64,000 nucleotides of DNA from Alphaproteobacteria bacterium (GTDB lineage Bacteria; Pseudomonadota; Alphaproteobacteria; RF32; CAG-239): assembly GCA_045611785.1 (NCBI GenBank), contig JAZKXV010000026.1, positions 20,382 to 84,381 of the forward strand, given 5' to 3'. The notes below the pieces were generated by a model. That model was not told where the DNA came from, did not search any database, and saw only the letters and a program-made list of their open reading frames with translations. A program made the translations under genes and the position numbers. Of this stretch, positions 1 to 64,000 are shown one piece after another. The first letter of the stretch is position 1. The number at the start of each line of letters is the position of its first letter.

Positions 1-146
1 CTAACTGCATTTATGACTTTTTCATAATCATAATGAGAATAGTTATTAACGTTTTCATTATGAACTTCTTCATATGCAAATGAAGCTGTTCCTGTCAAAG
101 CAGCTAACCGCTCAAAATCTTTTTTAATATTTTCATCCATTTGCAT
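1..146 (-). CDS. Hypothetical protein, N-terminal part (runs off window start)
   Basis: ATG at 146 after AGGA; open frame MQMDENIKKDFERLAALTG... to the window edge; does not resemble TrpA. Confidence 0.55.
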   Translation of the reverse strand, partial: MQMDENIKKDFERLAALTGTASFAYEEVHNENVNNYSHYDYEKVINAV

Positions 147-219
147 CAGATTTTTTTCCTATGTTAATAAGGCATTTTAAAATTATACCCACCTACTTTA
201 ACATAATAACAAAAACAAA

Positions 220-261
220 ACAAAAAGTAAACAAATTTTCTGTTTTTTGTTTACTTTTTGT
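220..261. terminator. 16-bp perfect hairpin downstream of trpB, likely intrinsic terminator
   Basis: acaaaaagtaaacaaa / tttgtttactttttgt inverted repeat. Confidence 0.7.
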
Positions 262-280
262 TTTTTCTGACTACTAAAAC

Positions 281-1456
281 TTATATACCGTAAGTGTTAC
301 AAACAAAATCTATATCTTTATCTCCTCTACCGGATAAATTTACCAATATATTTTTATCCGGCCCTAATTGCTTTGCTAATTTTTTTGCATAAGCAACAGC
401 ATGTGCACTTTCAAGAGCCGGTATAATACCTTCTGTTCTGGATAGTTCATAAAACGCTTCCAGACACTCTTTATCATCAATTTGCACATATTTTACTCTT
501 TTCGTTTTGTATAAATGTGCGTGCTCCGGTCCAACCGAAGGATAATCTAACCCGCTGGCAATAGAATATACCGGCGCAGGATTATTGTTTTCATCAACAA
601 GCACAATAGATTTAAAACCATGTATAATGCCTTCTTTGCCATATGCAAGTGATGCTGCATGTTCTCCAAGCTTTGTTCCCTTACCTAAGGCTTCCACACC
701 ATATATTTTAACATCGTCATTTAAAAATGCCTGAAACATACCAATTGCATTACTTCCACCACCAATACATGCTATTACGGCATCAGGTAATCTATTAGTC
801 ATTTCCAGCATTTGTTGTTTAGCTTCAATACCGATTATACTCTGATAATCTCTAACAATGGTTGGAAATGGGTGCGGACCCACAACTGAACCTATGCAGT
901 AAAGAGAATTTTTTGTATCTGCCAAATATGATGCAAATGCACTATCGACAGCTTCTTTTAAGCTTTGTTGCCCTTCTGTAACCTCTACAATATCACAACC
1001 CAAAAGTTTCATACGCAATACATTTGGTCTTTCTTTTTCTATATCTCTTGCGCCCATATGTATTTCACATTCAAGCCCTAAATAGGCTGCAGCACTTGCC
1101 AAAGCAACGCCATGTTGTCCGGCACCTGTTTCGGCAACAACTTTTGTTTTACCTAAATATTTAGCTAATAACACTTCCCCTATACAATGATTTATCTTAT
1201 GTGCACCTGTATGATTTAAGTCTTCTCGTTTAAGATAAATTTGCGCTCCCCCAATCTTTTTGCTTAAGTTTTGAGCATAAGTAATAGGTGTAGGACGTCC
1301 CTGATATGTTTTTCTTATATATTGTATTTGTTCATTAAACTCTTTTGAATCTTTTAATTTTAAATATGCTTTTTCAACTTTATCCATTTCTGTTTGTAAT
1401 TCATCTGATATAAAAGCACCGCCAAAATCACCGAAAAAACCTCTATTTTTTCTCAT
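281..1456 (-). CDS. trpB: Tryptophan synthase beta subunit (stand-alone)
   Basis: [18 protein letters not shown]-lysine motif, [35 protein letters not shown]. Confidence 0.97.
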
Positions 1457-1542
1457 CTTTTTTTCCTTATTTTTTATTAGATTATAAACTATTATTTTAA
1501 AGCCGATTAAGGGTGGCTAAACCTACAATAAACACAGGTGCA

Positions 1543-1611
1543 TCAGCACCACCAAACAGATTTTGTTGGCAAGATAAAGAAACTAAAATTTTTAATACAA
1601 ACTTTCATCAT
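1543..1611 (-). promoter_or_regulatory. trpL: Trp attenuation leader peptide (22 aa, MMKVCIKNFSFFILPTKSVWWC)
   Basis: Short ORF ending TGG TGG TGC TGA just downstream of a TTGACT-16-TATAAT promoter and upstream of trpB; alternative stems ggtgc/gcacc, acct/aggt, agcc/ggct follow. Confidence 0.8.
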
Positions 1612-1656
1612 AAAATCATTATATAAAAAATTTTATACCAGTCAAGCAAAACAAAA

Positions 1657-1687
1657 AAGCGCTCTGTTATTAAAAAACAGAGCGCTT
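1657..1687. terminator. Terminator of the glgB-glgX-malQ operon
   Basis: aagcgctctgtt / aacagagcgctt 12-bp hairpin flanked by A/T runs right after the malQ stop. Confidence 0.8.
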
Positions 1688-1690
1688 ATT

Positions 1691-3817
1691 TTATCGAACA
1701 GTTTTAATTGCATCAATATTGCGTTTATACTCTGTCAGATTTTCCAAATCTTCCAAATCAACAGGTAAACGTAAACGCCAGTTAGGATATTGATCCCTAT
1801 CTGTTCCAGGAAGATTTTGCAATTTATCGACACTCATAATATCTTCTAATTGCAACATAACAACTTTACTTGGAGATTTTGCCACCAGCTTATGAACAGC
1901 TTCGATAATCCCCTCAGGATAACCCTCTCCATATAAATAGTTTGATTTTCTTAAATTATCTTCAGGCCATACTCTATTAAAATCAAGAGCATCAAGAAGC
2001 ATAAATCTATCACGTTCGCGACGCTTATACGCATTGATTTTATCTTCTTCGGTTGATAAGCCTAATTTTCTCATCAACTCAATATCATAACCAAACCACC
2101 ACATCTTTAATGGAGACATATCATGAGTTCCGATTGAAACAAACGCATTTTCAGGATAATCACTTGACATCTTAAAGTCGCCGTTTCCTTCGTTCCATCT
2201 TTCTGCCCAAATTACACTGATGGCATATAAGTTATATTCACGCAATTTATCTAAAAATCCATTTGGAACATTACCAATGCTTTCACCTACAATTGCACAT
2301 TTATGCAAATGACTTTCTAATGCCAAAAGACCTAACATATCATCAAAATTATAATGAATGTATGTTCCTTCATCTTTGCTATCAGGTATCATAAACAGCC
2401 TCATTAACCCCATAACATGATCGATTCTTAAAGCACCGGCATATGCCATATTAGCTCGTAAAATTTTCAAATATGGTTCATAAGCTCTATTTTTTAATTC
2501 AAACGGATTAAACGCACCTAAACACCATTTTTGACCTGTTGTGAAAAATGCATCAGGAGGAGCACCTGCTCCGGCTTTATCAACAAAGATATATTTATCT
2601 GCCCACAATTCAGCACTGTCTTTACATACACCAACCGGCAAATCTCTATACAATCCTACTTTCAAACCTAAAGTTTTTACCTCTTCATATACCTCTTTTA
2701 ATTGTCTGTCAGCTTCAAATTGCATAAATTTGAAAAATTCAATTTCTTTAACATGAGATTTTTTAAATTCATTAACTTTAACAGAATTTGGATTTTGCAA
2801 ATCTTTATCCCAAGCGCACCAACCTCCCCATATTGTTTTAGATTGTTCACTATATAATGCTTGAAATGTTGCTAAGGTATCTAAATTCCAACCTTTTTCT
2901 TCCTTAAACTTTTCAAATTCTTTAATATAGTTTTTATGTTTTCCTATTCTTTCAAAAAGTTCAGCTAGCACATTTGCTTTTAGTGTGTAAACTTTTGTAT
3001 AATCTATCGTTTCTCCGCTTTTTGCATCGGCGATTTGTTGCTCATATTTTGCTTTTATTTTATCATTAAAACCAACGACATTTTCAACGTCAATATAAAT
3101 AGGGTTCAAAAACAATCTGCTTATAGAAGAATATGGGCTCGCATTTTCCGGAAAATCATGAAACAGAACATTAAGCGGGTTTAAACCTATGACATCTGCT
3201 CCTGATTTTTTACATAAACCTGCAAAACATTTCAAATCTGTAAAATCGCCCACTCCCCAGTTTCTTTTGCTCTTAAGAGCATATAACTGTAAACTGTATC
3301 CCCAAAGCTTAGCACTTTCTATATCATCATTTGTATAACATTTTTCCGGAACAATTGCCATTACACTATGATGCACATTTTTTCCAACTTTAAGTTCTAA
3401 ATTATAATATCCGATTGCAGGCAAGTTTTTCAGCAAAAAGCAAACTTTGCGATATGTCTTGCGACCACTAACCACAGCATCTTGGGCAACATCCATATCA
3501 TATTCTAAATTAAAAACTTCACCATTGTTTTCAAGAGTTAGTGATACATTCTCAATGCTTGTCAAGTTAGCATAAAATTCAGGTTTATTGACACGAACAA
3601 CGACAATACTTTCTAATATGGTTTTATTTTGATAATCAGCTAACTTCTTCAATGACTTTTCAATTTTTTCATCATCTTTTGCATCAAATCCTAAATGTGT
3701 ACAAAAGAACCTTAATACATCATCACTTACGTTATAAGTTTTTTTGCTTAAACCGCCATCAGAAAAACTACGTGCAACACCTAATTTATCTGCTAATTCA
3801 TATAATTTATTTTCCAT
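1691..3817 (-). CDS. malQ: 4-alpha-glucanotransferase (amylomaltase, GH77)
   Basis: SPYSSISRLFLNPIYID, LYRDLPVG, GAPPDAF, LRIDHVMG, NLPGT...NWR; start set at MENK (SD aaggtg). Confidence 0.95.
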   Translation of the reverse strand: MENKLYELADKLGVARSFSDGGLSKKTYNVSDDVLRFFCTHLGFDAKDDEKIEKSLKKLADYQNKTILESIVVVRVNKPEFYANLTSIENVSLTLENNGEVFNLEYDMDVAQDAVVSGRKTYRKVCFLLKNLPAIGYYNLELKVGKNVHHSVMAIVPEKCYTNDDIESAKLWGYSLQLYALKSKRNWGVGDFTDLKCFAGLCKKSGADVIGLNPLNVLFHDFPENASPYSSISRLFLNPIYIDVENVVGFNDKIKAKYEQQIADAKSGETIDYTKVYTLKANVLAELFERIGKHKNYIKEFEKFKEEKGWNLDTLATFQALYSEQSKTIWGGWCAWDKDLQNPNSVKVNEFKKSHVKEIEFFKFMQFEADRQLKEVYEEVKTLGLKVGLYRDLPVGVCKDSAELWADKYIFVDKAGAGAPPDAFFTTGQKWCLGAFNPFELKNRAYEPYLKILRANMAYAGALRIDHVMGLMRLFMIPDSKDEGTYIHYNFDDMLGLLALESHLHKCAIVGESIGNVPNGFLDKLREYNLYAISVIWAERWNEGNGDFKMSSDYPENAFVSIGTHDMSPLKMWWFGYDIELMRKLGLSTEEDKINAYKRRERDRFMLLDALDFNRVWPEDNLRKSNYLYGEGYPEGIIEAVHKLVAKSPSKVVMLQLEDIMSVDKLQNLPGTDRDQYPNWRLRLPVDLEDLENLTEYKRNIDAIKTVR

Positions 3818-3830
3818 AATAAACACCTTA

Positions 3831-5900
3831 CTATATATCAATTTTTACAACCACTACAGACCATGCAGGTATCATAATCTGCTTAGAACTGCCTAATTTA
3901 ACATTTTCATCTAATGATGATGAACTGTCTAAAATAAGTTTCCATTTTTTTGTTTTTTTAATGCTCGGAAGCTTCCATTTTTTTGCCACATTTTCTGCAT
4001 TAAAAATAGTAAGCAACAAAGAGCTTTCTGAACAAGCTAAATATGAAATAGATTTAGTTTTTGCATTATTCCAATCAGGAGCTGTAAATTCTAATCCATT
4101 TTCATTATACCAAGCTAAATCCTTATAATCTGCTTTTTCACATTTTACACCTGTGAAAAAGTGTTTACGATTAAATATTGCCAATTGTTTACGTAGCTTA
4201 ATTAACTTATGTACGTATCTTGCAAAGTTACGCTCTTGTAATGTTATGGCTTCCCAAACAATCCAAGTAATAACATTATCTTGACAATATGGATTATTAT
4301 TTCCAAATTGTGTCTTTAAAAACTCATCTCCAGCTAATATCATCGGAGTGCCAAAAGAAAATATTAAAGTTGTAATTAAAGCTTTTGCTCTTAATATTCT
4401 GGTTTGGTTGATGTTTTCATCGAAACTAATTCCTTCTTCACCGGAGTTCCAACTCCAATTATTGTCGTTTCCGTCATGATTATTTTCACCATTGGCATAA
4501 TTGTGTTTAACATTGTAGCTTACTAAATCGTTTAAGTTAAAACCATCATGTGCCGTTACAAAGTTTACACTACTCCATAAGTTACGATTGTTATATCCGA
4601 AGACATCACTGGAACCTGCAATCCTACTTGCAAACTCTCCAATCTGCCTTTCATCACCTCTCCAAAAACGTCTGATAACATCTCTGAACCTGTCGTTCCA
4701 CTCTGCCCATCCTGATGGGAACGCACCTATTTGATATCCGCCAATACTGGCATCCCATGGCTCAGCAATCATCTTTACATCACGCAAGATATCATCTTGA
4801 CTAACAGCTGCTAAAAAACGACTATCATATTTAAAAATTGTTTTTTCTCTGCTTAGCGATGAAGCCAAATCGAGTCTAAAACCATCTACATGCATTTGCT
4901 TTGCCCAATAACGCATAGAATCTGTAACAAGCATCAAAACATACGGATTTTGCACATTAAATGAAGCACCGCAACCTGTACTGTCATAATAAAAACGTTT
5001 TTGATTTTTATCTAAAGTGTAATAACTTTCGTTATCAATTCCTCTATAACACAACGTTGGTCCCAGTTGGTTTCCTTCGCATGTATGATTATAAACCACA
5101 TCTAATATCACTTCCAAATTATTTGCATGAAGTGATTTAACCATATCTTTAAAATCATCAATTCGGCCACCTAACAAATAATCATTATCAGGAGCAAAAA
5201 AACTCAATGTTTCATACCCCCAATAATTAATTCTGTCATTTCCTGTTTTATGAGCGAAATAAGAATGTATAGGTTGCAGTTCTACAGATGTAACACCTAG
5301 CCACTTTAAATAATTAATAATTTTTTGAGATGATAATCCCTTAAACTTACCACGGTATGCATCTTCAATTTTAGGAAATAATTTTGTGTATCCTTTTACA
5401 TGCATTTCATAAATAATTGTCTTACTGAAATCATGTTTAGGCTTTACATCTTTTTCCCAATTATATTGTTCATCTACCACAACAGATTTCGGTACATAAG
5501 GAGCACTATCCAACGTTGAAAATGATAAATCTTGATCCGGACTGTCAATGTCATATCCAAAGATAGCTTTATGCCATATGAGCTTACCAATTATCTTTTT
5601 TGCATATGGATCTATAAGCAGTTTATTATGGTTAAAACGCTTTCCTTCTAATGGCTTATATTCTCCATAAACCCTATAACCGTAAACTTGACCGGGCTTA
5701 ATTCCTTCTAAGTACACATGCCATATATTATGGTCATTTGACTTAATTTCAACTTGAGAAATTTCTTCTGTACCAGTTTCATCAAACAAACACAAAACAA
5801 CTTTTTGTGCATTTGCGGAAAAGAGAGAAAAATTTACTCCTTTGCCATCATAATTTGCACCTAACGGATATGGTTTACTTTGATTTAACCTTACTCTCAT
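3831..5900 (-). CDS. glgX: Glycogen debranching enzyme (GH13)
   Basis: PYPLGA, NYWGY, DVVYNHT, DGFRLDLA, AEPWD, NFVTAHDGF motifs. Confidence 0.95.
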   Translation of the reverse strand: MRVRLNQSKPYPLGANYDGKGVNFSLFSANAQKVVLCLFDETGTEEISQVEIKSNDHNIWHVYLEGIKPGQVYGYRVYGEYKPLEGKRFNHNKLLIDPYAKKIIGKLIWHKAIFGYDIDSPDQDLSFSTLDSAPYVPKSVVVDEQYNWEKDVKPKHDFSKTIIYEMHVKGYTKLFPKIEDAYRGKFKGLSSQKIINYLKWLGVTSVELQPIHSYFAHKTGNDRINYWGYETLSFFAPDNDYLLGGRIDDFKDMVKSLHANNLEVILDVVYNHTCEGNQLGPTLCYRGIDNESYYTLDKNQKRFYYDSTGCGASFNVQNPYVLMLVTDSMRYWAKQMHVDGFRLDLASSLSREKTIFKYDSRFLAAVSQDDILRDVKMIAEPWDASIGGYQIGAFPSGWAEWNDRFRDVIRRFWRGDERQIGEFASRIAGSSDVFGYNNRNLWSSVNFVTAHDGFNLNDLVSYNVKHNYANGENNHDGNDNNWSWNSGEEGISFDENINQTRILRAKALITTLIFSFGTPMILAGDEFLKTQFGNNNPYCQDNVITWIVWEAITLQERNFARYVHKLIKLRKQLAIFNRKHFFTGVKCEKADYKDLAWYNENGLEFTAPDWNNAKTKSISYLACSESSLLLTIFNAENVAKKWKLPSIKKTKKWKLILDSSSSLDENVKLGSSKQIMIPAWSVVVVKIDI

Positions 5901-5910
5901 GCATCACCTT

Positions 5911-8109
5911 TTATCTTATAGGTTTAATAACGATTGTTGAAAGCGGGGGAACTTTAACTTGAATAGAAAAAGGTTTCATATTCCATACCTGATATTCTGC
6001 ATTTATATAACCTTCATTTTTAACACCGCTTCCCCAATAATTTACGTCATCGCTATTAAAAATTTCTTGATATGCACAAGCTTCGTTTACACCGATACGA
6101 TAATTGTCACGAACAACAGGTGTAAAGTTACAGATAACAATCAAATAATCGTCCGGATTGTGTCCTTTTCTGATAAACGAAATTACACTGTCATCACAAT
6201 TAGAATGTTCAATCCATTCAAAGCCTTTATAATCAAAATCTTCTTCATATAAAGGAGCATTTCCTTTATACATCAAGTTCAAATCTCTTACGCAATTTTG
6301 CATACCTTTGAACATAGGATAATCTAACAAATGCCAACGCAAACTTTCTGCTTCGGTCCATTCACGGTCCTGAGCAAATTCACTTCCCATAAACAAAAGT
6401 TTCTTACCGGGGTGTGTCCACATAAAACCATAATATGCTCTCAAGTTTGCAAACCTTTGCCACTCGTCTCCCGGCATTTTACCGAGCATTGACCCTTTAC
6501 CATGCACAACTTCATCATGAGAAAGCGGCAATATAAAGTTTTCATTAAACGCATACAACAAACCGAAAGTTAAAAGACCATGATGATATTTTCTATGTAT
6601 CGGTTCATGTGCAATATAACGAAGAGTATCATTCATCCAACCCATATTCCACTTATAACCGAAGCCTAAACCTCCCATAGACGTCGGGCGAGAAACTAAA
6701 GGCCACGCTGTGGATTCTTCAGCACAAGTAACTGCGCCTTTATTTTCCCCATAAACAAGTTCATTCATTTTACGTATAAATGAAATTGCTTCTAAGTTTT
6801 CATTACCGCCATACTGATTAGGTACCCACTCTCCATCTTTTCTTGAATAGTCCAAATATAACATCGATGCTACAGCATCAACACGTAAACCATCAATATG
6901 ATATTCTTTAAGCCAATATAAAGCACTTGCACACAAAACATTGCATACTTCAGTTCTGCCATAATTGTATATTTTTGTGCCCCAATCTTTATGCTCACCT
7001 TTTCTCGGATCTGCATGTTCATATAAGTGTGTTCCATCAAATTCAACAAGACCATGCCCGTCTTTAGGGAAGTGTGCAGGAACCCAGTCCATAATCACAG
7101 CAATACCTGCTTGATGGAATTTATCAACCATATATCTAAAATCATCAGGGGTACCAAAACGAGATGTAGGAGCAAATAAACCTGTTACTTGATATCCCCA
7201 AGATGCATCAAGAGGATGCTCACAAAGAGGTAAAAATTCGACATGTGTAAATCCCATATTTGAAACATATGGTACAAGCCTGTCTGCAAATTCACGATAT
7301 GTTAAATACTCTTCTCCGTGCTCGCCTTTTCTGCGCCAAGAACCCAAATGCACCTCATAAATACTCATTGGCTTATCAAAACTATTATATGCTTCACGAT
7401 AATTCATCCATTCTGAATCATGCCAATTATATTTATTGATATCATAAACTATAGACGCTGTATTAGGACGTTTTTCAGCATAAAATCCCATCGGGTCAGA
7501 TTTACATAAAATGTAATCTTGCTGAGTTTTAACTTCAAATTTATAAACTTCACCTTCACCGATTCCAGGAACAAATATATCCCAAATTCCGCATGTAGGA
7601 TGCTTACGCATAACGTTAACTCTGCCATCCCAATTGTTAAAGTTTCCTACCACTGAAACACGTTTTGCATTAGGTGCCCAAACAGCAAATGCCACACCTT
7701 TAACGCCATCAATTTCAGTAACATGTGCACCCAATTTTTTATATATATCGTGATGATTTCCTTCTGAAAAAAGATAAACATCTATATCACCAATTGTTGC
7801 ACCAAAACGGTATACATCTTCAATGATATACACAGAGCCTAAATCATTTGTTATCTTAAATTTGTATTTTAAATCTTCGCCTTTTCCCAAATTAATTTGA
7901 TAAAAACCTCTATCATCTAATCTGGTCATTTCACCTAATGATCTTTCATCACTATCTACAACTTCAACCTTAACGGAATGCGGTTGAAAAGTTCTTATAA
8001 AAATGTTCTTTGATCCTTTATCTCTGTGGATTCCGAGCACTGCAAAAACATTAGAATGATTACCATCAATTATAGCATTCATTTCTTCTACTGATAACAA
8101 ATTTTCCAT
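5911..8109 (-). CDS. glgB: 1,4-alpha-glucan branching enzyme
   Basis: WAPNA, YEVHLGSW, SWGYQ, DGLRVDAVASMLY, AEEST, LSHDEVVHGK. Confidence 0.97.
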   Translation of the reverse strand: MENLLSVEEMNAIIDGNHSNVFAVLGIHRDKGSKNIFIRTFQPHSVKVEVVDSDERSLGEMTRLDDRGFYQINLGKGEDLKYKFKITNDLGSVYIIEDVYRFGATIGDIDVYLFSEGNHHDIYKKLGAHVTEIDGVKGVAFAVWAPNAKRVSVVGNFNNWDGRVNVMRKHPTCGIWDIFVPGIGEGEVYKFEVKTQQDYILCKSDPMGFYAEKRPNTASIVYDINKYNWHDSEWMNYREAYNSFDKPMSIYEVHLGSWRRKGEHGEEYLTYREFADRLVPYVSNMGFTHVEFLPLCEHPLDASWGYQVTGLFAPTSRFGTPDDFRYMVDKFHQAGIAVIMDWVPAHFPKDGHGLVEFDGTHLYEHADPRKGEHKDWGTKIYNYGRTEVCNVLCASALYWLKEYHIDGLRVDAVASMLYLDYSRKDGEWVPNQYGGNENLEAISFIRKMNELVYGENKGAVTCAEESTAWPLVSRPTSMGGLGFGYKWNMGWMNDTLRYIAHEPIHRKYHHGLLTFGLLYAFNENFILPLSHDEVVHGKGSMLGKMPGDEWQRFANLRAYYGFMWTHPGKKLLFMGSEFAQDREWTEAESLRWHLLDYPMFKGMQNCVRDLNLMYKGNAPLYEEDFDYKGFEWIEHSNCDDSVISFIRKGHNPDDYLIVICNFTPVVRDNYRIGVNEACAYQEIFNSDDVNYWGSGVKNEGYINAEYQVWNMKPFSIQVKVPPLSTIVIKPIR

Positions 8110-8303
8110 TAAACCTCCATGAAAATATCAAGTCAAAATAATAGCATTTTTTCTCATATTTAATATCTAGTTTATATCTATAAATGCATATCGTTTTAAA
8201 TGCAAGAAAATAACTTGAGATTTTAAAACAATTAAATGTTGACGTATAAAATTTTCATATATATATTGAGCTTGTTATTAATATTTTTATATGGAGTATA
8301 TAT

Positions 8304-8558
8304 ATGTCAAATTGTTATAATGAAAATTATATCAAAGAAGCAGCTTATTACTTATGGCAAAATGCCGGCTGCCCAAGCGGACAAGATGATAAATTCTGGT
8401 CTTTAGCTGTAGAACAGTATTATAATTATTCTTGTTCAAGTTCATCAAGTAAAAAATCTTGTTGCAAATCTACCTGCTCTACAAGTAGCTCTTCTTCAAA
8501 GAAAACAACTTCTTCAAGAAGCTCAAAAACAAGCAGTAAAACAAGCAGCAAAAAATAA
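8304..8558 (+). CDS. DUF2934-like small protein with Ser/Lys/Cys-rich tail
   Basis: IKEAAYYLWQNAGCPSGQDDKFW resembles the DUF2934 consensus; SD ggag; terminator follows. Confidence 0.7.
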   Translation: MSNCYNENYIKEAAYYLWQNAGCPSGQDDKFWSLAVEQYYNYSCSSSSSKKSCCKSTCSTSSSSSKKTTSSRSSKTSSKTSSKK

Positions 8559-8747
8559 TATATTGACTACTTGTCGACACCTCTTTGCACATCTTGTAAA
8601 GAGGTGTTTTTTTATGAAAATTCAAATACAAAAAAATGCATTTTTACATTTTATAAAACATGAAATTAAATACAAATAAAAATCTTAATGGTTTATTATC
8701 AAAATACGAATATAATTTCATCATATAAAATTAAATGGAGAAAAATT

Positions 8748-9812
8748 ATGTCACGTGCTGAAGATATTTTTCAAAAACTTATATATTTTGGTGAAGATGC
8801 CATTGATGAGTTTATCTTAACGCTTCAAACAGAAGAATTATTTTTAGATTTTAAACAAGCTGTATCAACCGGAAAAAACTTCAATACTTTACATCGAGAT
8901 GACCGTAAAAACTTAGCTAAAGCAATTTCCGGATTCGGCAATTCTGAAGGCGGAGTTATAGTATGGGGCGTAGAATGTTCTCGAGATCACGAAATCGGTG
9001 ATGTGGCAAAAGCAAAGGTAAAAGTAAAAAACGTACATCGCTTTTTAAGTTGGCTTGAAGGTGCCATTTCAGGCTGCACGATTCCCAGTCACAACAAAGT
9101 TAGAAACCACATAATAAGTTGCGATAAAAATGGTGATGGGTTTATTGCAACATATATTCCAAAATCTGAAATAACTCCTTTAATGAGCACCCTAGGCGGG
9201 TCAATATATATTCGTTCAGGATCAAATAATGTTCCCGCTCCTTACGCTGTAATTGCCGGCATGTTCGGCAAAAAACCACAACCAAATATTGAGTTATTAT
9301 TACAAGATAAACGCTTAGAAATTTTGCAAAACAGTGAAGAAGATTTACTCTATCCGCACACCATAGATAATCCGCCTGAAAAGTATGTAAAAATCAGTTT
9401 TTCTATTCAAGCGCACAACGAAAGTAATGCTATTGCAAAAGAAATATATTTTTCGTGCACTACAGAAAGTTTAGCCAGCGAATATAATAAAGTCAGATTC
9501 TTAAATTACAATCAAATGGATTCTCTTAGCACAATTGCCGGACACATTAATTTGATTACAAAACCTGACTTACGTTTACCACCAAGAGGCATGATAAAAT
9601 TTGCAAATGTTCAAATAATTTTATCACCATATACCAATGAAGATTTTTGCTTAAATGGTGTTATTGGTGCAGAAAATGCTGCACCAAAAGATTTTAGAAT
9701 ATATATACCGAAAAACCAACTTCGTTCGTTTGTTGCAAAAGCGTTAAAAGACGAAGACAACACCGAAATCTTAAGCGCAGAATTTTTCAATAACTTTTTA
9801 ATGAGGTCTTAA
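8748..9812 (+). CDS. AlbA_2 / Schlafen-like domain protein with beta-rich C-terminal domain
   Basis: EELFLDFK...[23 protein letters not shown]; start at MSRAED after ggag. Confidence 0.75.
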
Positions 9813-9816
9813 AAAT

Positions 9817-10266
9817 ATGGTTGCAAGAATTGAAATTTTTACCGATGGAGCTTGTTCCGGCAACCCTGGAATTGGTGGTTGGGGCGCATTATTGCGCTAT
9901 AAAGATATTGAAAAAGAATTAAGCGGAGGTGAAATCGAAACAACAAATAATCGTATGGAATTAACCGCTGTAATTGAAGCTCTTAAAGCTCTTAAAACTC
10001 GTTGCAACATTACCCTTTACACAGACAGCAAATATGTCATGTGCGGAATTACCGAATGGTTAGAAAATTGGAAAAACAACGGGTGGAAAACATCAAACAA
10101 AAAAAGCGAAGTTAAAAATATCGATTTATGGCAACAATTAGACGAACTTATTAAGCAACATGAAATAAGATGGGTTTGGGTAAAAGGTCATAACGGACAC
10201 CCCGAAAATGAACGTGTTGACACTCTCGCACGTAAAGAAGTTTCTAATCTGAAACAACCACAATAA
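9817..10266 (+). CDS. rnhA: Ribonuclease HI
   Basis: [41 protein letters not shown]. Confidence 0.97.
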
Positions 10267-10272
10267 TTTTAT

Positions 10273-10301
10273 TGACAAAATCGATTTAGCGATATATAAT
10301 T
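10273..10301 (+). promoter_or_regulatory. Consensus sigma70-type promoter for the aminopeptidase gene
   Basis: TTGACA-17-TATAAT. Confidence 0.75.
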
Positions 10302-10336
10302 TGTACAATTTCAAATTATTTTATAACCAATAATCC

Positions 10337-11467
10337 TTGTCAATTATGAACAAATTACAGCAACTTGCGGAAAATGTTTTGAAAAATTCCGTAAATCTCG
10401 TCCCTGGCGAAAAAGTCTTCATTGATCTCAAAGGTTTAAAAGGGATTCCATTGTTTGAAGCATTTATTGAAGCCACAGTCAAATTAGGAGGTACTCCTTT
10501 TTACTTCTTAAACGACATCAGTTTCACCAATGCAATGCTCAAGCATGCATCAAAAGAACAACTTGAAGAGCATTGCAAAATGCACCTTGAACTCATGAAA
10601 CATATGGATGTATACATTGGGTTCTCCAGCATGGCAAATCCATACGATGCATCAGATGTTTCAGACGAAAATCAAGCTTTGTATGGTGAGTGTTATTCAA
10701 AAGTTCTGCGCTACAGAGTAGATAATACTCGTTGGTGCGTCTTAAGATTTCCAAATGATGTGATGGCCTATGAGGCCGGCATGTCTACCAAGCAATTTAC
10801 AAACTTTTTGCTTGACGCCTGCTTGCTTGATTACTCAAAAATGGAACCAGCCATGAACAAGCTTGCCGAATTGATGAAAAAGACCGATAAAGTAAGAATT
10901 ATCGGACCTGAAACAGACCTTTCTTTTTCCATCAAAGATATCGGCGCAGTTGTGTGTTCAGGACACAGAAACATTCCGGACGGAGAAGTATATTCCGCAC
11001 CGGTAAAAGATTCCATAAATGGCGTTATCCGATTCAATACCTCAAGCCATATGGACGGAAAGAAATTTTCCAACATTAAGCTTTGGTTTGAAAACGGTAA
11101 AATCATCAACTGCGAACATTCAGGCAGCAAAGAAGACCTCGAAAACATTTTTAACAAAGACGCCGGCGCCCGATATGTGGGAGAATTTGCATTGGGGGTA
11201 AACCCTTTCATTACTAAAGATATTTGTAATATCTTGTTTGATGAAAAGATTGCAGGTTCATTGCACATGGCTGTCGGAAATTGTTATAAGACAGCACCAA
11301 ACGGAAACTCTTCAGAAATTCATTGGGATCTGGTTCTGATCCAAACCCCTGAATACGGAGGTGGTCAAATTTACTTTGACGACGTGCTGATTCGAGATAA
11401 CGGCTTATTTGTTGTTGATGAACTAAAATGCCTCAACCCTGCAGAACTAAAAGCATCTGTTAATTAA
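10337..11467 (+). CDS. Aminopeptidase, M29 (AmpS/aminopeptidase T) family
   Basis: NIPDGEVYSAP, ARYVGEFALG, ILFDEKIAGSLHMAVG, IHWDLV; exact start (TTG 10337 or ATG 10346) uncertain. Confidence 0.9.
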   Translation: MSIMNKLQQLAENVLKNSVNLVPGEKVFIDLKGLKGIPLFEAFIEATVKLGGTPFYFLNDISFTNAMLKHASKEQLEEHCKMHLELMKHMDVYIGFSSMANPYDASDVSDENQALYGECYSKVLRYRVDNTRWCVLRFPNDVMAYEAGMSTKQFTNFLLDACLLDYSKMEPAMNKLAELMKKTDKVRIIGPETDLSFSIKDIGAVVCSGHRNIPDGEVYSAPVKDSINGVIRFNTSSHMDGKKFSNIKLWFENGKIINCEHSGSKEDLENIFNKDAGARYVGEFALGVNPFITKDICNILFDEKIAGSLHMAVGNCYKTAPNGNSSEIHWDLVLIQTPEYGGGQIYFDDVLIRDNGLFVVDELKCLNPAELKASVN

Positions 11468-11490
11468 CTAACAAATCAAACATTGAGAAG

Positions 11491-11766
11491 ATGAAAAAAA
11501 TTTTTTGTATTGTAATCGCTGCAGTGGCACTTGTTTGCCTTACCTCATCATGTACTGAAAACCAAAGAGTACGCGAATTTGGAGGTACCATGACTGTAAA
11601 GCTTGAGCCAGGACAAAAGCTTATGATGGCAACATGGAAAGAGAACTCACTCTTCTATCTAACAGAACCGATGGAAGAAAGTTATCAGCCCAAAACAAAA
11701 ACATTCCAAGAAAACTCTTCTTATGGAATGTTGGAAACTAAGGTTATCTTCATAGAAAGTAAGTAA
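11491..11766 (+). CDS. Small lipoprotein, phage/Bacteroidota-like hypothetical family
   Basis: Signal peptide with LTSSC lipobox; CTENQRVREFGGTMTVKLEPGQKL..ATWK pattern recalled from phage/gut-bacterial hypotheticals (not database-verified). Confidence 0.65.
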   Translation: MKKIFCIVIAAVALVCLTSSCTENQRVREFGGTMTVKLEPGQKLMMATWKENSLFYLTEPMEESYQPKTKTFQENSSYGMLETKVIFIESK

Positions 11767-11915
11767 TTTTTTACCCTTTGAATGCAAATTCAAAGGGTTT
11801 TATTTTTGATAAACTAAAAAGTTGTATATGACAATATATGTATTGACGCCCCTAAAAAAATTTTATACGATTACGCCCATATTGTAAAATCTAACAAAAA
11901 AAGAAAGGAAAACAT

Positions 11916-12467
11916 ATGTTACATCCGTGGCACGGTGTTAGTCGTGGTGAAAATCCACCAGAAATTATAACTGCTATAATTGAAGTTCCAAAAGGATCAC
12001 AAACAAAATATGAACTTGATAAATTAAGCGGTTTATTAAAAGTTGATCGTATCTTATATAGTGCCGTACATTATCCGGCAAACTACGGTTTCATCCCTCA
12101 AAGTTATTGCGAAGATAACGACCCTTTAGATATATTGGTACTGTGCCAAGAGTCTGTATTGCCTCTATCTATAATGAGAGTTCGTCCAATTGGGGTTATG
12201 AAAATGGTTGATCAAGGTGAAGCCGATGATAAGATTATTGCCGTTCACGTTGATGACCCTGAATTTGCACATTATCAATCAATTGATGAATTACCCCCGC
12301 ATAGCTTAAAAATCTTAAGACGCTTCTTTGAAGACTATAAACTTCTCGAAAACAAAGAAGTAAAAATTGAAAAATTTTTAGGAGTAAACGAAGCTAAACA
12401 AATTATCCAAAGCGCTTTTAATTTATATGATGAACATAAAGAAAATCTGGCAGGATATGAAAAATAA
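11916..12467 (+). CDS. ppa: Soluble inorganic pyrophosphatase, family I
   Basis: [38 protein letters not shown]. Confidence 0.96.
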
Positions 12468-12499
12468 ACCCCATAAAAAATCGCCTTAACGGCGATTTT

Positions 12500-14047
12500 T
12501 TAATTAGACTTACCTTTTCTTTCCGCCAAGACCTTAAAAACTCCAAAATTTTCAGGCACTACATTGTCTTTATATTTATTCCATTCAGATTTCAATATAC
12601 TATGATTCACCAGCGGATTTCTTTGCTCTATAGCCAACTTTCTTCCGTTGTCAATCATCCTCTTAACAAAAGGTTCTATACCTTTAGAACATTTATTTAC
12701 AAGGTCGATTACATCAGGAACATCATTAACATTTGAATACCAAAATCTACCTATATTTTTCATCAATTCTGCCTGTTTATATCCAACGCTTGTAAGCTTT
12801 TCTTTTAATGTTGTCCAAAATGCAGAATTATGTTCTCCACTACCAACAAGAACCTTATCAAAAATCATCAACGCTTCATTTTTCTTCAATGGCACAACAG
12901 CCGCTTTTGTCCCTTTTTTTGCTTTATATTTTTCATGAGATGCCAAAAAGACAGGATAACCTGCTGAATAACGTGTCTCATATTCCGGTTCAAATTGACC
13001 ATCTGTAACAGAATATCTGTGAATAGCTGTAAAACCGAGTTGATCATTAAATTCTCTTTGAGAGTTATTTGTAACACAAATTACTTGCTTAAGTGCTTTA
13101 TTTATTTCTTTTTCAGAATATTTTAATTTTGCCATTGTTTCTTTAAGCACATCAGAAATTATAGTTAAATCATTTGCTCCGTAGCAATGAGCCTGAATTA
13201 TAATATTTCTGAAATTTTGATACAACTGTTCTTTTGAATATCTTTCAAATTTACCATCTTTTACAGATGCCATAAAGGGCATAAATTTTTGTAAAATTTC
13301 CCTTTTATAATCTTTTTTCATTCTATCCTTAGTTGTTGTATCTTTTTTCACCAAGCTCATTATTCCTGCCATATAAGCACTTGGCCTGTAACAAGAGCAC
13401 AATTGCATATTATCCAGCTGCTCTTGAGATAACCCTAACACATTTGCAAATGCATTAATATTACCATTGGCTTCACGAGGCTCTCTGGTTTGGTCACCAC
13501 CTAAACATAAAAGTGTTTTTTTACTCGGATCAAGCGCACCCGTTTCAGTCCAATGATTTTCAGCTGTTTTAGATTTCATACCTATACGATAATAAGAGAA
13601 AAACTCGGGATTAATACTTAATATTCCATCCTTAAATTCATATTGCAATCGACCATCTTTAAACAAAGCAATTTCATAATCTTTTTCACGTTTATTGTAT
13701 AAATTGCCATTATCATAGTAACTTTCGTAAGTTTTATCAGGCCTTTCAATTGATGAAACAGCCCCATTATCATGGTATCTAACTATAGTTTTATCAGGCT
13801 TAATTTCTCTGTCAATTATATCAGATTGATATTTATAGACACGATAAGTGCCATCTGATGTTTCTTCTATTGTTTTATATCCTTGAGCACTATAAACCTC
13901 ATAACTGCCATCAGGATTTATATATTTACGTGTTGATACCATACCCTTTATATACATGGTTTCAAGCATTCTTCCATCTTCTAAAACCTGAATTTCCGGC
14001 CTACGTAAATCACTCTCTAAAGCATTTGATTCATCAGATTGATTCAT
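12500..14047 (-). CDS. Hypothetical protein: MORN/YwqK-like repeats plus possible alpha/beta-hydrolase-like domain
   Basis: N-terminal YHDNG/YYDNG/FKDG repeats; LLCLGGD and IIIQAHCYGA resembling a nucleophile elbow. Confidence 0.5.
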   Translation of the reverse strand: MNQSDESNALESDLRRPEIQVLEDGRMLETMYIKGMVSTRKYINPDGSYEVYSAQGYKTIEETSDGTYRVYKYQSDIIDREIKPDKTIVRYHDNGAVSSIERPDKTYESYYDNGNLYNKREKDYEIALFKDGRLQYEFKDGILSINPEFFSYYRIGMKSKTAENHWTETGALDPSKKTLLCLGGDQTREPREANGNINAFANVLGLSQEQLDNMQLCSCYRPSAYMAGIMSLVKKDTTTKDRMKKDYKREILQKFMPFMASVKDGKFERYSKEQLYQNFRNIIIQAHCYGANDLTIISDVLKETMAKLKYSEKEINKALKQVICVTNNSQREFNDQLGFTAIHRYSVTDGQFEPEYETRYSAGYPVFLASHEKYKAKKGTKAAVVPLKKNEALMIFDKVLVGSGEHNSAFWTTLKEKLTSVGYKQAELMKNIGRFWYSNVNDVPDVIDLVNKCSKGIEPFVKRMIDNGRKLAIEQRNPLVNHSILKSEWNKYKDNVVPENFGVFKVLAERKGKSN

Positions 14048-14184
14048 TTTATTCTCCTATTCACTCATATTACCAAACAAAGACGTTTTTGTCAATATAC
14101 AAGATGTTTAGTTATCTTAACCATATCTTTAGATATATAATGTATTATGGATAACTGGTTTAATATTATTTACAGGAGACACGA

Positions 14185-15513
14185 ATGGTTAAATTTGTAG
14201 TTTTCGGGCTAGGAATGGTCGGTAAATCATTTTTAAATATTGTTAAAAAAGAGAACATATTTGATGCTGATAATTGGTATGTAATTGATAAAAATCCTAG
14301 TGCTGAAAATGACTTTCTAAATATTGGTGGTAAAAAATCAAATTTTATAATAGCAGATATTGAATACAATAATTACGATGCTATTTTTTCTATATTAGAA
14401 AAAGGAGATTATCTGTTAGATTTAAGTTCTTCTCAAACTAACACTGATTTTTTAAGTATCTGCATGGATAAAGAGATACATTATTTATCTACAAGCTCAC
14501 TACCCTATGAAGAAAAAGCCGGTTCTGTTCCTGATTATCATGATTTTTGCGTTTACAAAAAATTAAAAGAAAAAAATAATCCTAACGGTCCTACTTCGGT
14601 TATTGAATTTGGCATGAATCCGGGAATGGTATCATGCTTTACAAAACAATGCATTAAAGAAATAGTAAAGCATGACAACCATGATTTTGTTGTAAAAAAT
14701 CGCGAAATTTTACAAAATTTAATTAATAATAACGAGTATGCAAAAGTTGCACAAATGCTCGAAATAGAAATTATACATGTATCAGATATTGATACTACCA
14801 AAACAAATTTTGCACCACAAAACAAATGCGTATATTCTACATGGAATATCGAAGCTTTTGCTGATGAAACACTCGGTAAAAGCGAGTTTTCATTAGGCAC
14901 CGGTATAAACCATAAAATTTTCGGAAATGAAGTTAATATTTTCAACGAACAAGACGGATATTTGCTTTTAAATACAATTCCGGTTGAATGTATCGATCAA
15001 TCATATTCTCCTTGGGGAAGTTTTAACGGCTGCATTGTACCACATGAAGAAATATATTCCATTGCAGACTTCTTAAGCGTGTATAAAGATAACAAGTTAG
15101 AATATAAGCCATCTGTATACTTTGTTTACAAGCCATCTGATATAGCCTTAAATTCGCTTATTGAAGCCCACAAATGCAATTTTGAAAACTTCACCGAACA
15201 TATGATACAACCTGAAGATATTGCTGAAGGAGGAGAAGCTGTTGGTATTGTTATTGATGGTAAAAACTTCACTACACGCTATTTCGGCAACAAACTCGTA
15301 GCACCTATTGAAAATGAAACCCCAACAATTTTACAAGTTTCTGCATCTGCATATAGCGCATTTAGATATATGTTAGATAATCCAAACAAAGGATTTTTAT
15401 TTCCTGAAGAAGTCGATGATGAAAAAGTTATCGAATATGCTAAAGTATGCTTAAATGAATACGATAGTTTTGAATGTCCTAAACTTGAAAGGCCATTATT
15501 CAATCGAAAATAA
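14185..15513 (+). CDS. hss: Homospermidine synthase family protein
   Basis: Rossmann GLGMVG, IEFGMNPGMVSCF, IHVSDIDT, STWNIEAF..E, VPHEE. Confidence 0.8.
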   Translation: MVKFVVFGLGMVGKSFLNIVKKENIFDADNWYVIDKNPSAENDFLNIGGKKSNFIIADIEYNNYDAIFSILEKGDYLLDLSSSQTNTDFLSICMDKEIHYLSTSSLPYEEKAGSVPDYHDFCVYKKLKEKNNPNGPTSVIEFGMNPGMVSCFTKQCIKEIVKHDNHDFVVKNREILQNLINNNEYAKVAQMLEIEIIHVSDIDTTKTNFAPQNKCVYSTWNIEAFADETLGKSEFSLGTGINHKIFGNEVNIFNEQDGYLLLNTIPVECIDQSYSPWGSFNGCIVPHEEIYSIADFLSVYKDNKLEYKPSVYFVYKPSDIALNSLIEAHKCNFENFTEHMIQPEDIAEGGEAVGIVIDGKNFTTRYFGNKLVAPIENETPTILQVSASAYSAFRYMLDNPNKGFLFPEEVDDEKVIEYAKVCLNEYDSFECPKLERPLFNRK

Positions 15514-15660
15514 TATAATTAATATTCTTGAAAATAATAAGCTCAGATACACATTGTCTGAGCTTATTATTTTATCAAAATATGCTTTACTTTTATTTTT
15601 TTATTTATATAATTTTGCTCATAAATTTATTATTCTCTAAATTCTTAATATTAAATAATT

Positions 15661-16068
15661 ATGAAAACTCAAAAATTAATTTGCAAAACGTTAATTACGT
15701 TTTTTGTTGCGATGTCCTTTCTGATGTTTATATCGGCTATTATTGCCTTTTTTATCAGTCCTGAACACACTAACCTACTCTTAATCGGATTCTGTATTTC
15801 TTCAGTTGTATATGCCTTCCTTGATGTTTGGCTAGACTACATTAAAGATGAAGAAAACCCTTTAAGCATTGCTAAACAAAAAGATGCTCTTGACTATATT
15901 TATTGCCACAAATCTGGCTCAAAGCAAGAATTTGTCTCAAAATATAGCGATAAATTGTACCAACATTTTTTGCTACAAGGGTACATTATGCAATTTAGGT
16001 TTAAATCTGCAGACACTTGGGAAATAAGTTTAAAAGGACAAAAAAAGAAAGAAAAACTACAAAACTAA
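15661..16068 (+). CDS. Hypothetical membrane protein (2 N-terminal TM helices)
   Basis: Two hydrophobic segments; followed by a bidirectional hairpin terminator. Confidence 0.6.
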   Translation: MKTQKLICKTLITFFVAMSFLMFISAIIAFFISPEHTNLLLIGFCISSVVYAFLDVWLDYIKDEENPLSIAKQKDALDYIYCHKSGSKQEFVSKYSDKLYQHFLLQGYIMQFRFKSADTWEISLKGQKKKEKLQN

Positions 16069-16133
16069 TCTAAAATAAAAAAACACCGAATAAATCGGTG
16101 TTTTTTTATTTTATCATTTAGTAAACACAGCAA

Positions 16134-16541
16134 CTACTTAACATAGGTTGTCATATGGCTTATAATTGCTGCTTCTTGTTGCTTGATTTTAACACTTCCA
16201 CGAATAATATTTTTTAACTCAGGAATATTATTTGATTTAAACATATAAAAATCGCGCTCTTGTCCAGCTGAGTTTAATTTTTCTTTACTCAAATAAATAT
16301 TTAAATCTTGCATAATTTTTTCAAAATCTTCTTTTTTATTTTCTTTTACTCTAAAAGCACAATATTCCTCTGTATCTTTACGACCGATATTAGGATTTCC
16401 AGCTTGTCCGTCTACAACTCTATCCACATAGCCATAATCAATTACAGAATCAAAAATTGCGTCCATATGCTTAGAATATTTTGCATAAGAAAAACTATCA
16501 TCAATAAAATTTTGTTTTCGTAATTTTTCTTTAGCTCCCAT
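16134..16541 (-). CDS. Hypothetical protein
   Basis: ORF track 16134-16586; start moved to MGAKEK because a TTTACA-17-TACATT promoter overlaps the longer start. Confidence 0.55.
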   Translation of the reverse strand: MGAKEKLRKQNFIDDSFSYAKYSKHMDAIFDSVIDYGYVDRVVDGQAGNPNIGRKDTEEYCAFRVKENKKEDFEKIMQDLNIYLSKEKLNSAGQERDFYMFKSNNIPELKNIIRGSVKIKQQEAAIISHMTTYVK

Positions 16542-16664
16542 TTTTTTACCTTTCATAATAAGCTTAAACTTAGACAAATGTAGCATATACCAATACTTTT
16601 GTAAAGCATTAATTTTTGACCTATAATATCTATTGCAAAAAATTAAAAAGAACTTACCATTAAA

Positions 16665-16772
16665 TCCGATGTTATTTGGGAAATAACATCTTTTGGTTGT
16701 AAGAAAAAAGAAGAGCTTGCACAGACTTATTAGAAAAACCGACCACCGCTTAATCCGGTGGTTGTTTTTTTC
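16665..16772 (+). ncRNA. Candidate ~105-nt small RNA
   Basis: TTGCAA-16-TACCAT promoter, 10-bp 5' hairpin gatgttattt/aaataacatc, GC-rich terminator accaccg/cggtggt plus T run, no ORF. Confidence 0.5.
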
Positions 16773-16949
16773 TAAAACATTACATTTTAAAAAATATATC
16801 TTGACAAACTAATACTTAATATGTACATTGAAATTGTTCGGGTACTCGAGGGCAATGGGTACGAACATTAACGACGTGGCCGGTCATCATATTAAAATTA
16901 TATATTTTAAATGTTTGATGAGTTGGCCTTTCTAATGAAAGGTTTTTTT

Positions 16950-17480
16950 ATGTTTAAATATCAACATGGATTTTGCATAATTCGCTGTCAACCATTTCAT
17001 ATCGGACATGACAGATTAATTAAAAAAATGATGGAAGAATGTGCTTTCGGCACAATTTTAATCGGTTCTGCACAAGAAAGCGGAACTGAAAAAAATCCGT
17101 TACCATATTTTACACGTAAAAAAATGATACAAAATGTATGGCGAAAACACCCCGCATATGAACGTTTAAGAATTGTTGCTCTTAAAGATATAAACCATGT
17201 CTTATGGAATGTTCATGTATTAGAAACAATTAAAAAAGAACAATCTGACAAACCTAAACCGGATATTATTTATGTAGGTGATGAAGGTGAATATTCTGTT
17301 TTTGCCAACGATGTGCCAAATGTCGGAATTTGTTCTCGAACAACACAAAGCTTTCCATTTTTATCAGGGAATATGGTTCGAGATATGATAAATTTGAAAG
17401 ATATCAGATATAAAAATTTTGTTCATCAGGAAAACTTAGATTTAATCCAAAAAAGTTTTTATGAAGAAGAAAAAATATAA
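16950..17480 (+). CDS. Nicotinamide-nucleotide adenylyltransferase-like (NadM/NadR NTase domain; HIGH superfamily)
   Basis: RCQPFHIGH, IGSAQESGTEKNPL..R, LSGNMVR; no kinase domain. Confidence 0.8.
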   Translation: MFKYQHGFCIIRCQPFHIGHDRLIKKMMEECAFGTILIGSAQESGTEKNPLPYFTRKKMIQNVWRKHPAYERLRIVALKDINHVLWNVHVLETIKKEQSDKPKPDIIYVGDEGEYSVFANDVPNVGICSRTTQSFPFLSGNMVRDMINLKDIRYKNFVHQENLDLIQKSFYEEEKI

Positions 17481-17481
17481 T

Positions 17482-17574
17482 AGAAACTGCGGTTAGTTTC
17501 TTGATTGATTTGGGTCTTGTAGGGACAGTCGAGACAAATCAATAATTAATAACCTACTGTCGAGGAGAAAAAAC
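17482..17574 (+). promoter_or_regulatory. Structured intercistronic RNA, possible pseudoknot sequestering the SD
   Basis: attgatttg..gtct/agacaaatcaat stem; loop gtagg and gacagt complementary to cctac and actgtc adjacent to SD gaggag. Confidence 0.45.
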
Positions 17575-18768
17575 ATGACTAAACATAGTCAAAACATTCG
17601 TTATGTCGGAACTTGTGCTTTTGGTATCAGAATGCCAATTATTACCCAAGGAGCTGACATTGAAAACATAATTTCTGATACAATCATTGACGCCACAAAA
17701 ACAAAATATCAACCATTAAGTATACATAATGGTGATATAATCGGCATTACGGAATCTTTTTTAGCCAGAGCACAAGGTAACTATATTACTCTTGATGATA
17801 TAGCTCAAGATGTTGCGAAAAAATTTCCATCAGGAGATATTGGCGTAGCTTTCCCTATTTTATCTCGCAACAGATTTGCTAAAATTTTAGAAGGAATTGC
17901 AAAAGGTACAAAAGGCAAAGTATATGTTTTCTTATCTTATCCTGCAGATGAAGTCGGAAATGCAATAATGTATGAAGATGACTTATTTAATTCTGATATA
18001 AACCCATATACAGACATTATTACCAAAGACGATTTCCGTAAAAAATTTGGAACTTTTCATCACCCCATTACAGGTTCTGATCACATACAAATGTATGAAA
18101 ACATTTCAGATAACATCGAAGTGATCCTGCTAAATAATCCTAAAGATATCTTAAAGTTTACCAATCAGGTTATTGTTGCCAGCATACATATACGCAACAG
18201 ACAAAAGCAAATTTTAACCAAACTAGGAGCAAATGTTTGTACATTAGATGAAATCTGCAACACTCCAAGCAAAACTAGAGGTTGGAGTGAATATGGCGTT
18301 TTAGGTTCTAATTATGCTGATAAAAACAGCTTAAAATTATTTCCGAGAGATTCTATGAGTTTTTGCGCTAATTTGCAAAAAATATTAAAAGAAAAAACAG
18401 GTAAACACATTGAAGTATTGATATACGGAGATGGCGGTTTTAAATGTCCGAAAACAAAAATTTGGGAATTTGCAGATCCTGTAGTTTCTCCAGGATATAC
18501 CAATGGTCTGGAAGGCATGCCAAATGAAATTAAAATTAAAGCTGTTGCCGATAATAATAAAGAAAATCCTGAAGAAGCCATAAAACAAGCTATTAATAAT
18601 AAAAAGAAAAACAACGGATTTTACTCAATCGGCACCACGCCTCGTCAAATAACCGATTTATTGGGTTCTTTATGCGACCTGATAACCGGTTCAGGAGACA
18701 AAGGAACACCTGTTGTCTACATAAAAGGATATTTCGATAACTACTTAACCTCAGCACCTACAGAATAA
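17575..18768 (+). CDS. Coenzyme F420-0:L-glutamate ligase-like (CofE family, bacterial long type)
   Basis: GIRMPII..G.D, DIIGITESFLARAQGN, GTTPRQITDLLGSLCDLITGSGDKGTPVVYI. Confidence 0.8.
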   Translation: MTKHSQNIRYVGTCAFGIRMPIITQGADIENIISDTIIDATKTKYQPLSIHNGDIIGITESFLARAQGNYITLDDIAQDVAKKFPSGDIGVAFPILSRNRFAKILEGIAKGTKGKVYVFLSYPADEVGNAIMYEDDLFNSDINPYTDIITKDDFRKKFGTFHHPITGSDHIQMYENISDNIEVILLNNPKDILKFTNQVIVASIHIRNRQKQILTKLGANVCTLDEICNTPSKTRGWSEYGVLGSNYADKNSLKLFPRDSMSFCANLQKILKEKTGKHIEVLIYGDGGFKCPKTKIWEFADPVVSPGYTNGLEGMPNEIKIKAVADNNKENPEEAIKQAINNKKKNNGFYSIGTTPRQITDLLGSLCDLITGSGDKGTPVVYIKGYFDNYLTSAPTE

Positions 18769-18778
18769 GGAACTTGTT

Positions 18779-19294
18779 ATGAGTTTAGAATTAAAAAAAA
18801 GATTTAATAAAATCTTATATACCTTAAAGCATAAAAAAGCATTTTTACAAGTTGAAAAACAGCTAAGAGGGAAAAACACCTGGAGAGGTTATTTACACGA
18901 CGCTGACAAGCCTTTTTTATACATGGCTCTATGGATAAAATTTGAAAACATTCAAAAAATTCATAGAAAAAACAACAGGCATCATGTCAGAAACAATCTA
19001 TCAAAAACAAAGGAAGATTTGTTAGATACAATCATAGATTGGGAATGCGCAAAAATAACCAAACCGGATAAGCCACTTAATGCATATGAAACGCTTATGA
19101 AATATTATCCTGATAAACAAGAAGACTTCTTACCTCTTATCAGAGAATATTTACCGCAACAAATAAAAGATGCCTGCAGAAAACATCAGTTTGAATACAA
19201 AACCAGACACCTTAGATTTGAAAACCATAAAACAAGTTGCAGAATAAACTTATCTGCATTGAATGTTTTTAATCAAAAAAATTTGGGGAGATAA
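18779..19294 (+). CDS. Histidine-rich HD-like hypothetical (DUF5662-like, phage-associated)
   Basis: HKKAF, LHDADKP, HRKNNRHH, IIDWECA. Confidence 0.55.
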   Translation: MSLELKKRFNKILYTLKHKKAFLQVEKQLRGKNTWRGYLHDADKPFLYMALWIKFENIQKIHRKNNRHHVRNNLSKTKEDLLDTIIDWECAKITKPDKPLNAYETLMKYYPDKQEDFLPLIREYLPQQIKDACRKHQFEYKTRHLRFENHKTSCRINLSALNVFNQKNLGR

Positions 19295-19298
19295 AGTT

Positions 19299-19886
19299 GT
19301 GCTGACATTTGAAATTTGGGCAACAATTTTCGGATTGTTGCAAGGTATTCTTGTGCTCTTAAATAACAAATACAATTGGCTGTTTTACATAGCGCAAATC
19401 GGATGTTTAATTGTATTTTCATATTTCAACAAACTATATGCAGACACATTGTGTAACATCATTTACTTAATGTTCGGCATACGAGGATGGATATTATGGA
19501 ACAAAAATAATGCCGTTAAAATCAGCAATTGTTCATTAAAAGAAAAAATTATGTATTCATCCATAATTTGTATCGGTGCATTTTTAATAAATATGGCCTT
19601 AAAAATTACTCCTGACCCATTACCCTTAATTGATGCTGTAACTACATCTTCATCTTTAGTTGCAACATATTATATGGTTAAGAAAAAGTTAGATACATGG
19701 ATAATTTGGTTCATTAATGACATTTGCTACATAATTGAATATTCAATACTGCAAGAACCGGCTTATTATTTGATATCACTGAATACAATCTGGAGCATAA
19801 TGTCTATTATTTCATACTTTAACTGGCGTCGTATTATGAAAGGAGAAAAATATGAAAAAAATATATTTTGCCGGAAAATTCAATAA
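19299..19886 (+). CDS. PnuC-family nucleoside/vitamin transporter
   Basis: Multi-TM; NWLFY, YAD...YL.FGIRGW..W, DAVTTSSSLVATY.M.KK...WIIWFIND; GTG start 8 nt after SD ggggag. Confidence 0.88.
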   Translation: MLTFEIWATIFGLLQGILVLLNNKYNWLFYIAQIGCLIVFSYFNKLYADTLCNIIYLMFGIRGWILWNKNNAVKISNCSLKEKIMYSSIICIGAFLINMALKITPDPLPLIDAVTTSSSLVATYYMVKKKLDTWIIWFINDICYIIEYSILQEPAYYLISLNTIWSIMSIISYFNWRRIMKGEKYEKNIFCRKIQ

Positions 19887-20364
19887 ATCTGAAACACGCC
19901 TAAACTCATTAGAAGGAATGCTAAGAAACGATTATCGTTCACAACTTCTTGGAGATGCAAATTTACTGACGTATTATCAAAAAAACTTAATTATAAACAA
20001 TAAGTTTGAATATATCGGGCCTTTTTATTGCGAACAAGCCTCCAACGGCGATTATACATCAACAGACTGCAAAACCGTACTAAACGCAGAATACAATTTA
20101 ATAAAAAACAGCGATATTTTTGTCGTCGTACTTGGTGAAAGTTTCTCTGTCGGTTCAATAGTCGAGCTTGGATGGGCTTTGCAAGAAAACAAACAAATCA
20201 TAATCTTATATCAAGAAGAAAAATCAGTATATACTATTGCATCAGAATATTGGTTTGCAATTGCCGATGCAATAAATAGATCAAATAACTTATCTGTATT
20301 AAAATATAACAATACAAAAGAAATTGTAAAATTAATTAATCAAGCACTTGAGAAGGAATTATAA
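19852..20364 (+). CDS. Nucleoside 2-deoxyribosyltransferase / N-glycosidase-like protein
   Basis: KIYFAGKF, IKNSDIFVVV, SVGSIVELGWA...K.III (NDT/RCL-type signature). Confidence 0.75.
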   Translation: MKKIYFAGKFNKSETRLNSLEGMLRNDYRSQLLGDANLLTYYQKNLIINNKFEYIGPFYCEQASNGDYTSTDCKTVLNAEYNLIKNSDIFVVVLGESFSVGSIVELGWALQENKQIIILYQEEKSVYTIASEYWFAIADAINRSNNLSVLKYNNTKEIVKLINQALEKEL

Positions 20365-20365
20365 A

Positions 20366-21187
20366 ATGATATACAAAGAATTTGAACTCATACTATCGTC
20401 TTTCAAATGCAACAAAAACTGTCCTTACTGTACAGCAAAAATCACAAAATGGCCGGTTGTAGATGATAAAATAGAAGCATTGGAAAACAAGCTTAAAGAA
20501 TTAAAAGAAAAGGAAATATATTTCAAATATTTCATATTTTGCGGCAACGGAGAACCCTCTTTACATAGTTTTGACACCATAAAAAGAGTGGTCGATGCAA
20601 CACGTAAAATAAACATTTTTGAAGAAAAAAGATTTCAATCATCAGGAAACATATTTTTTGAACCTGAAAAACTCAATTTAATAAAAAATGATTTTACCAT
20701 TGAAATAACCAGAGTAGATTTTGACAGTAAAAAAGATATGCAAATTTTGGGATATAATCAAGATTATATCAACTCTGAAGCCTTTAAAACAGCAAACATC
20801 AGGCTCAATTATGTTTTAATGAAAAACAAAAGTTTTGACACTTACTTAACCGAAATAAAAAAATATATTGATACATATCCAAGCATCAAAACAGTCAGCT
20901 TGAAAACATTAAATTTAAACACATTGAACGGAAAAATTGACAATCCGTATTCTCAATGGATTATAAATAATGCTTTAACAAAAAAAGATGCAAAAAGTAT
21001 AATTGAATTTATGAACAAACATGCAAACATAATTCATCAAGACAAAAAATTTTTTGATAGAATAGAATGGAATTATAAAGGCGTACCAATTACATTTTAC
21101 GTTAAAAAATTGTCTTACGGCGTTTCTAATGTTGTTTGCTATGGCGGTGAGCTTGTCGATTATCATTTAAACAAATTAAGCATATAA
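20366..21187 (+). CDS. Radical SAM protein of unknown function
   Basis: CNKNCPYC and GNGEPSLH; ATG 1 nt after the upstream stop with SD aagga. Confidence 0.85.
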   Translation: MIYKEFELILSSFKCNKNCPYCTAKITKWPVVDDKIEALENKLKELKEKEIYFKYFIFCGNGEPSLHSFDTIKRVVDATRKINIFEEKRFQSSGNIFFEPEKLNLIKNDFTIEITRVDFDSKKDMQILGYNQDYINSEAFKTANIRLNYVLMKNKSFDTYLTEIKKYIDTYPSIKTVSLKTLNLNTLNGKIDNPYSQWIINNALTKKDAKSIIEFMNKHANIIHQDKKFFDRIEWNYKGVPITFYVKKLSYGVSNVVCYGGELVDYHLNKLSI

Positions 21188-21252
21188 TATTAACCAAATA
21201 TTGTATTTTAAATTGTAACATAATTTTCAATTTAAATTATGAGAATATAAAA

Positions 21253-22077
21253 ATGAGATCAGATTTTTTAGAATTTAAAAAATATTATAAAGACACAATA
21301 ATTAAGATACCTGCTGTTTCATTTTTTAAACAATCTATTGATAATAAATTTAAGCATTCACTAAATGTTTTGCACACCGGAATACGTATTATGGCAGAAA
21401 CTCCTGAGCTTGAAAGTATATCTGAAAATTTTCAAATACTAGCTAAAAGAGCTCTCTTATTCCATGATGTCGGCCGTTTTGAAGAAGCTGTAAAAAGATA
21501 CCATACGCCTAATTTGACTGCAGATACAGAAAGCTTAAACCAATATGACCACGGACTTCTTGGTTATCAAACACTAAAAAGTAATCCGACTTATAATGAT
21601 ATAAGAATTTTGCTCGCTATCAAATATCATGGCAAAATGATGGAAGAAGTAAAAGCATCATCATTATGGGAAGAAGCTCAAAACGGAGAGCATAAAAAAG
21701 AAGCTGAACAAATTTTATATTTAGTTCGAGATGCCGATAAATTGGCTAACTTAGAAAAAATTAAAAAAAACGACAAACTGCGAAAAGACTTTTTTTTCAA
21801 GCTATTAACTAAAGAAGCGCTAATTTCTGGCTTATCTCAAACAGTGAAAAAACAATTTTTTGCAAAGCAAACCATTTTGTTTCCGACAGTACATTCTTTT
21901 GCTGATAGAATTTTAATGGTTTTATCATGGTTTTTTGATTTAAATTTCCAAAAATCAAAAGAAATGTTTAAGCAAAAAGAATATACCAAATATCTTTTAG
22001 ATTTACTAGCTCAATACCACACTTTGACAAAAGATATAGAAGAAATCAAGCTGTTTACAGAAGACTCATTTAAGTAA
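21253..22077 (+). CDS. HD-domain phosphohydrolase
   Basis: KFKHS, ALLFHDVGRF, DHG, IKYHG, VRDADKLAN. Confidence 0.85.
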   Translation: MRSDFLEFKKYYKDTIIKIPAVSFFKQSIDNKFKHSLNVLHTGIRIMAETPELESISENFQILAKRALLFHDVGRFEEAVKRYHTPNLTADTESLNQYDHGLLGYQTLKSNPTYNDIRILLAIKYHGKMMEEVKASSLWEEAQNGEHKKEAEQILYLVRDADKLANLEKIKKNDKLRKDFFFKLLTKEALISGLSQTVKKQFFAKQTILFPTVHSFADRILMVLSWFFDLNFQKSKEMFKQKEYTKYLLDLLAQYHTLTKDIEEIKLFTEDSFK

Positions 22078-22198
22078 AATGTAGCAAATCTTAAGCATTT
22101 TTTTGAAAAAAACATTTACTTTTTAATTTTTTTCTCTATAATGCATTCTACAAAAACATTATCAGGTCATATTATTTACTAACTTAATAACACTTCTT

Positions 22199-23101
22199 AT
22201 GAGCAGATTTGTATTAAAAAACACAACCGATGGTACATGTCATTTGTATTTTGATAATCCATCAATTGAAGGCTTTTTAAAGGTAAGTCAAGCAACAAAC
22301 GCTAAATTCTTAAGAGAAAACAACGAGAACTATGTGGTTATGTCTAATGCCGGAGAAACGACCAAAATTTTGTTTGGCATTATTGACGACAGAGTCTTTC
22401 AAGTAACACTGCCTGAACATTCAAAGTTTTTCTTTGTAGACAACCAGTGTATATATGAAAGATATGGAGTGTGGTACAGCATGGTACATGAGCAAGACTC
22501 TTTTGAAGAGAAAAAACTTGGAATTGCACATGAGGAATTCTTATCCTGTCCACAGAACATTCAGTATCGAAAACTTCGCTGGGTATACTTCTTAAAAGAA
22601 GATCAAAACCTTGTAAACATTTGCCATTTTATTGATGGTAAAATTGTCAATTTAGGAAGCTATGTATCGGTTAAAACTGATGGCAATGCAAAAATTTTGG
22701 CTTTGCATTCTGATGGTCATTATGACGTATTCACACCAAATTCAACCGAACCGTACCTAGGTTATCCTAACGAAGTTTTTGAAGCGATAAAAGGCGTGTT
22801 TATATGGTGCTCCGAACAAAAGAAATGGAGATTCGAAGAAAACTGTCGTCTGTACGCTGACAATGCTTTGTTCAGAATTGTGCCCTATGAAGACGGTGAC
22901 ATGTTAAAGCTATATCGCATCACAGAAAACTCAACTGAGTTATTTAAGGCAAGCGTTAACTATCAATTTAGAAACAACCCTTGCAGCCTGTGCATAGACG
23001 ATACAATATACATGCATGACGTTGACAAGTGTTTATTGGATTTCGATAATCCTCAACTAACCTTTAGAAGAAAGCTGAAAAATTTCTTCTGCAAGAAGTA
23101 A
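22199..23101 (+). CDS. Hypothetical beta-rich protein
   Basis: 300-aa ORF with own terminator (ggcttgatacttt/aaagtatcaagcc); SD-less start. Confidence 0.7.
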   Translation: MSRFVLKNTTDGTCHLYFDNPSIEGFLKVSQATNAKFLRENNENYVVMSNAGETTKILFGIIDDRVFQVTLPEHSKFFFVDNQCIYERYGVWYSMVHEQDSFEEKKLGIAHEEFLSCPQNIQYRKLRWVYFLKEDQNLVNICHFIDGKIVNLGSYVSVKTDGNAKILALHSDGHYDVFTPNSTEPYLGYPNEVFEAIKGVFIWCSEQKKWRFEENCRLYADNALFRIVPYEDGDMLKLYRITENSTELFKASVNYQFRNNPCSLCIDDTIYMHDVDKCLLDFDNPQLTFRRKLKNFFCKK

Positions 23102-23258
23102 AGTCTTGGCTTGATACTTTGAAAGTATCAAGCCTTTTTTTATCCTTTTTACATTTCCTAGTGCTTCTACATAAGCCTAACTCACATAAATAAGGTGTAT
23201 AAAAAGCATTGACACAATCTTGATATTTTAGTATTTTAAAAGAAAAAAGAGGATATTA

Positions 23259-24839
23259 ATGGCAACACAAAAAGACATTAATTTAGCTTTTCAGATGATT
23301 GTTTCAACAGCATCTGACATGGATATGTGTTTGCCTCAAGCCGCTAAGCAACACAATGAAAAATTGTCTGTAGATGAACAGAAAAAAATGTTAGCAGCCT
23401 TTGCTCGTTACGTCAGCGAAGGACATCCCGGTTTTGCTACAGAAAATGCACCAAACATTACTTTTTCAGAAGAAACAAAAAATAAATTTAAAACGGAGCT
23501 TGTGAAACTATACTTAACAACCAAACAAGAACGAACAGAAGAAGAAATCGGCAAAGAAATTTTTAAGCTTGCTAAAAAATATATTCCTGATAATCATTTT
23601 AATGTTTACAGTTCCGAAGGGGCAAGCATTAACACATTAATGAGCAAAGAAGAACACCTTGCATTTAAGGAAGAATTGCAAACTTACATACAAACCGAAA
23701 ATCTTGATTCATCTCACCGTTGCGTATTAGATCATCTTTATACGGAGCGCCACCAAGTTGGAAAAAACTTATTTCTTGATGATGAGTTTGAGCTATTAAA
23801 ACAAAATGGTGCAGAAATTGTAAGCGAAAAAAAAGGACAAACTTGGCGCATGGCTGAAATTAATCATCAAGGTAAAAAACTAATGTTGTTTGGGATGAAG
23901 AGTTTTGCACCTATAAGCTCTGATGGCAAAATTGATATAGATAAAATTAATGACTTCACATCTTTAGCAAAAGAATTTTCTAAACAAGAATATGAAAATT
24001 GCGATGCTCTGATTTTAGACTTAAGAAGCAATGGTGGCGGATGGCCGCACATTGGCGATTATATAGCTCGTACATTATATGGAAATACGGTTTCAACAGA
24101 AGCTCAAGGACATCTTAAGATGGATACTTTAGCAGCGAAACTCAGCTATTTTTATATGGAAAAAGCAGATAAAAAAAACAGCACCATCGACAGACTAAAG
24201 CTAAAAGATGAACCGCAACGCACTCAATATGTTCAGCAAGATAAACTTTGGGGAGAAGAACATCCTTTTAATAGTGCATTAGGCTACACAAAGCCAATAT
24301 TGTTACTAACAGACCAAAACACCGGTTCTAATGCAGAGTTAACAATCGGACGCTTAAGAGAACACCCATATGTCAGAACAATTGGTGATCATAGTTGCGG
24401 TGTTATACAATATCACCCGGCGGCCACATCTAACAGCGCTATTCCCTTACCCTATGGCTTAAAAATATCACTTCCTCCTGAAGGCTTTACAAGCACGCAT
24501 GGTGAGCGCTTGGAAGGCACCGGATATGTTCCTGATTATAAAGTAGAAAAAGGACAAAGCGCCTTACTTACCTGTTTAGAAAAATTAGATGAAATAAAAC
24601 AAGAAATTTCACAAAATTTACCACCTGAAAGAACAGTAGAAACAGAAGCAAAAAGAGAAAGCCATATAGATAAAACCGATAACATTATCATTAAAAACAT
24701 TGGAGAAAATAATCCTCAATTAAAAAATGCATTCAATGAATTGCTCAACGCAACATCAACCATTCCGCAATTACAAGCACCTGAGAGGCAAAATGTATAT
24801 TCTCTCCATCAACAAAAATATGGTATACTCACTCATTGA
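23259..24839 (+). CDS. S41-family peptidase with N- and C-terminal extensions
   Basis: LILDLRSNGGG, KPILLLT...TGSNAE, RTIGDHSCG, EGTGYVPD. Confidence 0.85.
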   Translation: MATQKDINLAFQMIVSTASDMDMCLPQAAKQHNEKLSVDEQKKMLAAFARYVSEGHPGFATENAPNITFSEETKNKFKTELVKLYLTTKQERTEEEIGKEIFKLAKKYIPDNHFNVYSSEGASINTLMSKEEHLAFKEELQTYIQTENLDSSHRCVLDHLYTERHQVGKNLFLDDEFELLKQNGAEIVSEKKGQTWRMAEINHQGKKLMLFGMKSFAPISSDGKIDIDKINDFTSLAKEFSKQEYENCDALILDLRSNGGGWPHIGDYIARTLYGNTVSTEAQGHLKMDTLAAKLSYFYMEKADKKNSTIDRLKLKDEPQRTQYVQQDKLWGEEHPFNSALGYTKPILLLTDQNTGSNAELTIGRLREHPYVRTIGDHSCGVIQYHPAATSNSAIPLPYGLKISLPPEGFTSTHGERLEGTGYVPDYKVEKGQSALLTCLEKLDEIKQEISQNLPPERTVETEAKRESHIDKTDNIIIKNIGENNPQLKNAFNELLNATSTIPQLQAPERQNVYSLHQQKYGILTH

Positions 24840-25137
24840 TATCGATTAGTTTACTAATTATATTCTTTATTGCTTACTCTGGTCACAGAATTATCAATAT
24901 GGTTGTTTTTCATTATACCAATCATCTCTATCATAATTGACGAATCAATTCTTCTAACATTGTTTGGTTATATCGTTAAATTTGAAATTCATGATAAAAA
25001 GAATTTAACAAGCATACCATAAGCCTTCAGTTTTTTTATTTGTTTTAAGTAAGTTGGCACATAACAATAGCATTAGCAAATATTAAATGTTCAAAACATA
25101 TCCTCATAACAAGGTAAACTAATAAAGATAAAAAATA

Positions 25138-25254
25138 GAAAACAACAATTTTCCGAAAATTAGACATGAAAATATTTGATTTTTATAATAAAATAGACTA
25201 ACATCTGCCCACTATTAAAAATTATGATGTCTAACTATTTAAATATTATGAATT
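25138..25254 (+). repeat. Cassette leader/promoter module, copy A
   Basis: High identity to 26365-26479 and 27428-27543; TTGATT-17-TAACAT; ctgcccact after the -10 box. Confidence 0.9.
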
Positions 25255-25671
25255 ATGAAAAAGTTTGTTTTTATGCTAATTGCAATGTTTAGTGTTGTGT
25301 TGACAGCTTGTTCAGCATTTGACAGTGACCCGATTGAACCAAAAATCATTGGTACCGGTAATTTGCAATATGAAGCAAAAACTGGTACTTGGTTTGTGGT
25401 TATAGATTCAACTCAATACACTATCACCAGTGTGACTATTCCCGAACACAGTCCTCGTACATTAGGTCATACGCAAGACATTGATCCAGTTGAAGGAATG
25501 TTGGTGACAGTGTTTACTTCAGAGCATATGAGAGGCCTGCAAGCTGTTACTGGTGAGCAGTCAGTTAAGCAGATAGAAGAGTTTTATCATACCAATGATA
25601 CGGGAGTCTTTGTTGTATTTGGAATTTTGTTATTGTGTATTATCGGAATTGCTATTCCATGGAAAAAATAA
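25255..25671 (+). CDS. Lipoprotein with C-terminal TM helix (cassette A cargo)
   Basis: LTAC lipobox; hydrophobic C-terminus. Confidence 0.75.
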   Translation: MKKFVFMLIAMFSVVLTACSAFDSDPIEPKIIGTGNLQYEAKTGTWFVVIDSTQYTITSVTIPEHSPRTLGHTQDIDPVEGMLVTVFTSEHMRGLQAVTGEQSVKQIEEFYHTNDTGVFVVFGILLLCIIGIAIPWKK

Positions 25672-25733
25672 AACCCATATACACAGATAGTCTCAAATAC
25701 TGTAAAACAGATAAACATTAAAAACTTTATGTT

Positions 25734-26027
25734 ATGAAAACAGAGAAAATTAAAGGGCAAATTGTGAGCCAACCACAAGTATTGACAGATGAAACTTCTG
25801 CTCTCGTACTGCTTGTTATAAAAAACGATGAGGGTTATAAAGAATTGCATTATAACAGAGGGAAGTTTTCTTCAAGCGCGACTTTGGCACTTAATTTTGC
25901 AAATTCGAAATTTTCTAAAATCGCTACATCTTCTATCGGTGAAACTATCGAAGCATATATATGTAGCTCTACGGGTGAAATTTTTAGGTTTAAAAACGTA
26001 ACGCGTGGTGACGTGGAATGTTTATAA
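25734..26027 (+). CDS. Hypothetical 97-aa protein, paralog of 27802-28095
   Basis: 49/97 identical by manual ungapped alignment. Confidence 0.8.
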   Translation: MKTEKIKGQIVSQPQVLTDETSALVLLVIKNDEGYKELHYNRGKFSSSATLALNFANSKFSKIATSSIGETIEAYICSSTGEIFRFKNVTRGDVECL

Positions 26028-26038
26028 AACCAATCCCT

Positions 26039-26137
26039 ACCCCTCACAATTTTATTATTGTGAGGGGTTTCCATTATCTAAAATATTATACTTAAAAAAC
26101 CACCCGAAAGGGTGGTTTTATTTGGTCGGATTGACTA
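26039..26137. repeat. Cassette end module: two hairpins plus 15-bp copy of the tRNA-Pro 3' end
   Basis: acccctcacaa/ttgtgaggggt hairpin, aaaaccaccc-gaaa-gggtggtttt hairpin, tggtcggattgacta at 26123-26137; near-identical to 28109-28208. Confidence 0.92.
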
Positions 26138-26227
26138 CCCCTAAATTAGAAAAAAAATACCATATTTTAAACAATAGAAATTTTTTATTCTTTTTCAGAG
26201 TGTTATGAGAGAGTGGTCGAACCTTCT

Positions 26228-26479
26228 CATCCATACTGGTGAGGTTGACTTTTGTTCACCGCCCACTAGGTGTGGTAATAATTTTTTTATTGTTTTTCAA
26301 TGAAATACACTGACCACCAGGTTCTAACTTGACTTTTGTATTTTTTAAGAATGGTAACAAATCAGAAAACAATATTTTCCGAAAATTAGACATAAAAAAT
26401 ATTTGATTTTTATACTAAAATAGATTATCATCTACCCACTATTTGAAATTATGATGTCTAACTGTTAAATTTATGTATT
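26228..26479 (+). repeat. 252-bp extended leader module, copy B
   Basis: Colinear with 27292-27543; includes TTGATT-17-TATCAT promoter. Confidence 0.9.
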
Positions 26480-27106
26480 ATGAAAAAACTTATTATTATT
26501 GCCGTAACACTATTTATGGCAACAAATGTGTTCGCACAAGAGATTGTTGAAGTCACTAACGTAGAATGGAAACGTTTCTCAACCAGTAGGTACTATACTG
26601 GACGCTACTTGGATTTTCACACGAGCCGTGTATATTTTTCCGATGGAAGTTGTATTTATTACAACAATATCCGTAACGATGAAAAATGGCAAGGTTGGTG
26701 GAATGGAGATGCATATAATCCACAAAAAGTCAGCTTCCCAGTTACTTTAGGTAGTAACATTATAGGTCAAAAGTTTCAAAAGAGATACAACAGCTATACC
26801 CGTGTTAGCTTGCAAAAGGTCGGTACCTACACTATCAAAAAAGTATCAGTGCACGATGTAAATTCCGAGTTTACTGCATCAATGAAGGCTGATTTTAGTT
26901 ATAGAAGCTTTCTCTATCGCAGAGCAAGCGGTTCTGCATCAGGTTCTGCTAAGGGTGGTACAAGAACAATTGTCAACATTTTCTTTGAAAATGGCAAAAA
27001 GGCAACCATTGAAGCTTCAGAAGATCCTATTTGGCTAGATGCCGAACCTGGAATGCAAGTAGAACATTATCGAATTGGCGATAAAAACTTCTATAATCTT
27101 CTCTAA
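26480..27106 (+). CDS. Secreted hypothetical protein (cassette B cargo)
   Basis: Signal peptide ending VFA-Q; beta-rich. Confidence 0.75.
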   Translation: MKKLIIIAVTLFMATNVFAQEIVEVTNVEWKRFSTSRYYTGRYLDFHTSRVYFSDGSCIYYNNIRNDEKWQGWWNGDAYNPQKVSFPVTLGSNIIGQKFQKRYNSYTRVSLQKVGTYTIKKVSVHDVNSEFTASMKADFSYRSFLYRRASGSASGSAKGGTRTIVNIFFENGKKATIEASEDPIWLDAEPGMQVEHYRIGDKNFYNLL

Positions 27107-27110
27107 TAAA

Positions 27111-27167
27111 AACTAATTACCCCTCACAATTTTTATTGTTGTGAGGGGTTTTCTTTATCTAAAATAT
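27111..27167. repeat. Cassette terminator module, 57 bp identical to 28101-28157
   Basis: Direct sequence identity. Confidence 0.92.
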
Positions 27168-27291
27168 CACTTTCATTTTTTTAAATGCTTCACCCAAACA
27201 CCCGAGCATGTTAACAATGCAATTTGACAACTTGGTTGTCAAATCTTTGTAATTCAAAGTGTTACGCGTATTATTGTTTTATTGGAGTTCG

Positions 27292-27543
27292 CATCCACAC
27301 TGGTGAGGTTAACACTTGTTCACTGCCCACTTGTTTTGTAAATTTTTTTTGTTGTTTTTCAATGAAATACACTGACCACTAGGTTCTAACTTGACTTTTG
27401 TATTTTTCCAAGCATTGGCGTGACGTGGAAAACAATGATTTTCCAAAAATTAGACGTAAAACCATTTGATTTTTATAATCAAATAGATTATCATCTGCCC
27501 ACTAATAAAAATTATGATGTTAACTATTTAAATATTATGAATT
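27292..27543 (+). repeat. 252-bp extended leader module, copy C
   Basis: Colinear with 26228-26479. Confidence 0.9.
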
Positions 27544-27765
27544 ATGAAGAAAATTATCGGTTTTATTGAAGCTCCTTTTGAGGATTTTATTATTCCTTTA
27601 ACAATTGTTATTATAGGCGTTGTTCTTTTTATTGTTATTTATAATAAGGAAAATAAACGTGTTAATAAATACAGAAAAGACGTTCAACAAAAAATTGTTA
27701 ACGATGAATTTGCCAAAAAAATTGCTGACAAGTATAAAAGCAATGACAATGATGTAATAGAATAA
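27544..27765 (+). CDS. Small single-TM protein (cassette C cargo)
   Basis: Starts at the same position after the leader module as cargo A and B; one TM helix. Confidence 0.65.
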   Translation: MKKIIGFIEAPFEDFIIPLTIVIIGVVLFIVIYNKENKRVNKYRKDVQQKIVNDEFAKKIADKYKSNDNDVIE

Positions 27766-27801
27766 ACAAAAAAAGTAAATAACCGTTAAAAACTTTGTGT
27801 T

Positions 27802-28095
27802 ATGAAAGTAAAAGTAATTACAGGACAACTTGCGTGTCAACCAGTGGTATTATCAAATGAAAGTCAGGCTCTCGTGCTAATAGTTGTAAAAAATAATGAG
27901 GGATATAGAGAAGCGCATAGAAACTCACGTGCATCTTGTTTAAACAAGTCTTTGTCGTGGAATTATGCAAATACCATATTTTCTCATATCGCTACATCTT
28001 CTATAGGCGAAACTGTTGAGATAAAAATCTCTGACGATAATGGCGAAATCCTTGATTTTAAAAACATAACTCGTCAAAACGCTATGTGTAAGTAA
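27802..28095 (+). CDS. Hypothetical 97-aa protein, paralog of 25734-26027
   Basis: Same taaaaactttRtgttATG start context; shared IATSSIGET and FKN.TR. Confidence 0.8.
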   Translation: MKVKVITGQLACQPVVLSNESQALVLIVVKNNEGYREAHRNSRASCLNKSLSWNYANTIFSHIATSSIGETVEIKISDDNGEILDFKNITRQNAMCK

Positions 28096-28193
28096 AATTT
28101 AACTAATTACCCCTCACAATTTTTATTGTTGTGAGGGGTTTTCTTTATCTAAAATATTATACTTAAAAAACCACCCGAAAGGGTGGTTTTATT

Positions 28194-28325
28194 TGGTCGG
28201 ATTGACTAGATTATTCCGCTTTGCTACATGCTTTGCACTCATCGGCTTCGCCGACCGGCGTCTTAACATCCGCCTTTCGTTTGATGTACGAACTAGCTTT
28301 TTCGCTAGTTCGAACCTAGACCCGA
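28194..28325. repeat. 132-bp palindromic tRNA-Pro-derived element, copy 1
   Basis: Begins with 19 bp of the tRNA 3' end, internal hairpins, ends with an inverted tRNA-like arm. Confidence 0.85.
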
Positions 28326-28370
28326 AAATCAAATAACAAAAAAGCACCACAAGGGTGCTCTTTTGTTATT

Positions 28371-28502
28371 TGGTCGGATTGACTAGATTGGCTTCGCTAC
28401 ATGCTCGGCACTCATCGGCTTTCAGCCGACCGGCGTTCTTACGCCCGCCTTTCGCTTGAAGTGCAAACTAGCTTCTTCGCTAGTTCGAACCTAGACCGAC
28501 CA
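28371..28502. repeat. 132-bp palindromic tRNA-Pro-derived element, copy 2
   Basis: tggtcggattgactagatt ... ttcgaacctagaccgacca; colinear with copy 1. Confidence 0.85.
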
Positions 28503-28538
28503 TACAAAAAGGGGCGCTCTAAAGCACCCCTTTTTTGT

Positions 28539-28615
28539 TGGTCGGATTGACTAGATTCGAACTAGCGACCTCTTCGACCCGAACGAAGCGTTCTACCAGG
28601 CTGAACTACAATCCG
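28539..28615 (-). tRNA. tRNA-Pro (CGG)
   Basis: Cloverleaf cggattg...caatccg-acca, anticodon loop ttCGGgt, TTCGAAT T-loop, encoded CCA. Confidence 0.97.
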
Positions 28616-28750
28616 ATTAATTGCTTAAATACTAATACATCAATATTTTTTTAATACAAGCTTTTTTTTCAAAAACTTACAAAAAAATATAGCTTTTTTC
28701 TTTTATAATCATATAATTTATATATATTTTTTTATTTGAAAGGAACTCAA

Positions 28751-29572
28751 ATGCTTAATATCGGTTGTCATTTATCTTCTTCTAAAGGGTTTGTGGCCAT
28801 GGCTCAAAATGCCATTTCTATCAACGCAAGCACTTTTCAGTTTTTTACCAGAAATCCGCAAGGCTCAAAAGCAAAAGATATTGACATCGAAGATATAAAA
28901 AAGTTTCTTTCAATTTTTCCTGATAAAAAAATTGTAGCCCACGCTCCTTACACTCTAAATCCGTGCTCAGATAACCCAAGTACCGCTGAATTTGCTGAAC
29001 TGGTTTTTATTGATGATCTAAAACGCATGGAACTTATACCTCACAACTATTATAACTTTCATCCAGGAAGTCATGTAGGACAAGGCGCTGAAATAGGCAT
29101 TAAAAAAATTGCGGATCTACTTAATAAAATTATAACGCCGACACAAACCACAACCATCTTATTAGAAACAATGTCCGGTAAAGGAAGCGAAGTAGGATCA
29201 ACCTTTGAAGAAATCCAAAGCATTATTAACCTTACCGAACTAAAAGATAAAATCGGAGTTTGTTTAGACACTTGCCATGTATATTCTGCCGGATACGACA
29301 TTGTAAATGAGTTGGATTCAGTTTTAGAAAAATTTGATAATATCATCGGCTTAAACAAGCTAAAGGCCATACACTTAAACGATAGTAAAATGCCATTTAA
29401 CTCTCGTAAAGACAGACACGAGCAAATTGGTAAAGGCTCAATCGGTATTGACGCCACTGTAAATATAATTAATCACCCTAAATTAAAGCACCTACCCTTT
29501 ATTTTAGAAACTCCAAACGATATAAATGGTTGGAAACAAGAAATTGATTTATTAAGAAATTTGAGCTTATAA
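28751..29572 (+). CDS. nfo: Endonuclease IV (AP endonuclease)
   Basis: [51 protein letters not shown]. Confidence 0.95.
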
Positions 29573-29631
29573 AGCACAAAAAAAAAGGAAGTAATTTTAC
29601 AAAACCACTTCCTTTTTTAAGGCTGTTTTAT

Positions 29632-30609
29632 CTACAATATATTTATTTTTCCATCAACAGTAATTTCTGCCTCACCACCTAATGGAATGGTTGCAATAGG
29701 TGTTGTATGACCCATATCAATATTGGCAATTATAGGCATATCTTTAAGCTCAGGTTTGTTCTTTAATATAAACTCTAATTTTTCACGAGTAACCTTTGAG
29801 GCTTTTTGGAAACGTCCGATTACCAAACCTTTAACATTTTTAAAATCATCCTGATTGATTAAGGCCTGCAAATTTCGTTCAAATGTCAACAAATCTGACA
29901 TTTCATCATCTTCTAAAAACAATATTGTATCTTCATTAAAGCTAGGACGATATTGTGTTCCCATATGCAAAATAAAAGTGCATAAATTTCCACCAATTAT
30001 TGTACCTTTTGCTGCTCCTTTTTGAAGATGCCACCAACCTTCATTTTCAATAAAAGTTCTATTTTCTTGGTCCAAAAACCACATCTCATCACTCCATTCT
30101 TTTGATGCTTTAAGCTCTTGAGAGTGTCCTTCAAAAAGAGTTTTAACCATATTTTCTAATGTATACTCAATTCCTTTTAACATACCTAAGGAACTATAAT
30201 GAGGTCCATAATATGTAACCAAACCTGTTTTAGCATAAATAGCCGTATGCAAAGCGGTTATATCTGAAAAGCCCATAAATATTTTAGGATTATTTCTGAT
30301 TAAGTCATAATCTAAGTGTTTAATAAGTTGGTTAGAATTAAAACCACCAATTACTGTCAAAACAGCTTTTACAGATTTATCGGCAAAAGCACTATGAATG
30401 TCATCAACACGTTTTTTTATATCTGTAGAAATTGTTAAATCGCAATTTTCATCTATTGTATTAGGCGCAAAGACAACTTTTAAGCCTAAGTTTTTAAGTC
30501 TTTCCTCAGCAATTTGTCTGCAGTCTGCACCAATAAGTTTCAAACTTCTTGATGGCGCAATAATCATCACTTTATCGCCTTTTTTTAGCCTTTGAGGTAT
30601 AATCGCCAT
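29632..30609 (-). CDS. S66 peptidase (LD-carboxypeptidase/MccF-like)
   Basis: IAPS, GGFNSN, GFSDITAL, GGNL, FLED, DMGHTTP. Confidence 0.9.
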   Translation of the reverse strand: MAIIPQRLKKGDKVMIIAPSRSLKLIGADCRQIAEERLKNLGLKVVFAPNTIDENCDLTISTDIKKRVDDIHSAFADKSVKAVLTVIGGFNSNQLIKHLDYDLIRNNPKIFMGFSDITALHTAIYAKTGLVTYYGPHYSSLGMLKGIEYTLENMVKTLFEGHSQELKASKEWSDEMWFLDQENRTFIENEGWWHLQKGAAKGTIIGGNLCTFILHMGTQYRPSFNEDTILFLEDDEMSDLLTFERNLQALINQDDFKNVKGLVIGRFQKASKVTREKLEFILKNKPELKDMPIIANIDMGHTTPIATIPLGGEAEITVDGKINIL

Positions 30610-30628
30610 TTTAATATTCTCCTTAATT

Positions 30629-32287
30629 TTATTGTTCTTGATATATGTGTAAAAACGTTACAGGTTTTATATCTGTTGCTTTTAAAACTCTTTTTCTGAT
30701 ATGCCCTTTAATAAAATCTGTCACTTGAGAATTTATACATTTACATTCTTTAAGTTTTGTATTTATTAAAGGAATAACGATTTCTTTAATTTCTTCAACC
30801 AAATTGTTCCAATCTGCTTCTTCCAAAATATCAATAGAAGAAACCTGCAAATCTTTTAACTCTAAACTCTGTGAAACAACAGCGCTGATAAACATTGAAC
30901 AATTATATGCTATACGGCGTCTGTTTTGAACCAGCTCAGAATTAAGTGAAACACTGCGACCTCTGTCCACTCCGATAACATCTGAAATTGTTTCTTCAAT
31001 TTTAGCAATTTTGCCATCAGAAAGTAAAAATATATCGCCATTTTTACCGGAACAAACATCTTGAACACCGCATGATAAAGCAAATCGTTTATGTTCTCTG
31101 ATAAAACGTTTATCACCATGAACCGGAAAAACAATTTTTGGTTTCAAAATTTCATACATTTGTCTTAGTTCTTCTTTTGAAGCATGACCTGAAGTATGTA
31201 CCAAGTCTGTTTCTTCAGTAATAATTTTAACACCTTTAATTGCCATTTGCTCTTGCATTCTTTCAATTTTATCTTCATTTCCCGGAATAATTTTTGAAGA
31301 AAAAATTATAGTATCATCTTTACTTAAACTAACATACTTGCTTTCACCCTTAGCAATTTGGCTTAAAGCACTGCGATAATTCGCTTGTGAACCAGTACAA
31401 ATATACATTGCTTTATCTGATGTAATATCTTTTGCTTCATCTGCACTGTAAGTATTCGGCATATCCTTAAAATATCCGCATTCTTTTGCTATCTTCATAT
31501 TTGTAAGCAATGTTTTGCCCATTAAAATCGGTGTTCTTTGTGCAAGGTCTGCCGCAATAATCAAACTCTCCAAACGCATTAAGTTAGAGGCAAAACAAGT
31601 TACTATCAAACCTCCCTTAATTTGCGGAATAAGGGTACATAAACTTTGACGCACATCATATTCAGAACATTGATTTTCATCAATTGATACGTTTGTTGAA
31701 TCGCAAACAAATAAATCTATACCCTCTTTGGCAATTTGCTTTAACTTATCTATCGGACTTTTTAGCATTTCGGTTTTTGCATCATCAAAACGCCAATCTG
31801 TAGCATGAAAAATATTTTGATATTCTGTTTTAATAAACAATCCGCAAGTTTGAGGCACCGAATGCACTAATGATACAAACTCAACCTCAAATTCTTTGAG
31901 CTTAACGTTCATAGTTTCATTAACGCATATAAGTTCGACCTCATTTTCCATTTTATATTCTTTAAGTCTTTCTGTAATTAAGGCTAAAGCAAAATCCGTA
32001 CCATAAACCGGACACCTTAAACATGGCCATATATGAGCAATTGCTCCCATATGATCTTCATGAGCATGAGTAATAAAAATGCCCTCAATATCTTGAGCAT
32101 AATCTTTCAAAAATTCAGGAGAAGCATAGCACATATCCATTCCCGGATAGTCATCATTTAAAAAGCCATAACCTACATCAACTATAATCCATTTTCCGTT
32201 TGATGAATATGCAAACATATTCATGCCAATATCATCAGCACCACCAATCGGAATAAAATAAACTCCTGTTTTTTTAAAGCTTTCCAT
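30629..32287 (-). CDS. rnj: Ribonuclease J
   Basis: GGADDIGMN, THAHEDHMG, HSVP, FASNLMR, HTSGHA, PVHG. Confidence 0.93.
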   Translation of the reverse strand: MESFKKTGVYFIPIGGADDIGMNMFAYSSNGKWIIVDVGYGFLNDDYPGMDMCYASPEFLKDYAQDIEGIFITHAHEDHMGAIAHIWPCLRCPVYGTDFALALITERLKEYKMENEVELICVNETMNVKLKEFEVEFVSLVHSVPQTCGLFIKTEYQNIFHATDWRFDDAKTEMLKSPIDKLKQIAKEGIDLFVCDSTNVSIDENQCSEYDVRQSLCTLIPQIKGGLIVTCFASNLMRLESLIIAADLAQRTPILMGKTLLTNMKIAKECGYFKDMPNTYSADEAKDITSDKAMYICTGSQANYRSALSQIAKGESKYVSLSKDDTIIFSSKIIPGNEDKIERMQEQMAIKGVKIITEETDLVHTSGHASKEELRQMYEILKPKIVFPVHGDKRFIREHKRFALSCGVQDVCSGKNGDIFLLSDGKIAKIEETISDVIGVDRGRSVSLNSELVQNRRRIAYNCSMFISAVVSQSLELKDLQVSSIDILEEADWNNLVEEIKEIVIPLINTKLKECKCINSQVTDFIKGHIRKRVLKATDIKPVTFLHIYQEQ

Positions 32288-32290
32288 CCT

Positions 32291-33013
32291 TTAACTTTCT
32301 TTTACAAATAAATCGCCGACTAAAATTTTTTTTATTTCTTCATTTGTTTTTAAAACCATGGCACCATTATCATCAATAGTTAAAAAAATTCCATCTATTG
32401 TTTGTTTTTCTTGTTTTATTAAAACAGCATTACCCAGATTATACGCATTGTCAAGCCATGTTTGCTTAATCTGACTAAATCCGCTTGTTTGATAGTGTTC
32501 TAAAAGTTTATCTAAAACATTAGTTAGATGCTCTAACACGCTCAACCTGTCGATATAAATTCCTAAATTGTGTAAACTTGTCGCGTTGTATTTTATATCA
32601 ACAAGTTCAGGATTTGAAACAATATTTATACCAACACCCATAACCCAAAAATTATCATCTGCTTTTTCAAACAATATTCCGGAAATTTTTTCACCATTAA
32701 CCAAAACATCATTTGGCCACTTAACTTCTATCTTAGCATCTTTAATAAAATGGCTGATTGTTTTTAACACCGCAACAGCACTTAATATAACCATGTGGCA
32801 CAACTCATTTGCTTTAATTTCAAAAGCAAATGATGCAAACAAATTTCCCTTTTGGCTCACCCAAGAATTACCTCTTCTGCCTCGTCCGCCGGTTTGTTCT
32901 AGAGCCGATACAATACATGGTTGCTTTAATTTAGCAACTAATGATTTGGCATCATCATTAGTGCTTACAACATTTAAATTATCTTGCCATATCCAATTTT
33001 TTATTTGTTTCAT
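32291..33013 (-). CDS. birA: Biotin--protein ligase (group I, no HTH)
   Basis: STNDDA, QTGGRGRRGNSWVS, KWPNDVLVNGEKISGIL, GVGIN. Confidence 0.95.
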   Translation of the reverse strand: MKQIKNWIWQDNLNVVSTNDDAKSLVAKLKQPCIVSALEQTGGRGRRGNSWVSQKGNLFASFAFEIKANELCHMVILSAVAVLKTISHFIKDAKIEVKWPNDVLVNGEKISGILFEKADDNFWVMGVGINIVSNPELVDIKYNATSLHNLGIYIDRLSVLEHLTNVLDKLLEHYQTSGFSQIKQTWLDNAYNLGNAVLIKQEKQTIDGIFLTIDDNGAMVLKTNEEIKKILVGDLFVKES

Positions 33014-34422
33014 TATTTTAACACCAAATTTAATATTACCGGAGCATCATATAACAAAAACTCAGGCTTAAACATTAACATTACCATTAAAATCATATTT
33101 ATGAGCAAATAAACATATACACCATAATCAGGCCTATTAAAATCTACCTCACGATTATTAAAATACATTGACCGGATAATTTGCAAATATGCAGCCATTA
33201 CAATTATCAAGCAAACTAAAGAAATAAACATAATGATGTAAGCCTGATTTTCCACAAAAGTTTCTAGAGCTGATAATTGACCGATAAATCCGGAAAAAGG
33301 AGAAATTCCCATCAAAGATATCATAAAAAACAGCATCGCAGCCGAAACAAAAGGTCTTACTTTTGCAATTCCGTTAATCATGTTTAAGTTTGCTAAATAA
33401 ACACCATTACTCTTAAAGCTATAAAATGAAGTATAAACACCAAAAAGTGATAAAATATAAACTTGTAAATAGATAAATCCTCCTAATAATTTGGAAGCTG
33501 TAAACGGAGAAATAAGCAACAATAACATACCTAAATTATAAATTCCGCTATATGCAAATATTTTTCTTAAATTTCTACTTGCGTTGGCTCCTATAGCTCC
33601 AACAATTAAAGAAAACACTCCAAAAAACAAATACACTAAGTTTAATTCTGAAGCTAAGGGAATAAACACAATTGTATTTAATTTCATAAATGCAGCAAAT
33701 AAGGCAAATACAGGAACTAAATTAAAATATGCTGCAACCGGCAATATAGATGGTGAAACAATATCCGCAAAACAAAAATGCAAAGGAGCAACTCCCAATA
33801 AGAACAACATAAAGAACAATATTGCACCGACAATAAACATTGCAATATTGATATTTTCACTACCTAAAAATTCGGCAGTTGCTTTATAGTGCCAGTTTTC
33901 TATTGATAAACACACAAGTGAGAGAATTAACAACACACTAAAAATCAGAGCCATTACTAAATATCTTTTGCTTACATTATGAAGTTCTTCACTTTGTTGG
34001 CTAAATTTCAGCAAACTGTAATTTACAAATGATAACAAAATTAAACCACCGCATAAAACTCCAAGGTTTATTGTTTTTATGATTAAACTAAAGCTAAACA
34101 TCGCTAATAATGATAATATGCAAAAATACAATGGATCTACATCTTCTGAAACAAACCATTTAACAGATAACGAAAGCCAAGCAAACATAACCAATGCACT
34201 CAATATATAAAACAGTACGGTATAAGAATTTGCTTCAAAAACATCGGTAAAAACAGCTTTATTATAAAACAACACTGAAAAAAGTGCACTTATAATCACT
34301 ACAATTTTTGTAATTTTAAAATAACTTCTGACTGATGTTGTAAAAAATTTATACAACATCAAAGCCAAAACACCTAACAGTAAAGAAACTTCTGAAAATA
34401 AATATAAAACATTTTCTATCAT
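33013..34422 (-). CDS. nuoN: Divergent NADH-quinone oxidoreductase subunit N-like antiporter-fold protein
   Basis: ~14 TM, APLHF, RKIFAYSGI, SLMGISPFSGF; position before birA-rnj as in alphaproteobacterial nuo operons. Confidence 0.8.
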   Translation of the reverse strand: MIENVLYLFSEVSLLLGVLALMLYKFFTTSVRSYFKITKIVVIISALFSVLFYNKAVFTDVFEANSYTVLFYILSALVMFAWLSLSVKWFVSEDVDPLYFCILSLLAMFSFSLIIKTINLGVLCGGLILLSFVNYSLLKFSQQSEELHNVSKRYLVMALIFSVLLILSLVCLSIENWHYKATAEFLGSENINIAMFIVGAILFFMLFLLGVAPLHFCFADIVSPSILPVAAYFNLVPVFALFAAFMKLNTIVFIPLASELNLVYLFFGVFSLIVGAIGANASRNLRKIFAYSGIYNLGMLLLLISPFTASKLLGGFIYLQVYILSLFGVYTSFYSFKSNGVYLANLNMINGIAKVRPFVSAAMLFFMISLMGISPFSGFIGQLSALETFVENQAYIIMFISLVCLIIVMAAYLQIIRSMYFNNREVDFNRPDYGVYVYLLINMILMVMLMFKPEFLLYDAPVILNLVLK

Positions 34423-34434
34423 ATCATTTTCCTA

Positions 34435-35850
34435 TCAATATGCAAACCATAGAGGTTTGAACAAGGATAAAAACAAAATACACATTACAACAAGACATAT
34501 CACAAACTCAGTTGTATCAATGTCATAAAGTTTATCTTTGCTGTTTATCGGACAACTGTCATCTTTTAATGAATATAAAGTTTGCAACAAGGTAACAGAT
34601 GCCAATACTAGCGTAATTATTATGGCTGTTCCCATGTACAAGCTCACATTAAAAATTTCTGATATTATAATAAAATTATTCCAAAAAAGCGCCGATACCG
34701 GCAAACCAATTATAGCTAAAACCAACATAGAATATGAAAGAGATGCTTTAGGTAATAAGCACAAAATTCCTGTAACGCTGCCATATAGCTTATCACTCTC
34801 TGTTTCAATATGCGTAACAAGCATTGTTAATGCTGAAACTACCAAAATAAATGCAAATAAAGAATATGAAATATTATCAACTAAAATATCTGTAGGTAAA
34901 AACACTCCTATTAAATATAGCAAATAATATACCAAAGTATATGCAAAAAACTTTTCTTTTGCCGAACTGTTAGAATATCCGCTGAAAGCAATAAACAACA
35001 TTGTAATTATACAGAAAACTTCAAAAATTGGAGCTAAAGATGAAATTTCATCAGGAATATTAGCTGGCCAAAACCGCATAAATCCATATAAACCAACGAC
35101 CGGTATCAAATTAACTTCTATATATGAGAGTGAATTTTTCATTGAATTTATAATAGAGGTTATCCAATAATGAAACGGCCATACAGGTATACGAGATATA
35201 AAAGCTAAAAATATAGCACTCCAAATCCAAATACCATACCGGCTGTCTAATTCCACAGTTGAAATCTGATTAATTTCCACACTATTACCGACCAATGCAT
35301 ATAAAGTAACCACAGCACTTAAAAATAAAAAAGCACCTATAAAATTATATAAAAAGAATCGGGAAATAATTTTATATTTCTTTCCATCGCTAATGATTCC
35401 TGTTTGCATATATAAAGGAATTATCATCAACACAAAGAACGTATAAAATGAAAAAATATCTACTGATGAAAAATAAGCATTAATTGAAAACAAAAAACAC
35501 ATAGCAAAAAACAACACAGGCTTCTGAGATGTTCTCTGATGCTTTACCTCAAAAACACCTATAAGCATTGCAAGATGTACAGCCAAAATTAACATCAGCG
35601 ATGTAACATCAACTCCGAACACCAAACTTACTCTGGGCAAAATAGGCCAAACAAACGAACTGACTGCTTGTATTTCATTACTATGAACATCAATATCTGC
35701 AAACAACCTTAAAATAAGGAAAATATTGCTCAAAATAGTAAAAATTGCAACATTTACTGAGTTTGTATAATTCCCATTATGAGAAGATATAACAAACAAT
35801 CCGCCGATTAATGGTAAACATATAATAACCAACAACAAAATTTCAGCCAT
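34435..35850 (-). CDS. nuoM: Divergent NuoM-like protein
   Basis: GVDVTS, IPVWPFHYW, LYGFMRF, IGLP. Confidence 0.8.
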   Translation of the reverse strand: MAEILLLVIICLPLIGGLFVISSHNGNYTNSVNVAIFTILSNIFLILRLFADIDVHSNEIQAVSSFVWPILPRVSLVFGVDVTSLMLILAVHLAMLIGVFEVKHQRTSQKPVLFFAMCFLFSINAYFSSVDIFSFYTFFVLMIIPLYMQTGIISDGKKYKIISRFFLYNFIGAFLFLSAVVTLYALVGNSVEINQISTVELDSRYGIWIWSAIFLAFISRIPVWPFHYWITSIINSMKNSLSYIEVNLIPVVGLYGFMRFWPANIPDEISSLAPIFEVFCIITMLFIAFSGYSNSSAKEKFFAYTLVYYLLYLIGVFLPTDILVDNISYSLFAFILVVSALTMLVTHIETESDKLYGSVTGILCLLPKASLSYSMLVLAIIGLPVSALFWNNFIIISEIFNVSLYMGTAIIITLVLASVTLLQTLYSLKDDSCPINSKDKLYDIDTTEFVICLVVMCILFLSLFKPLWFAY

Positions 35851-37520
35851 TACTTATTTTCCTTTATAAAACACCATATCAACACTGCTACAGCCAAAAT
35901 AAAATTAAAGAAATAATATGTTTTCCAGTGTCTTACAGATTTTCTAAAAACACGAATAGTAAAAGCATTTATTGATGACAACATTGCCGTTAGCGTTTTT
36001 TCAATAAATATGAAATCGAACAAAACCGTAAGCAACCTGCCCATAATTTTCACCGGCCTCACTATTATTATATCATAAACATGTGCAGAAAAATCTATCT
36101 TTTGCAATTTTGTATTCAAATAAGAATTTTGATATATAAATCTAAGCGGATATAATTTAATAAGTATTAAATATATAGCACAAAATACTAAAGAACTTAT
36201 CCAAAATGTTTTACACTTGCCTATCTCAAAAGATGCTATTGTTATACAAAGTAGCAAAACGACAAACGGCGAATAACTTAATACGGGCATCTTGGTCTGA
36301 TGTCGTGTAATGACAAATAATTGTGAATAAAGATGCGATGATGCCACTACAAACAATACCGTAAAAAGATAAATCCAATATTGATCATTATTATTAATTT
36401 TTGCAATTTGCGATAAAAATGCCAAGCTTACCAAGACATATGCAAAAACATCAAAATTAAGCAATGATCTGTTTACATATTTATTAGAATCGATTAAGTG
36501 CAAATTATTTTCCCGGTTCACACTATAGTGTGCATAATATAAACACAGATTGATGCAAAAACCAAAAATAAGCATTAAAGAAAAATGTGCACCCCATATA
36601 AAGTCTGCATTTTGGACACTTTTAACCAATAATGCTATAATCAACATATTAAGATAAACAGTTTTTTCCTTTAAGTTATTAATTACGATTGTACCAATAG
36701 CACCCCATACCATAGTTAAAACAACCGCAATGTTTAAGCACATATCAAATGATGGTGAAACCACTAATAACGGATAAAACTTCATAAATAAGATAAGAGC
36801 CACCATAGGAGTCGATAAATACGGAATTAAAATAAGCCTATGAAATTTAGTGTTTTTCAAATCTAATAAATAACTTTGAAAAAGGAAAAAACCAAATTTT
36901 ATGAACAAGCTTATTATTATCACAAACATTATAAAATCACGATGTCGTCCGGTTTCATAATAATGCACCATATTTGTTACTTCCAGTGTTTCTAACTTAC
37001 CTTTCAGCATTGCCATAACCAGAAACAACCCCATATCGGCAATCAAATTATATATACTATAACGCCGGCTTGCATAAATATCTTTAATAAGCAACTGGCT
37101 TAAAATATCTGTTACAAACACAAATGTGATAATCTGAAGCAAATTATTTCCGGTTATTAACATAATAAGGCTTAACAAGTTTAACACCAAAATAGCGGAA
37201 AAACTTTTTTTGTTTTGTTCGTATCTAAAAAACAAGTTATTCACAAGCGCCAATATCGTAATAACAAAAAACGGAAATATAAGACGATAGTTATTAACAG
37301 ATGAAACTATATCAATTTTTATATCGCCACTACGAGAACTATCCCATACCAATGTAGTAATTGCTTCTGCTCCGATTCGCATATCTAAGCAAAAAAAGTA
37401 AAAAACAGCCACGGTTGCAGCGGTAATTAAGGGAGCCGCAATTCTATCTAATCTATGCTTAAACCTTATAAGAGATAAAATTCCTATAAAAAGCAAATAA
37501 GAAACCGTATTAACCAGCAT
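35850..37520 (-). CDS. nuoL: Divergent NuoL-like protein
   Basis: NNLLQI, NLIADMG, YLSTPMVAL, C-terminal YD..IVRP..FDFIFIE amphipathic segment. Confidence 0.75.
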   Translation of the reverse strand: MLVNTVSYLLFIGILSLIRFKHRLDRIAAPLITAATVAVFYFFCLDMRIGAEAITTLVWDSSRSGDIKIDIVSSVNNYRLIFPFFVITILALVNNLFFRYEQNKKSFSAILVLNLLSLIMLITGNNLLQIITFVFVTDILSQLLIKDIYASRRYSIYNLIADMGLFLVMAMLKGKLETLEVTNMVHYYETGRHRDFIMFVIIISLFIKFGFFLFQSYLLDLKNTKFHRLILIPYLSTPMVALILFMKFYPLLVVSPSFDMCLNIAVVLTMVWGAIGTIVINNLKEKTVYLNMLIIALLVKSVQNADFIWGAHFSLMLIFGFCINLCLYYAHYSVNRENNLHLIDSNKYVNRSLLNFDVFAYVLVSLAFLSQIAKINNNDQYWIYLFTVLFVVASSHLYSQLFVITRHQTKMPVLSYSPFVVLLLCITIASFEIGKCKTFWISSLVFCAIYLILIKLYPLRFIYQNSYLNTKLQKIDFSAHVYDIIIVRPVKIMGRLLTVLFDFIFIEKTLTAMLSSINAFTIRVFRKSVRHWKTYYFFNFILAVAVLIWCFIKENK

Positions 37521-37580
37521 ATTTATCCACCAAAAAATTTAAGGGCTCGATAGCCCTTAAAACAACGTATAAACTAAATT

Positions 37581-37898
37581 TTACATAAATGCTTTAACAT
37601 CTTTAACGATTCGCACGGGAACTTTATATTCTCTAACAACATCATCGTCATTAATTTCCACCACCCAAACTTCTGATACAGATTTCAATGGGTTACGTGC
37701 ACCTTCTGCGATATCATCAAAATATACAGCATTTTCTTTGCAACGATATAACAAAGCATATTCTGTTCCATCATAAACAAACAAAGGATTCTCAGGGCCG
37801 CCATTGCGTTGTTGAATAATCATCATTATTTGACCTTTGTCATTTTGTAAAATATCATACCTGCTCTTTTTACCGGTTGATTGAGTATTTTCAGCCAT
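37581..37898 (-). CDS. Hypothetical protein (105 aa)
   Basis: SD gagg, host-like composition. Confidence 0.7.
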   Translation of the reverse strand: MAENTQSTGKKSRYDILQNDKGQIMMIIQQRNGGPENPLFVYDGTEYALLYRCKENAVYFDDIAEGARNPLKSVSEVWVVEINDDDVVREYKVPVRIVKDVKAFM

Positions 37899-38053
37899 AT
37901 TATACCTCTACATAAGATAATTTTATTAATTCATTGAGGAACAATAACACATAATTATTAATAAATAAACACTATTTTCATTTTTTTTAACTTTTTTTAT
38001 TTTTTTAGTTGACATGTAATTTTTTATACTCTATATATCACGTCATTGAGTGA

Positions 38054-38129
38054 GGGCTCGTAGCTCAGTCGGTAGAGCATTTGACTTTTAATCAAAGGGT
38101 CATGGGTTCGAATCCCGTCGGGCTCACCA
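38054..38129 (+). tRNA. tRNA-Lys (TTT)
   Basis: Cloverleaf, anticodon arm tttga-cTTTtaa-tcaaa, GGTTCGAATCC, CCA; promoter and terminator flank it. Confidence 0.97.
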
Positions 38130-38436
38130 ATAAAGTAAGAGGAAGTTTATACTTCCTCTTTTTTTGATTTATACCATTTCTCTAAAGCCTATAAAATATA
38201 TACTTTAGAGAATATCTTGTATTTTAATAATGGTGATTAAACATTTTAAGATTTTATGTATTTTTCTCTTTTTTTTGCTCAAATCTATACTTTTTACCAT
38301 AATTATTTACTATAAAGGTCTCTTTAAAGTATCAAAAAAATAATAACTTATTATTTATTTTTAAATAAAAAAGAGTTGTAAAATAAAATACAAAGAATAT
38401 TATTGAATAATACAAAATATACAAAATGAGAATAGC

Positions 38437-38997
38437 ATGAAAGTACTTTATATTGATTCCTGCATACGAGAACACTCACGAACAAAAACATTAGCTGATT
38501 ATTTAGTTAACAAAATCGGTGGTGATGTTAAAGAGATAGTATTGAGTAAAGAAAAAATATCACCGGTTGACAATGCTTTTTTGCAAAAAAGAGATAAGTT
38601 AATATCGGAGAGCAATTTTAATGATGAAATGTTTTCATACGCCAAAGATTTTGCAGAAGCTGATGTTATTGTTGTTGCTGCGCCTTACTGGGATTTATCT
38701 TTTCCATCAATATTAAAAGTATTTTTTGAGCAAATTAATGTATTAAAATTGGTGTTTGATTATTCTGATAAAGGTGAAATAGTTTCATTATGCAAAGCTA
38801 AAAAGCTTTATTATGTAACAACCAAAGGTGGATATTCTACAGATGATTTTGGGTTTAAGTATATTGAAGCTTTGAGTAAAACATTTTATGCCATAAAAGA
38901 TGTTGTTTTAATTAATGCTGAAGGTTTAGATGTTTATGGTAATAATGTTGAAGATATTTTAAAAAAAGCAAAAGAAAACATAGATAATTTGCTATAA
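38437..38997 (+). CDS. FMN-dependent NADH-azoreductase / flavodoxin-like fold
   Basis: SCIRE.SRT..LA, ADVIVVAAPYWDLSFPSILKVFFE, VTTKGG. Confidence 0.88.
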   Translation: MKVLYIDSCIREHSRTKTLADYLVNKIGGDVKEIVLSKEKISPVDNAFLQKRDKLISESNFNDEMFSYAKDFAEADVIVVAAPYWDLSFPSILKVFFEQINVLKLVFDYSDKGEIVSLCKAKKLYYVTTKGGYSTDDFGFKYIEALSKTFYAIKDVVLINAEGLDVYGNNVEDILKKAKENIDNLL

Positions 38998-39011
38998 TTA
39001 AAAACAAGTAA

Positions 39012-39863
39012 TTATTTAATAAAATCAAAAATAGCTTGATATAACTCGTTTTGATTTTTCTTTGTTGTAAAATTATGTGTGCTTTGCGCAATTTTTACAA
39101 TTCTTGCATTCATTATATCAGCAACTCTTTGAATATCTTTTTCTTCAATCACCCTATCTTTTTCTGCAATAACAAACAATGTAGGCGCTTTAATATTGTG
39201 CGCTAGTTCCAATGCATTGTACGATTTTGCCTCATCTACAATCGTATAAAAAATATTTACGGATTTTTCATCTTGTTTATATTCATAATAGCCCTTTTCT
39301 TTCCATTGTTTACAAAAATCAGGCATTTTTTTCATACACGTATTTTCCCATTGTTTTCCACCAACAACCGGTGCAATAGGAATTAGTAAACTTATATTAT
39401 CATTACTATATGAATACAAAATAGTTGTAGCTGCACCCAGTGAATGTCCAGCAATAGCGAACGGTTCTTGATAAAAAGCTTGCTTTTTTGCCCAGTTCAC
39501 AACAGTTTCTAAATCTTCTAAAAATGTATTTAAGGAAACATTAGACACGTTGCCATAGCTTTTTCCTAAAGAATATCTGGCATCAAAAGTAACAACAGTG
39601 TATCCATTGTCCAAAAAAGCTTTTTTAGCCGATTGTACAACTTGATGATTCATATCAGAAGCTAAGCCATGTAAAATAAAAGCTAATTTGTTACCAGATT
39701 CATTGTATATTTTTACATGTATAGACTGTCCTAGATTGTTTTTTAATATAATATTATGCTCATTGCTTAAGAATGAACAACTAACAAGCACAAATATTAA
39801 AACAAGTAAAAGAATTTTTTTCATATTATACTGTTGCTGGATAAGTATTTTAATAGTAAACAC
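39012..39863 (-). CDS. Alpha/beta hydrolase, probable lipoprotein
   Basis: LVSC lipobox, LHGL, GHSLGA, D...H triad candidates. Confidence 0.85.
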   Translation of the reverse strand: MFTIKILIQQQYNMKKILLLVLIFVLVSCSFLSNEHNIILKNNLGQSIHVKIYNESGNKLAFILHGLASDMNHQVVQSAKKAFLDNGYTVVTFDARYSLGKSYGNVSNVSLNTFLEDLETVVNWAKKQAFYQEPFAIAGHSLGAATTILYSYSNDNISLLIPIAPVVGGKQWENTCMKKMPDFCKQWKEKGYYEYKQDEKSVNIFYTIVDEAKSYNALELAHNIKAPTLFVIAEKDRVIEEKDIQRVADIMNARIVKIAQSTHNFTTKKNQNELYQAIFDFIK

Positions 39864-40001
39864 TTATCGGAAATATCATAAAAATTGGAAAGTATCAAGT
39901 TATTTATTGACTTTAGCTATTATCTGATACGAATATAGATACCAAAAGTATTTTAGGAGCACTCTAATATTTATTATTTCTTATCAACAAAAGGATTATT
40001 T

Positions 40002-40793
40002 ATGAAAAAAATTATTTATTTGTTAGGTGGTATCATTTGCTTATTTGTTTTATATTTAGCAACATTGTTTCTAATGCAAGATAAGTTGCTATTCAAGCCA
40101 GATAATAACTATATTTCGCCACAAAAAGCCAATTTAAGTGATGTTAGCGAAAATGTGTTAACTATGTCTGATGGAACAAAAATTATGACATGGATAAAAG
40201 ATGGCAATAAGAATTTACCTGCCATATTGTTTTTTCACGGAAATCGCGGACAAATTGCAGAATTTGCTCCTCAAATAATGCGTTTTAATAAAGACGGATA
40301 TGGAATTTTTTTAGCTGAATACAGGGGATATGGCAATTCAGGAGGAAAAATAAATCAAGATAAAATGTTTTCTGATGGGGCTGAAGTATATGATTGGATA
40401 AAACAGAGAGGTTATTCTAAAATCATTGTTATAGGATATTCACTTGGTTGTGCAGCATCAATCGGTTTGGCAAGCAAAAAAAATGTTGATGGATTGGCGC
40501 TAATTTCACCTTTCGCTTCGTTATCCCGATTGGTCGCAGAAAAATATCCATTTTCTAATTGGATATTAAAAGATGACTATCCATCCGAGAAAACTATCCA
40601 AAAGTTAACCGCTCCAATTATAATCATTCATGGAACAGCAGATACTTTAGTTCCAGTTCATCATGCAAAAATATTATATGAACAAAGAAAAAATAATGCA
40701 GAGTTACATTTATTGGATGAAAAAGAACATCGAGAAGTATTTTGGGCTGAAGAAACTCCAGTCTTAATCTTTAATTGGTTAAAACGCTTGTAA
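40002..40793 (+). CDS. Membrane-anchored alpha/beta hydrolase
   Basis: FFHGN.G, EYRGYG.S.G, GYSLG, IHGTADTLVP. Confidence 0.88.
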   Translation: MKKIIYLLGGIICLFVLYLATLFLMQDKLLFKPDNNYISPQKANLSDVSENVLTMSDGTKIMTWIKDGNKNLPAILFFHGNRGQIAEFAPQIMRFNKDGYGIFLAEYRGYGNSGGKINQDKMFSDGAEVYDWIKQRGYSKIIVIGYSLGCAASIGLASKKNVDGLALISPFASLSRLVAEKYPFSNWILKDDYPSEKTIQKLTAPIIIIHGTADTLVPVHHAKILYEQRKNNAELHLLDEKEHREVFWAEETPVLIFNWLKRL

Positions 40794-40989
40794 TTAAAAA
40801 AGAAACAATAAAACGGGATTCAAGCATTGCTTATTTAAACAAATATAAAATTCGTACAATAATATTCAAAACGAGTATGACAAGAAAGAGTGCAACATGC
40901 CTGAATAGCTTCAAGGAATGAGACTTTTAGAGTAAACCTAAATCTATGAGAGAAACTACAAAGTTTCTCTCTTTTTATTTTATCTTATA

Positions 40990-41444
40990 AAAGTATATGT
41001 TTCAGCATAGATGACCAACTTGCCTCATCACAAAAAAACACAATTTGTGGTGTTTTTTTGTTGTTAGACTAACTAGGAGAAACGCCATCAGGTTCGGAGT
41101 GGATAGTTGGTGAAAACAAATTATAATAATACACATAAACAAGTTATTATCGGTATAAGTGACGATTTTTTATGGAAAAGCTATATAGTTAAACGTTTGC
41201 AAACACAAAGGGTTGCGGGTTATAGTACTTATGCTGAAACAACAGCAAAAATTCGAGCTCTGTTATATGAAACTAATAGAATAGTTTTACCTCCGATACG
41301 AATTTTAGCAGCTAGCGAACATTGCTGCTATCTCACAGACCGTTTCTTGTGTTAAAGAAATGAATAAAGTATGGTGTAAGCACCTCTTTTCATATAATTT
41401 TCAGTTATAAAAAAAGAGCTATCATTGAGATAGCTCCTTTTTTT
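40990..41444 (+). ncRNA. Candidate large structured non-coding RNA
   Basis: 12-bp long-range stem 40998-41009/41230-41241 enclosing nested stems, further hairpins to a terminator at 41416-41444. Confidence 0.4.
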
Positions 41445-42321
41445 AGAATAAAGGTTCTTTAGATACCCGTGGGAGTATATAGTCCGGGGTAACTCCTTCT
41501 TTTAGTATATATTCTGACAAAGAAAGATTATCTCTATTCATTTCATACTCTGTAACACCGCCTTCTATTACCAAACATCCCTTGATACCGGCTAGTTGTG
41601 CACCTTTGATGTCAGTACGAAGTGTATCACCAATCATTAAGATTTTATCCCTTGGTACATCAGGACAGTATCTTGCAATTAATGCATTGAACACTCTCGG
41701 ATCCGGTTTTCCGTACATGATAACATGACCATTACGCTCAGCCCAAAGCTTAGCGATAGTTCCCTGACGGACAACAAATCTTCCACCTTCATTTGCTACC
41801 ATATCCGGATTAGCGCAGATTAGAGATAAACCGGTCCTAACAAGTTCTTCGACCTGAGCAGTAAAATCACTTATCTCTGTGCTGTCATACAGACAACCTT
41901 CATTGTCTAACAACTGGGGAATGCCACAGTAAATAAAATCTGCCTCATTTACATTGCTTACCAACGCATACAGCGAATTAGCAAACATTGGAGGTATCGG
42001 ATCAGGTTGCTTGAAGTTTGCCGTACCATAGACATAATAATTACGTCCTTTAAGCGGCAAATTTCCTGACAGGATATCTTCATTAGCAAATTGGCCTGAT
42101 GTCAAAAGATCGGTGTAATGAACACCTTTTATAACTCCTTTAGCACCATAACTTTTGATAGTTCCCTCATTACTATCCGTGGTATTGCTCAGAATATAAA
42201 CCTGTTTATTCTGATTAATCCAGCTTTTAAATGTTTCAATCACTGCTTTAGAAACACCTTGTCCAAAGTTGAAAACGCCATAGGCGTCAACAACAATAAC
42301 ATCATAATTGTTTATCATCAA
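41443..42321 (-). CDS. HAD-superfamily subclass IIA hydrolase (TIGR01459-like)
   Basis: VVDAYGV, LSNT, CANPD, YGKPDP, MIGDTLRTDIKGA. Confidence 0.9.
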   Translation of the reverse strand: MMINNYDVIVVDAYGVFNFGQGVSKAVIETFKSWINQNKQVYILSNTTDSNEGTIKSYGAKGVIKGVHYTDLLTSGQFANEDILSGNLPLKGRNYYVYGTANFKQPDPIPPMFANSLYALVSNVNEADFIYCGIPQLLDNEGCLYDSTEISDFTAQVEELVRTGLSLICANPDMVANEGGRFVVRQGTIAKLWAERNGHVIMYGKPDPRVFNALIARYCPDVPRDKILMIGDTLRTDIKGAQLAGIKGCLVIEGGVTEYEMNRDNLSLSEYILKEGVTPDYILPRVSKEPLF

Positions 42322-42711
42322 TTGAACCGTTCCTTACCTCCTTTCGGATCTCGAAACGATTTGTTTTAGACAACAACAAATCCCTAGGAGTTTTTACTCT
42401 TACATACTTGTTGTTTTGGTTAATATAATTATAGGAATAATGTTCATAGATTTTTGCAAATATACTATTTTTTAAATAACCAGTCAATATTTTTTATATT
42501 ATACAATATATTCATATTTTGATTTTCAAGCTGACTATCAGAATAAGTTTTACAAAATCTCTAGCTTATACATTGCATTGACAATAGTATTTTTATTGGT
42601 TATAAAAAAAGAAAACATAGAACAAAATCCAATTTTGTAACCAAAGCCTTATATCAAAGCATATAACATCGAAAGCCGAGGACTGATTACAATAAATAAA
42701 GGAATAAAATT

Positions 42712-44475
42712 GTGAATATTAAACCATTTCCGAAAACAGCTTTCAAATATTTACTTCATGAATGCATTCTGCCTTATAAATGGGTTTTTATTATCTGTAT
42801 GTTGCTGGTATTTGCTGAAACAAGCGTATCGAACTTTATAAACTGGTTGTTGGCTCAATTTGTAGAAAACATTAAATCAGGCGCAAATCTTGAAACATTA
42901 AATCAAGCATTATTTATTATAGGAACCATTGTTGTATGTAACATCATCAACATCTTTTTACCCAAACAAGTTTTAATGTATCGGCAAAAACACCTATATT
43001 TTCCCATAGAGGAAAGAATATATTCTCGTGCCCTGGAGTATATTTTCGGACACTCGATAAATTATATTATCAATAAACAAACCGGAAACCTACTTGCAAA
43101 AACCTGTCAAATTAACTCATTACAACCTACATTTTCAGTTATAATCACACAATTTTGGTGGTTAATCAGTGATATTGGCATAAAAATTTTTTTACTATCT
43201 GTTATCAATATTTGGCTTGGTATTTTATTTGTTATCTGCGCTGCAATAGTTGCTTTGGTAAATTACTATGCCAATAAGCAAAGTGATAGACTTAATCAAA
43301 TGCAAAGCAAAGCTGAAGCTTTATATTCTGGTTGGTTAGTTGATGCAATTTCAAATATTCGTTTGGTTAAACAGTTTAATCGCATAGAATATGAGAAAAA
43401 ACGCTTATCTACCCTTTTACAACAATATATAAAAATCAAAGCAAAAAACATGCTGATTTGGTTTGCTTCTTACACAAAAGTTGGATGTTTTATACATTTA
43501 TGTTCTGTTATAATGCTAACATTTTCTGTTTATTTATGGAGCAAATCCTTAATAAAAATCGGAGATATTGTCTTTGTTCTCTTAACCTTAAACAGTGGCT
43601 TTATGTGGATGATGGAATTATGTATACACTATCGCAGACTTCAAAATAGTTTGGCATATATACAATCAGGTTTAGAACCGTTTATAGAAAAGCACGAAAT
43701 TGAGGACTTACCTGATGCTAAAACACTAAAAATAAAAAAAGGCACAATAGAATTTAAAAATATCAGTTTTGCTTATTCAGAACAAAGCAGAATTTTTGAT
43801 GGTTTCAATTTAAGTATCAAAGCCAAAGAAAAAGTCGGAATTGTAGGTTTATCAGGCAACGGCAAAACAACGCTGATAAATCTTTTGCAACGAGCTTATG
43901 ATATACAAGAAGGACAAATTTTAATTGACGGACAAGATATTAAAACCGTTACTCAAACAAGTTTACATCAAAACTTGGCAATAATACCGCAAGAAACTAT
44001 ATTATTTCATCGCAGCTTAAAAGAAAACATTGGATACGGAATTAAAACAACAGATAAAAAAATAAAACAAGCGGCCAAAATTGCTTGTGCAGATGACTTT
44101 ATCAAAGCCCTGCCCGATGGTTATAATTCGATAGTTGGCGACAGAGGTTGCAAACTATCCGGTGGCGAACGCCAACGAATTGCAATTGCAAGAGCCGTCC
44201 TTAGAAACTCTCCGATATTGATTTTAGATGAAGCAACATCATCTCTTGACAGCCAATCTGAAAGTATTGTTGCCGAAGCCATCAACAACTTGCTTAGAAA
44301 CCAAACAGTTATAGCAATTGCACACCGACTTTCAACATTAAAAAAAATGGATAGAATAGTATATTTAGAACAAGGCAAAATAACAGAAGCAGGCACATTT
44401 GATGAACTGGCAAAAAAGAAAAACGGTAAATTTGCCAAGCTATGGAAAATGCAACAGTTAGAACAAGAGGATTAA
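42712..44475 (+). CDS. ABC exporter, fused TMD-NBD (half 1)
   Basis: 6 TM; GLSGNGKTT, LSGGERQR, ILDE. Confidence 0.93.
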   Translation: MNIKPFPKTAFKYLLHECILPYKWVFIICMLLVFAETSVSNFINWLLAQFVENIKSGANLETLNQALFIIGTIVVCNIINIFLPKQVLMYRQKHLYFPIEERIYSRALEYIFGHSINYIINKQTGNLLAKTCQINSLQPTFSVIITQFWWLISDIGIKIFLLSVINIWLGILFVICAAIVALVNYYANKQSDRLNQMQSKAEALYSGWLVDAISNIRLVKQFNRIEYEKKRLSTLLQQYIKIKAKNMLIWFASYTKVGCFIHLCSVIMLTFSVYLWSKSLIKIGDIVFVLLTLNSGFMWMMELCIHYRRLQNSLAYIQSGLEPFIEKHEIEDLPDAKTLKIKKGTIEFKNISFAYSEQSRIFDGFNLSIKAKEKVGIVGLSGNGKTTLINLLQRAYDIQEGQILIDGQDIKTVTQTSLHQNLAIIPQETILFHRSLKENIGYGIKTTDKKIKQAAKIACADDFIKALPDGYNSIVGDRGCKLSGGERQRIAIARAVLRNSPILILDEATSSLDSQSESIVAEAINNLLRNQTVIAIAHRLSTLKKMDRIVYLEQGKITEAGTFDELAKKKNGKFAKLWKMQQLEQED

Positions 44476-44478
44476 GCC

Positions 44479-46251
44479 ATGAAGTTATTTAAAAATATGC
44501 TTAATATACGCAAAGTTGAAGCTCATCCTCTGTTGTTTATTTGGGAAACTTTGTATGGTGTGAGAAAGTGGCTTATTATCTGTATGACTTTAGCTTTTTG
44601 CTTACAGTTAATGAAAATTTACGTTCCTGTATTTTTTTCAGATATGATTAATTATTTTGCTAAAATAACACCGCAAGAGTTTGCTTGGAGTAAAATGTGG
44701 TATTTTCTGGCTCTGATTTTTGCTTCTTATGTTGGACAGTCGGTATTTAGAATGATACGAGAATTACTTGAGGAAAATGCTGTACGTAATGTTATGGATG
44801 CAAAAATAAAATTGTTTGCAGTAGATTATTTAGCTAAACATTCGGAAAATTATTTTTCATCGCAAAAAGCCGGTCAACTGGCACAAAAAGTAACAACCTG
44901 TGCAGAGAAAGCCATTCGTGTACAAGGAATCCTTTCAAGACTCTACAGCAACTTTTTTCTTGTTATAATAAATTTCTATTTTATTGGCTGTGTCAGTTTA
45001 TGGTTTTTGTTCTTAGTGGTTATTCTCGGCTCAATTTCAGCGTTTACTTCTTATAAATCAAGTTTTAAATTGCGTGATTTAAACAAAAAAACTGACGATA
45101 TGCTTGATAATTTTAAAGGTGTTTTAGCAGATAGCATTGGTAATGCATTAAACATAAAGGCAGGAGGCTGTGAAAATTTTGAAATTTCTTTTGTGAAAAA
45201 TATTTTTAATAAATATAAACTTGCTCGTTTTGCAGCTATGAATAAATTTCAAAACAACATTCGTCTTCAGCAAACAATGGTATGCTTATTTGAAATTTGC
45301 GCAATGCTATTATTAATCAAACAATGGTATTATAGCGAAATCAGTATTGGCGAAGTAACATTAGTTTTAGTATTAATGAATTCTGTTTTATCTGCATTTT
45401 CAGCCGTTTTTAATAATTTAAGCGAATTAAACACCTGCTTGGGAGCTTTGCAGTCAGCAATGTCTCCATTCATCATTAAACACGAAATTACCGACACTCC
45501 AAATGCTAAACCGCTCAAAATTAATGGTGGTGAAATAGAATTTAAAGACGTAAAATTTAGTTATGAGAATAAAAAAGTTTTCAGTAAGCTGTCATTTAAA
45601 ATTAAGGCAGGAGAAAAAGTCGGTATTGTTGGAGCTTCCGGCAGCGGTAAATCGACACTTATCAATCTGTTACAACGCTCATATGAATTGAAAAAAGGTA
45701 ACATTTTAATAGATGGGCAAAATATTGCCGATGTTAAACAAAGCAGCCTTCATGAAGCAATTGCACTCATTCCGCAAGATACATCTTTATTCCATCGAAC
45801 GGTAAGCCAAAACATTTCCTATGGAAATCTTAAAGCTAAACAAAGTGAAATTGAGTATGCCGCAAAACAAGCTTATGCTAACGATTTTATTAAAAAATTA
45901 CCCAAGGGTTATCAAACCCAAGTAGGCGAAAAAGGTGTTAAACTTTCGGGCGGACAACGTCAACGCATAGCCATTGCTCGTGCTATTTTGAAAAACTCTC
46001 CTATATTATTGCTTGATGAAGCTACATCGGCATTAGATAGCAAATCTGAAAAATACATTCAAAAAGCCATGAACCAATTAATGAAAAACAAAACGGTAAT
46101 TGCAATTGCACATCGATTATCAACATTAAAAGAGATGGATAGAATTATTGTTTTAGATAACGGTAAAATAGTTGAGCAAGGTAAAATAGAAGAACTGCTT
46201 AAATCTGGCGGTCATTTTCAACATTTATGGGAAATACAAAATAAAAATTAA
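44479..46251 (+). CDS. ABC exporter, fused TMD-NBD (half 2; likely heterodimer with half 1)
   Basis: GASGSGKST, LSGGQRQR, LLDEATSALD. Confidence 0.93.
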   Translation: MKLFKNMLNIRKVEAHPLLFIWETLYGVRKWLIICMTLAFCLQLMKIYVPVFFSDMINYFAKITPQEFAWSKMWYFLALIFASYVGQSVFRMIRELLEENAVRNVMDAKIKLFAVDYLAKHSENYFSSQKAGQLAQKVTTCAEKAIRVQGILSRLYSNFFLVIINFYFIGCVSLWFLFLVVILGSISAFTSYKSSFKLRDLNKKTDDMLDNFKGVLADSIGNALNIKAGGCENFEISFVKNIFNKYKLARFAAMNKFQNNIRLQQTMVCLFEICAMLLLIKQWYYSEISIGEVTLVLVLMNSVLSAFSAVFNNLSELNTCLGALQSAMSPFIIKHEITDTPNAKPLKINGGEIEFKDVKFSYENKKVFSKLSFKIKAGEKVGIVGASGSGKSTLINLLQRSYELKKGNILIDGQNIADVKQSSLHEAIALIPQDTSLFHRTVSQNISYGNLKAKQSEIEYAAKQAYANDFIKKLPKGYQTQVGEKGVKLSGGQRQRIAIARAILKNSPILLLDEATSALDSKSEKYIQKAMNQLMKNKTVIAIAHRLSTLKEMDRIIVLDNGKIVEQGKIEELLKSGGHFQHLWEIQNKN

Positions 46252-46490
46252 AATTATGCAATTTAAGCAGATGCTTTGGAATAAAACAATTTGATTGCTT
46301 TAGACTAATCTGACAAACTTTTATATTGAAAATATCCGATTTTATGATATAATTTAACCCTCAAATGAATTATTATTTAGGGTTTATGTATATCTATCAT
46401 TATTTAACAGTCTAAACCAGACTTTTCACATATCGTACCTGATTAATGATTCGCCAGTGTGATTTTTATTAACTATTAATACATATCTAA

Positions 46491-47345
46491 ATGGAAAAAT
46501 TTATGGCAGCGGCTGAGGTAATAAACCAAGCCTACAATGTGGAGTCAACATTTGACGAAACAAAACATTACGATTACATGGTTGTATACGATGACGACAT
46601 CACAGCCATTCTGAAATCTATCGGTGCGTACAAGAAAGTCAAAGCTAACAACCCTGCCGCTAAATTAGTGGTAGTTGGTGGTGAAGGTCTTCTTGCTACT
46701 GCGTTTGCAGTTATGAGATTTTCACTTAAAGTTAGAGGTAAAAAATCTTATGACTTGAAAAAGGAGAGTGAAGCAGGACGTCTTAAGCGAGTTGCTATGT
46801 CACTTGGTGTCCCTGAAGATGAAATCATTGTTCTCGACAAGGGGCGTAACACAACAGAGAACTTGCAAGCAATTTCCGAGTTATGCCAGAACAAAATGGC
46901 TTTGGTTGTTTCAACTCAGAGACTAGCTATGGTCTTCCGTCAAAGTGCTGATTTTCAGTGCAATGAAGAACCGTACAAACATGGTTGCTTCCACCTTGAT
47001 TATGACATGTTCGTAATTAAGGAAACAGTTGCAGAAACTCTGCACTGGTACAATTTTCAAGCCGCCGGCAACGGTCGTGTAGCCTTGCATTTGTATGCTT
47101 CATTGGTTCGTCGTTTTGACGTTTACGACGGTAAATTCTTACGCAAACCGTTTGAAGCTGATGAAGCAACTAAGAAAGCTGATGCAATCTTGCGTAATCG
47201 CTTCTTGATTAAGCAAAGAGTTACCGGTTTTAAAAAGATTCGTGCAATGCTACAGTACTTGCCAATTGTTTGGGATATCTTCTGGCATGCAGAAGACTAC
47301 TTAAATGATGAGTTCTGTGCAATACTCGATGCCGAACACGTTTAG
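46491..47345 (+). CDS. YdcF/ElyC (DUF218)-like protein
   Basis: VVVGGEG, SEAGRLKRVAMSLGVPEDEI..LDKGRNTTENL, VVST. Confidence 0.7.
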   Translation: MEKFMAAAEVINQAYNVESTFDETKHYDYMVVYDDDITAILKSIGAYKKVKANNPAAKLVVVGGEGLLATAFAVMRFSLKVRGKKSYDLKKESEAGRLKRVAMSLGVPEDEIIVLDKGRNTTENLQAISELCQNKMALVVSTQRLAMVFRQSADFQCNEEPYKHGCFHLDYDMFVIKETVAETLHWYNFQAAGNGRVALHLYASLVRRFDVYDGKFLRKPFEADEATKKADAILRNRFLIKQRVTGFKKIRAMLQYLPIVWDIFWHAEDYLNDEFCAILDAEHV

Positions 47346-47627
47346 ACAACAAAATGCCGTGATTAATTCATGACATTAAAGATGCTGATTTTGCTCACAA
47401 TTGCAAAATAAGCATCTACCTTTCAAGCGACAGATTTCAAATCTGTCGTTTTTTTTATTTTGTATTCTAATTTAATATTGTATTTTCTTCAATTTCGTAT
47501 TATAATTAAAGGGCTTAATAATTATTAAGATATATTGTGTAGTTTTCATTGATGTGTGGTTTTACCATATATTGAAAACATTACACTTAGTAACGATACT
47601 ATGGTTAAACTTTAATATATCACTACA

Positions 47628-48881
47628 ATGAGAAAAACTATTGAGAAGGTCCTCATGGACAATGGCTATGGTTGCAATGCTACAATCAGAGAGACAGTAG
47701 CAATGGAAGTTTTAAATCAGTTCGGTTCTCTTCCTCAGCCTCACAAACTAAATTTGAAGGAATGGTCTAAAGTTATAAGCTATGCAATCGAAGTAGGCGG
47801 TTGTCAGCACGGTACAGAATTTTCGTATCAAAATGCTCAAGGAACGCTCTCTGTTGCAAAGGTTTTTGATTTGTATCAAATCCCTAAGGGCTTAGTTAAT
47901 CCTTTCCTTGTTTGCTTTTCCGGTTACATGCCGGCAGCAATCTACACTATGGAAGCTTTAAGAGCTTATCACACAAAGTTCAACGAAAAGCTTCCGGTAT
48001 TTGCCACAGGCAAAGGAGGTAATAAAGGGCTTTTTGCTAACGTATTCAACAGAGAAGCCGGTGTTATGATTAAAACAGAAGCAGAAGCATACATGCGCAT
48101 TATGTCGCAGATTGAACCTGCAGATGAAATTTGTAAATACCAACGACAGGTTGAAGATACTGATACACAAGGTAATTTTGCCGAGATGTATCAGTTAGCA
48201 AAAGCACAGAACCTTAGTGAAGTAACTTTCATTATGTGTACAGGTCAGCCTTGGTATACCAAGCGTCTCTTGGCTGAAGGAATGCTAGAGTTCGGCAAAC
48301 CGGAATACTCTGACATTAAGGTCAATTTGGTAGTTCTCGATTGCCCTTTGACACTAGACAGCTTGACACCTGAAGGTCATTTAAGCGAGTTGATGCTCGG
48401 CTACATTGCCGCATCTTTGGGTCCATTATTAAAAGACACATGTCCGCTTGATGAACCAGACTTCACAAAAGAAAGATACTTACTTCCAGGCGTAGCTGAG
48501 GCCGATTGGAGTATTTTTGAAAAGCTTATCACATTCTACTCAAACATGGGTTGGAATAACTATCAGGAGTTGCTTTATGGCGTTGACCATGAGACAGCCG
48601 TGTACAATGTCATAATGGCAGATTTACGTGCACGCGCATCGTTTACACCTGAGATGTATGAAGAGTCTATCAAACACGACATCGACAAGTATTTACGCTT
48701 CCCAAGAGCAAATCGGCAGAAGTTATTTTGCAGAAGGGTCTACCTAAAGATGAGATGTATTGAAAACCATCGTAGCCACACAAAGTACGGTGACGTTTCG
48801 TACCTGATATACAAATCCTTTCCGGAGGAGTATTGTGGTTGGGAGACAAGTGGTTGGAATGACACAGAAAATCATTTTTAG
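47628..48881 (+). CDS. Divergent DUF218-like protein
   Basis: FATGKGG, TEAEAY, EDTDTQGNF, CTGQPWYTKR match the DUF218 motif order. Confidence 0.5.
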   Translation: MRKTIEKVLMDNGYGCNATIRETVAMEVLNQFGSLPQPHKLNLKEWSKVISYAIEVGGCQHGTEFSYQNAQGTLSVAKVFDLYQIPKGLVNPFLVCFSGYMPAAIYTMEALRAYHTKFNEKLPVFATGKGGNKGLFANVFNREAGVMIKTEAEAYMRIMSQIEPADEICKYQRQVEDTDTQGNFAEMYQLAKAQNLSEVTFIMCTGQPWYTKRLLAEGMLEFGKPEYSDIKVNLVVLDCPLTLDSLTPEGHLSELMLGYIAASLGPLLKDTCPLDEPDFTKERYLLPGVAEADWSIFEKLITFYSNMGWNNYQELLYGVDHETAVYNVIMADLRARASFTPEMYEESIKHDIDKYLRFPRANRQKLFCRRVYLKMRCIENHRSHTKYGDVSYLIYKSFPEEYCGWETSGWNDTENHF

Positions 48882-48968
48882 TTGCAAACACAGTCAATAA
48901 AAAAAACAGTGCTCCGCAAGGGCACTGTTTTTTTGTTACATAAAAAGCTACCAAGTGATTGGTAGCTT

Positions 48969-49208
48969 TTAAAAATCAAACTCTTCAAGGTTAGCCAAAT
49001 CAGTAAGATTTGGGTCATCCACATTGAAGACATCTCCAGAGTACTTATCGGCCAAATAAGTCTCATTTATCACAAAACCAGCAAGAGGTAAAATATTCTT
49101 TCCGGAAATGATATAGAGAGCAGTGGCAGGATAAATACTTTCAAGCTTAACCTGTTTAGAAGTTAATACTATCTGTATTAGTTCTTCCTTTGTGTAAATC
49201 TTTTTCAT
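48969..49208 (-). CDS. Hypothetical protein (79 aa)
   Basis: SD aagg; downstream terminator. Confidence 0.6.
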   Translation of the reverse strand: MKKIYTKEELIQIVLTSKQVKLESIYPATALYIISGKNILPLAGFVINETYLADKYSGDVFNVDDPNLTDLANLEEFDF

Positions 49209-49236
49209 CGTAGTACCTTAATAATTAGTTTGTACC

Positions 49237-50526
49237 TTAAATGCTATTTGATTTTCCCCTCATTGTCAAGCGATTTTGTTCTAAAAGAGCTACTTGGACT
49301 TTTTCAGGTTCTGTATAAGATGTTCCTCTGGCATCTTGAACTTTTTTCATCATATTTTGTATGCTTATTAATAACAATGCATGATCTTTTACAGCTCTTG
49401 CTTTTCTTTTTGAAGTTTTAAGTATGCCACCACGCAAAGATACTTCATGTATAGTTCCGTCAGGAAGAGATACCGAATATCCATCTACTCCACGTTCTTC
49501 AAGCTTACTCACACAATGAGATGCCAACATATCTTTTTCGTTAACTGTAAAATAGTATCGACCATTGATGGTATGACTTTCATTTGTCATATTTGCCCCG
49601 ATACTTTCTTGCAATTTACGAGATCCTTCGTTTAATTGGTTGCACTTAACTACAACATGTTTTCCTTTATCTCCTTCAGAGAGTAAGAAATTATATAATG
49701 CACTAAGTGTTACGGCATAAATTTCACTACCACGTCCCTTACCCTGACAAGATGTATCAATAAACAACCCCGGATCTCCAACGCAAACTTGAGTAATAGG
49801 TTGTCCCTTATCATCATAATCCACAACAAATTCTGTTGCTTTAGTTGAAATTCGAGATATTCCTACAACTTGTTGCGTCTCTTTGTCAGTAATTTTAAAA
49901 TATAAAGTACCACTATCCTCATCTTCATTAGCAGAAACACCGGTTTGTACATACCTTTGCACCGGATCAAACCATAACTGCTCTTCAGGCACCTGCCCGA
50001 TTTTTGACATATCAGGTTTTAAAAATTGAATATTATAATGCCAATCATCTATAGGTATCGGAGGTTTCAAATTTTCATTTTGAATTTGTGTTAAGTCTAT
50101 ATCTTTAAGTTTTTGCAAAGCATCTTTATCATTTTCAAAGTCAACACCTAATTTAGTTTTGCATTCTTGTATAATTTGCTGTCTGTATTTTTGTGCTCTA
50201 ATTTTGCTTGCTTCAAGAAAATGCTCAAGTATTTGTTCTTGAGTGGCATCTTTTAACTGTGTATCGATTTTTTGAGAACCTGAAGCATTTGCCTTTATTT
50301 GCTCTTGTTTTGCAAGAAAAAGCTCCATATCTTTTTTAGCAATATTTCTGATATAAACTTCTAGTTTCTTTTCATTTAATAAAAGCTCTACAGTATCTTT
50401 CCAAGTCATACGCCTACTAATCTGAGCGAAGCATTTTACATCATCCTCAGCTGTAATCTTTTCCATTATAAAACGACTTGTTTCAATTTTCATATAAATC
50501 CCTTCAATAAATCCATATTTGTACAA
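49237..50526 (-). CDS. GNAT-family acetyltransferase with coiled-coil insertion
   Basis: ETSRFIMEKI start, GLFIDTSCQGKGRGSE motif A, NEGSRKLQESIG. Confidence 0.7.
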   Translation of the reverse strand: MYKYGFIEGIYMKIETSRFIMEKITAEDDVKCFAQISRRMTWKDTVELLLNEKKLEVYIRNIAKKDMELFLAKQEQIKANASGSQKIDTQLKDATQEQILEHFLEASKIRAQKYRQQIIQECKTKLGVDFENDKDALQKLKDIDLTQIQNENLKPPIPIDDWHYNIQFLKPDMSKIGQVPEEQLWFDPVQRYVQTGVSANEDEDSGTLYFKITDKETQQVVGISRISTKATEFVVDYDDKGQPITQVCVGDPGLFIDTSCQGKGRGSEIYAVTLSALYNFLLSEGDKGKHVVVKCNQLNEGSRKLQESIGANMTNESHTINGRYYFTVNEKDMLASHCVSKLEERGVDGYSVSLPDGTIHEVSLRGGILKTSKRKARAVKDHALLLISIQNMMKKVQDARGTSYTEPEKVQVALLEQNRLTMRGKSNSI

Positions 50527-50579
50527 TTATAGCACAAAAAGATATTTTGTCAACATTTATCAAAAGAAATAGAGGGGTT

Positions 50580-51062
50580 TTATATCCCCTCTAAATCTTC
50601 ATCGCACTCATCGTCATATTCATCCTCATTAGCATCCGCTATAATTACCGGATCATAAGCATTTTCTTTTACACGGTTATGAGTAGCCCAAGCATATAAA
50701 ATAATTACTAAAATAAAGATAATTGTAAAATTTATTGAAGCACTGCCATTGTCACCCTTAAAATATGTTTTTTTAATTTCTGAGGAAGATGCATTTCCTC
50801 TATAAAAAAAGACCTTATCGGCAGCATCAAATGAAAAAACAGTAACTGTTTCACCTTCAAGCGGTTTTTCAAATTGTTTTACGCCATCTTTTAAGGTAAG
50901 CACACTATCAACAACATATGTTACTTTAGAATCAACCGAGCAAATATATTGCCCTTGAGTATCAACTTCAATCTCTGATTGACCGAGAACAACCGGATCA
51001 GCATACCAATCACATGATGTTAGTGAAAACACCACAACCAACAATAATAACATTTTTTTCAT
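50580..51062 (-). CDS. Lipoprotein with C-terminal TM helix and acidic tail
   Basis: LTSC lipobox from MKKMLL start; TM near C-terminus; resembles 25255-25671. Confidence 0.7.
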   Translation of the reverse strand: MKKMLLLLVVVFSLTSCDWYADPVVLGQSEIEVDTQGQYICSVDSKVTYVVDSVLTLKDGVKQFEKPLEGETVTVFSFDAADKVFFYRGNASSSEIKKTYFKGDNGSASINFTIIFILVIILYAWATHNRVKENAYDPVIIADANEDEYDDECDEDLEGI

Positions 51063-51355
51063 AATTTTTAGATATTTTAATGATACAATAATTTTTAATT
51101 GTATCAAGTATATATATTCTCGTTCAAAAATGCAATATGTAATTTTGCTTGAAATTTACTTGAATTTATTTATTCTCTAATTACAAAAGAAAACGGTCTA
51201 GAAAACACTAATATATTTTTATGTACGATGATGATGTTGAAGAAGTAAAATTAAGGGTTTACAATATAAACTACCTTGCTTATCATTTTACAAAAATACG
51301 GTTTACTCCGTTAGAACAAAATAACAGTTAAAACAAAAAATAACATGAGGCTAAA

Positions 51356-52417
51356 ATGACTTTTGATATTTCTAAATTTATAAAAATAAACAGAGCATAC
51401 TTTATTTGGGCAACATTTATGGGGTTGCTATATCTGTTTAGAGATATGTTTGGTCTGGTTTTTATAACTTTTATTATGTGTTTTATTGTTTCAGGCATTA
51501 CACATTACATTCGTCAAAAATTTCGTATCAATCGTAGAGCTGTTGTAATTGTAATTTATATTGTATTTTTAATTGGTGTAATCACTTTTCTTAGTATAAT
51601 CCCGTCTCGTTTGCTTGCCGAAGCTATGTCATTTACCGAACAACTTCCAAACAGCATCAAATCGACCAAAGAGTGGTTAAACACTAATTTTGCCGACAAT
51701 GAAATGATAGCTCCTTTATTGCCTCAAATTAAAGAAGCCTTATTCCCTGACAATACGGTTGTAAGCGTTTGGAACATAGTCAGAGGTATTTTAGAGAAAG
51801 GATTACATTATTTCGGTTGGTTTTTCTTGGCTATGTTATTCAGTTTTTTAATCATGTTCGATTTGCCTCGCTTATCAAAAGGTGTTCGCAATTTAAGGTT
51901 TACAAAATTAGCAGAATCTTACCGAGAAACAGCCGGAAGTATCATGCTTTTTGCTAAAGTTGTAGGAGAAAATTTCAGAGCACAACTGCTTATATCTGCC
52001 ATTAATACATTTCTGACAGCCATTTGCCTTTATGCTTTAAACATTAAAGCCATCGCTCTTTTATGCACCATAGTGTTTATGTGTGGCTTAATACCTGTTT
52101 TAGGCATGATTATATCTTCTGTTCCTATTGTTTTAATGGCTGTAAATACAGGCGGTATGGAACTCGGATTTTGGGCCATTCTCATAATTATAGCCATTCA
52201 TATGCTGGAAACATACGTGCTAAATCCTCGTATTGTCTCTTCAATAATGAGAATCAACCCTGTAATGACACTTATCATTTTATACATTGCTCATAGCGTT
52301 ATCGGAATGTGGGGTATGCTTTTAGGTGTACCGATTGCAGTATACATATATCGAAAAATCAGTTTACCTAAAAACAAAAAGACATTTCGCAAATTTTTAC
52401 AAAAGCAGGATATCTAA
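51356..52417 (+). CDS. AI-2E (PerM/TqsA) family transporter
   Basis: Multi-TM; LIPVLG, E.YVLNPRI, NPVMTLI, GMWGMLLGVP. Confidence 0.9.
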   Translation: MTFDISKFIKINRAYFIWATFMGLLYLFRDMFGLVFITFIMCFIVSGITHYIRQKFRINRRAVVIVIYIVFLIGVITFLSIIPSRLLAEAMSFTEQLPNSIKSTKEWLNTNFADNEMIAPLLPQIKEALFPDNTVVSVWNIVRGILEKGLHYFGWFFLAMLFSFLIMFDLPRLSKGVRNLRFTKLAESYRETAGSIMLFAKVVGENFRAQLLISAINTFLTAICLYALNIKAIALLCTIVFMCGLIPVLGMIISSVPIVLMAVNTGGMELGFWAILIIIAIHMLETYVLNPRIVSSIMRINPVMTLIILYIAHSVIGMWGMLLGVPIAVYIYRKISLPKNKKTFRKFLQKQDI

Positions 52418-52518
52418 AATTAATGATCCCGAAAATGTAAAAGTAATTACCCTAATCTTTATGTGTTGACACAAACGACAAAAACGTTTATACTGACAGA
52501 ATAAGGGTGGTAAAGCGA

Positions 52519-55041
52519 ATGCAAATAACAACAGATAAAAAAAAGTGGAATGAATTAACCTATACTGAAAAGCACAGTCGTTGCAATCGGATCAGAGCCA
52601 TATGCGCAATGGGAGATATTGAGGCTCTAAAAAAACTCATTCCGACCACTGAAGAACTACTTGCTTACGTTGATATGAACAACGGAGGCTCATTTTTACA
52701 TACATTAATGTACTCTGGCGAATCTAAAACCAATACTCCAGATCAAGTAGAATTTCTAAAACAAGTATTTAAAGAATATGGGCTTGATGAAAATGAGGAA
52801 GCGAGAAGAAAACTTTTATTAAGAAAGAATGCCAGAGGAAAGTATGCAGCAGATTTTACCTATGCTTTGAATTTTACCAGTCATAGCATTAAAGCTACTT
52901 TTGATGAACTTGTCGGCAAAACTGTGCCAACGCAACTTGAACCTGATACAAGAACTGATTTTGAAAAAAATAAAGTTACCTTGTATACCATATTAAAAGC
53001 CGAAATAATCAAAGTCAGACCTCCTGCTCAAAAATCTGATATTCATAAAATTGGGCATGACTATACCCCTCACGAACAGCACAGTACAGAAAAATCAGGA
53101 ACACCTACAACGGGTGGAATGTATATACCTGATAAAGATGGCAACCCTGCATTATACATACTTGGTTCAATAAGAGAAACCTACCCGGTAATAAAATTAC
53201 GAAACATTGATGAATATGGCGACGATGTTGCAATCATTGAAAATTTAGATCCCAATAGCCCGAAAGGCTTAAGAGAACAAGCGCTTGCAAAAATAGATTT
53301 TCCTGAAGACTTTATACATCATTTTAAAGCATTAGAAGAGTTTGAACAAACTTACCAAAACATGCGCGACGACCCTGACCAATTTGCATATATGAGAAAC
53401 TTTGTTCAACAACGAGGATCTTTAATTTTTGAAGACCAAAGAGATCCTGATGTTAATGGAAACACTAAATCAGGATACGATTACGGTGGATATGCCTGCG
53501 AGAAAATTGTTAACGGAGAAAAGTTTCCTTGCATTGTTGTTAGAAGCGATTATGCAAGCACCGCAAAATCAGATTGGAAAAGTAAAACATCAACATTATT
53601 ACATGAATTATATCATAGGGTTGATTTAAGTAAAGACATCAAACTATCTCAATTGCCTATAACACAATATGTCTTGATGTTAAGTGAGCAAAACCCTAAC
53701 ACCCCTATAAAGGACGCTCATAAAATTGTTAATGAGGCATATCCACCAACTGAATATGAAAAAGAAGTAATTGCTCAATTAATGAGTATTACAGATAAAG
53801 ACACGCTTGGTTCAAGCCCTTTATTGAGAAATTTTTATGCACTTGGAAAATATTTTGCAACTGCCAAAGCTGATAAATGCCCTGCTCTAATGCATAGAAT
53901 TGCTCATGCGCACGAAATATTACCTGAAGAAACTTTAATACAGCTTCACTCAGAATATTTAGATTTTAAAAAAGCAAAAGAAAGACAATATACTGATGAA
54001 GAAAATATAAGCAAATTGTTTCCTGAAGATGAACACGAATGCAACAGACAAATAAAGGCTTCACGAAATAGATTTACCATTGAATTTCAACAAAAAAACC
54101 AAGAAAAAGATGCACAAAGAAAACTTCAGGAAACGAGGTTGCTTAATTGTATTATAAGCATTGCTAGATATGCACAAATTTTACAAGAAAACCCTAAATT
54201 GGGGGAAATCATTATGCCTCCAATTGCATATAAACTAACGGCATCAAGCCCGAGACCTATTGAAGAAGCAATTGCTCCATATTACAAGTCTAAAATTCAT
54301 CCTCAAATGATTGAACATCGCATAAAAACAATTTCAGTATATGGCAAACTGCAAAAAGGTGAAGAAATAAACTCAATATACGCAACAGAATTGATAAAAA
54401 CCGCATATATGTGTGAACAATTATTTAAACAAAAGTTTCCAAAATCAACTCTACCCGAGCAATTACCATCTTTTAGTTGCATGACAAAGAAAACTTTTGA
54501 GCATTCTCCAGAACAATATGCAAAATCAATGCAACTATTCACTGAAGCTATTAAAAATAATGCTAGCGAATTTCAACTCAGGGCATCATTATATTGCAAC
54601 AAGCCTATCAATCATCTTACAAACGAAGATTATTTAATGTTCAATATAGAAGATGCTAACAATAGATGTAGATATCAAAATAAATCAAGCATGTTTAGAT
54701 ACCCGGAGCAAATAAAAGACGATATCCAACAATGTTTAAACATTGAATTTGAAAAAGCTGGTTACAAAAAAGAAGATATACCAGACTTTTTTGCCATATC
54801 TGAAGAAAATGGTAAAAACCCGCCATATTATAAAAATATTGCAGCTGTTGTCCCTTATATTAAACAGGGATACACCCCTGAATTATTAAAAGAAATATTC
54901 ACAATTGCAGCAACATCACCTAAAAATGTTGAACAAACAATTCAAAAATACACAAATAATGTACCTATGCAAGACAGATTTAAAGAAGGTACAACCCCCT
55001 ATCGGCGTATTCCGCAATTATTAGCCAGACAAGAAATCTGA
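52519..55041 (+). CDS. Large hypothetical protein with HExxH zinc-metallopeptidase-like motif
   Basis: TLLHELYHRVD followed by YPPTEYEKE; N-terminal ankyrin-like GGSFLHTL; own TTGACA-17-TATACT promoter. Confidence 0.55.
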   Translation: MQITTDKKKWNELTYTEKHSRCNRIRAICAMGDIEALKKLIPTTEELLAYVDMNNGGSFLHTLMYSGESKTNTPDQVEFLKQVFKEYGLDENEEARRKLLLRKNARGKYAADFTYALNFTSHSIKATFDELVGKTVPTQLEPDTRTDFEKNKVTLYTILKAEIIKVRPPAQKSDIHKIGHDYTPHEQHSTEKSGTPTTGGMYIPDKDGNPALYILGSIRETYPVIKLRNIDEYGDDVAIIENLDPNSPKGLREQALAKIDFPEDFIHHFKALEEFEQTYQNMRDDPDQFAYMRNFVQQRGSLIFEDQRDPDVNGNTKSGYDYGGYACEKIVNGEKFPCIVVRSDYASTAKSDWKSKTSTLLHELYHRVDLSKDIKLSQLPITQYVLMLSEQNPNTPIKDAHKIVNEAYPPTEYEKEVIAQLMSITDKDTLGSSPLLRNFYALGKYFATAKADKCPALMHRIAHAHEILPEETLIQLHSEYLDFKKAKERQYTDEENISKLFPEDEHECNRQIKASRNRFTIEFQQKNQEKDAQRKLQETRLLNCIISIARYAQILQENPKLGEIIMPPIAYKLTASSPRPIEEAIAPYYKSKIHPQMIEHRIKTISVYGKLQKGEEINSIYATELIKTAYMCEQLFKQKFPKSTLPEQLPSFSCMTKKTFEHSPEQYAKSMQLFTEAIKNNASEFQLRASLYCNKPINHLTNEDYLMFNIEDANNRCRYQNKSSMFRYPEQIKDDIQQCLNIEFEKAGYKKEDIPDFFAISEENGKNPPYYKNIAAVVPYIKQGYTPELLKEIFTIAATSPKNVEQTIQKYTNNVPMQDRFKEGTTPYRRIPQLLARQEI

Positions 55042-55329
55042 TGCACAATTTAAATAATTTTCTTATTGACAACTCAATTTTTTTACATATATACTTAAAA
55101 AGTTGAATGAAAAATAGGAATAAAATGTTTAATGTAAGTCAAAATATATCTACTTTATATACTGCTGCAAACAGCAGCATATTGGCTTGCCTTATTTTAT
55201 TCTCTCTTATTTTAAACATTCTCTTAATTATCAGCCTCTGAGCATTTTTACCAACGTGCTAATAAAGTGTGGGTGCTCAGGGGGAACAAAGCAACACACT
55301 TTAATTTTTTGTGGTAATTTTAATGATAA

Positions 55330-57057
55330 TTGAGGGAAAACATGACTAATATAGAAAATACAATACAAGAAACTAAAAATGCTTTTGCTGACTATTTTGA
55401 CATGGTCGGAAAGAAAAACTTCAAACAATTTTATTACGATTGGCACGTTGATAACATGTTGGCCCCTTTTGCCAATATGGTATATTATTTCGATGTTAAC
55501 TATGGAGATCAAGCTAAAGATAAATTTCATGCTTTTGTAGAAGATGTTACTTTATGTGTATCTCACTTTGATGTAGATAAACCTCAAATCAGTCCATTAA
55601 CTACACAAAAACACTCTAATACAACAGATGGCAAACTTACAGAAATGATAAACGGAATGAGAACTTTCGGTTTTGAATTTCGTCAGTTTATATATAGCTT
55701 TGCATCTAAACAAGACCATATGGATGAGTTTGGTTATTGGCCGATAAAAACCAATATGCCTTATGCTTGCAAACACGGATTAATGGTTGCAAACGATATC
55801 TTACGTTATTTAGATGCAAATTTTGAAAAAATACGCTCGGAAGACAATGTATATAACAGAGCTTTATACGCTGCAGATACTTATTTACGCAAAAACATTG
55901 TTAAAGAATATCAATATAAACCAGGTTATACATTTGCCGACAGAAAAGAACATATACGCAGACTTCACAGCTTACGCAATCAATTAAGTAAAGAGTTTGA
56001 AGCAATGCCTAAAACAAATGCCAAATTAAATGATATGTTCCAAGTTGAAAATAATTTAGCAAGACCTGTACAAAGTCATTCATATTGGCCATCAGGATTT
56101 GAATTAGAATTTTATGTACCTGAAGAATATGGCGATTATGGTGTTCTCATAGACTACTTAAAACAAAAAAACGGATGGGAAAAATTATACTCAACAAATA
56201 AAGATGCTTCCGTATATCATGATCCTAAATCTGCCGGCGTAATAATGCGTGATGAAAGTCTGGCTCCATATAACAGCTTAGCTCCTGTTGAATTTGCAAG
56301 CCGTATCATGCGTAGCAAAGAAGATGAAGATTATTGTTTAAAAATATTAGATTCTTTTGATCAAGGACATGTAAATAAGCATTGCTCATTACACCAACAT
56401 TTATCAACTCAGGATTTTACAATGGAAACATATAGACGTTTGGTAAAAAGAATGATGCAACACGAAGATGAAATAGTTGGAGCTTTTGCTGCACCTGAGC
56501 GTGGAAACAACAATTTGTTGTATGCAACATATATCAGCCGCAATTTAAGCGAAAATAACAAAAGAGATTATCCGTTTTTAAGCATAATGGTAGATTTATG
56601 TGAAACAAAACAAGAGTTAGAAGAAATGTCTGCGTTTGGAAACAAATATAAAACATTAAACGTTCTTCCTTCTCATACTGTTGAAATGCGTGCGATGAAT
56701 GCAAATTTCAATAAACGTTTTGTAGAAGCATATTTACAGTTTAATCGTGAGTTTGTTGCCGCAGCAGTAGAAAATAATCCTCATCATGTAAATAGATTCT
56801 TGCTTAATAAATATACATGGCATAACAATCAATCAACAGATACAAAAACTGTTATGCACGATTTGGCATACGGATATGACTTTGTTCCTCACGACTCATA
56901 TCGTCCTATGAAAAAAACAGTTTCATCAAAAACTGTACAAGATGAACAAGTATATGCTAGAATGGTGATGCAAGCCTTAACCACAACCGGTAAATTAGGA
57001 TATTTAAATCCTAGTCATCAAAAAAGATTAAAGGAAACAATATATCATGGAAAATAA
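55330..57057 (+). CDS. Putative COOH-NH2 amidoligase (Amidoligase_2-like) with N-terminal extension
   Basis: GFELEF, RDESL, VEFASRI, VNKHCSLHQH, KYKTLN, TVEMR. Confidence 0.75.
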   Translation: MRENMTNIENTIQETKNAFADYFDMVGKKNFKQFYYDWHVDNMLAPFANMVYYFDVNYGDQAKDKFHAFVEDVTLCVSHFDVDKPQISPLTTQKHSNTTDGKLTEMINGMRTFGFEFRQFIYSFASKQDHMDEFGYWPIKTNMPYACKHGLMVANDILRYLDANFEKIRSEDNVYNRALYAADTYLRKNIVKEYQYKPGYTFADRKEHIRRLHSLRNQLSKEFEAMPKTNAKLNDMFQVENNLARPVQSHSYWPSGFELEFYVPEEYGDYGVLIDYLKQKNGWEKLYSTNKDASVYHDPKSAGVIMRDESLAPYNSLAPVEFASRIMRSKEDEDYCLKILDSFDQGHVNKHCSLHQHLSTQDFTMETYRRLVKRMMQHEDEIVGAFAAPERGNNNLLYATYISRNLSENNKRDYPFLSIMVDLCETKQELEEMSAFGNKYKTLNVLPSHTVEMRAMNANFNKRFVEAYLQFNREFVAAAVENNPHHVNRFLLNKYTWHNNQSTDTKTVMHDLAYGYDFVPHDSYRPMKKTVSSKTVQDEQVYARMVMQALTTTGKLGYLNPSHQKRLKETIYHGK

Positions 57058-57802
57058 TGTTTTTACAGTTCTAAACCCAGATTCTGAATTTGAACTAATT
57101 TTAACTGCTGAGCATGCCAACGCTCAAATTCCGGAAGAATATAACAATCTTGGCTTAGATAAAGCAAAATTAGATACTCATATTGCAAGAGATAAAGGAG
57201 CTAAACGCATAACAGAAATGTTAGCACAAAAACTAAACTGCTTTGCAATAATGGGAAACTATTCTCGTTTACTGATTGACCTAAACCGCAAAGAAAATGA
57301 AGCAGAATTAATAGTAAGCACAAGTGATAAAGTTGTTGTTCCTCAAAATCAAAACATATCTGAAGAAGAAAAAAAATTCAGAGTGAAAAAATATTATCAG
57401 CCATATTATCAAGCATTAGAAGAAAAAATTATGCAATTACAAAAAAATGGGAAAACACCTATTATTTTTTCAGTTCATAGTTACACTCCTCAATTGCAAG
57501 ATGGAGCATATCGTCCTTGGCATGCCGGAATATTGTATAATCAAAAAACCAATTTGGCCGATTTCTTATTCAAAGAGTTGAGCCAAACAGATAAAACCAT
57601 TGGAGAAAATGTTCCTTACGATTTAAGAAAATATAACACCGGAACCGTTATTATTTGCGGACAAGATAAAGGCCTCGATTATGCTCTTATTGAAATCAGA
57701 GATGACGAATTTGATAATTTGGAACAAGGCGCACAATTTTGGACCGATGCATTGGAAAAAGCCTTATTAAAATATTTCAATAAAAAAACTCTTAAAGAAT
57801 AA
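57047..57802 (+). CDS. N-formylglutamate amidohydrolase family
   Basis: LTAEHA, HIARDKG, SRLLIDLNR, YYQPYY, SVHSYTP, RPWHAGIL, LIEIR.D. Confidence 0.9.
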   Translation: MENNVFTVLNPDSEFELILTAEHANAQIPEEYNNLGLDKAKLDTHIARDKGAKRITEMLAQKLNCFAIMGNYSRLLIDLNRKENEAELIVSTSDKVVVPQNQNISEEEKKFRVKKYYQPYYQALEEKIMQLQKNGKTPIIFSVHSYTPQLQDGAYRPWHAGILYNQKTNLADFLFKELSQTDKTIGENVPYDLRKYNTGTVIICGQDKGLDYALIEIRDDEFDNLEQGAQFWTDALEKALLKYFNKKTLKE

Positions 57803-57831
57803 TCTTTAAGAGTTTTTTACAAACATACAAA

Positions 57832-57939
57832 TTAAGAATTATCCTTGCGTAGAGCAAGAATACTAACCCAAAACGGTAAACTCACAAACAGCAACACATT
57901 AGTTGCAAACTCAAACATTTTAATTAAAGTTCTCTTCAT
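57832..57939 (-). CDS. Small membrane peptide (35 aa)
   Basis: MKRTLIKMFEFATNVLLFVSLPFWVSILAL...; ATG 4 nt after the upstream stop. Confidence 0.4.
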   Translation of the reverse strand: MKRTLIKMFEFATNVLLFVSLPFWVSILALRKDNS

Positions 57940-57943
57940 AGTT

Positions 57944-58588
57944 TTACTTGTTTTTTTTAAAAAGCCACCAAAAAAATGGAGTAAACCAGTTTCTCCAACA
58001 ATAAATCTTTTTGTATTTCTTACCGTCCATTTCAAACGTAACGCAAGCACGATTATTTTCATAATGGAAACTCAAGTTCTCAATATCACAGTAAGTATCA
58101 AGCCCCAAACCTAGCAATGAAAGCTGTTTAGTTTCAGAGTTGTAAAAAGCATTATCCACTAGCTGTGTTCCAAGATTTTCAACCTTAGCACAATCTAACA
58201 GATACCATGTATTGTCTTTAGATAACAACAGACTCTTTTCAACAAAACCACTTTCCGGTTGTATATAATTGAAATATAAAATCTGATAGCTATCAAAAAC
58301 CTCATCAACCAAATATATATCGTCATCCGATAAATAATAAACCATCATTTGATTTGCTCCATTTATCATAACGATATAATTCTGAGATGTAATCATATTA
58401 AAGACACATTCTTTTGTATATTCATACACACAAATGCTCTTTGTTATAACTCCATCAACAATTTGGTGATCAGATTCGGACGGTTCTCTAATTTTCAACT
58501 TAAAAAAAGACTTTGTCTTTTCAGACACTTCCTTAATTCCACCTTGCAAAACCAAAGAAGATAAACTTAATTTAATTACCTTTATCAT
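57944..58588 (-). CDS. Hypothetical protein
   Basis: 214-aa ORF, SD-less start. Confidence 0.6.
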   Translation of the reverse strand: MIKVIKLSLSSLVLQGGIKEVSEKTKSFFKLKIREPSESDHQIVDGVITKSICVYEYTKECVFNMITSQNYIVMINGANQMMVYYLSDDDIYLVDEVFDSYQILYFNYIQPESGFVEKSLLLSKDNTWYLLDCAKVENLGTQLVDNAFYNSETKQLSLLGLGLDTYCDIENLSFHYENNRACVTFEMDGKKYKKIYCWRNWFTPFFWWLFKKNK

Positions 58589-58696
58589 AATTTTCTAATT
58601 ATTAGTTTCTGGACCAAAAGTAACATATTAAGCTATATTTGTCAAATAAAAAAGCACCTCTATTGAGGTGCTTTAAGCAAGATATTTTAATTTACC

Positions 58697-59965
58697 TTAA
58701 TCTTCATATTTTTTCAAAACGATTGAAGAGTTTGTTCCACCAAAGCCAAATGAGTTTGACATTGCTGCCTTAATTTCTTTTTTCTTTGGTTTTAATGGAA
58801 CTAAGTCAATATCAGCCACTTCATCTTCAACATCTTCTAAGTTAAGTGTTGGAGGACAAATTTGATCACGAATAGCAAGTGTTGTATAAACAGCTTCAAC
58901 CGCACCTGCAGCACCAAGTAAGTGACCGATAGCAGATTTTGTAGATGACATAGAAACTGTTTGCATATTTTCACCAAACAAACGTTTAACAGCTTTAGCT
59001 TCTCCAACGTCACCTGCAGGAGTAGATGTTCCGTGAGCATTGATATAATGAATATCTTTTAATTCAATACCATGTTCTTTAGCATGATCTGTAGCCATCT
59101 TCATTGCGCGATATGCACCATCACCTGAAGGAGCTGTAATGTGATAAGCATCACCACTCATACCATAGCCTACAACTTCAGCATAGATTTTTGCACCACG
59201 TGCTTTTGCATGTTCTAATTCTTCCAAAACAACAGCACCGGCACCCTCACCCATAACGAAACCGCTTCTGTTTTTATCCCATGGACGAGAAGCTTTTTCC
59301 GGATTGTCATTAAATTCTGCGGTAATAGCCTTCATACGAGCAAAACCTGCCAAACCTAACACATTAACAGCAGCTTCTGCACCACCTGCAACCATAGCAT
59401 CGGCATCACCCATCGCAATCATTTTTGCGGCATCACCAATTGCATGAGTACCTGTTGAACAAGCTGTAACACATGCATGGTTTGGTCCTTTAAGACCAAA
59501 CATAATAGACAGGTTACCTGAAATAAGGTTAATTAAACAAGATGGAATAAAAAATGGAGAAATGCGCTTTATACCAGATTCATTAAAAGATATAGCATTT
59601 TCATAAATTGCATTCAAACCACCGATACCAGCGCCCATCATCACACCAAAACGATATTGTTCTTCTTCAGTTTGAGGAATATAGCCACTATCTCTAATTG
59701 CATCTGCACCAGCAGCCAAACCAAACAATATGAACTTATCATTTTTCTTTTGATCCTTTGGCGGTAAAACATCATCAGGATTAAATTCACCTTCACCATC
59801 ACCGTAAGGAACACGACCTGCAATTTGAACCGGAATATCTTTTAAATCGATATCAGTAATTTTTACCACCCCCGATTCTGAATTTAACAAACGTTTCCAA
59901 TTGTGCTCTGCACCACGTCCTAAAGGAGAAACAACGCCCAAACCGGTAATTACAACTCTTCTCAT
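58697..59965 (-). CDS. fabF: Beta-ketoacyl-ACP synthase II
   Basis: VTACSTG, DAYHIT, INAHGTST, STKSAIGHLLGAAG, SNSFGFGGTN. Confidence 0.97.
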   Translation of the reverse strand: MRRVVITGLGVVSPLGRGAEHNWKRLLNSESGVVKITDIDLKDIPVQIAGRVPYGDGEGEFNPDDVLPPKDQKKNDKFILFGLAAGADAIRDSGYIPQTEEEQYRFGVMMGAGIGGLNAIYENAISFNESGIKRISPFFIPSCLINLISGNLSIMFGLKGPNHACVTACSTGTHAIGDAAKMIAMGDADAMVAGGAEAAVNVLGLAGFARMKAITAEFNDNPEKASRPWDKNRSGFVMGEGAGAVVLEELEHAKARGAKIYAEVVGYGMSGDAYHITAPSGDGAYRAMKMATDHAKEHGIELKDIHYINAHGTSTPAGDVGEAKAVKRLFGENMQTVSMSSTKSAIGHLLGAAGAVEAVYTTLAIRDQICPPTLNLEDVEDEVADIDLVPLKPKKKEIKAAMSNSFGFGGTNSSIVLKKYED

Positions 59966-60059
59966 AAAACAAACCTCTTTTTTAATTCATTATATTCTAC
60001 GATACGAAAAAACTCGCCTGATAGCAGCGAGTTCTTACACTTATTTTAAGCCACAAGAC

Positions 60060-60293
60060 TTACGCATTCTTTGAAAGATAGTCAATAGCATCTTTAACTG
60101 TGAGAATTTTTTCAGCAGCGTCATCTGGAATTTCGCAACCAAATTCTTCTTCGAATGCCATAACTAATTCAACAGTATCTAAGCTGTCTGCACCTAAATC
60201 GTCAATGAAGCTAGCGCTTTCAGTAACTTTAGATTCTTCAACACCTAAGTGTTCAGCAACGATCTTTTTAACGCGATTAGCGGTATCAGTCAT
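60060..60293 (-). CDS. acpP: Acyl carrier protein
   Basis: [14 protein letters not shown]; start at MTDTAN with SD gagg. Confidence 0.97.
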
Positions 60294-60549
60294 GTATTTA
60301 AACCTCAAAAAATATTAAAACAAATTTCAGACTAACAATTAGTCTTGATTGAGTAGTTAGCATACATTTATACCTTTTGACAAGCTTTTTTTTCACTTTA
60401 CCTGCAAAAAAAATAACTCACACAGCATAACCATTTGATTATACATATTTTTAGATTGAAATAATTTGTCACAAATAGTGCATAATCACCTTGATTTTTT
60501 ATTTTTTGCTCATACATCATAGGTAAAATTAACAAGATAAGGATTAAAT

Positions 60550-61473
60550 ATGAAAATAGGTATAATTGGGGCCGGAAATGTCGGAAGCTCAACTGCTTTT
60601 TCTCTTATAATACAAGGAATAGCCAAAGAAATTATTTTAATTGACAGCAATGAAAACAAAGCAAATGCAGAAGCTTTGGATATATCGCATGCAATACCTT
60701 TTGCATATGCAGCTAAAATAAAAAGCGGAAACTACTCAAATTTAACCGGCTCTGATATTGTAATTATTTGCGCAGGAGCAAATCAAAAAAACGGAGAAAC
60801 CAGACTTGCTCTGATGCAAAAAAATGTAGAGATTCTAAAATCTATTATATATCAAATTATACTTTTTGCACCGGAAACCATAATTTTAGTTGCATCTAAT
60901 CCGGTAGATATCATGACTTATTATACCTTAAAAATTTCAGGCTTACCTAAAAACAGAGTTTTGGGCAGCGGCACCATCTTAGATACATCTCGATTCAGAA
61001 CTTTGTTAGGCCGACATTTAGAAATTTCACCTAAATCGATTCATGCAAATGTGTTAGGAGAACATGGTGATAGCGAAGTATTGATATGGTCAAACGCAAG
61101 TGCCGGCACTATTCCATTGGAAACACTTGGAAAAAAGCTCAATAGTAAACTTGATTTAGAAATAAAAGCATCAATTGATAACAATGTCAGAAACGCAGCT
61201 TATAAAATTATTGAAGGCAAAGGAGCAACATATTATGGGATAGCAGCCGGATTAAGCAGAATATGCCAAGCCATTTCCAATAACGAGAATGCCATATTAA
61301 CTGTATCATCTTTTCATAAAGATATTGAAGGCATCAGCGATGTTTGCCTTTCATTGCCAACAGTTATTAATAAAAACGGCATTGAAAAAGTATTATATCC
61401 GAAAATTTCGCCTGAAGAACATATCTTGTTAAAAGCCAGTGCCGAAAAATTAAAATCTTATATGCAACTATAA
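60550..61473 (+). CDS. ldh: L-lactate dehydrogenase
   Basis: GAGNVG, ETRLAL, ASNPVD, GSGTILDTSRFR, GEHGDS, KGATYYG. Confidence 0.93.
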   Translation: MKIGIIGAGNVGSSTAFSLIIQGIAKEIILIDSNENKANAEALDISHAIPFAYAAKIKSGNYSNLTGSDIVIICAGANQKNGETRLALMQKNVEILKSIIYQIILFAPETIILVASNPVDIMTYYTLKISGLPKNRVLGSGTILDTSRFRTLLGRHLEISPKSIHANVLGEHGDSEVLIWSNASAGTIPLETLGKKLNSKLDLEIKASIDNNVRNAAYKIIEGKGATYYGIAAGLSRICQAISNNENAILTVSSFHKDIEGISDVCLSLPTVINKNGIEKVLYPKISPEEHILLKASAEKLKSYMQL

Positions 61474-61520
61474 TTATTGTGTTATCGTAATTGTATTCCT
61501 TTATAACAAAAGAGCGGAAG

Positions 61521-62264
61521 CTATTCCCGCTCTTTTGTTGTTTCTGGAATATAACAATTTTCTTTTTCATTAAATACCGAATCTGCAATATCTGGAAATT
61601 GCTGTTGAACGAATGATTTCATTTTTTCCATATCTTCGCCTTGATTAGCAAATGATTTTACTAATTTACTCAAAATAATCTTATGTTTATCATGATTCTC
61701 AAAATGATAATACGATCCACCGTTAAACAAAGTTACTGCAGATTCACAAAAAGCATATTCACGCCTATTATTTGATTTGCTCTTTCCTATATCTATAAAA
61801 GAAATACATTCTGGAGTATAAAAAAAGTTAGAAGATTTTGATGGGTCAATTTGTAAACCACTTTCACAAATTTTTATCCAATCAGAAACAAACTTATCGA
61901 AAAACTCTTGTGGTCTTGTTGAAAGTTCATCAATTCTACTATAATATTCTTCTTCAGATTGTCTAAAATATGGTTCTTTATAAAGCTCTTCACCTTTTGC
62001 TCTTCTTTGTAAAACATAGCCCAAAAACATATTTTGATAATCTGTTAAATCTTTAGTTTTGCTATATTCAATAGTTGGTACTACAGCTACACCTTCAGCA
62101 CTTAATTGCTTGGTTTTAGCAATTATAAAATCTAATTCAGAAGAATTAAAAGCTCCTTTAAGTAAAGCATATTGTCCAAATAAGTAACAACTATGGTTTC
62201 CTCCTCGCCTGTCCTCTTTTGTATCTGGTTGAATTTGAGATATAAAACTATCAATTAGTGACAT
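61521..62264 (-). CDS. Protein kinase-like (ELK/APH fold) hypothetical
   Basis: ALLK, VLQRRAKGEEL hinge, IDPSKSSNFFY catalytic loop, FIDIG. Confidence 0.55.
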   Translation of the reverse strand: MSLIDSFISQIQPDTKEDRRGGNHSCYLFGQYALLKGAFNSSELDFIIAKTKQLSAEGVAVVPTIEYSKTKDLTDYQNMFLGYVLQRRAKGEELYKEPYFRQSEEEYYSRIDELSTRPQEFFDKFVSDWIKICESGLQIDPSKSSNFFYTPECISFIDIGKSKSNNRREYAFCESAVTLFNGGSYYHFENHDKHKIILSKLVKSFANQGEDMEKMKSFVQQQFPDIADSVFNEKENCYIPETTKERE

Positions 62265-62349
62265 ATATATTCCCTCCTATTTAAAAATTAATCCGACATT
62301 TAAAAAATGTCAAATAAAAAAGCGAGAGCTAAAACTCTCGCTTTTTTAA

Positions 62350-62691
62350 TTAATGTGTAAAGAGCATCGATACAACAAATGCCACCAAAGCTAGTAAGAC
62401 GATTACAACAAAAGTTATTACTCCATCATAATCTGATCTAAACTCAAACACATCTTGATTAGATTTTTGCAAGTAAAGACCTAACTTCTTATATTTATGC
62501 ATAGTTTTTAGCATATCTTCATACACCACTATGTTAGAAAGAAGTCCATCAAGTTTTTCCAAAAATCTTAATAGCTCATATCCTTCATAGCAACATACAA
62601 TTTCGCTTAAACAAGCACGCATTTCATCTTGATCTTCAGGCTTAAAATACTGACAAATTTTAACCTGAAGATTTTTAATCTCCTTATCCAT
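62350..62691 (-). CDS. Hypothetical protein with C-terminal TM
   Basis: 113-aa ORF, terminator downstream. Confidence 0.6.
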   Translation of the reverse strand: MDKEIKNLQVKICQYFKPEDQDEMRACLSEIVCCYEGYELLRFLEKLDGLLSNIVVYEDMLKTMHKYKKLGLYLQKSNQDVFEFRSDYDGVITFVVIVLLALVAFVVSMLFTH

Positions 62692-62697
62692 ACTTTT

Positions 62698-63117
62698 TTA
62701 ATCTGTTAGTTTAAGTAGCTTAAAATCATCATCATAGAGAACAGTTCCACCATCATCTAGATATGGTTGATAGTTACCCATCACTGTCTGAACAATGTAC
62801 TTATAACCATTAGCTTCCATATTAAACAGAAGGGTTGGTTCATCCATCTTAGCAATATCATCGTGCGTAAAAACTTTTTTAGCAATCAAATGATATACAA
62901 TTGGTTTTGACTTACATTTTTCTGGCCTGTAACGTTTACCTTTATAAATTATGTACTCATGCTCAGTAAAGTAAAAACCATAAAAGCGATGCTTTTGAAA
63001 CTTTTCTTTTGCTGTTTCAATGCCTTCTGCTATACTTTTTACTACAAAAGCCTCTTCTTCAGGAAAAAAAGCTCCTAGATAAAGCAGGTTCAATCTAATT
63101 TCTTTAAATACTTTCAT
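62698..63117 (-). CDS. Phage-like hypothetical protein
   Basis: YGFYF..., LLFNMEANG...VQT.MGNYQP pattern recalled from phage hypotheticals (not database-verified). Confidence 0.6.
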   Translation of the reverse strand: MKVFKEIRLNLLYLGAFFPEEEAFVVKSIAEGIETAKEKFQKHRFYGFYFTEHEYIIYKGKRYRPEKCKSKPIVYHLIAKKVFTHDDIAKMDEPTLLFNMEANGYKYIVQTVMGNYQPYLDDGGTVLYDDDFKLLKLTD

Positions 63118-63159
63118 AATTAATAATTTTAAAGTTTTTGCATTGCTATTAAAAACACT

Positions 63160-63999
63160 TTACTCCCAATGATTTATAATAAAATCAAGTATTTCATCCC
63201 ATACTTCTTGCTTGCCGATTTCATTTAGAACCTCGTGTCGCATATTTGGATATATTGAGGACCATACTTTTTCATAACCAATTTTATTCATAAACTTGGT
63301 TGTCTCTCGAAATTTTATTTTAGAAATCATACAAGGATCATTAGCTCCTGAAATAAACAATATAGGCATTGTTGGATGAGTAACATTCCAACCTTTGAGG
63401 CTGTAAGTTTCTTCCATCATCTTCATCAGATTATATGCACCATTTATTGTAAATCTAAAATTGCACCGAGGATTTTCTCTTACTCTTTTTCGACTTTCAG
63501 GATCGGAACAAGTCCATGCTAGAGGTCCCTCTGAGGCAAATTTTTTATTATAGGATACAGATGTAAGCTTATGAAAAAACTTAGGACGTTTACGCTCAAA
63601 ACCAAGTTTACAAAGCATTCCCATCAAAATTTTTCCACCAATAGACAATAGATTCCAACTAGGACTTCCACACAGTATCACCCCAGATAAATCCATGTCA
63701 TCTTGCTTAATATACATTCTTGCCGCCAACGAACCCATACTGTGACCAAGAAGATAGTACGGAAGATTAGGAAATTCTTTTCGTCCCCACTTAGTTACAA
63801 TCCTTAAATCATCAATTAGGGCTTTATACCCTCCTGAATAGAAATAACCAAGATCGTTAATATCCTTAACACTTTCTCCATGCCCTCTAAGATCTGAGGC
63901 AATACAGACAATACCATAATTTGAAAAAAACTCCATCAATGGTATAAAGCGTTCTTTACATCCACACATACCATGTACAAGTTGAATAACAGCTTTGGG
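63160..63999 (-). CDS. Alpha/beta hydrolase (lysophospholipase/monoacylglycerol lipase-like), N-terminus beyond window
   Basis: Frame open to the window edge (PKAVIQLVHGM), DLRGHG, LGHSMG, MRHEVLNE. Confidence 0.9.
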   Translation of the reverse strand, partial: PKAVIQLVHGMCGCKERFIPLMEFFSNYGIVCIASDLRGHGESVKDINDLGYFYSGGYKALIDDLRIVTKWGRKEFPNLPYYLLGHSMGSLAARMYIKQDDMDLSGVILCGSPSWNLLSIGGKILMGMLCKLGFERKRPKFFHKLTSVSYNKKFASEGPLAWTCSDPESRKRVRENPRCNFRFTINGAYNLMKMMEETYSLKGWNVTHPTMPILFISGANDPCMISKIKFRETTKFMNKIGYEKVWSSIYPNMRHEVLNEIGKQEVWDEILDFIINHWE

Positions 64000-64000
64000 T

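Follow-up and report, generated by a model that had tools for sequence, protein, structure and literature searches.

Behind a tRNA gene of Escherichia coli lie the tyrT-distal 178-bp repeats, non-coding tandem units of about 180 nt, each closed by a repeat of the tRNA 3' end; rtT RNA is released from the tRNA operon transcript. The accessible part of a preprint links rtT to tyrT and gives the mode of action of rtT as not known (bioRxiv 10.1101/2024.07.17.603846). Another class of elements at tRNA 3' ends, the CIMEs, is described in the accessible parts of three papers as lacking an integrase, being flanked by att repeats of the tRNA 3' end and undergoing tandem accretion (PMC5704250, PMC6323972, PMC3146451).

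Here we analysed a 64,000-nt stretch of alphaproteobacterial DNA (the window, by which we mean this whole stretch), in which the region 40990-41444 is very probably a relic mosaic with no working RNA. Three pieces would have been joined in this mosaic: the front third of a module (opening hairpin, leader and 27-nt core), a gene fragment and a shared terminator. The module belongs to a family whose nearest described analogue would be, by this comparison, the tyrT-distal 178-bp repeat or rtT RNA of E. coli. Complete module units likewise lie behind a tRNA gene, end in a copy of its 3' end and are often tandem, whereas the window copy shows none of this. The modules differ from tyrT/rtT in that neither five loci with complete units (E up to 0.1) nor the window matched the Rfam RtT family, and in that one module core serves eight tRNA species with matching 3'-end repeats within one bacterial family. 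With CIMEs the modules share flanking repeats (12-27 nt, from the T-loop to the CCA) and tandem arrays; however, the CIMEs in the accessible parts of those papers are decayed, kilobase-sized remnants of ICEs or IMEs, while the modules measure 150-190 nt without gene remnants, contain conserved covarying helices and have no integrase that tracks them.

The PATEs of the IS200/IS605 family and the omega-RNAs of TnpB resemble the modules as small, hairpin-rich, strand-specific non-coding units. In the five genomes searched, however, the Y1_Tnp domain was not found in three genomes with many module copies (G004, G064 and G122) or in the genome that contains the window (G000, hereafter its own genome), with fragments only in G003, and the TnpB domain (Cas12f1-like_TNB) had no match in a separately searched set of five genomes. 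To our knowledge, the IS200/IS605 family does not make 12-27-nt flanking repeats such as the modules have. The lack of a TNB domain in all five genomes also separates the modules from the IscB/TnpB omega-RNA (HEARO), whose model was unmatched on the window. The searches for reverse transcriptase and TnpB that the preliminary description of the region had proposed thus gave no match in the window's own genome.

Wider interest attaches to the family itself, which is widespread, structured, protein-free, unmatched in Rfam and found at many tRNA 3' ends. If the module is expressed, it would provide a large natural comparison set for the long-unexplained tyrT/rtT repeats of E. coli; if it is mobile, the question becomes what moves it.

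tRNA-end modules in related genomes

The stretch at about 41047-41117 was matched in five other genomes, one of which has three matches spaced 220 nt apart. The relatives' loci contain a recurrent non-coding unit of about 150-190 nt directly behind tRNA genes. The unit opens with a long hairpin that includes the CCA of the tRNA, followed by a leader of about 30-40 nt, the core GGTTCGGAG[C/T]GG[A/T]TAGTTGGTGAAAAC, a variable-length hairpin, a second conserved half that forms a small hairpin (GCGAAGTTTGAACCTTACGAC[G/A]CGAGGAGGACCCGC-loop-GCGGGAGTACCC), and finally a repeat of the 3' end of that tRNA, spanning the T-loop AAT to the CCA. This direct repeat starts exactly after the conserved GGGAGTACCC; in units next to the cognate tRNA its length is 12-27 nt. 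The preliminary description had seen no target-site duplication in the window; complete copies of the family do carry flanking direct repeats, which are the tRNA 3' end.

A 19-nt core pattern was found at 48 loci in species-representative genomes, 47 of which are family members, giving 52 distinct stretches; the remaining one (L033) is a chance match inside an ORF. Nearly all 48 loci bear titles such as 'MAG: Alphaproteobacteria bacterium', and the pattern had no match in viral contigs. As determined with ARAGORN, the units stand behind eight tRNA types, namely Glu(ttc), Asn(gtt), Gln(ttg), Thr(ggt), Lys(ttt), Ser(gct), Leu(taa) and Arg(tct). R1, a covariance model built on the module core, detected the module in 92 of the 151 genomes sampled from the taxonomic family to which the window belongs (83 of the 133 high-quality genomes) and in 19 of 23 genera, with about 260 matches in total, 1-14 copies per genome and tandem pairs and triples at a spacing of 169-220 nt. 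In a class-wide sample, R1 matched one of 150 other genomes, and that genome is 6% contaminated. When the five loci that hold complete units were searched against Rfam (E up to 0.1), only tRNA and a weak IS128 match came back. No description of the family was found in the literature searched, which left most subscription journals out of reach.

For 36 aligned units (alignment A2), RNAalifold predicted one long interrupted hairpin (P1-P6) and a small hairpin, P7. Over the 23 predicted pairs, 99.1% of 806 cells are paired, and nine of these pairs show changes on both sides. None of 500 shuffles reached the observed pairing and covariation, and when the partners were slid by 1-3 columns, 29-48% remained paired. 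Specifically, GAG-Y-GG pairs with GAC-R-CG (C-G in 19 units, U-A in 16 and one broken), and AAAC/GUUU is replaced by GCAC/GUGC, ACAC/GUGU or GCGC/GCGC. G-U pairs are common in the fold, one pair being U-G in 30 of the 36 sequences, which assigns the fold to the tRNA-sense strand. As a structured nucleic acid the module is strand-specific, and its terminal address is the tRNA 3' end.

In relatives, the complete module moves from one tRNA gene to another and differs in its number of copies. About 2.9 kb upstream of the window copy, the window contains a tRNA-Lys(ttt) gene (38054-38129, plus strand, by ARAGORN) that is followed by a plain terminator and, by alignment, is an empty site of the family. 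The orthologous locus of the congener G004 (L006 1361-2073) is near-identical up to the CCA and then continues into three tandem 220-nt modules, the third of which has a differing tRNA-end repeat. The tRNA-Lys site thus shows presence/absence variation, empty in the window and filled in G004. Elsewhere in the own genome, a copy with a complete core (66 bits) lies away from any tRNA (L071 1480-1600; G000:C21:20591-20675) and is bounded by a perfect 9-bp inverted repeat (ATTATCGGG / CCCGATAAT) and not by a tRNA-end repeat. A decayed, 3'-truncated copy (33 bits) lies behind tRNA-Arg(tct) (L072 1370-1570; G000:C27). Behind this tRNA species, the unit is intact in G003 (L007) and interrupted in L063.

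Two further observations concern the make-up of such loci. In L019 and L064, interrupted modules continue after the core with similar foreign sequence ending in ...GAGTAAAAAATTATAAAAA, which suggests a second element or cargo inserting inside modules. Separately, short non-coding units of unrelated sequence also finish with these tRNA 3' ends (...CCA), with a similar hairpin behind them; they were seen at L004 1600-1730 and L066 3090-3240 (both on the minus strand) and in the upstream flanks of L026, L053, L062 and L035. It seems from these sequences that tRNA ends are used in tandem by more than one module family, several of them sharing such ends.

Partners and possible nature of the module family

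A terminator-like hairpin precedes each unit, and inspection of the aligned leaders (A2) by eye revealed no conserved promoter. The leader shares 5-9 nt with the 5' strand of the cognate T-stem plus TTCG (mean suffix 5.5, versus 3.7 for non-cognate tRNAs), and the conserved core looks as if it had been set into a T-loop. The duplex between leader and repeat has a mean energy of -11.1 kcal/mol for cognate and -10.6 kcal/mol for non-cognate combinations, and a clear advantage of the cognate duplex is limited to some units (Arg, Leu, Asn, Lys, Glu and one Thr). A general closing helix that mimics a tRNA minihelix is not supported, the mean energies of cognate duplexes being no better than those of non-cognate ones.

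The module may be a non-autonomous mobile DNA that inserts and amplifies by recombination within the tRNA 3'-end repeat, in which case an enzyme encoded elsewhere (in trans) or host recombination would act. We give this reading about an even chance. The family may also be an rtT-like RNA that arises from tRNA read-through transcripts and whose structure is selected at the RNA level, a serious possibility whose prospects we place somewhat below even. The mobile-DNA and the rtT-like-RNA readings are not mutually exclusive. More tentatively, and with some doubt on our part, 41030-41117 might derive from a new kind of protein-less structured element, either an RNA or a single-strand-folding DNA, with an exchangeable tRNA-end address at no fewer than eight tRNA genes and with tandem amplification that needs no dedicated recombinase, reverse transcriptase, TnpB or Y1 transposase. 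Such an element would represent a self-targeting mobile RNA or DNA, or else a family of rtT-like regulatory RNAs that is widespread in gut Alphaproteobacteria.

We also considered that the modules, the window fragment included, are passive att scars of tyrosine-integrase islands, similar to CIMEs and without a structure-dependent function. The flanking repeats, which are the tRNA 3' end, and the tandem arrays fit such scars, as do the accessory and defence-type genes that often lie downstream and a small tyrosine recombinase gene that adjoins one unit. Nevertheless, we judge this explanation unlikely: in 19 genera the sequence and helices are conserved, with compensatory changes, the 55 nearest downstream proteins gave no match to an integrase or transposase family, and the distribution of the small recombinase does not follow that of the module. 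Specifically, this recombinase of about 220 aa adjoins the unit of L008/L018, and tblastn placed it beside no other unit locus. It occurs in 50 of 151 genomes and is present in module-free genera (g6, 4 of 12 genomes; g11, 3 of 12), while it was not found in the high-copy G004, in G003 or in G006. Tyrosine recombinases in general are present in five genomes, the own genome among them, and in all control genomes.

Two candidate mobilisers were rejected, the small tyrosine recombinase for a presence that does not track the module, and the IS200 Y1 transposase because it was not found in three high-copy genomes. Many of the nearest downstream proteins are restriction-modification, Fic, NUDIX or unannotated proteins, and the unannotated ones showed no mutual relatedness. 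Clustering of 361 ORFs around the 48 loci recovered only syntenic housekeeping genes upstream of particular tRNAs, and no ORF remnants were detected within complete units.

As separate observations, defence and accessory genes are frequent downstream of modules (L022, L028, L029, L036, L043, L053, L056 and L060), including DNA methylases, a PvuII-like endonuclease, ResIII helicases, Fic, NUDIX and AAA_14/DUF4143 proteins, and tRNA ends look, from these sequences, like island hot spots. A family of tyrosine recombinases of about 200-220 aa contains several copies with one in-frame stop, that of the own genome among them (G000:C34:5836-6468, L077).

Composition of the 40990-41444 stretch

As the preliminary description had stated, the stretch lies between convergent genes: an alpha/beta-hydrolase gene (40002-40793, plus strand) faces a HAD phosphatase (HAD-IIA) gene (41443-42321, minus strand), both identified from the ORF list and family profile matches. 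The terminator scan and inverted-repeat search placed an intrinsic terminator with a 10-bp stem and a T run 3' of the hydrolase gene (40948-40980, plus strand), and a bidirectional terminator at 41409-41443 that is common to the gene relic described below and the HAD phosphatase gene. The 455 nt in between had been taken as non-coding; about 280 nt of it is a decayed piece of a protein gene with an 82-aa ORF, and the remainder is indeed non-coding. Because one 5.3-kb contig in a public gut metagenome covers 40683-41900 with 9 differences, the mosaic is probably not an assembly artefact; the contig does not count as independent support, since its sample may be the source of the window's assembly. 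Among the public runs listed for 40500-41900 none is of RNA, and the four that were compared with the window gave DNA contigs.

The module part of the stretch begins with an A/T-rich hairpin of 12 bp (41030-41061, plus strand; all 12 pairs formed between 41030-41041 and 41050-41061), which the inverted-repeat search and alignment identify as a shortened counterpart of the module's opening hairpin. Its outer stem, AAAACAC/GTGTTTT, is that of the tRNA-Lys-type units of G004, while the G+C-rich inner part is absent. The hairpin is followed by a variable leader of the tRNA-Lys type (41062-41090, plus strand), recognised in alignments by GCCATC before GGTTCGG, and by the conserved core GGTTCGGAGTGGATAGTTGGTGAAAAC (41091-41117, plus strand), which was defined from the relatives' matches and R1, contains the 5' strands of helices P1-P5 only and ends after GAAAAC. 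From the hairpin through GAAAAC, 41030-41117 aligns with tRNA-Lys-type units of G004 and other genomes. Opening hairpin, leader and 27-nt core are thus present in the window copy, which lacks the 3' strands of P1-P5, the small hairpin (P7) and a closing tRNA 3'-end repeat; pseudogene sequence follows after 41117. With its filters off, R1 scored the window copy at 11.4 bits, with the 3' partners broken, compared with 66-139 bits for complete copies; with default filters it did not match the window copy. Contigs of public gut metagenomes with other copies align from 41052 or 41090 to 41119 and then diverge into the normal second half of the module. These alignments indicate that 41030-41117 is a truncated member of the tRNA-end module family. 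The earlier suggestion of a miniature element therefore stands in so far as this part is a truncated small element, though with boundaries other than those first proposed.

The second piece, at 41095-41372 on the plus strand, is an internal fragment of a pseudogene, supported by tblastn, DNA alignment, Pfam and tblastx; the similarity crosses frame breaks and a stop, and both gene ends are missing. It corresponds to about residues 104-192 of a 334-residue protein. Paralogous DNA in the own genome (C18) is 70% identical and that in the congener G006 is 77% identical, and both matching stretches lie mid-gene in intact genes, of 334 aa in the own genome and 348 aa in G006. The intact paralog combines a nucleoside-deoxyribosyltransferase-like domain (Nuc_deoxyri_tr2) with a metallophosphatase domain (Metallophos_2) by Pfam, and the window fragment covers only the linker between the two domains of the parent protein. 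With tblastn, residues of about 104-162 matched 41107-41283 with 32 of 59 identical positions for the own paralog and 38 of 59 for the congener (54% and 64%), while residues of about 164-188 matched 41286-41360 in another frame and through a stop (15 of 25 and 16 of 25). The joint E values across the two frames are 7e-20 for the own paralog and 2e-23 for the congener gene. DNA alignment revealed a 1-nt deletion between 41283 and 41284 and a second one near 41343-41346; a TAG lies in frame at 41313-41315 in the shifted frame, and homology to the intact genes stops near 41372. The flanks of the paralog loci share nothing with the window beyond the fragment (tblastx). Protein-coding conservation in homologs, which the preliminary description had set against an RNA, was hence found by tblastn and DNA alignment, and about 280 nt are gene-derived.

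The junction between module and gene lies within a short similar stretch (module GGATAGTTGGTGAAAAC versus gene GAATGGATGGCAAAAAC). Illegitimate recombination or a deletion would have removed the 3' two thirds of the module together with about the first 300 nt of the gene, and illegitimate recombination is hinted at because module and gene resemble each other at the junction. Conservation of the stretch in relatives is confined to 41047-41117 and the gene fragment.

Within the fragment, an 82-aa ORF (41107-41355, plus strand; ORF list and tblastn) is made up of 59 homologous residues and a frameshifted tail. The ORF could be expressed, since GGAG stands 10 nt 5' of its GTG at 41110 and a promoter-like TGGATA-16-TATAAT (10 of 12 positions; 41100-41127) straddles the module/pseudogene junction just 5' of it. 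Together with the open frame and the terminator that follows, these signals would suit a working small gene, a domesticated fragment whose stems serve as regulatory leader and terminator. We regard such a gene as very improbable: the homology runs past the frameshift into the other frame and a stop, which is the mark of recent decay, and the ORF contains nothing but the inter-domain linker and has no match in Pfam or NCBIfam. We treat the 82-aa ORF as a relic because its homology to full-length proteins crosses frames.

The stems that had been read as a large RNA are real as sequence. All of those named in the preliminary description were recovered by the inverted-repeat search, including the local hairpin of the module, the ACCAACT/AGTTGGT stem at 41014/41105, the terminator at 41409-41443 and several short local stems. 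Folding of 40990-41444 is better than that of shuffled controls (z = -3.86 for the plus strand and -3.03 for the minus strand; none of 100 shuffles as good), and a second test with 200 shuffles gave z = -3.18 for the whole stretch. This excess is due mostly to two local hairpins, with z = -2.2 without the 3' terminator, -0.5 for 41062-41400 and -1.1 for the pseudogene part. The 12-bp long-range inverted repeat is perfect (12 of 12). Its 5' arm (40998-41009) has no homolog in the own genome or in relatives, as determined by inverted-repeat and homolog searches, while DNA alignment shows that its 3' arm (41230-41241) consists of the pseudogene codons TAT GCT GAA ACA (Y-A-E-T), in whose place the intact homologs carry TATAATGAAACT and TATTTTGAAACC. 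A perfect inverted repeat of at least 12 nt occurred in 27 of 2000 dinucleotide shuffles of the region; such a repeat is unusual for a single region, though not across the 64-kb window. Most likely, the long-range stem is a fortuitous pairing of unrelated upstream sequence with four codons of a dead gene. The whole stretch may nonetheless have a structural role, because its fold beats shuffles and the 12-bp repeat is uncommon.

If the 12-bp stem closed a real, large structured ncRNA, whether over 40990-41444 or 40998-41241, this would account for the fold scores on both strands and for a stem so rare among shuffles. We nevertheless attach hardly any probability to it. The 3' arm and most inner stems fall within codons inherited from a protein gene, z drops to only -0.5 once the two local hairpins are removed, neither the own genome nor 41 related genomes gave a homolog of the region around the 5' arm, and no Rfam family matched the stretch at threshold. 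The result for the window is a correction: a seemingly ornate RNA of 450 nt resolves into a pseudogene, a broken repeat and terminators, an example of decayed coding sequence imitating a large ncRNA.

The further proposal of an orphan retron-like msr-msd RNA, which rested on the inverted repeat and on the G that directly follows its 5' arm and would be the branching G, can for practical purposes be dropped, in that RVT_1 had no match in the own genome (100% complete by markers), a search of 40600-41600 at E up to 10 returned no retron family of Rfam, no conservation of the arms was found in the own genome or in relatives and the 3' arm is pseudogene sequence. No reverse transcriptase was seen among the window ORFs scanned, as the preliminary description had noted, and two of five related genomes have an RVT_1 match elsewhere.

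The relic mosaic, our preferred reading of the stretch, lies 3' of the hydrolase gene. This gene is common to close relatives, with synteny ending at about 40800. G001, the closest relative, has an IS200-type Y1 transposase gene 3' of the orthologous hydrolase in place of the mosaic (L066 2528-2983, G001:C20; Pfam E 2e-37), and the spot is therefore a dumping ground for mobile DNA.
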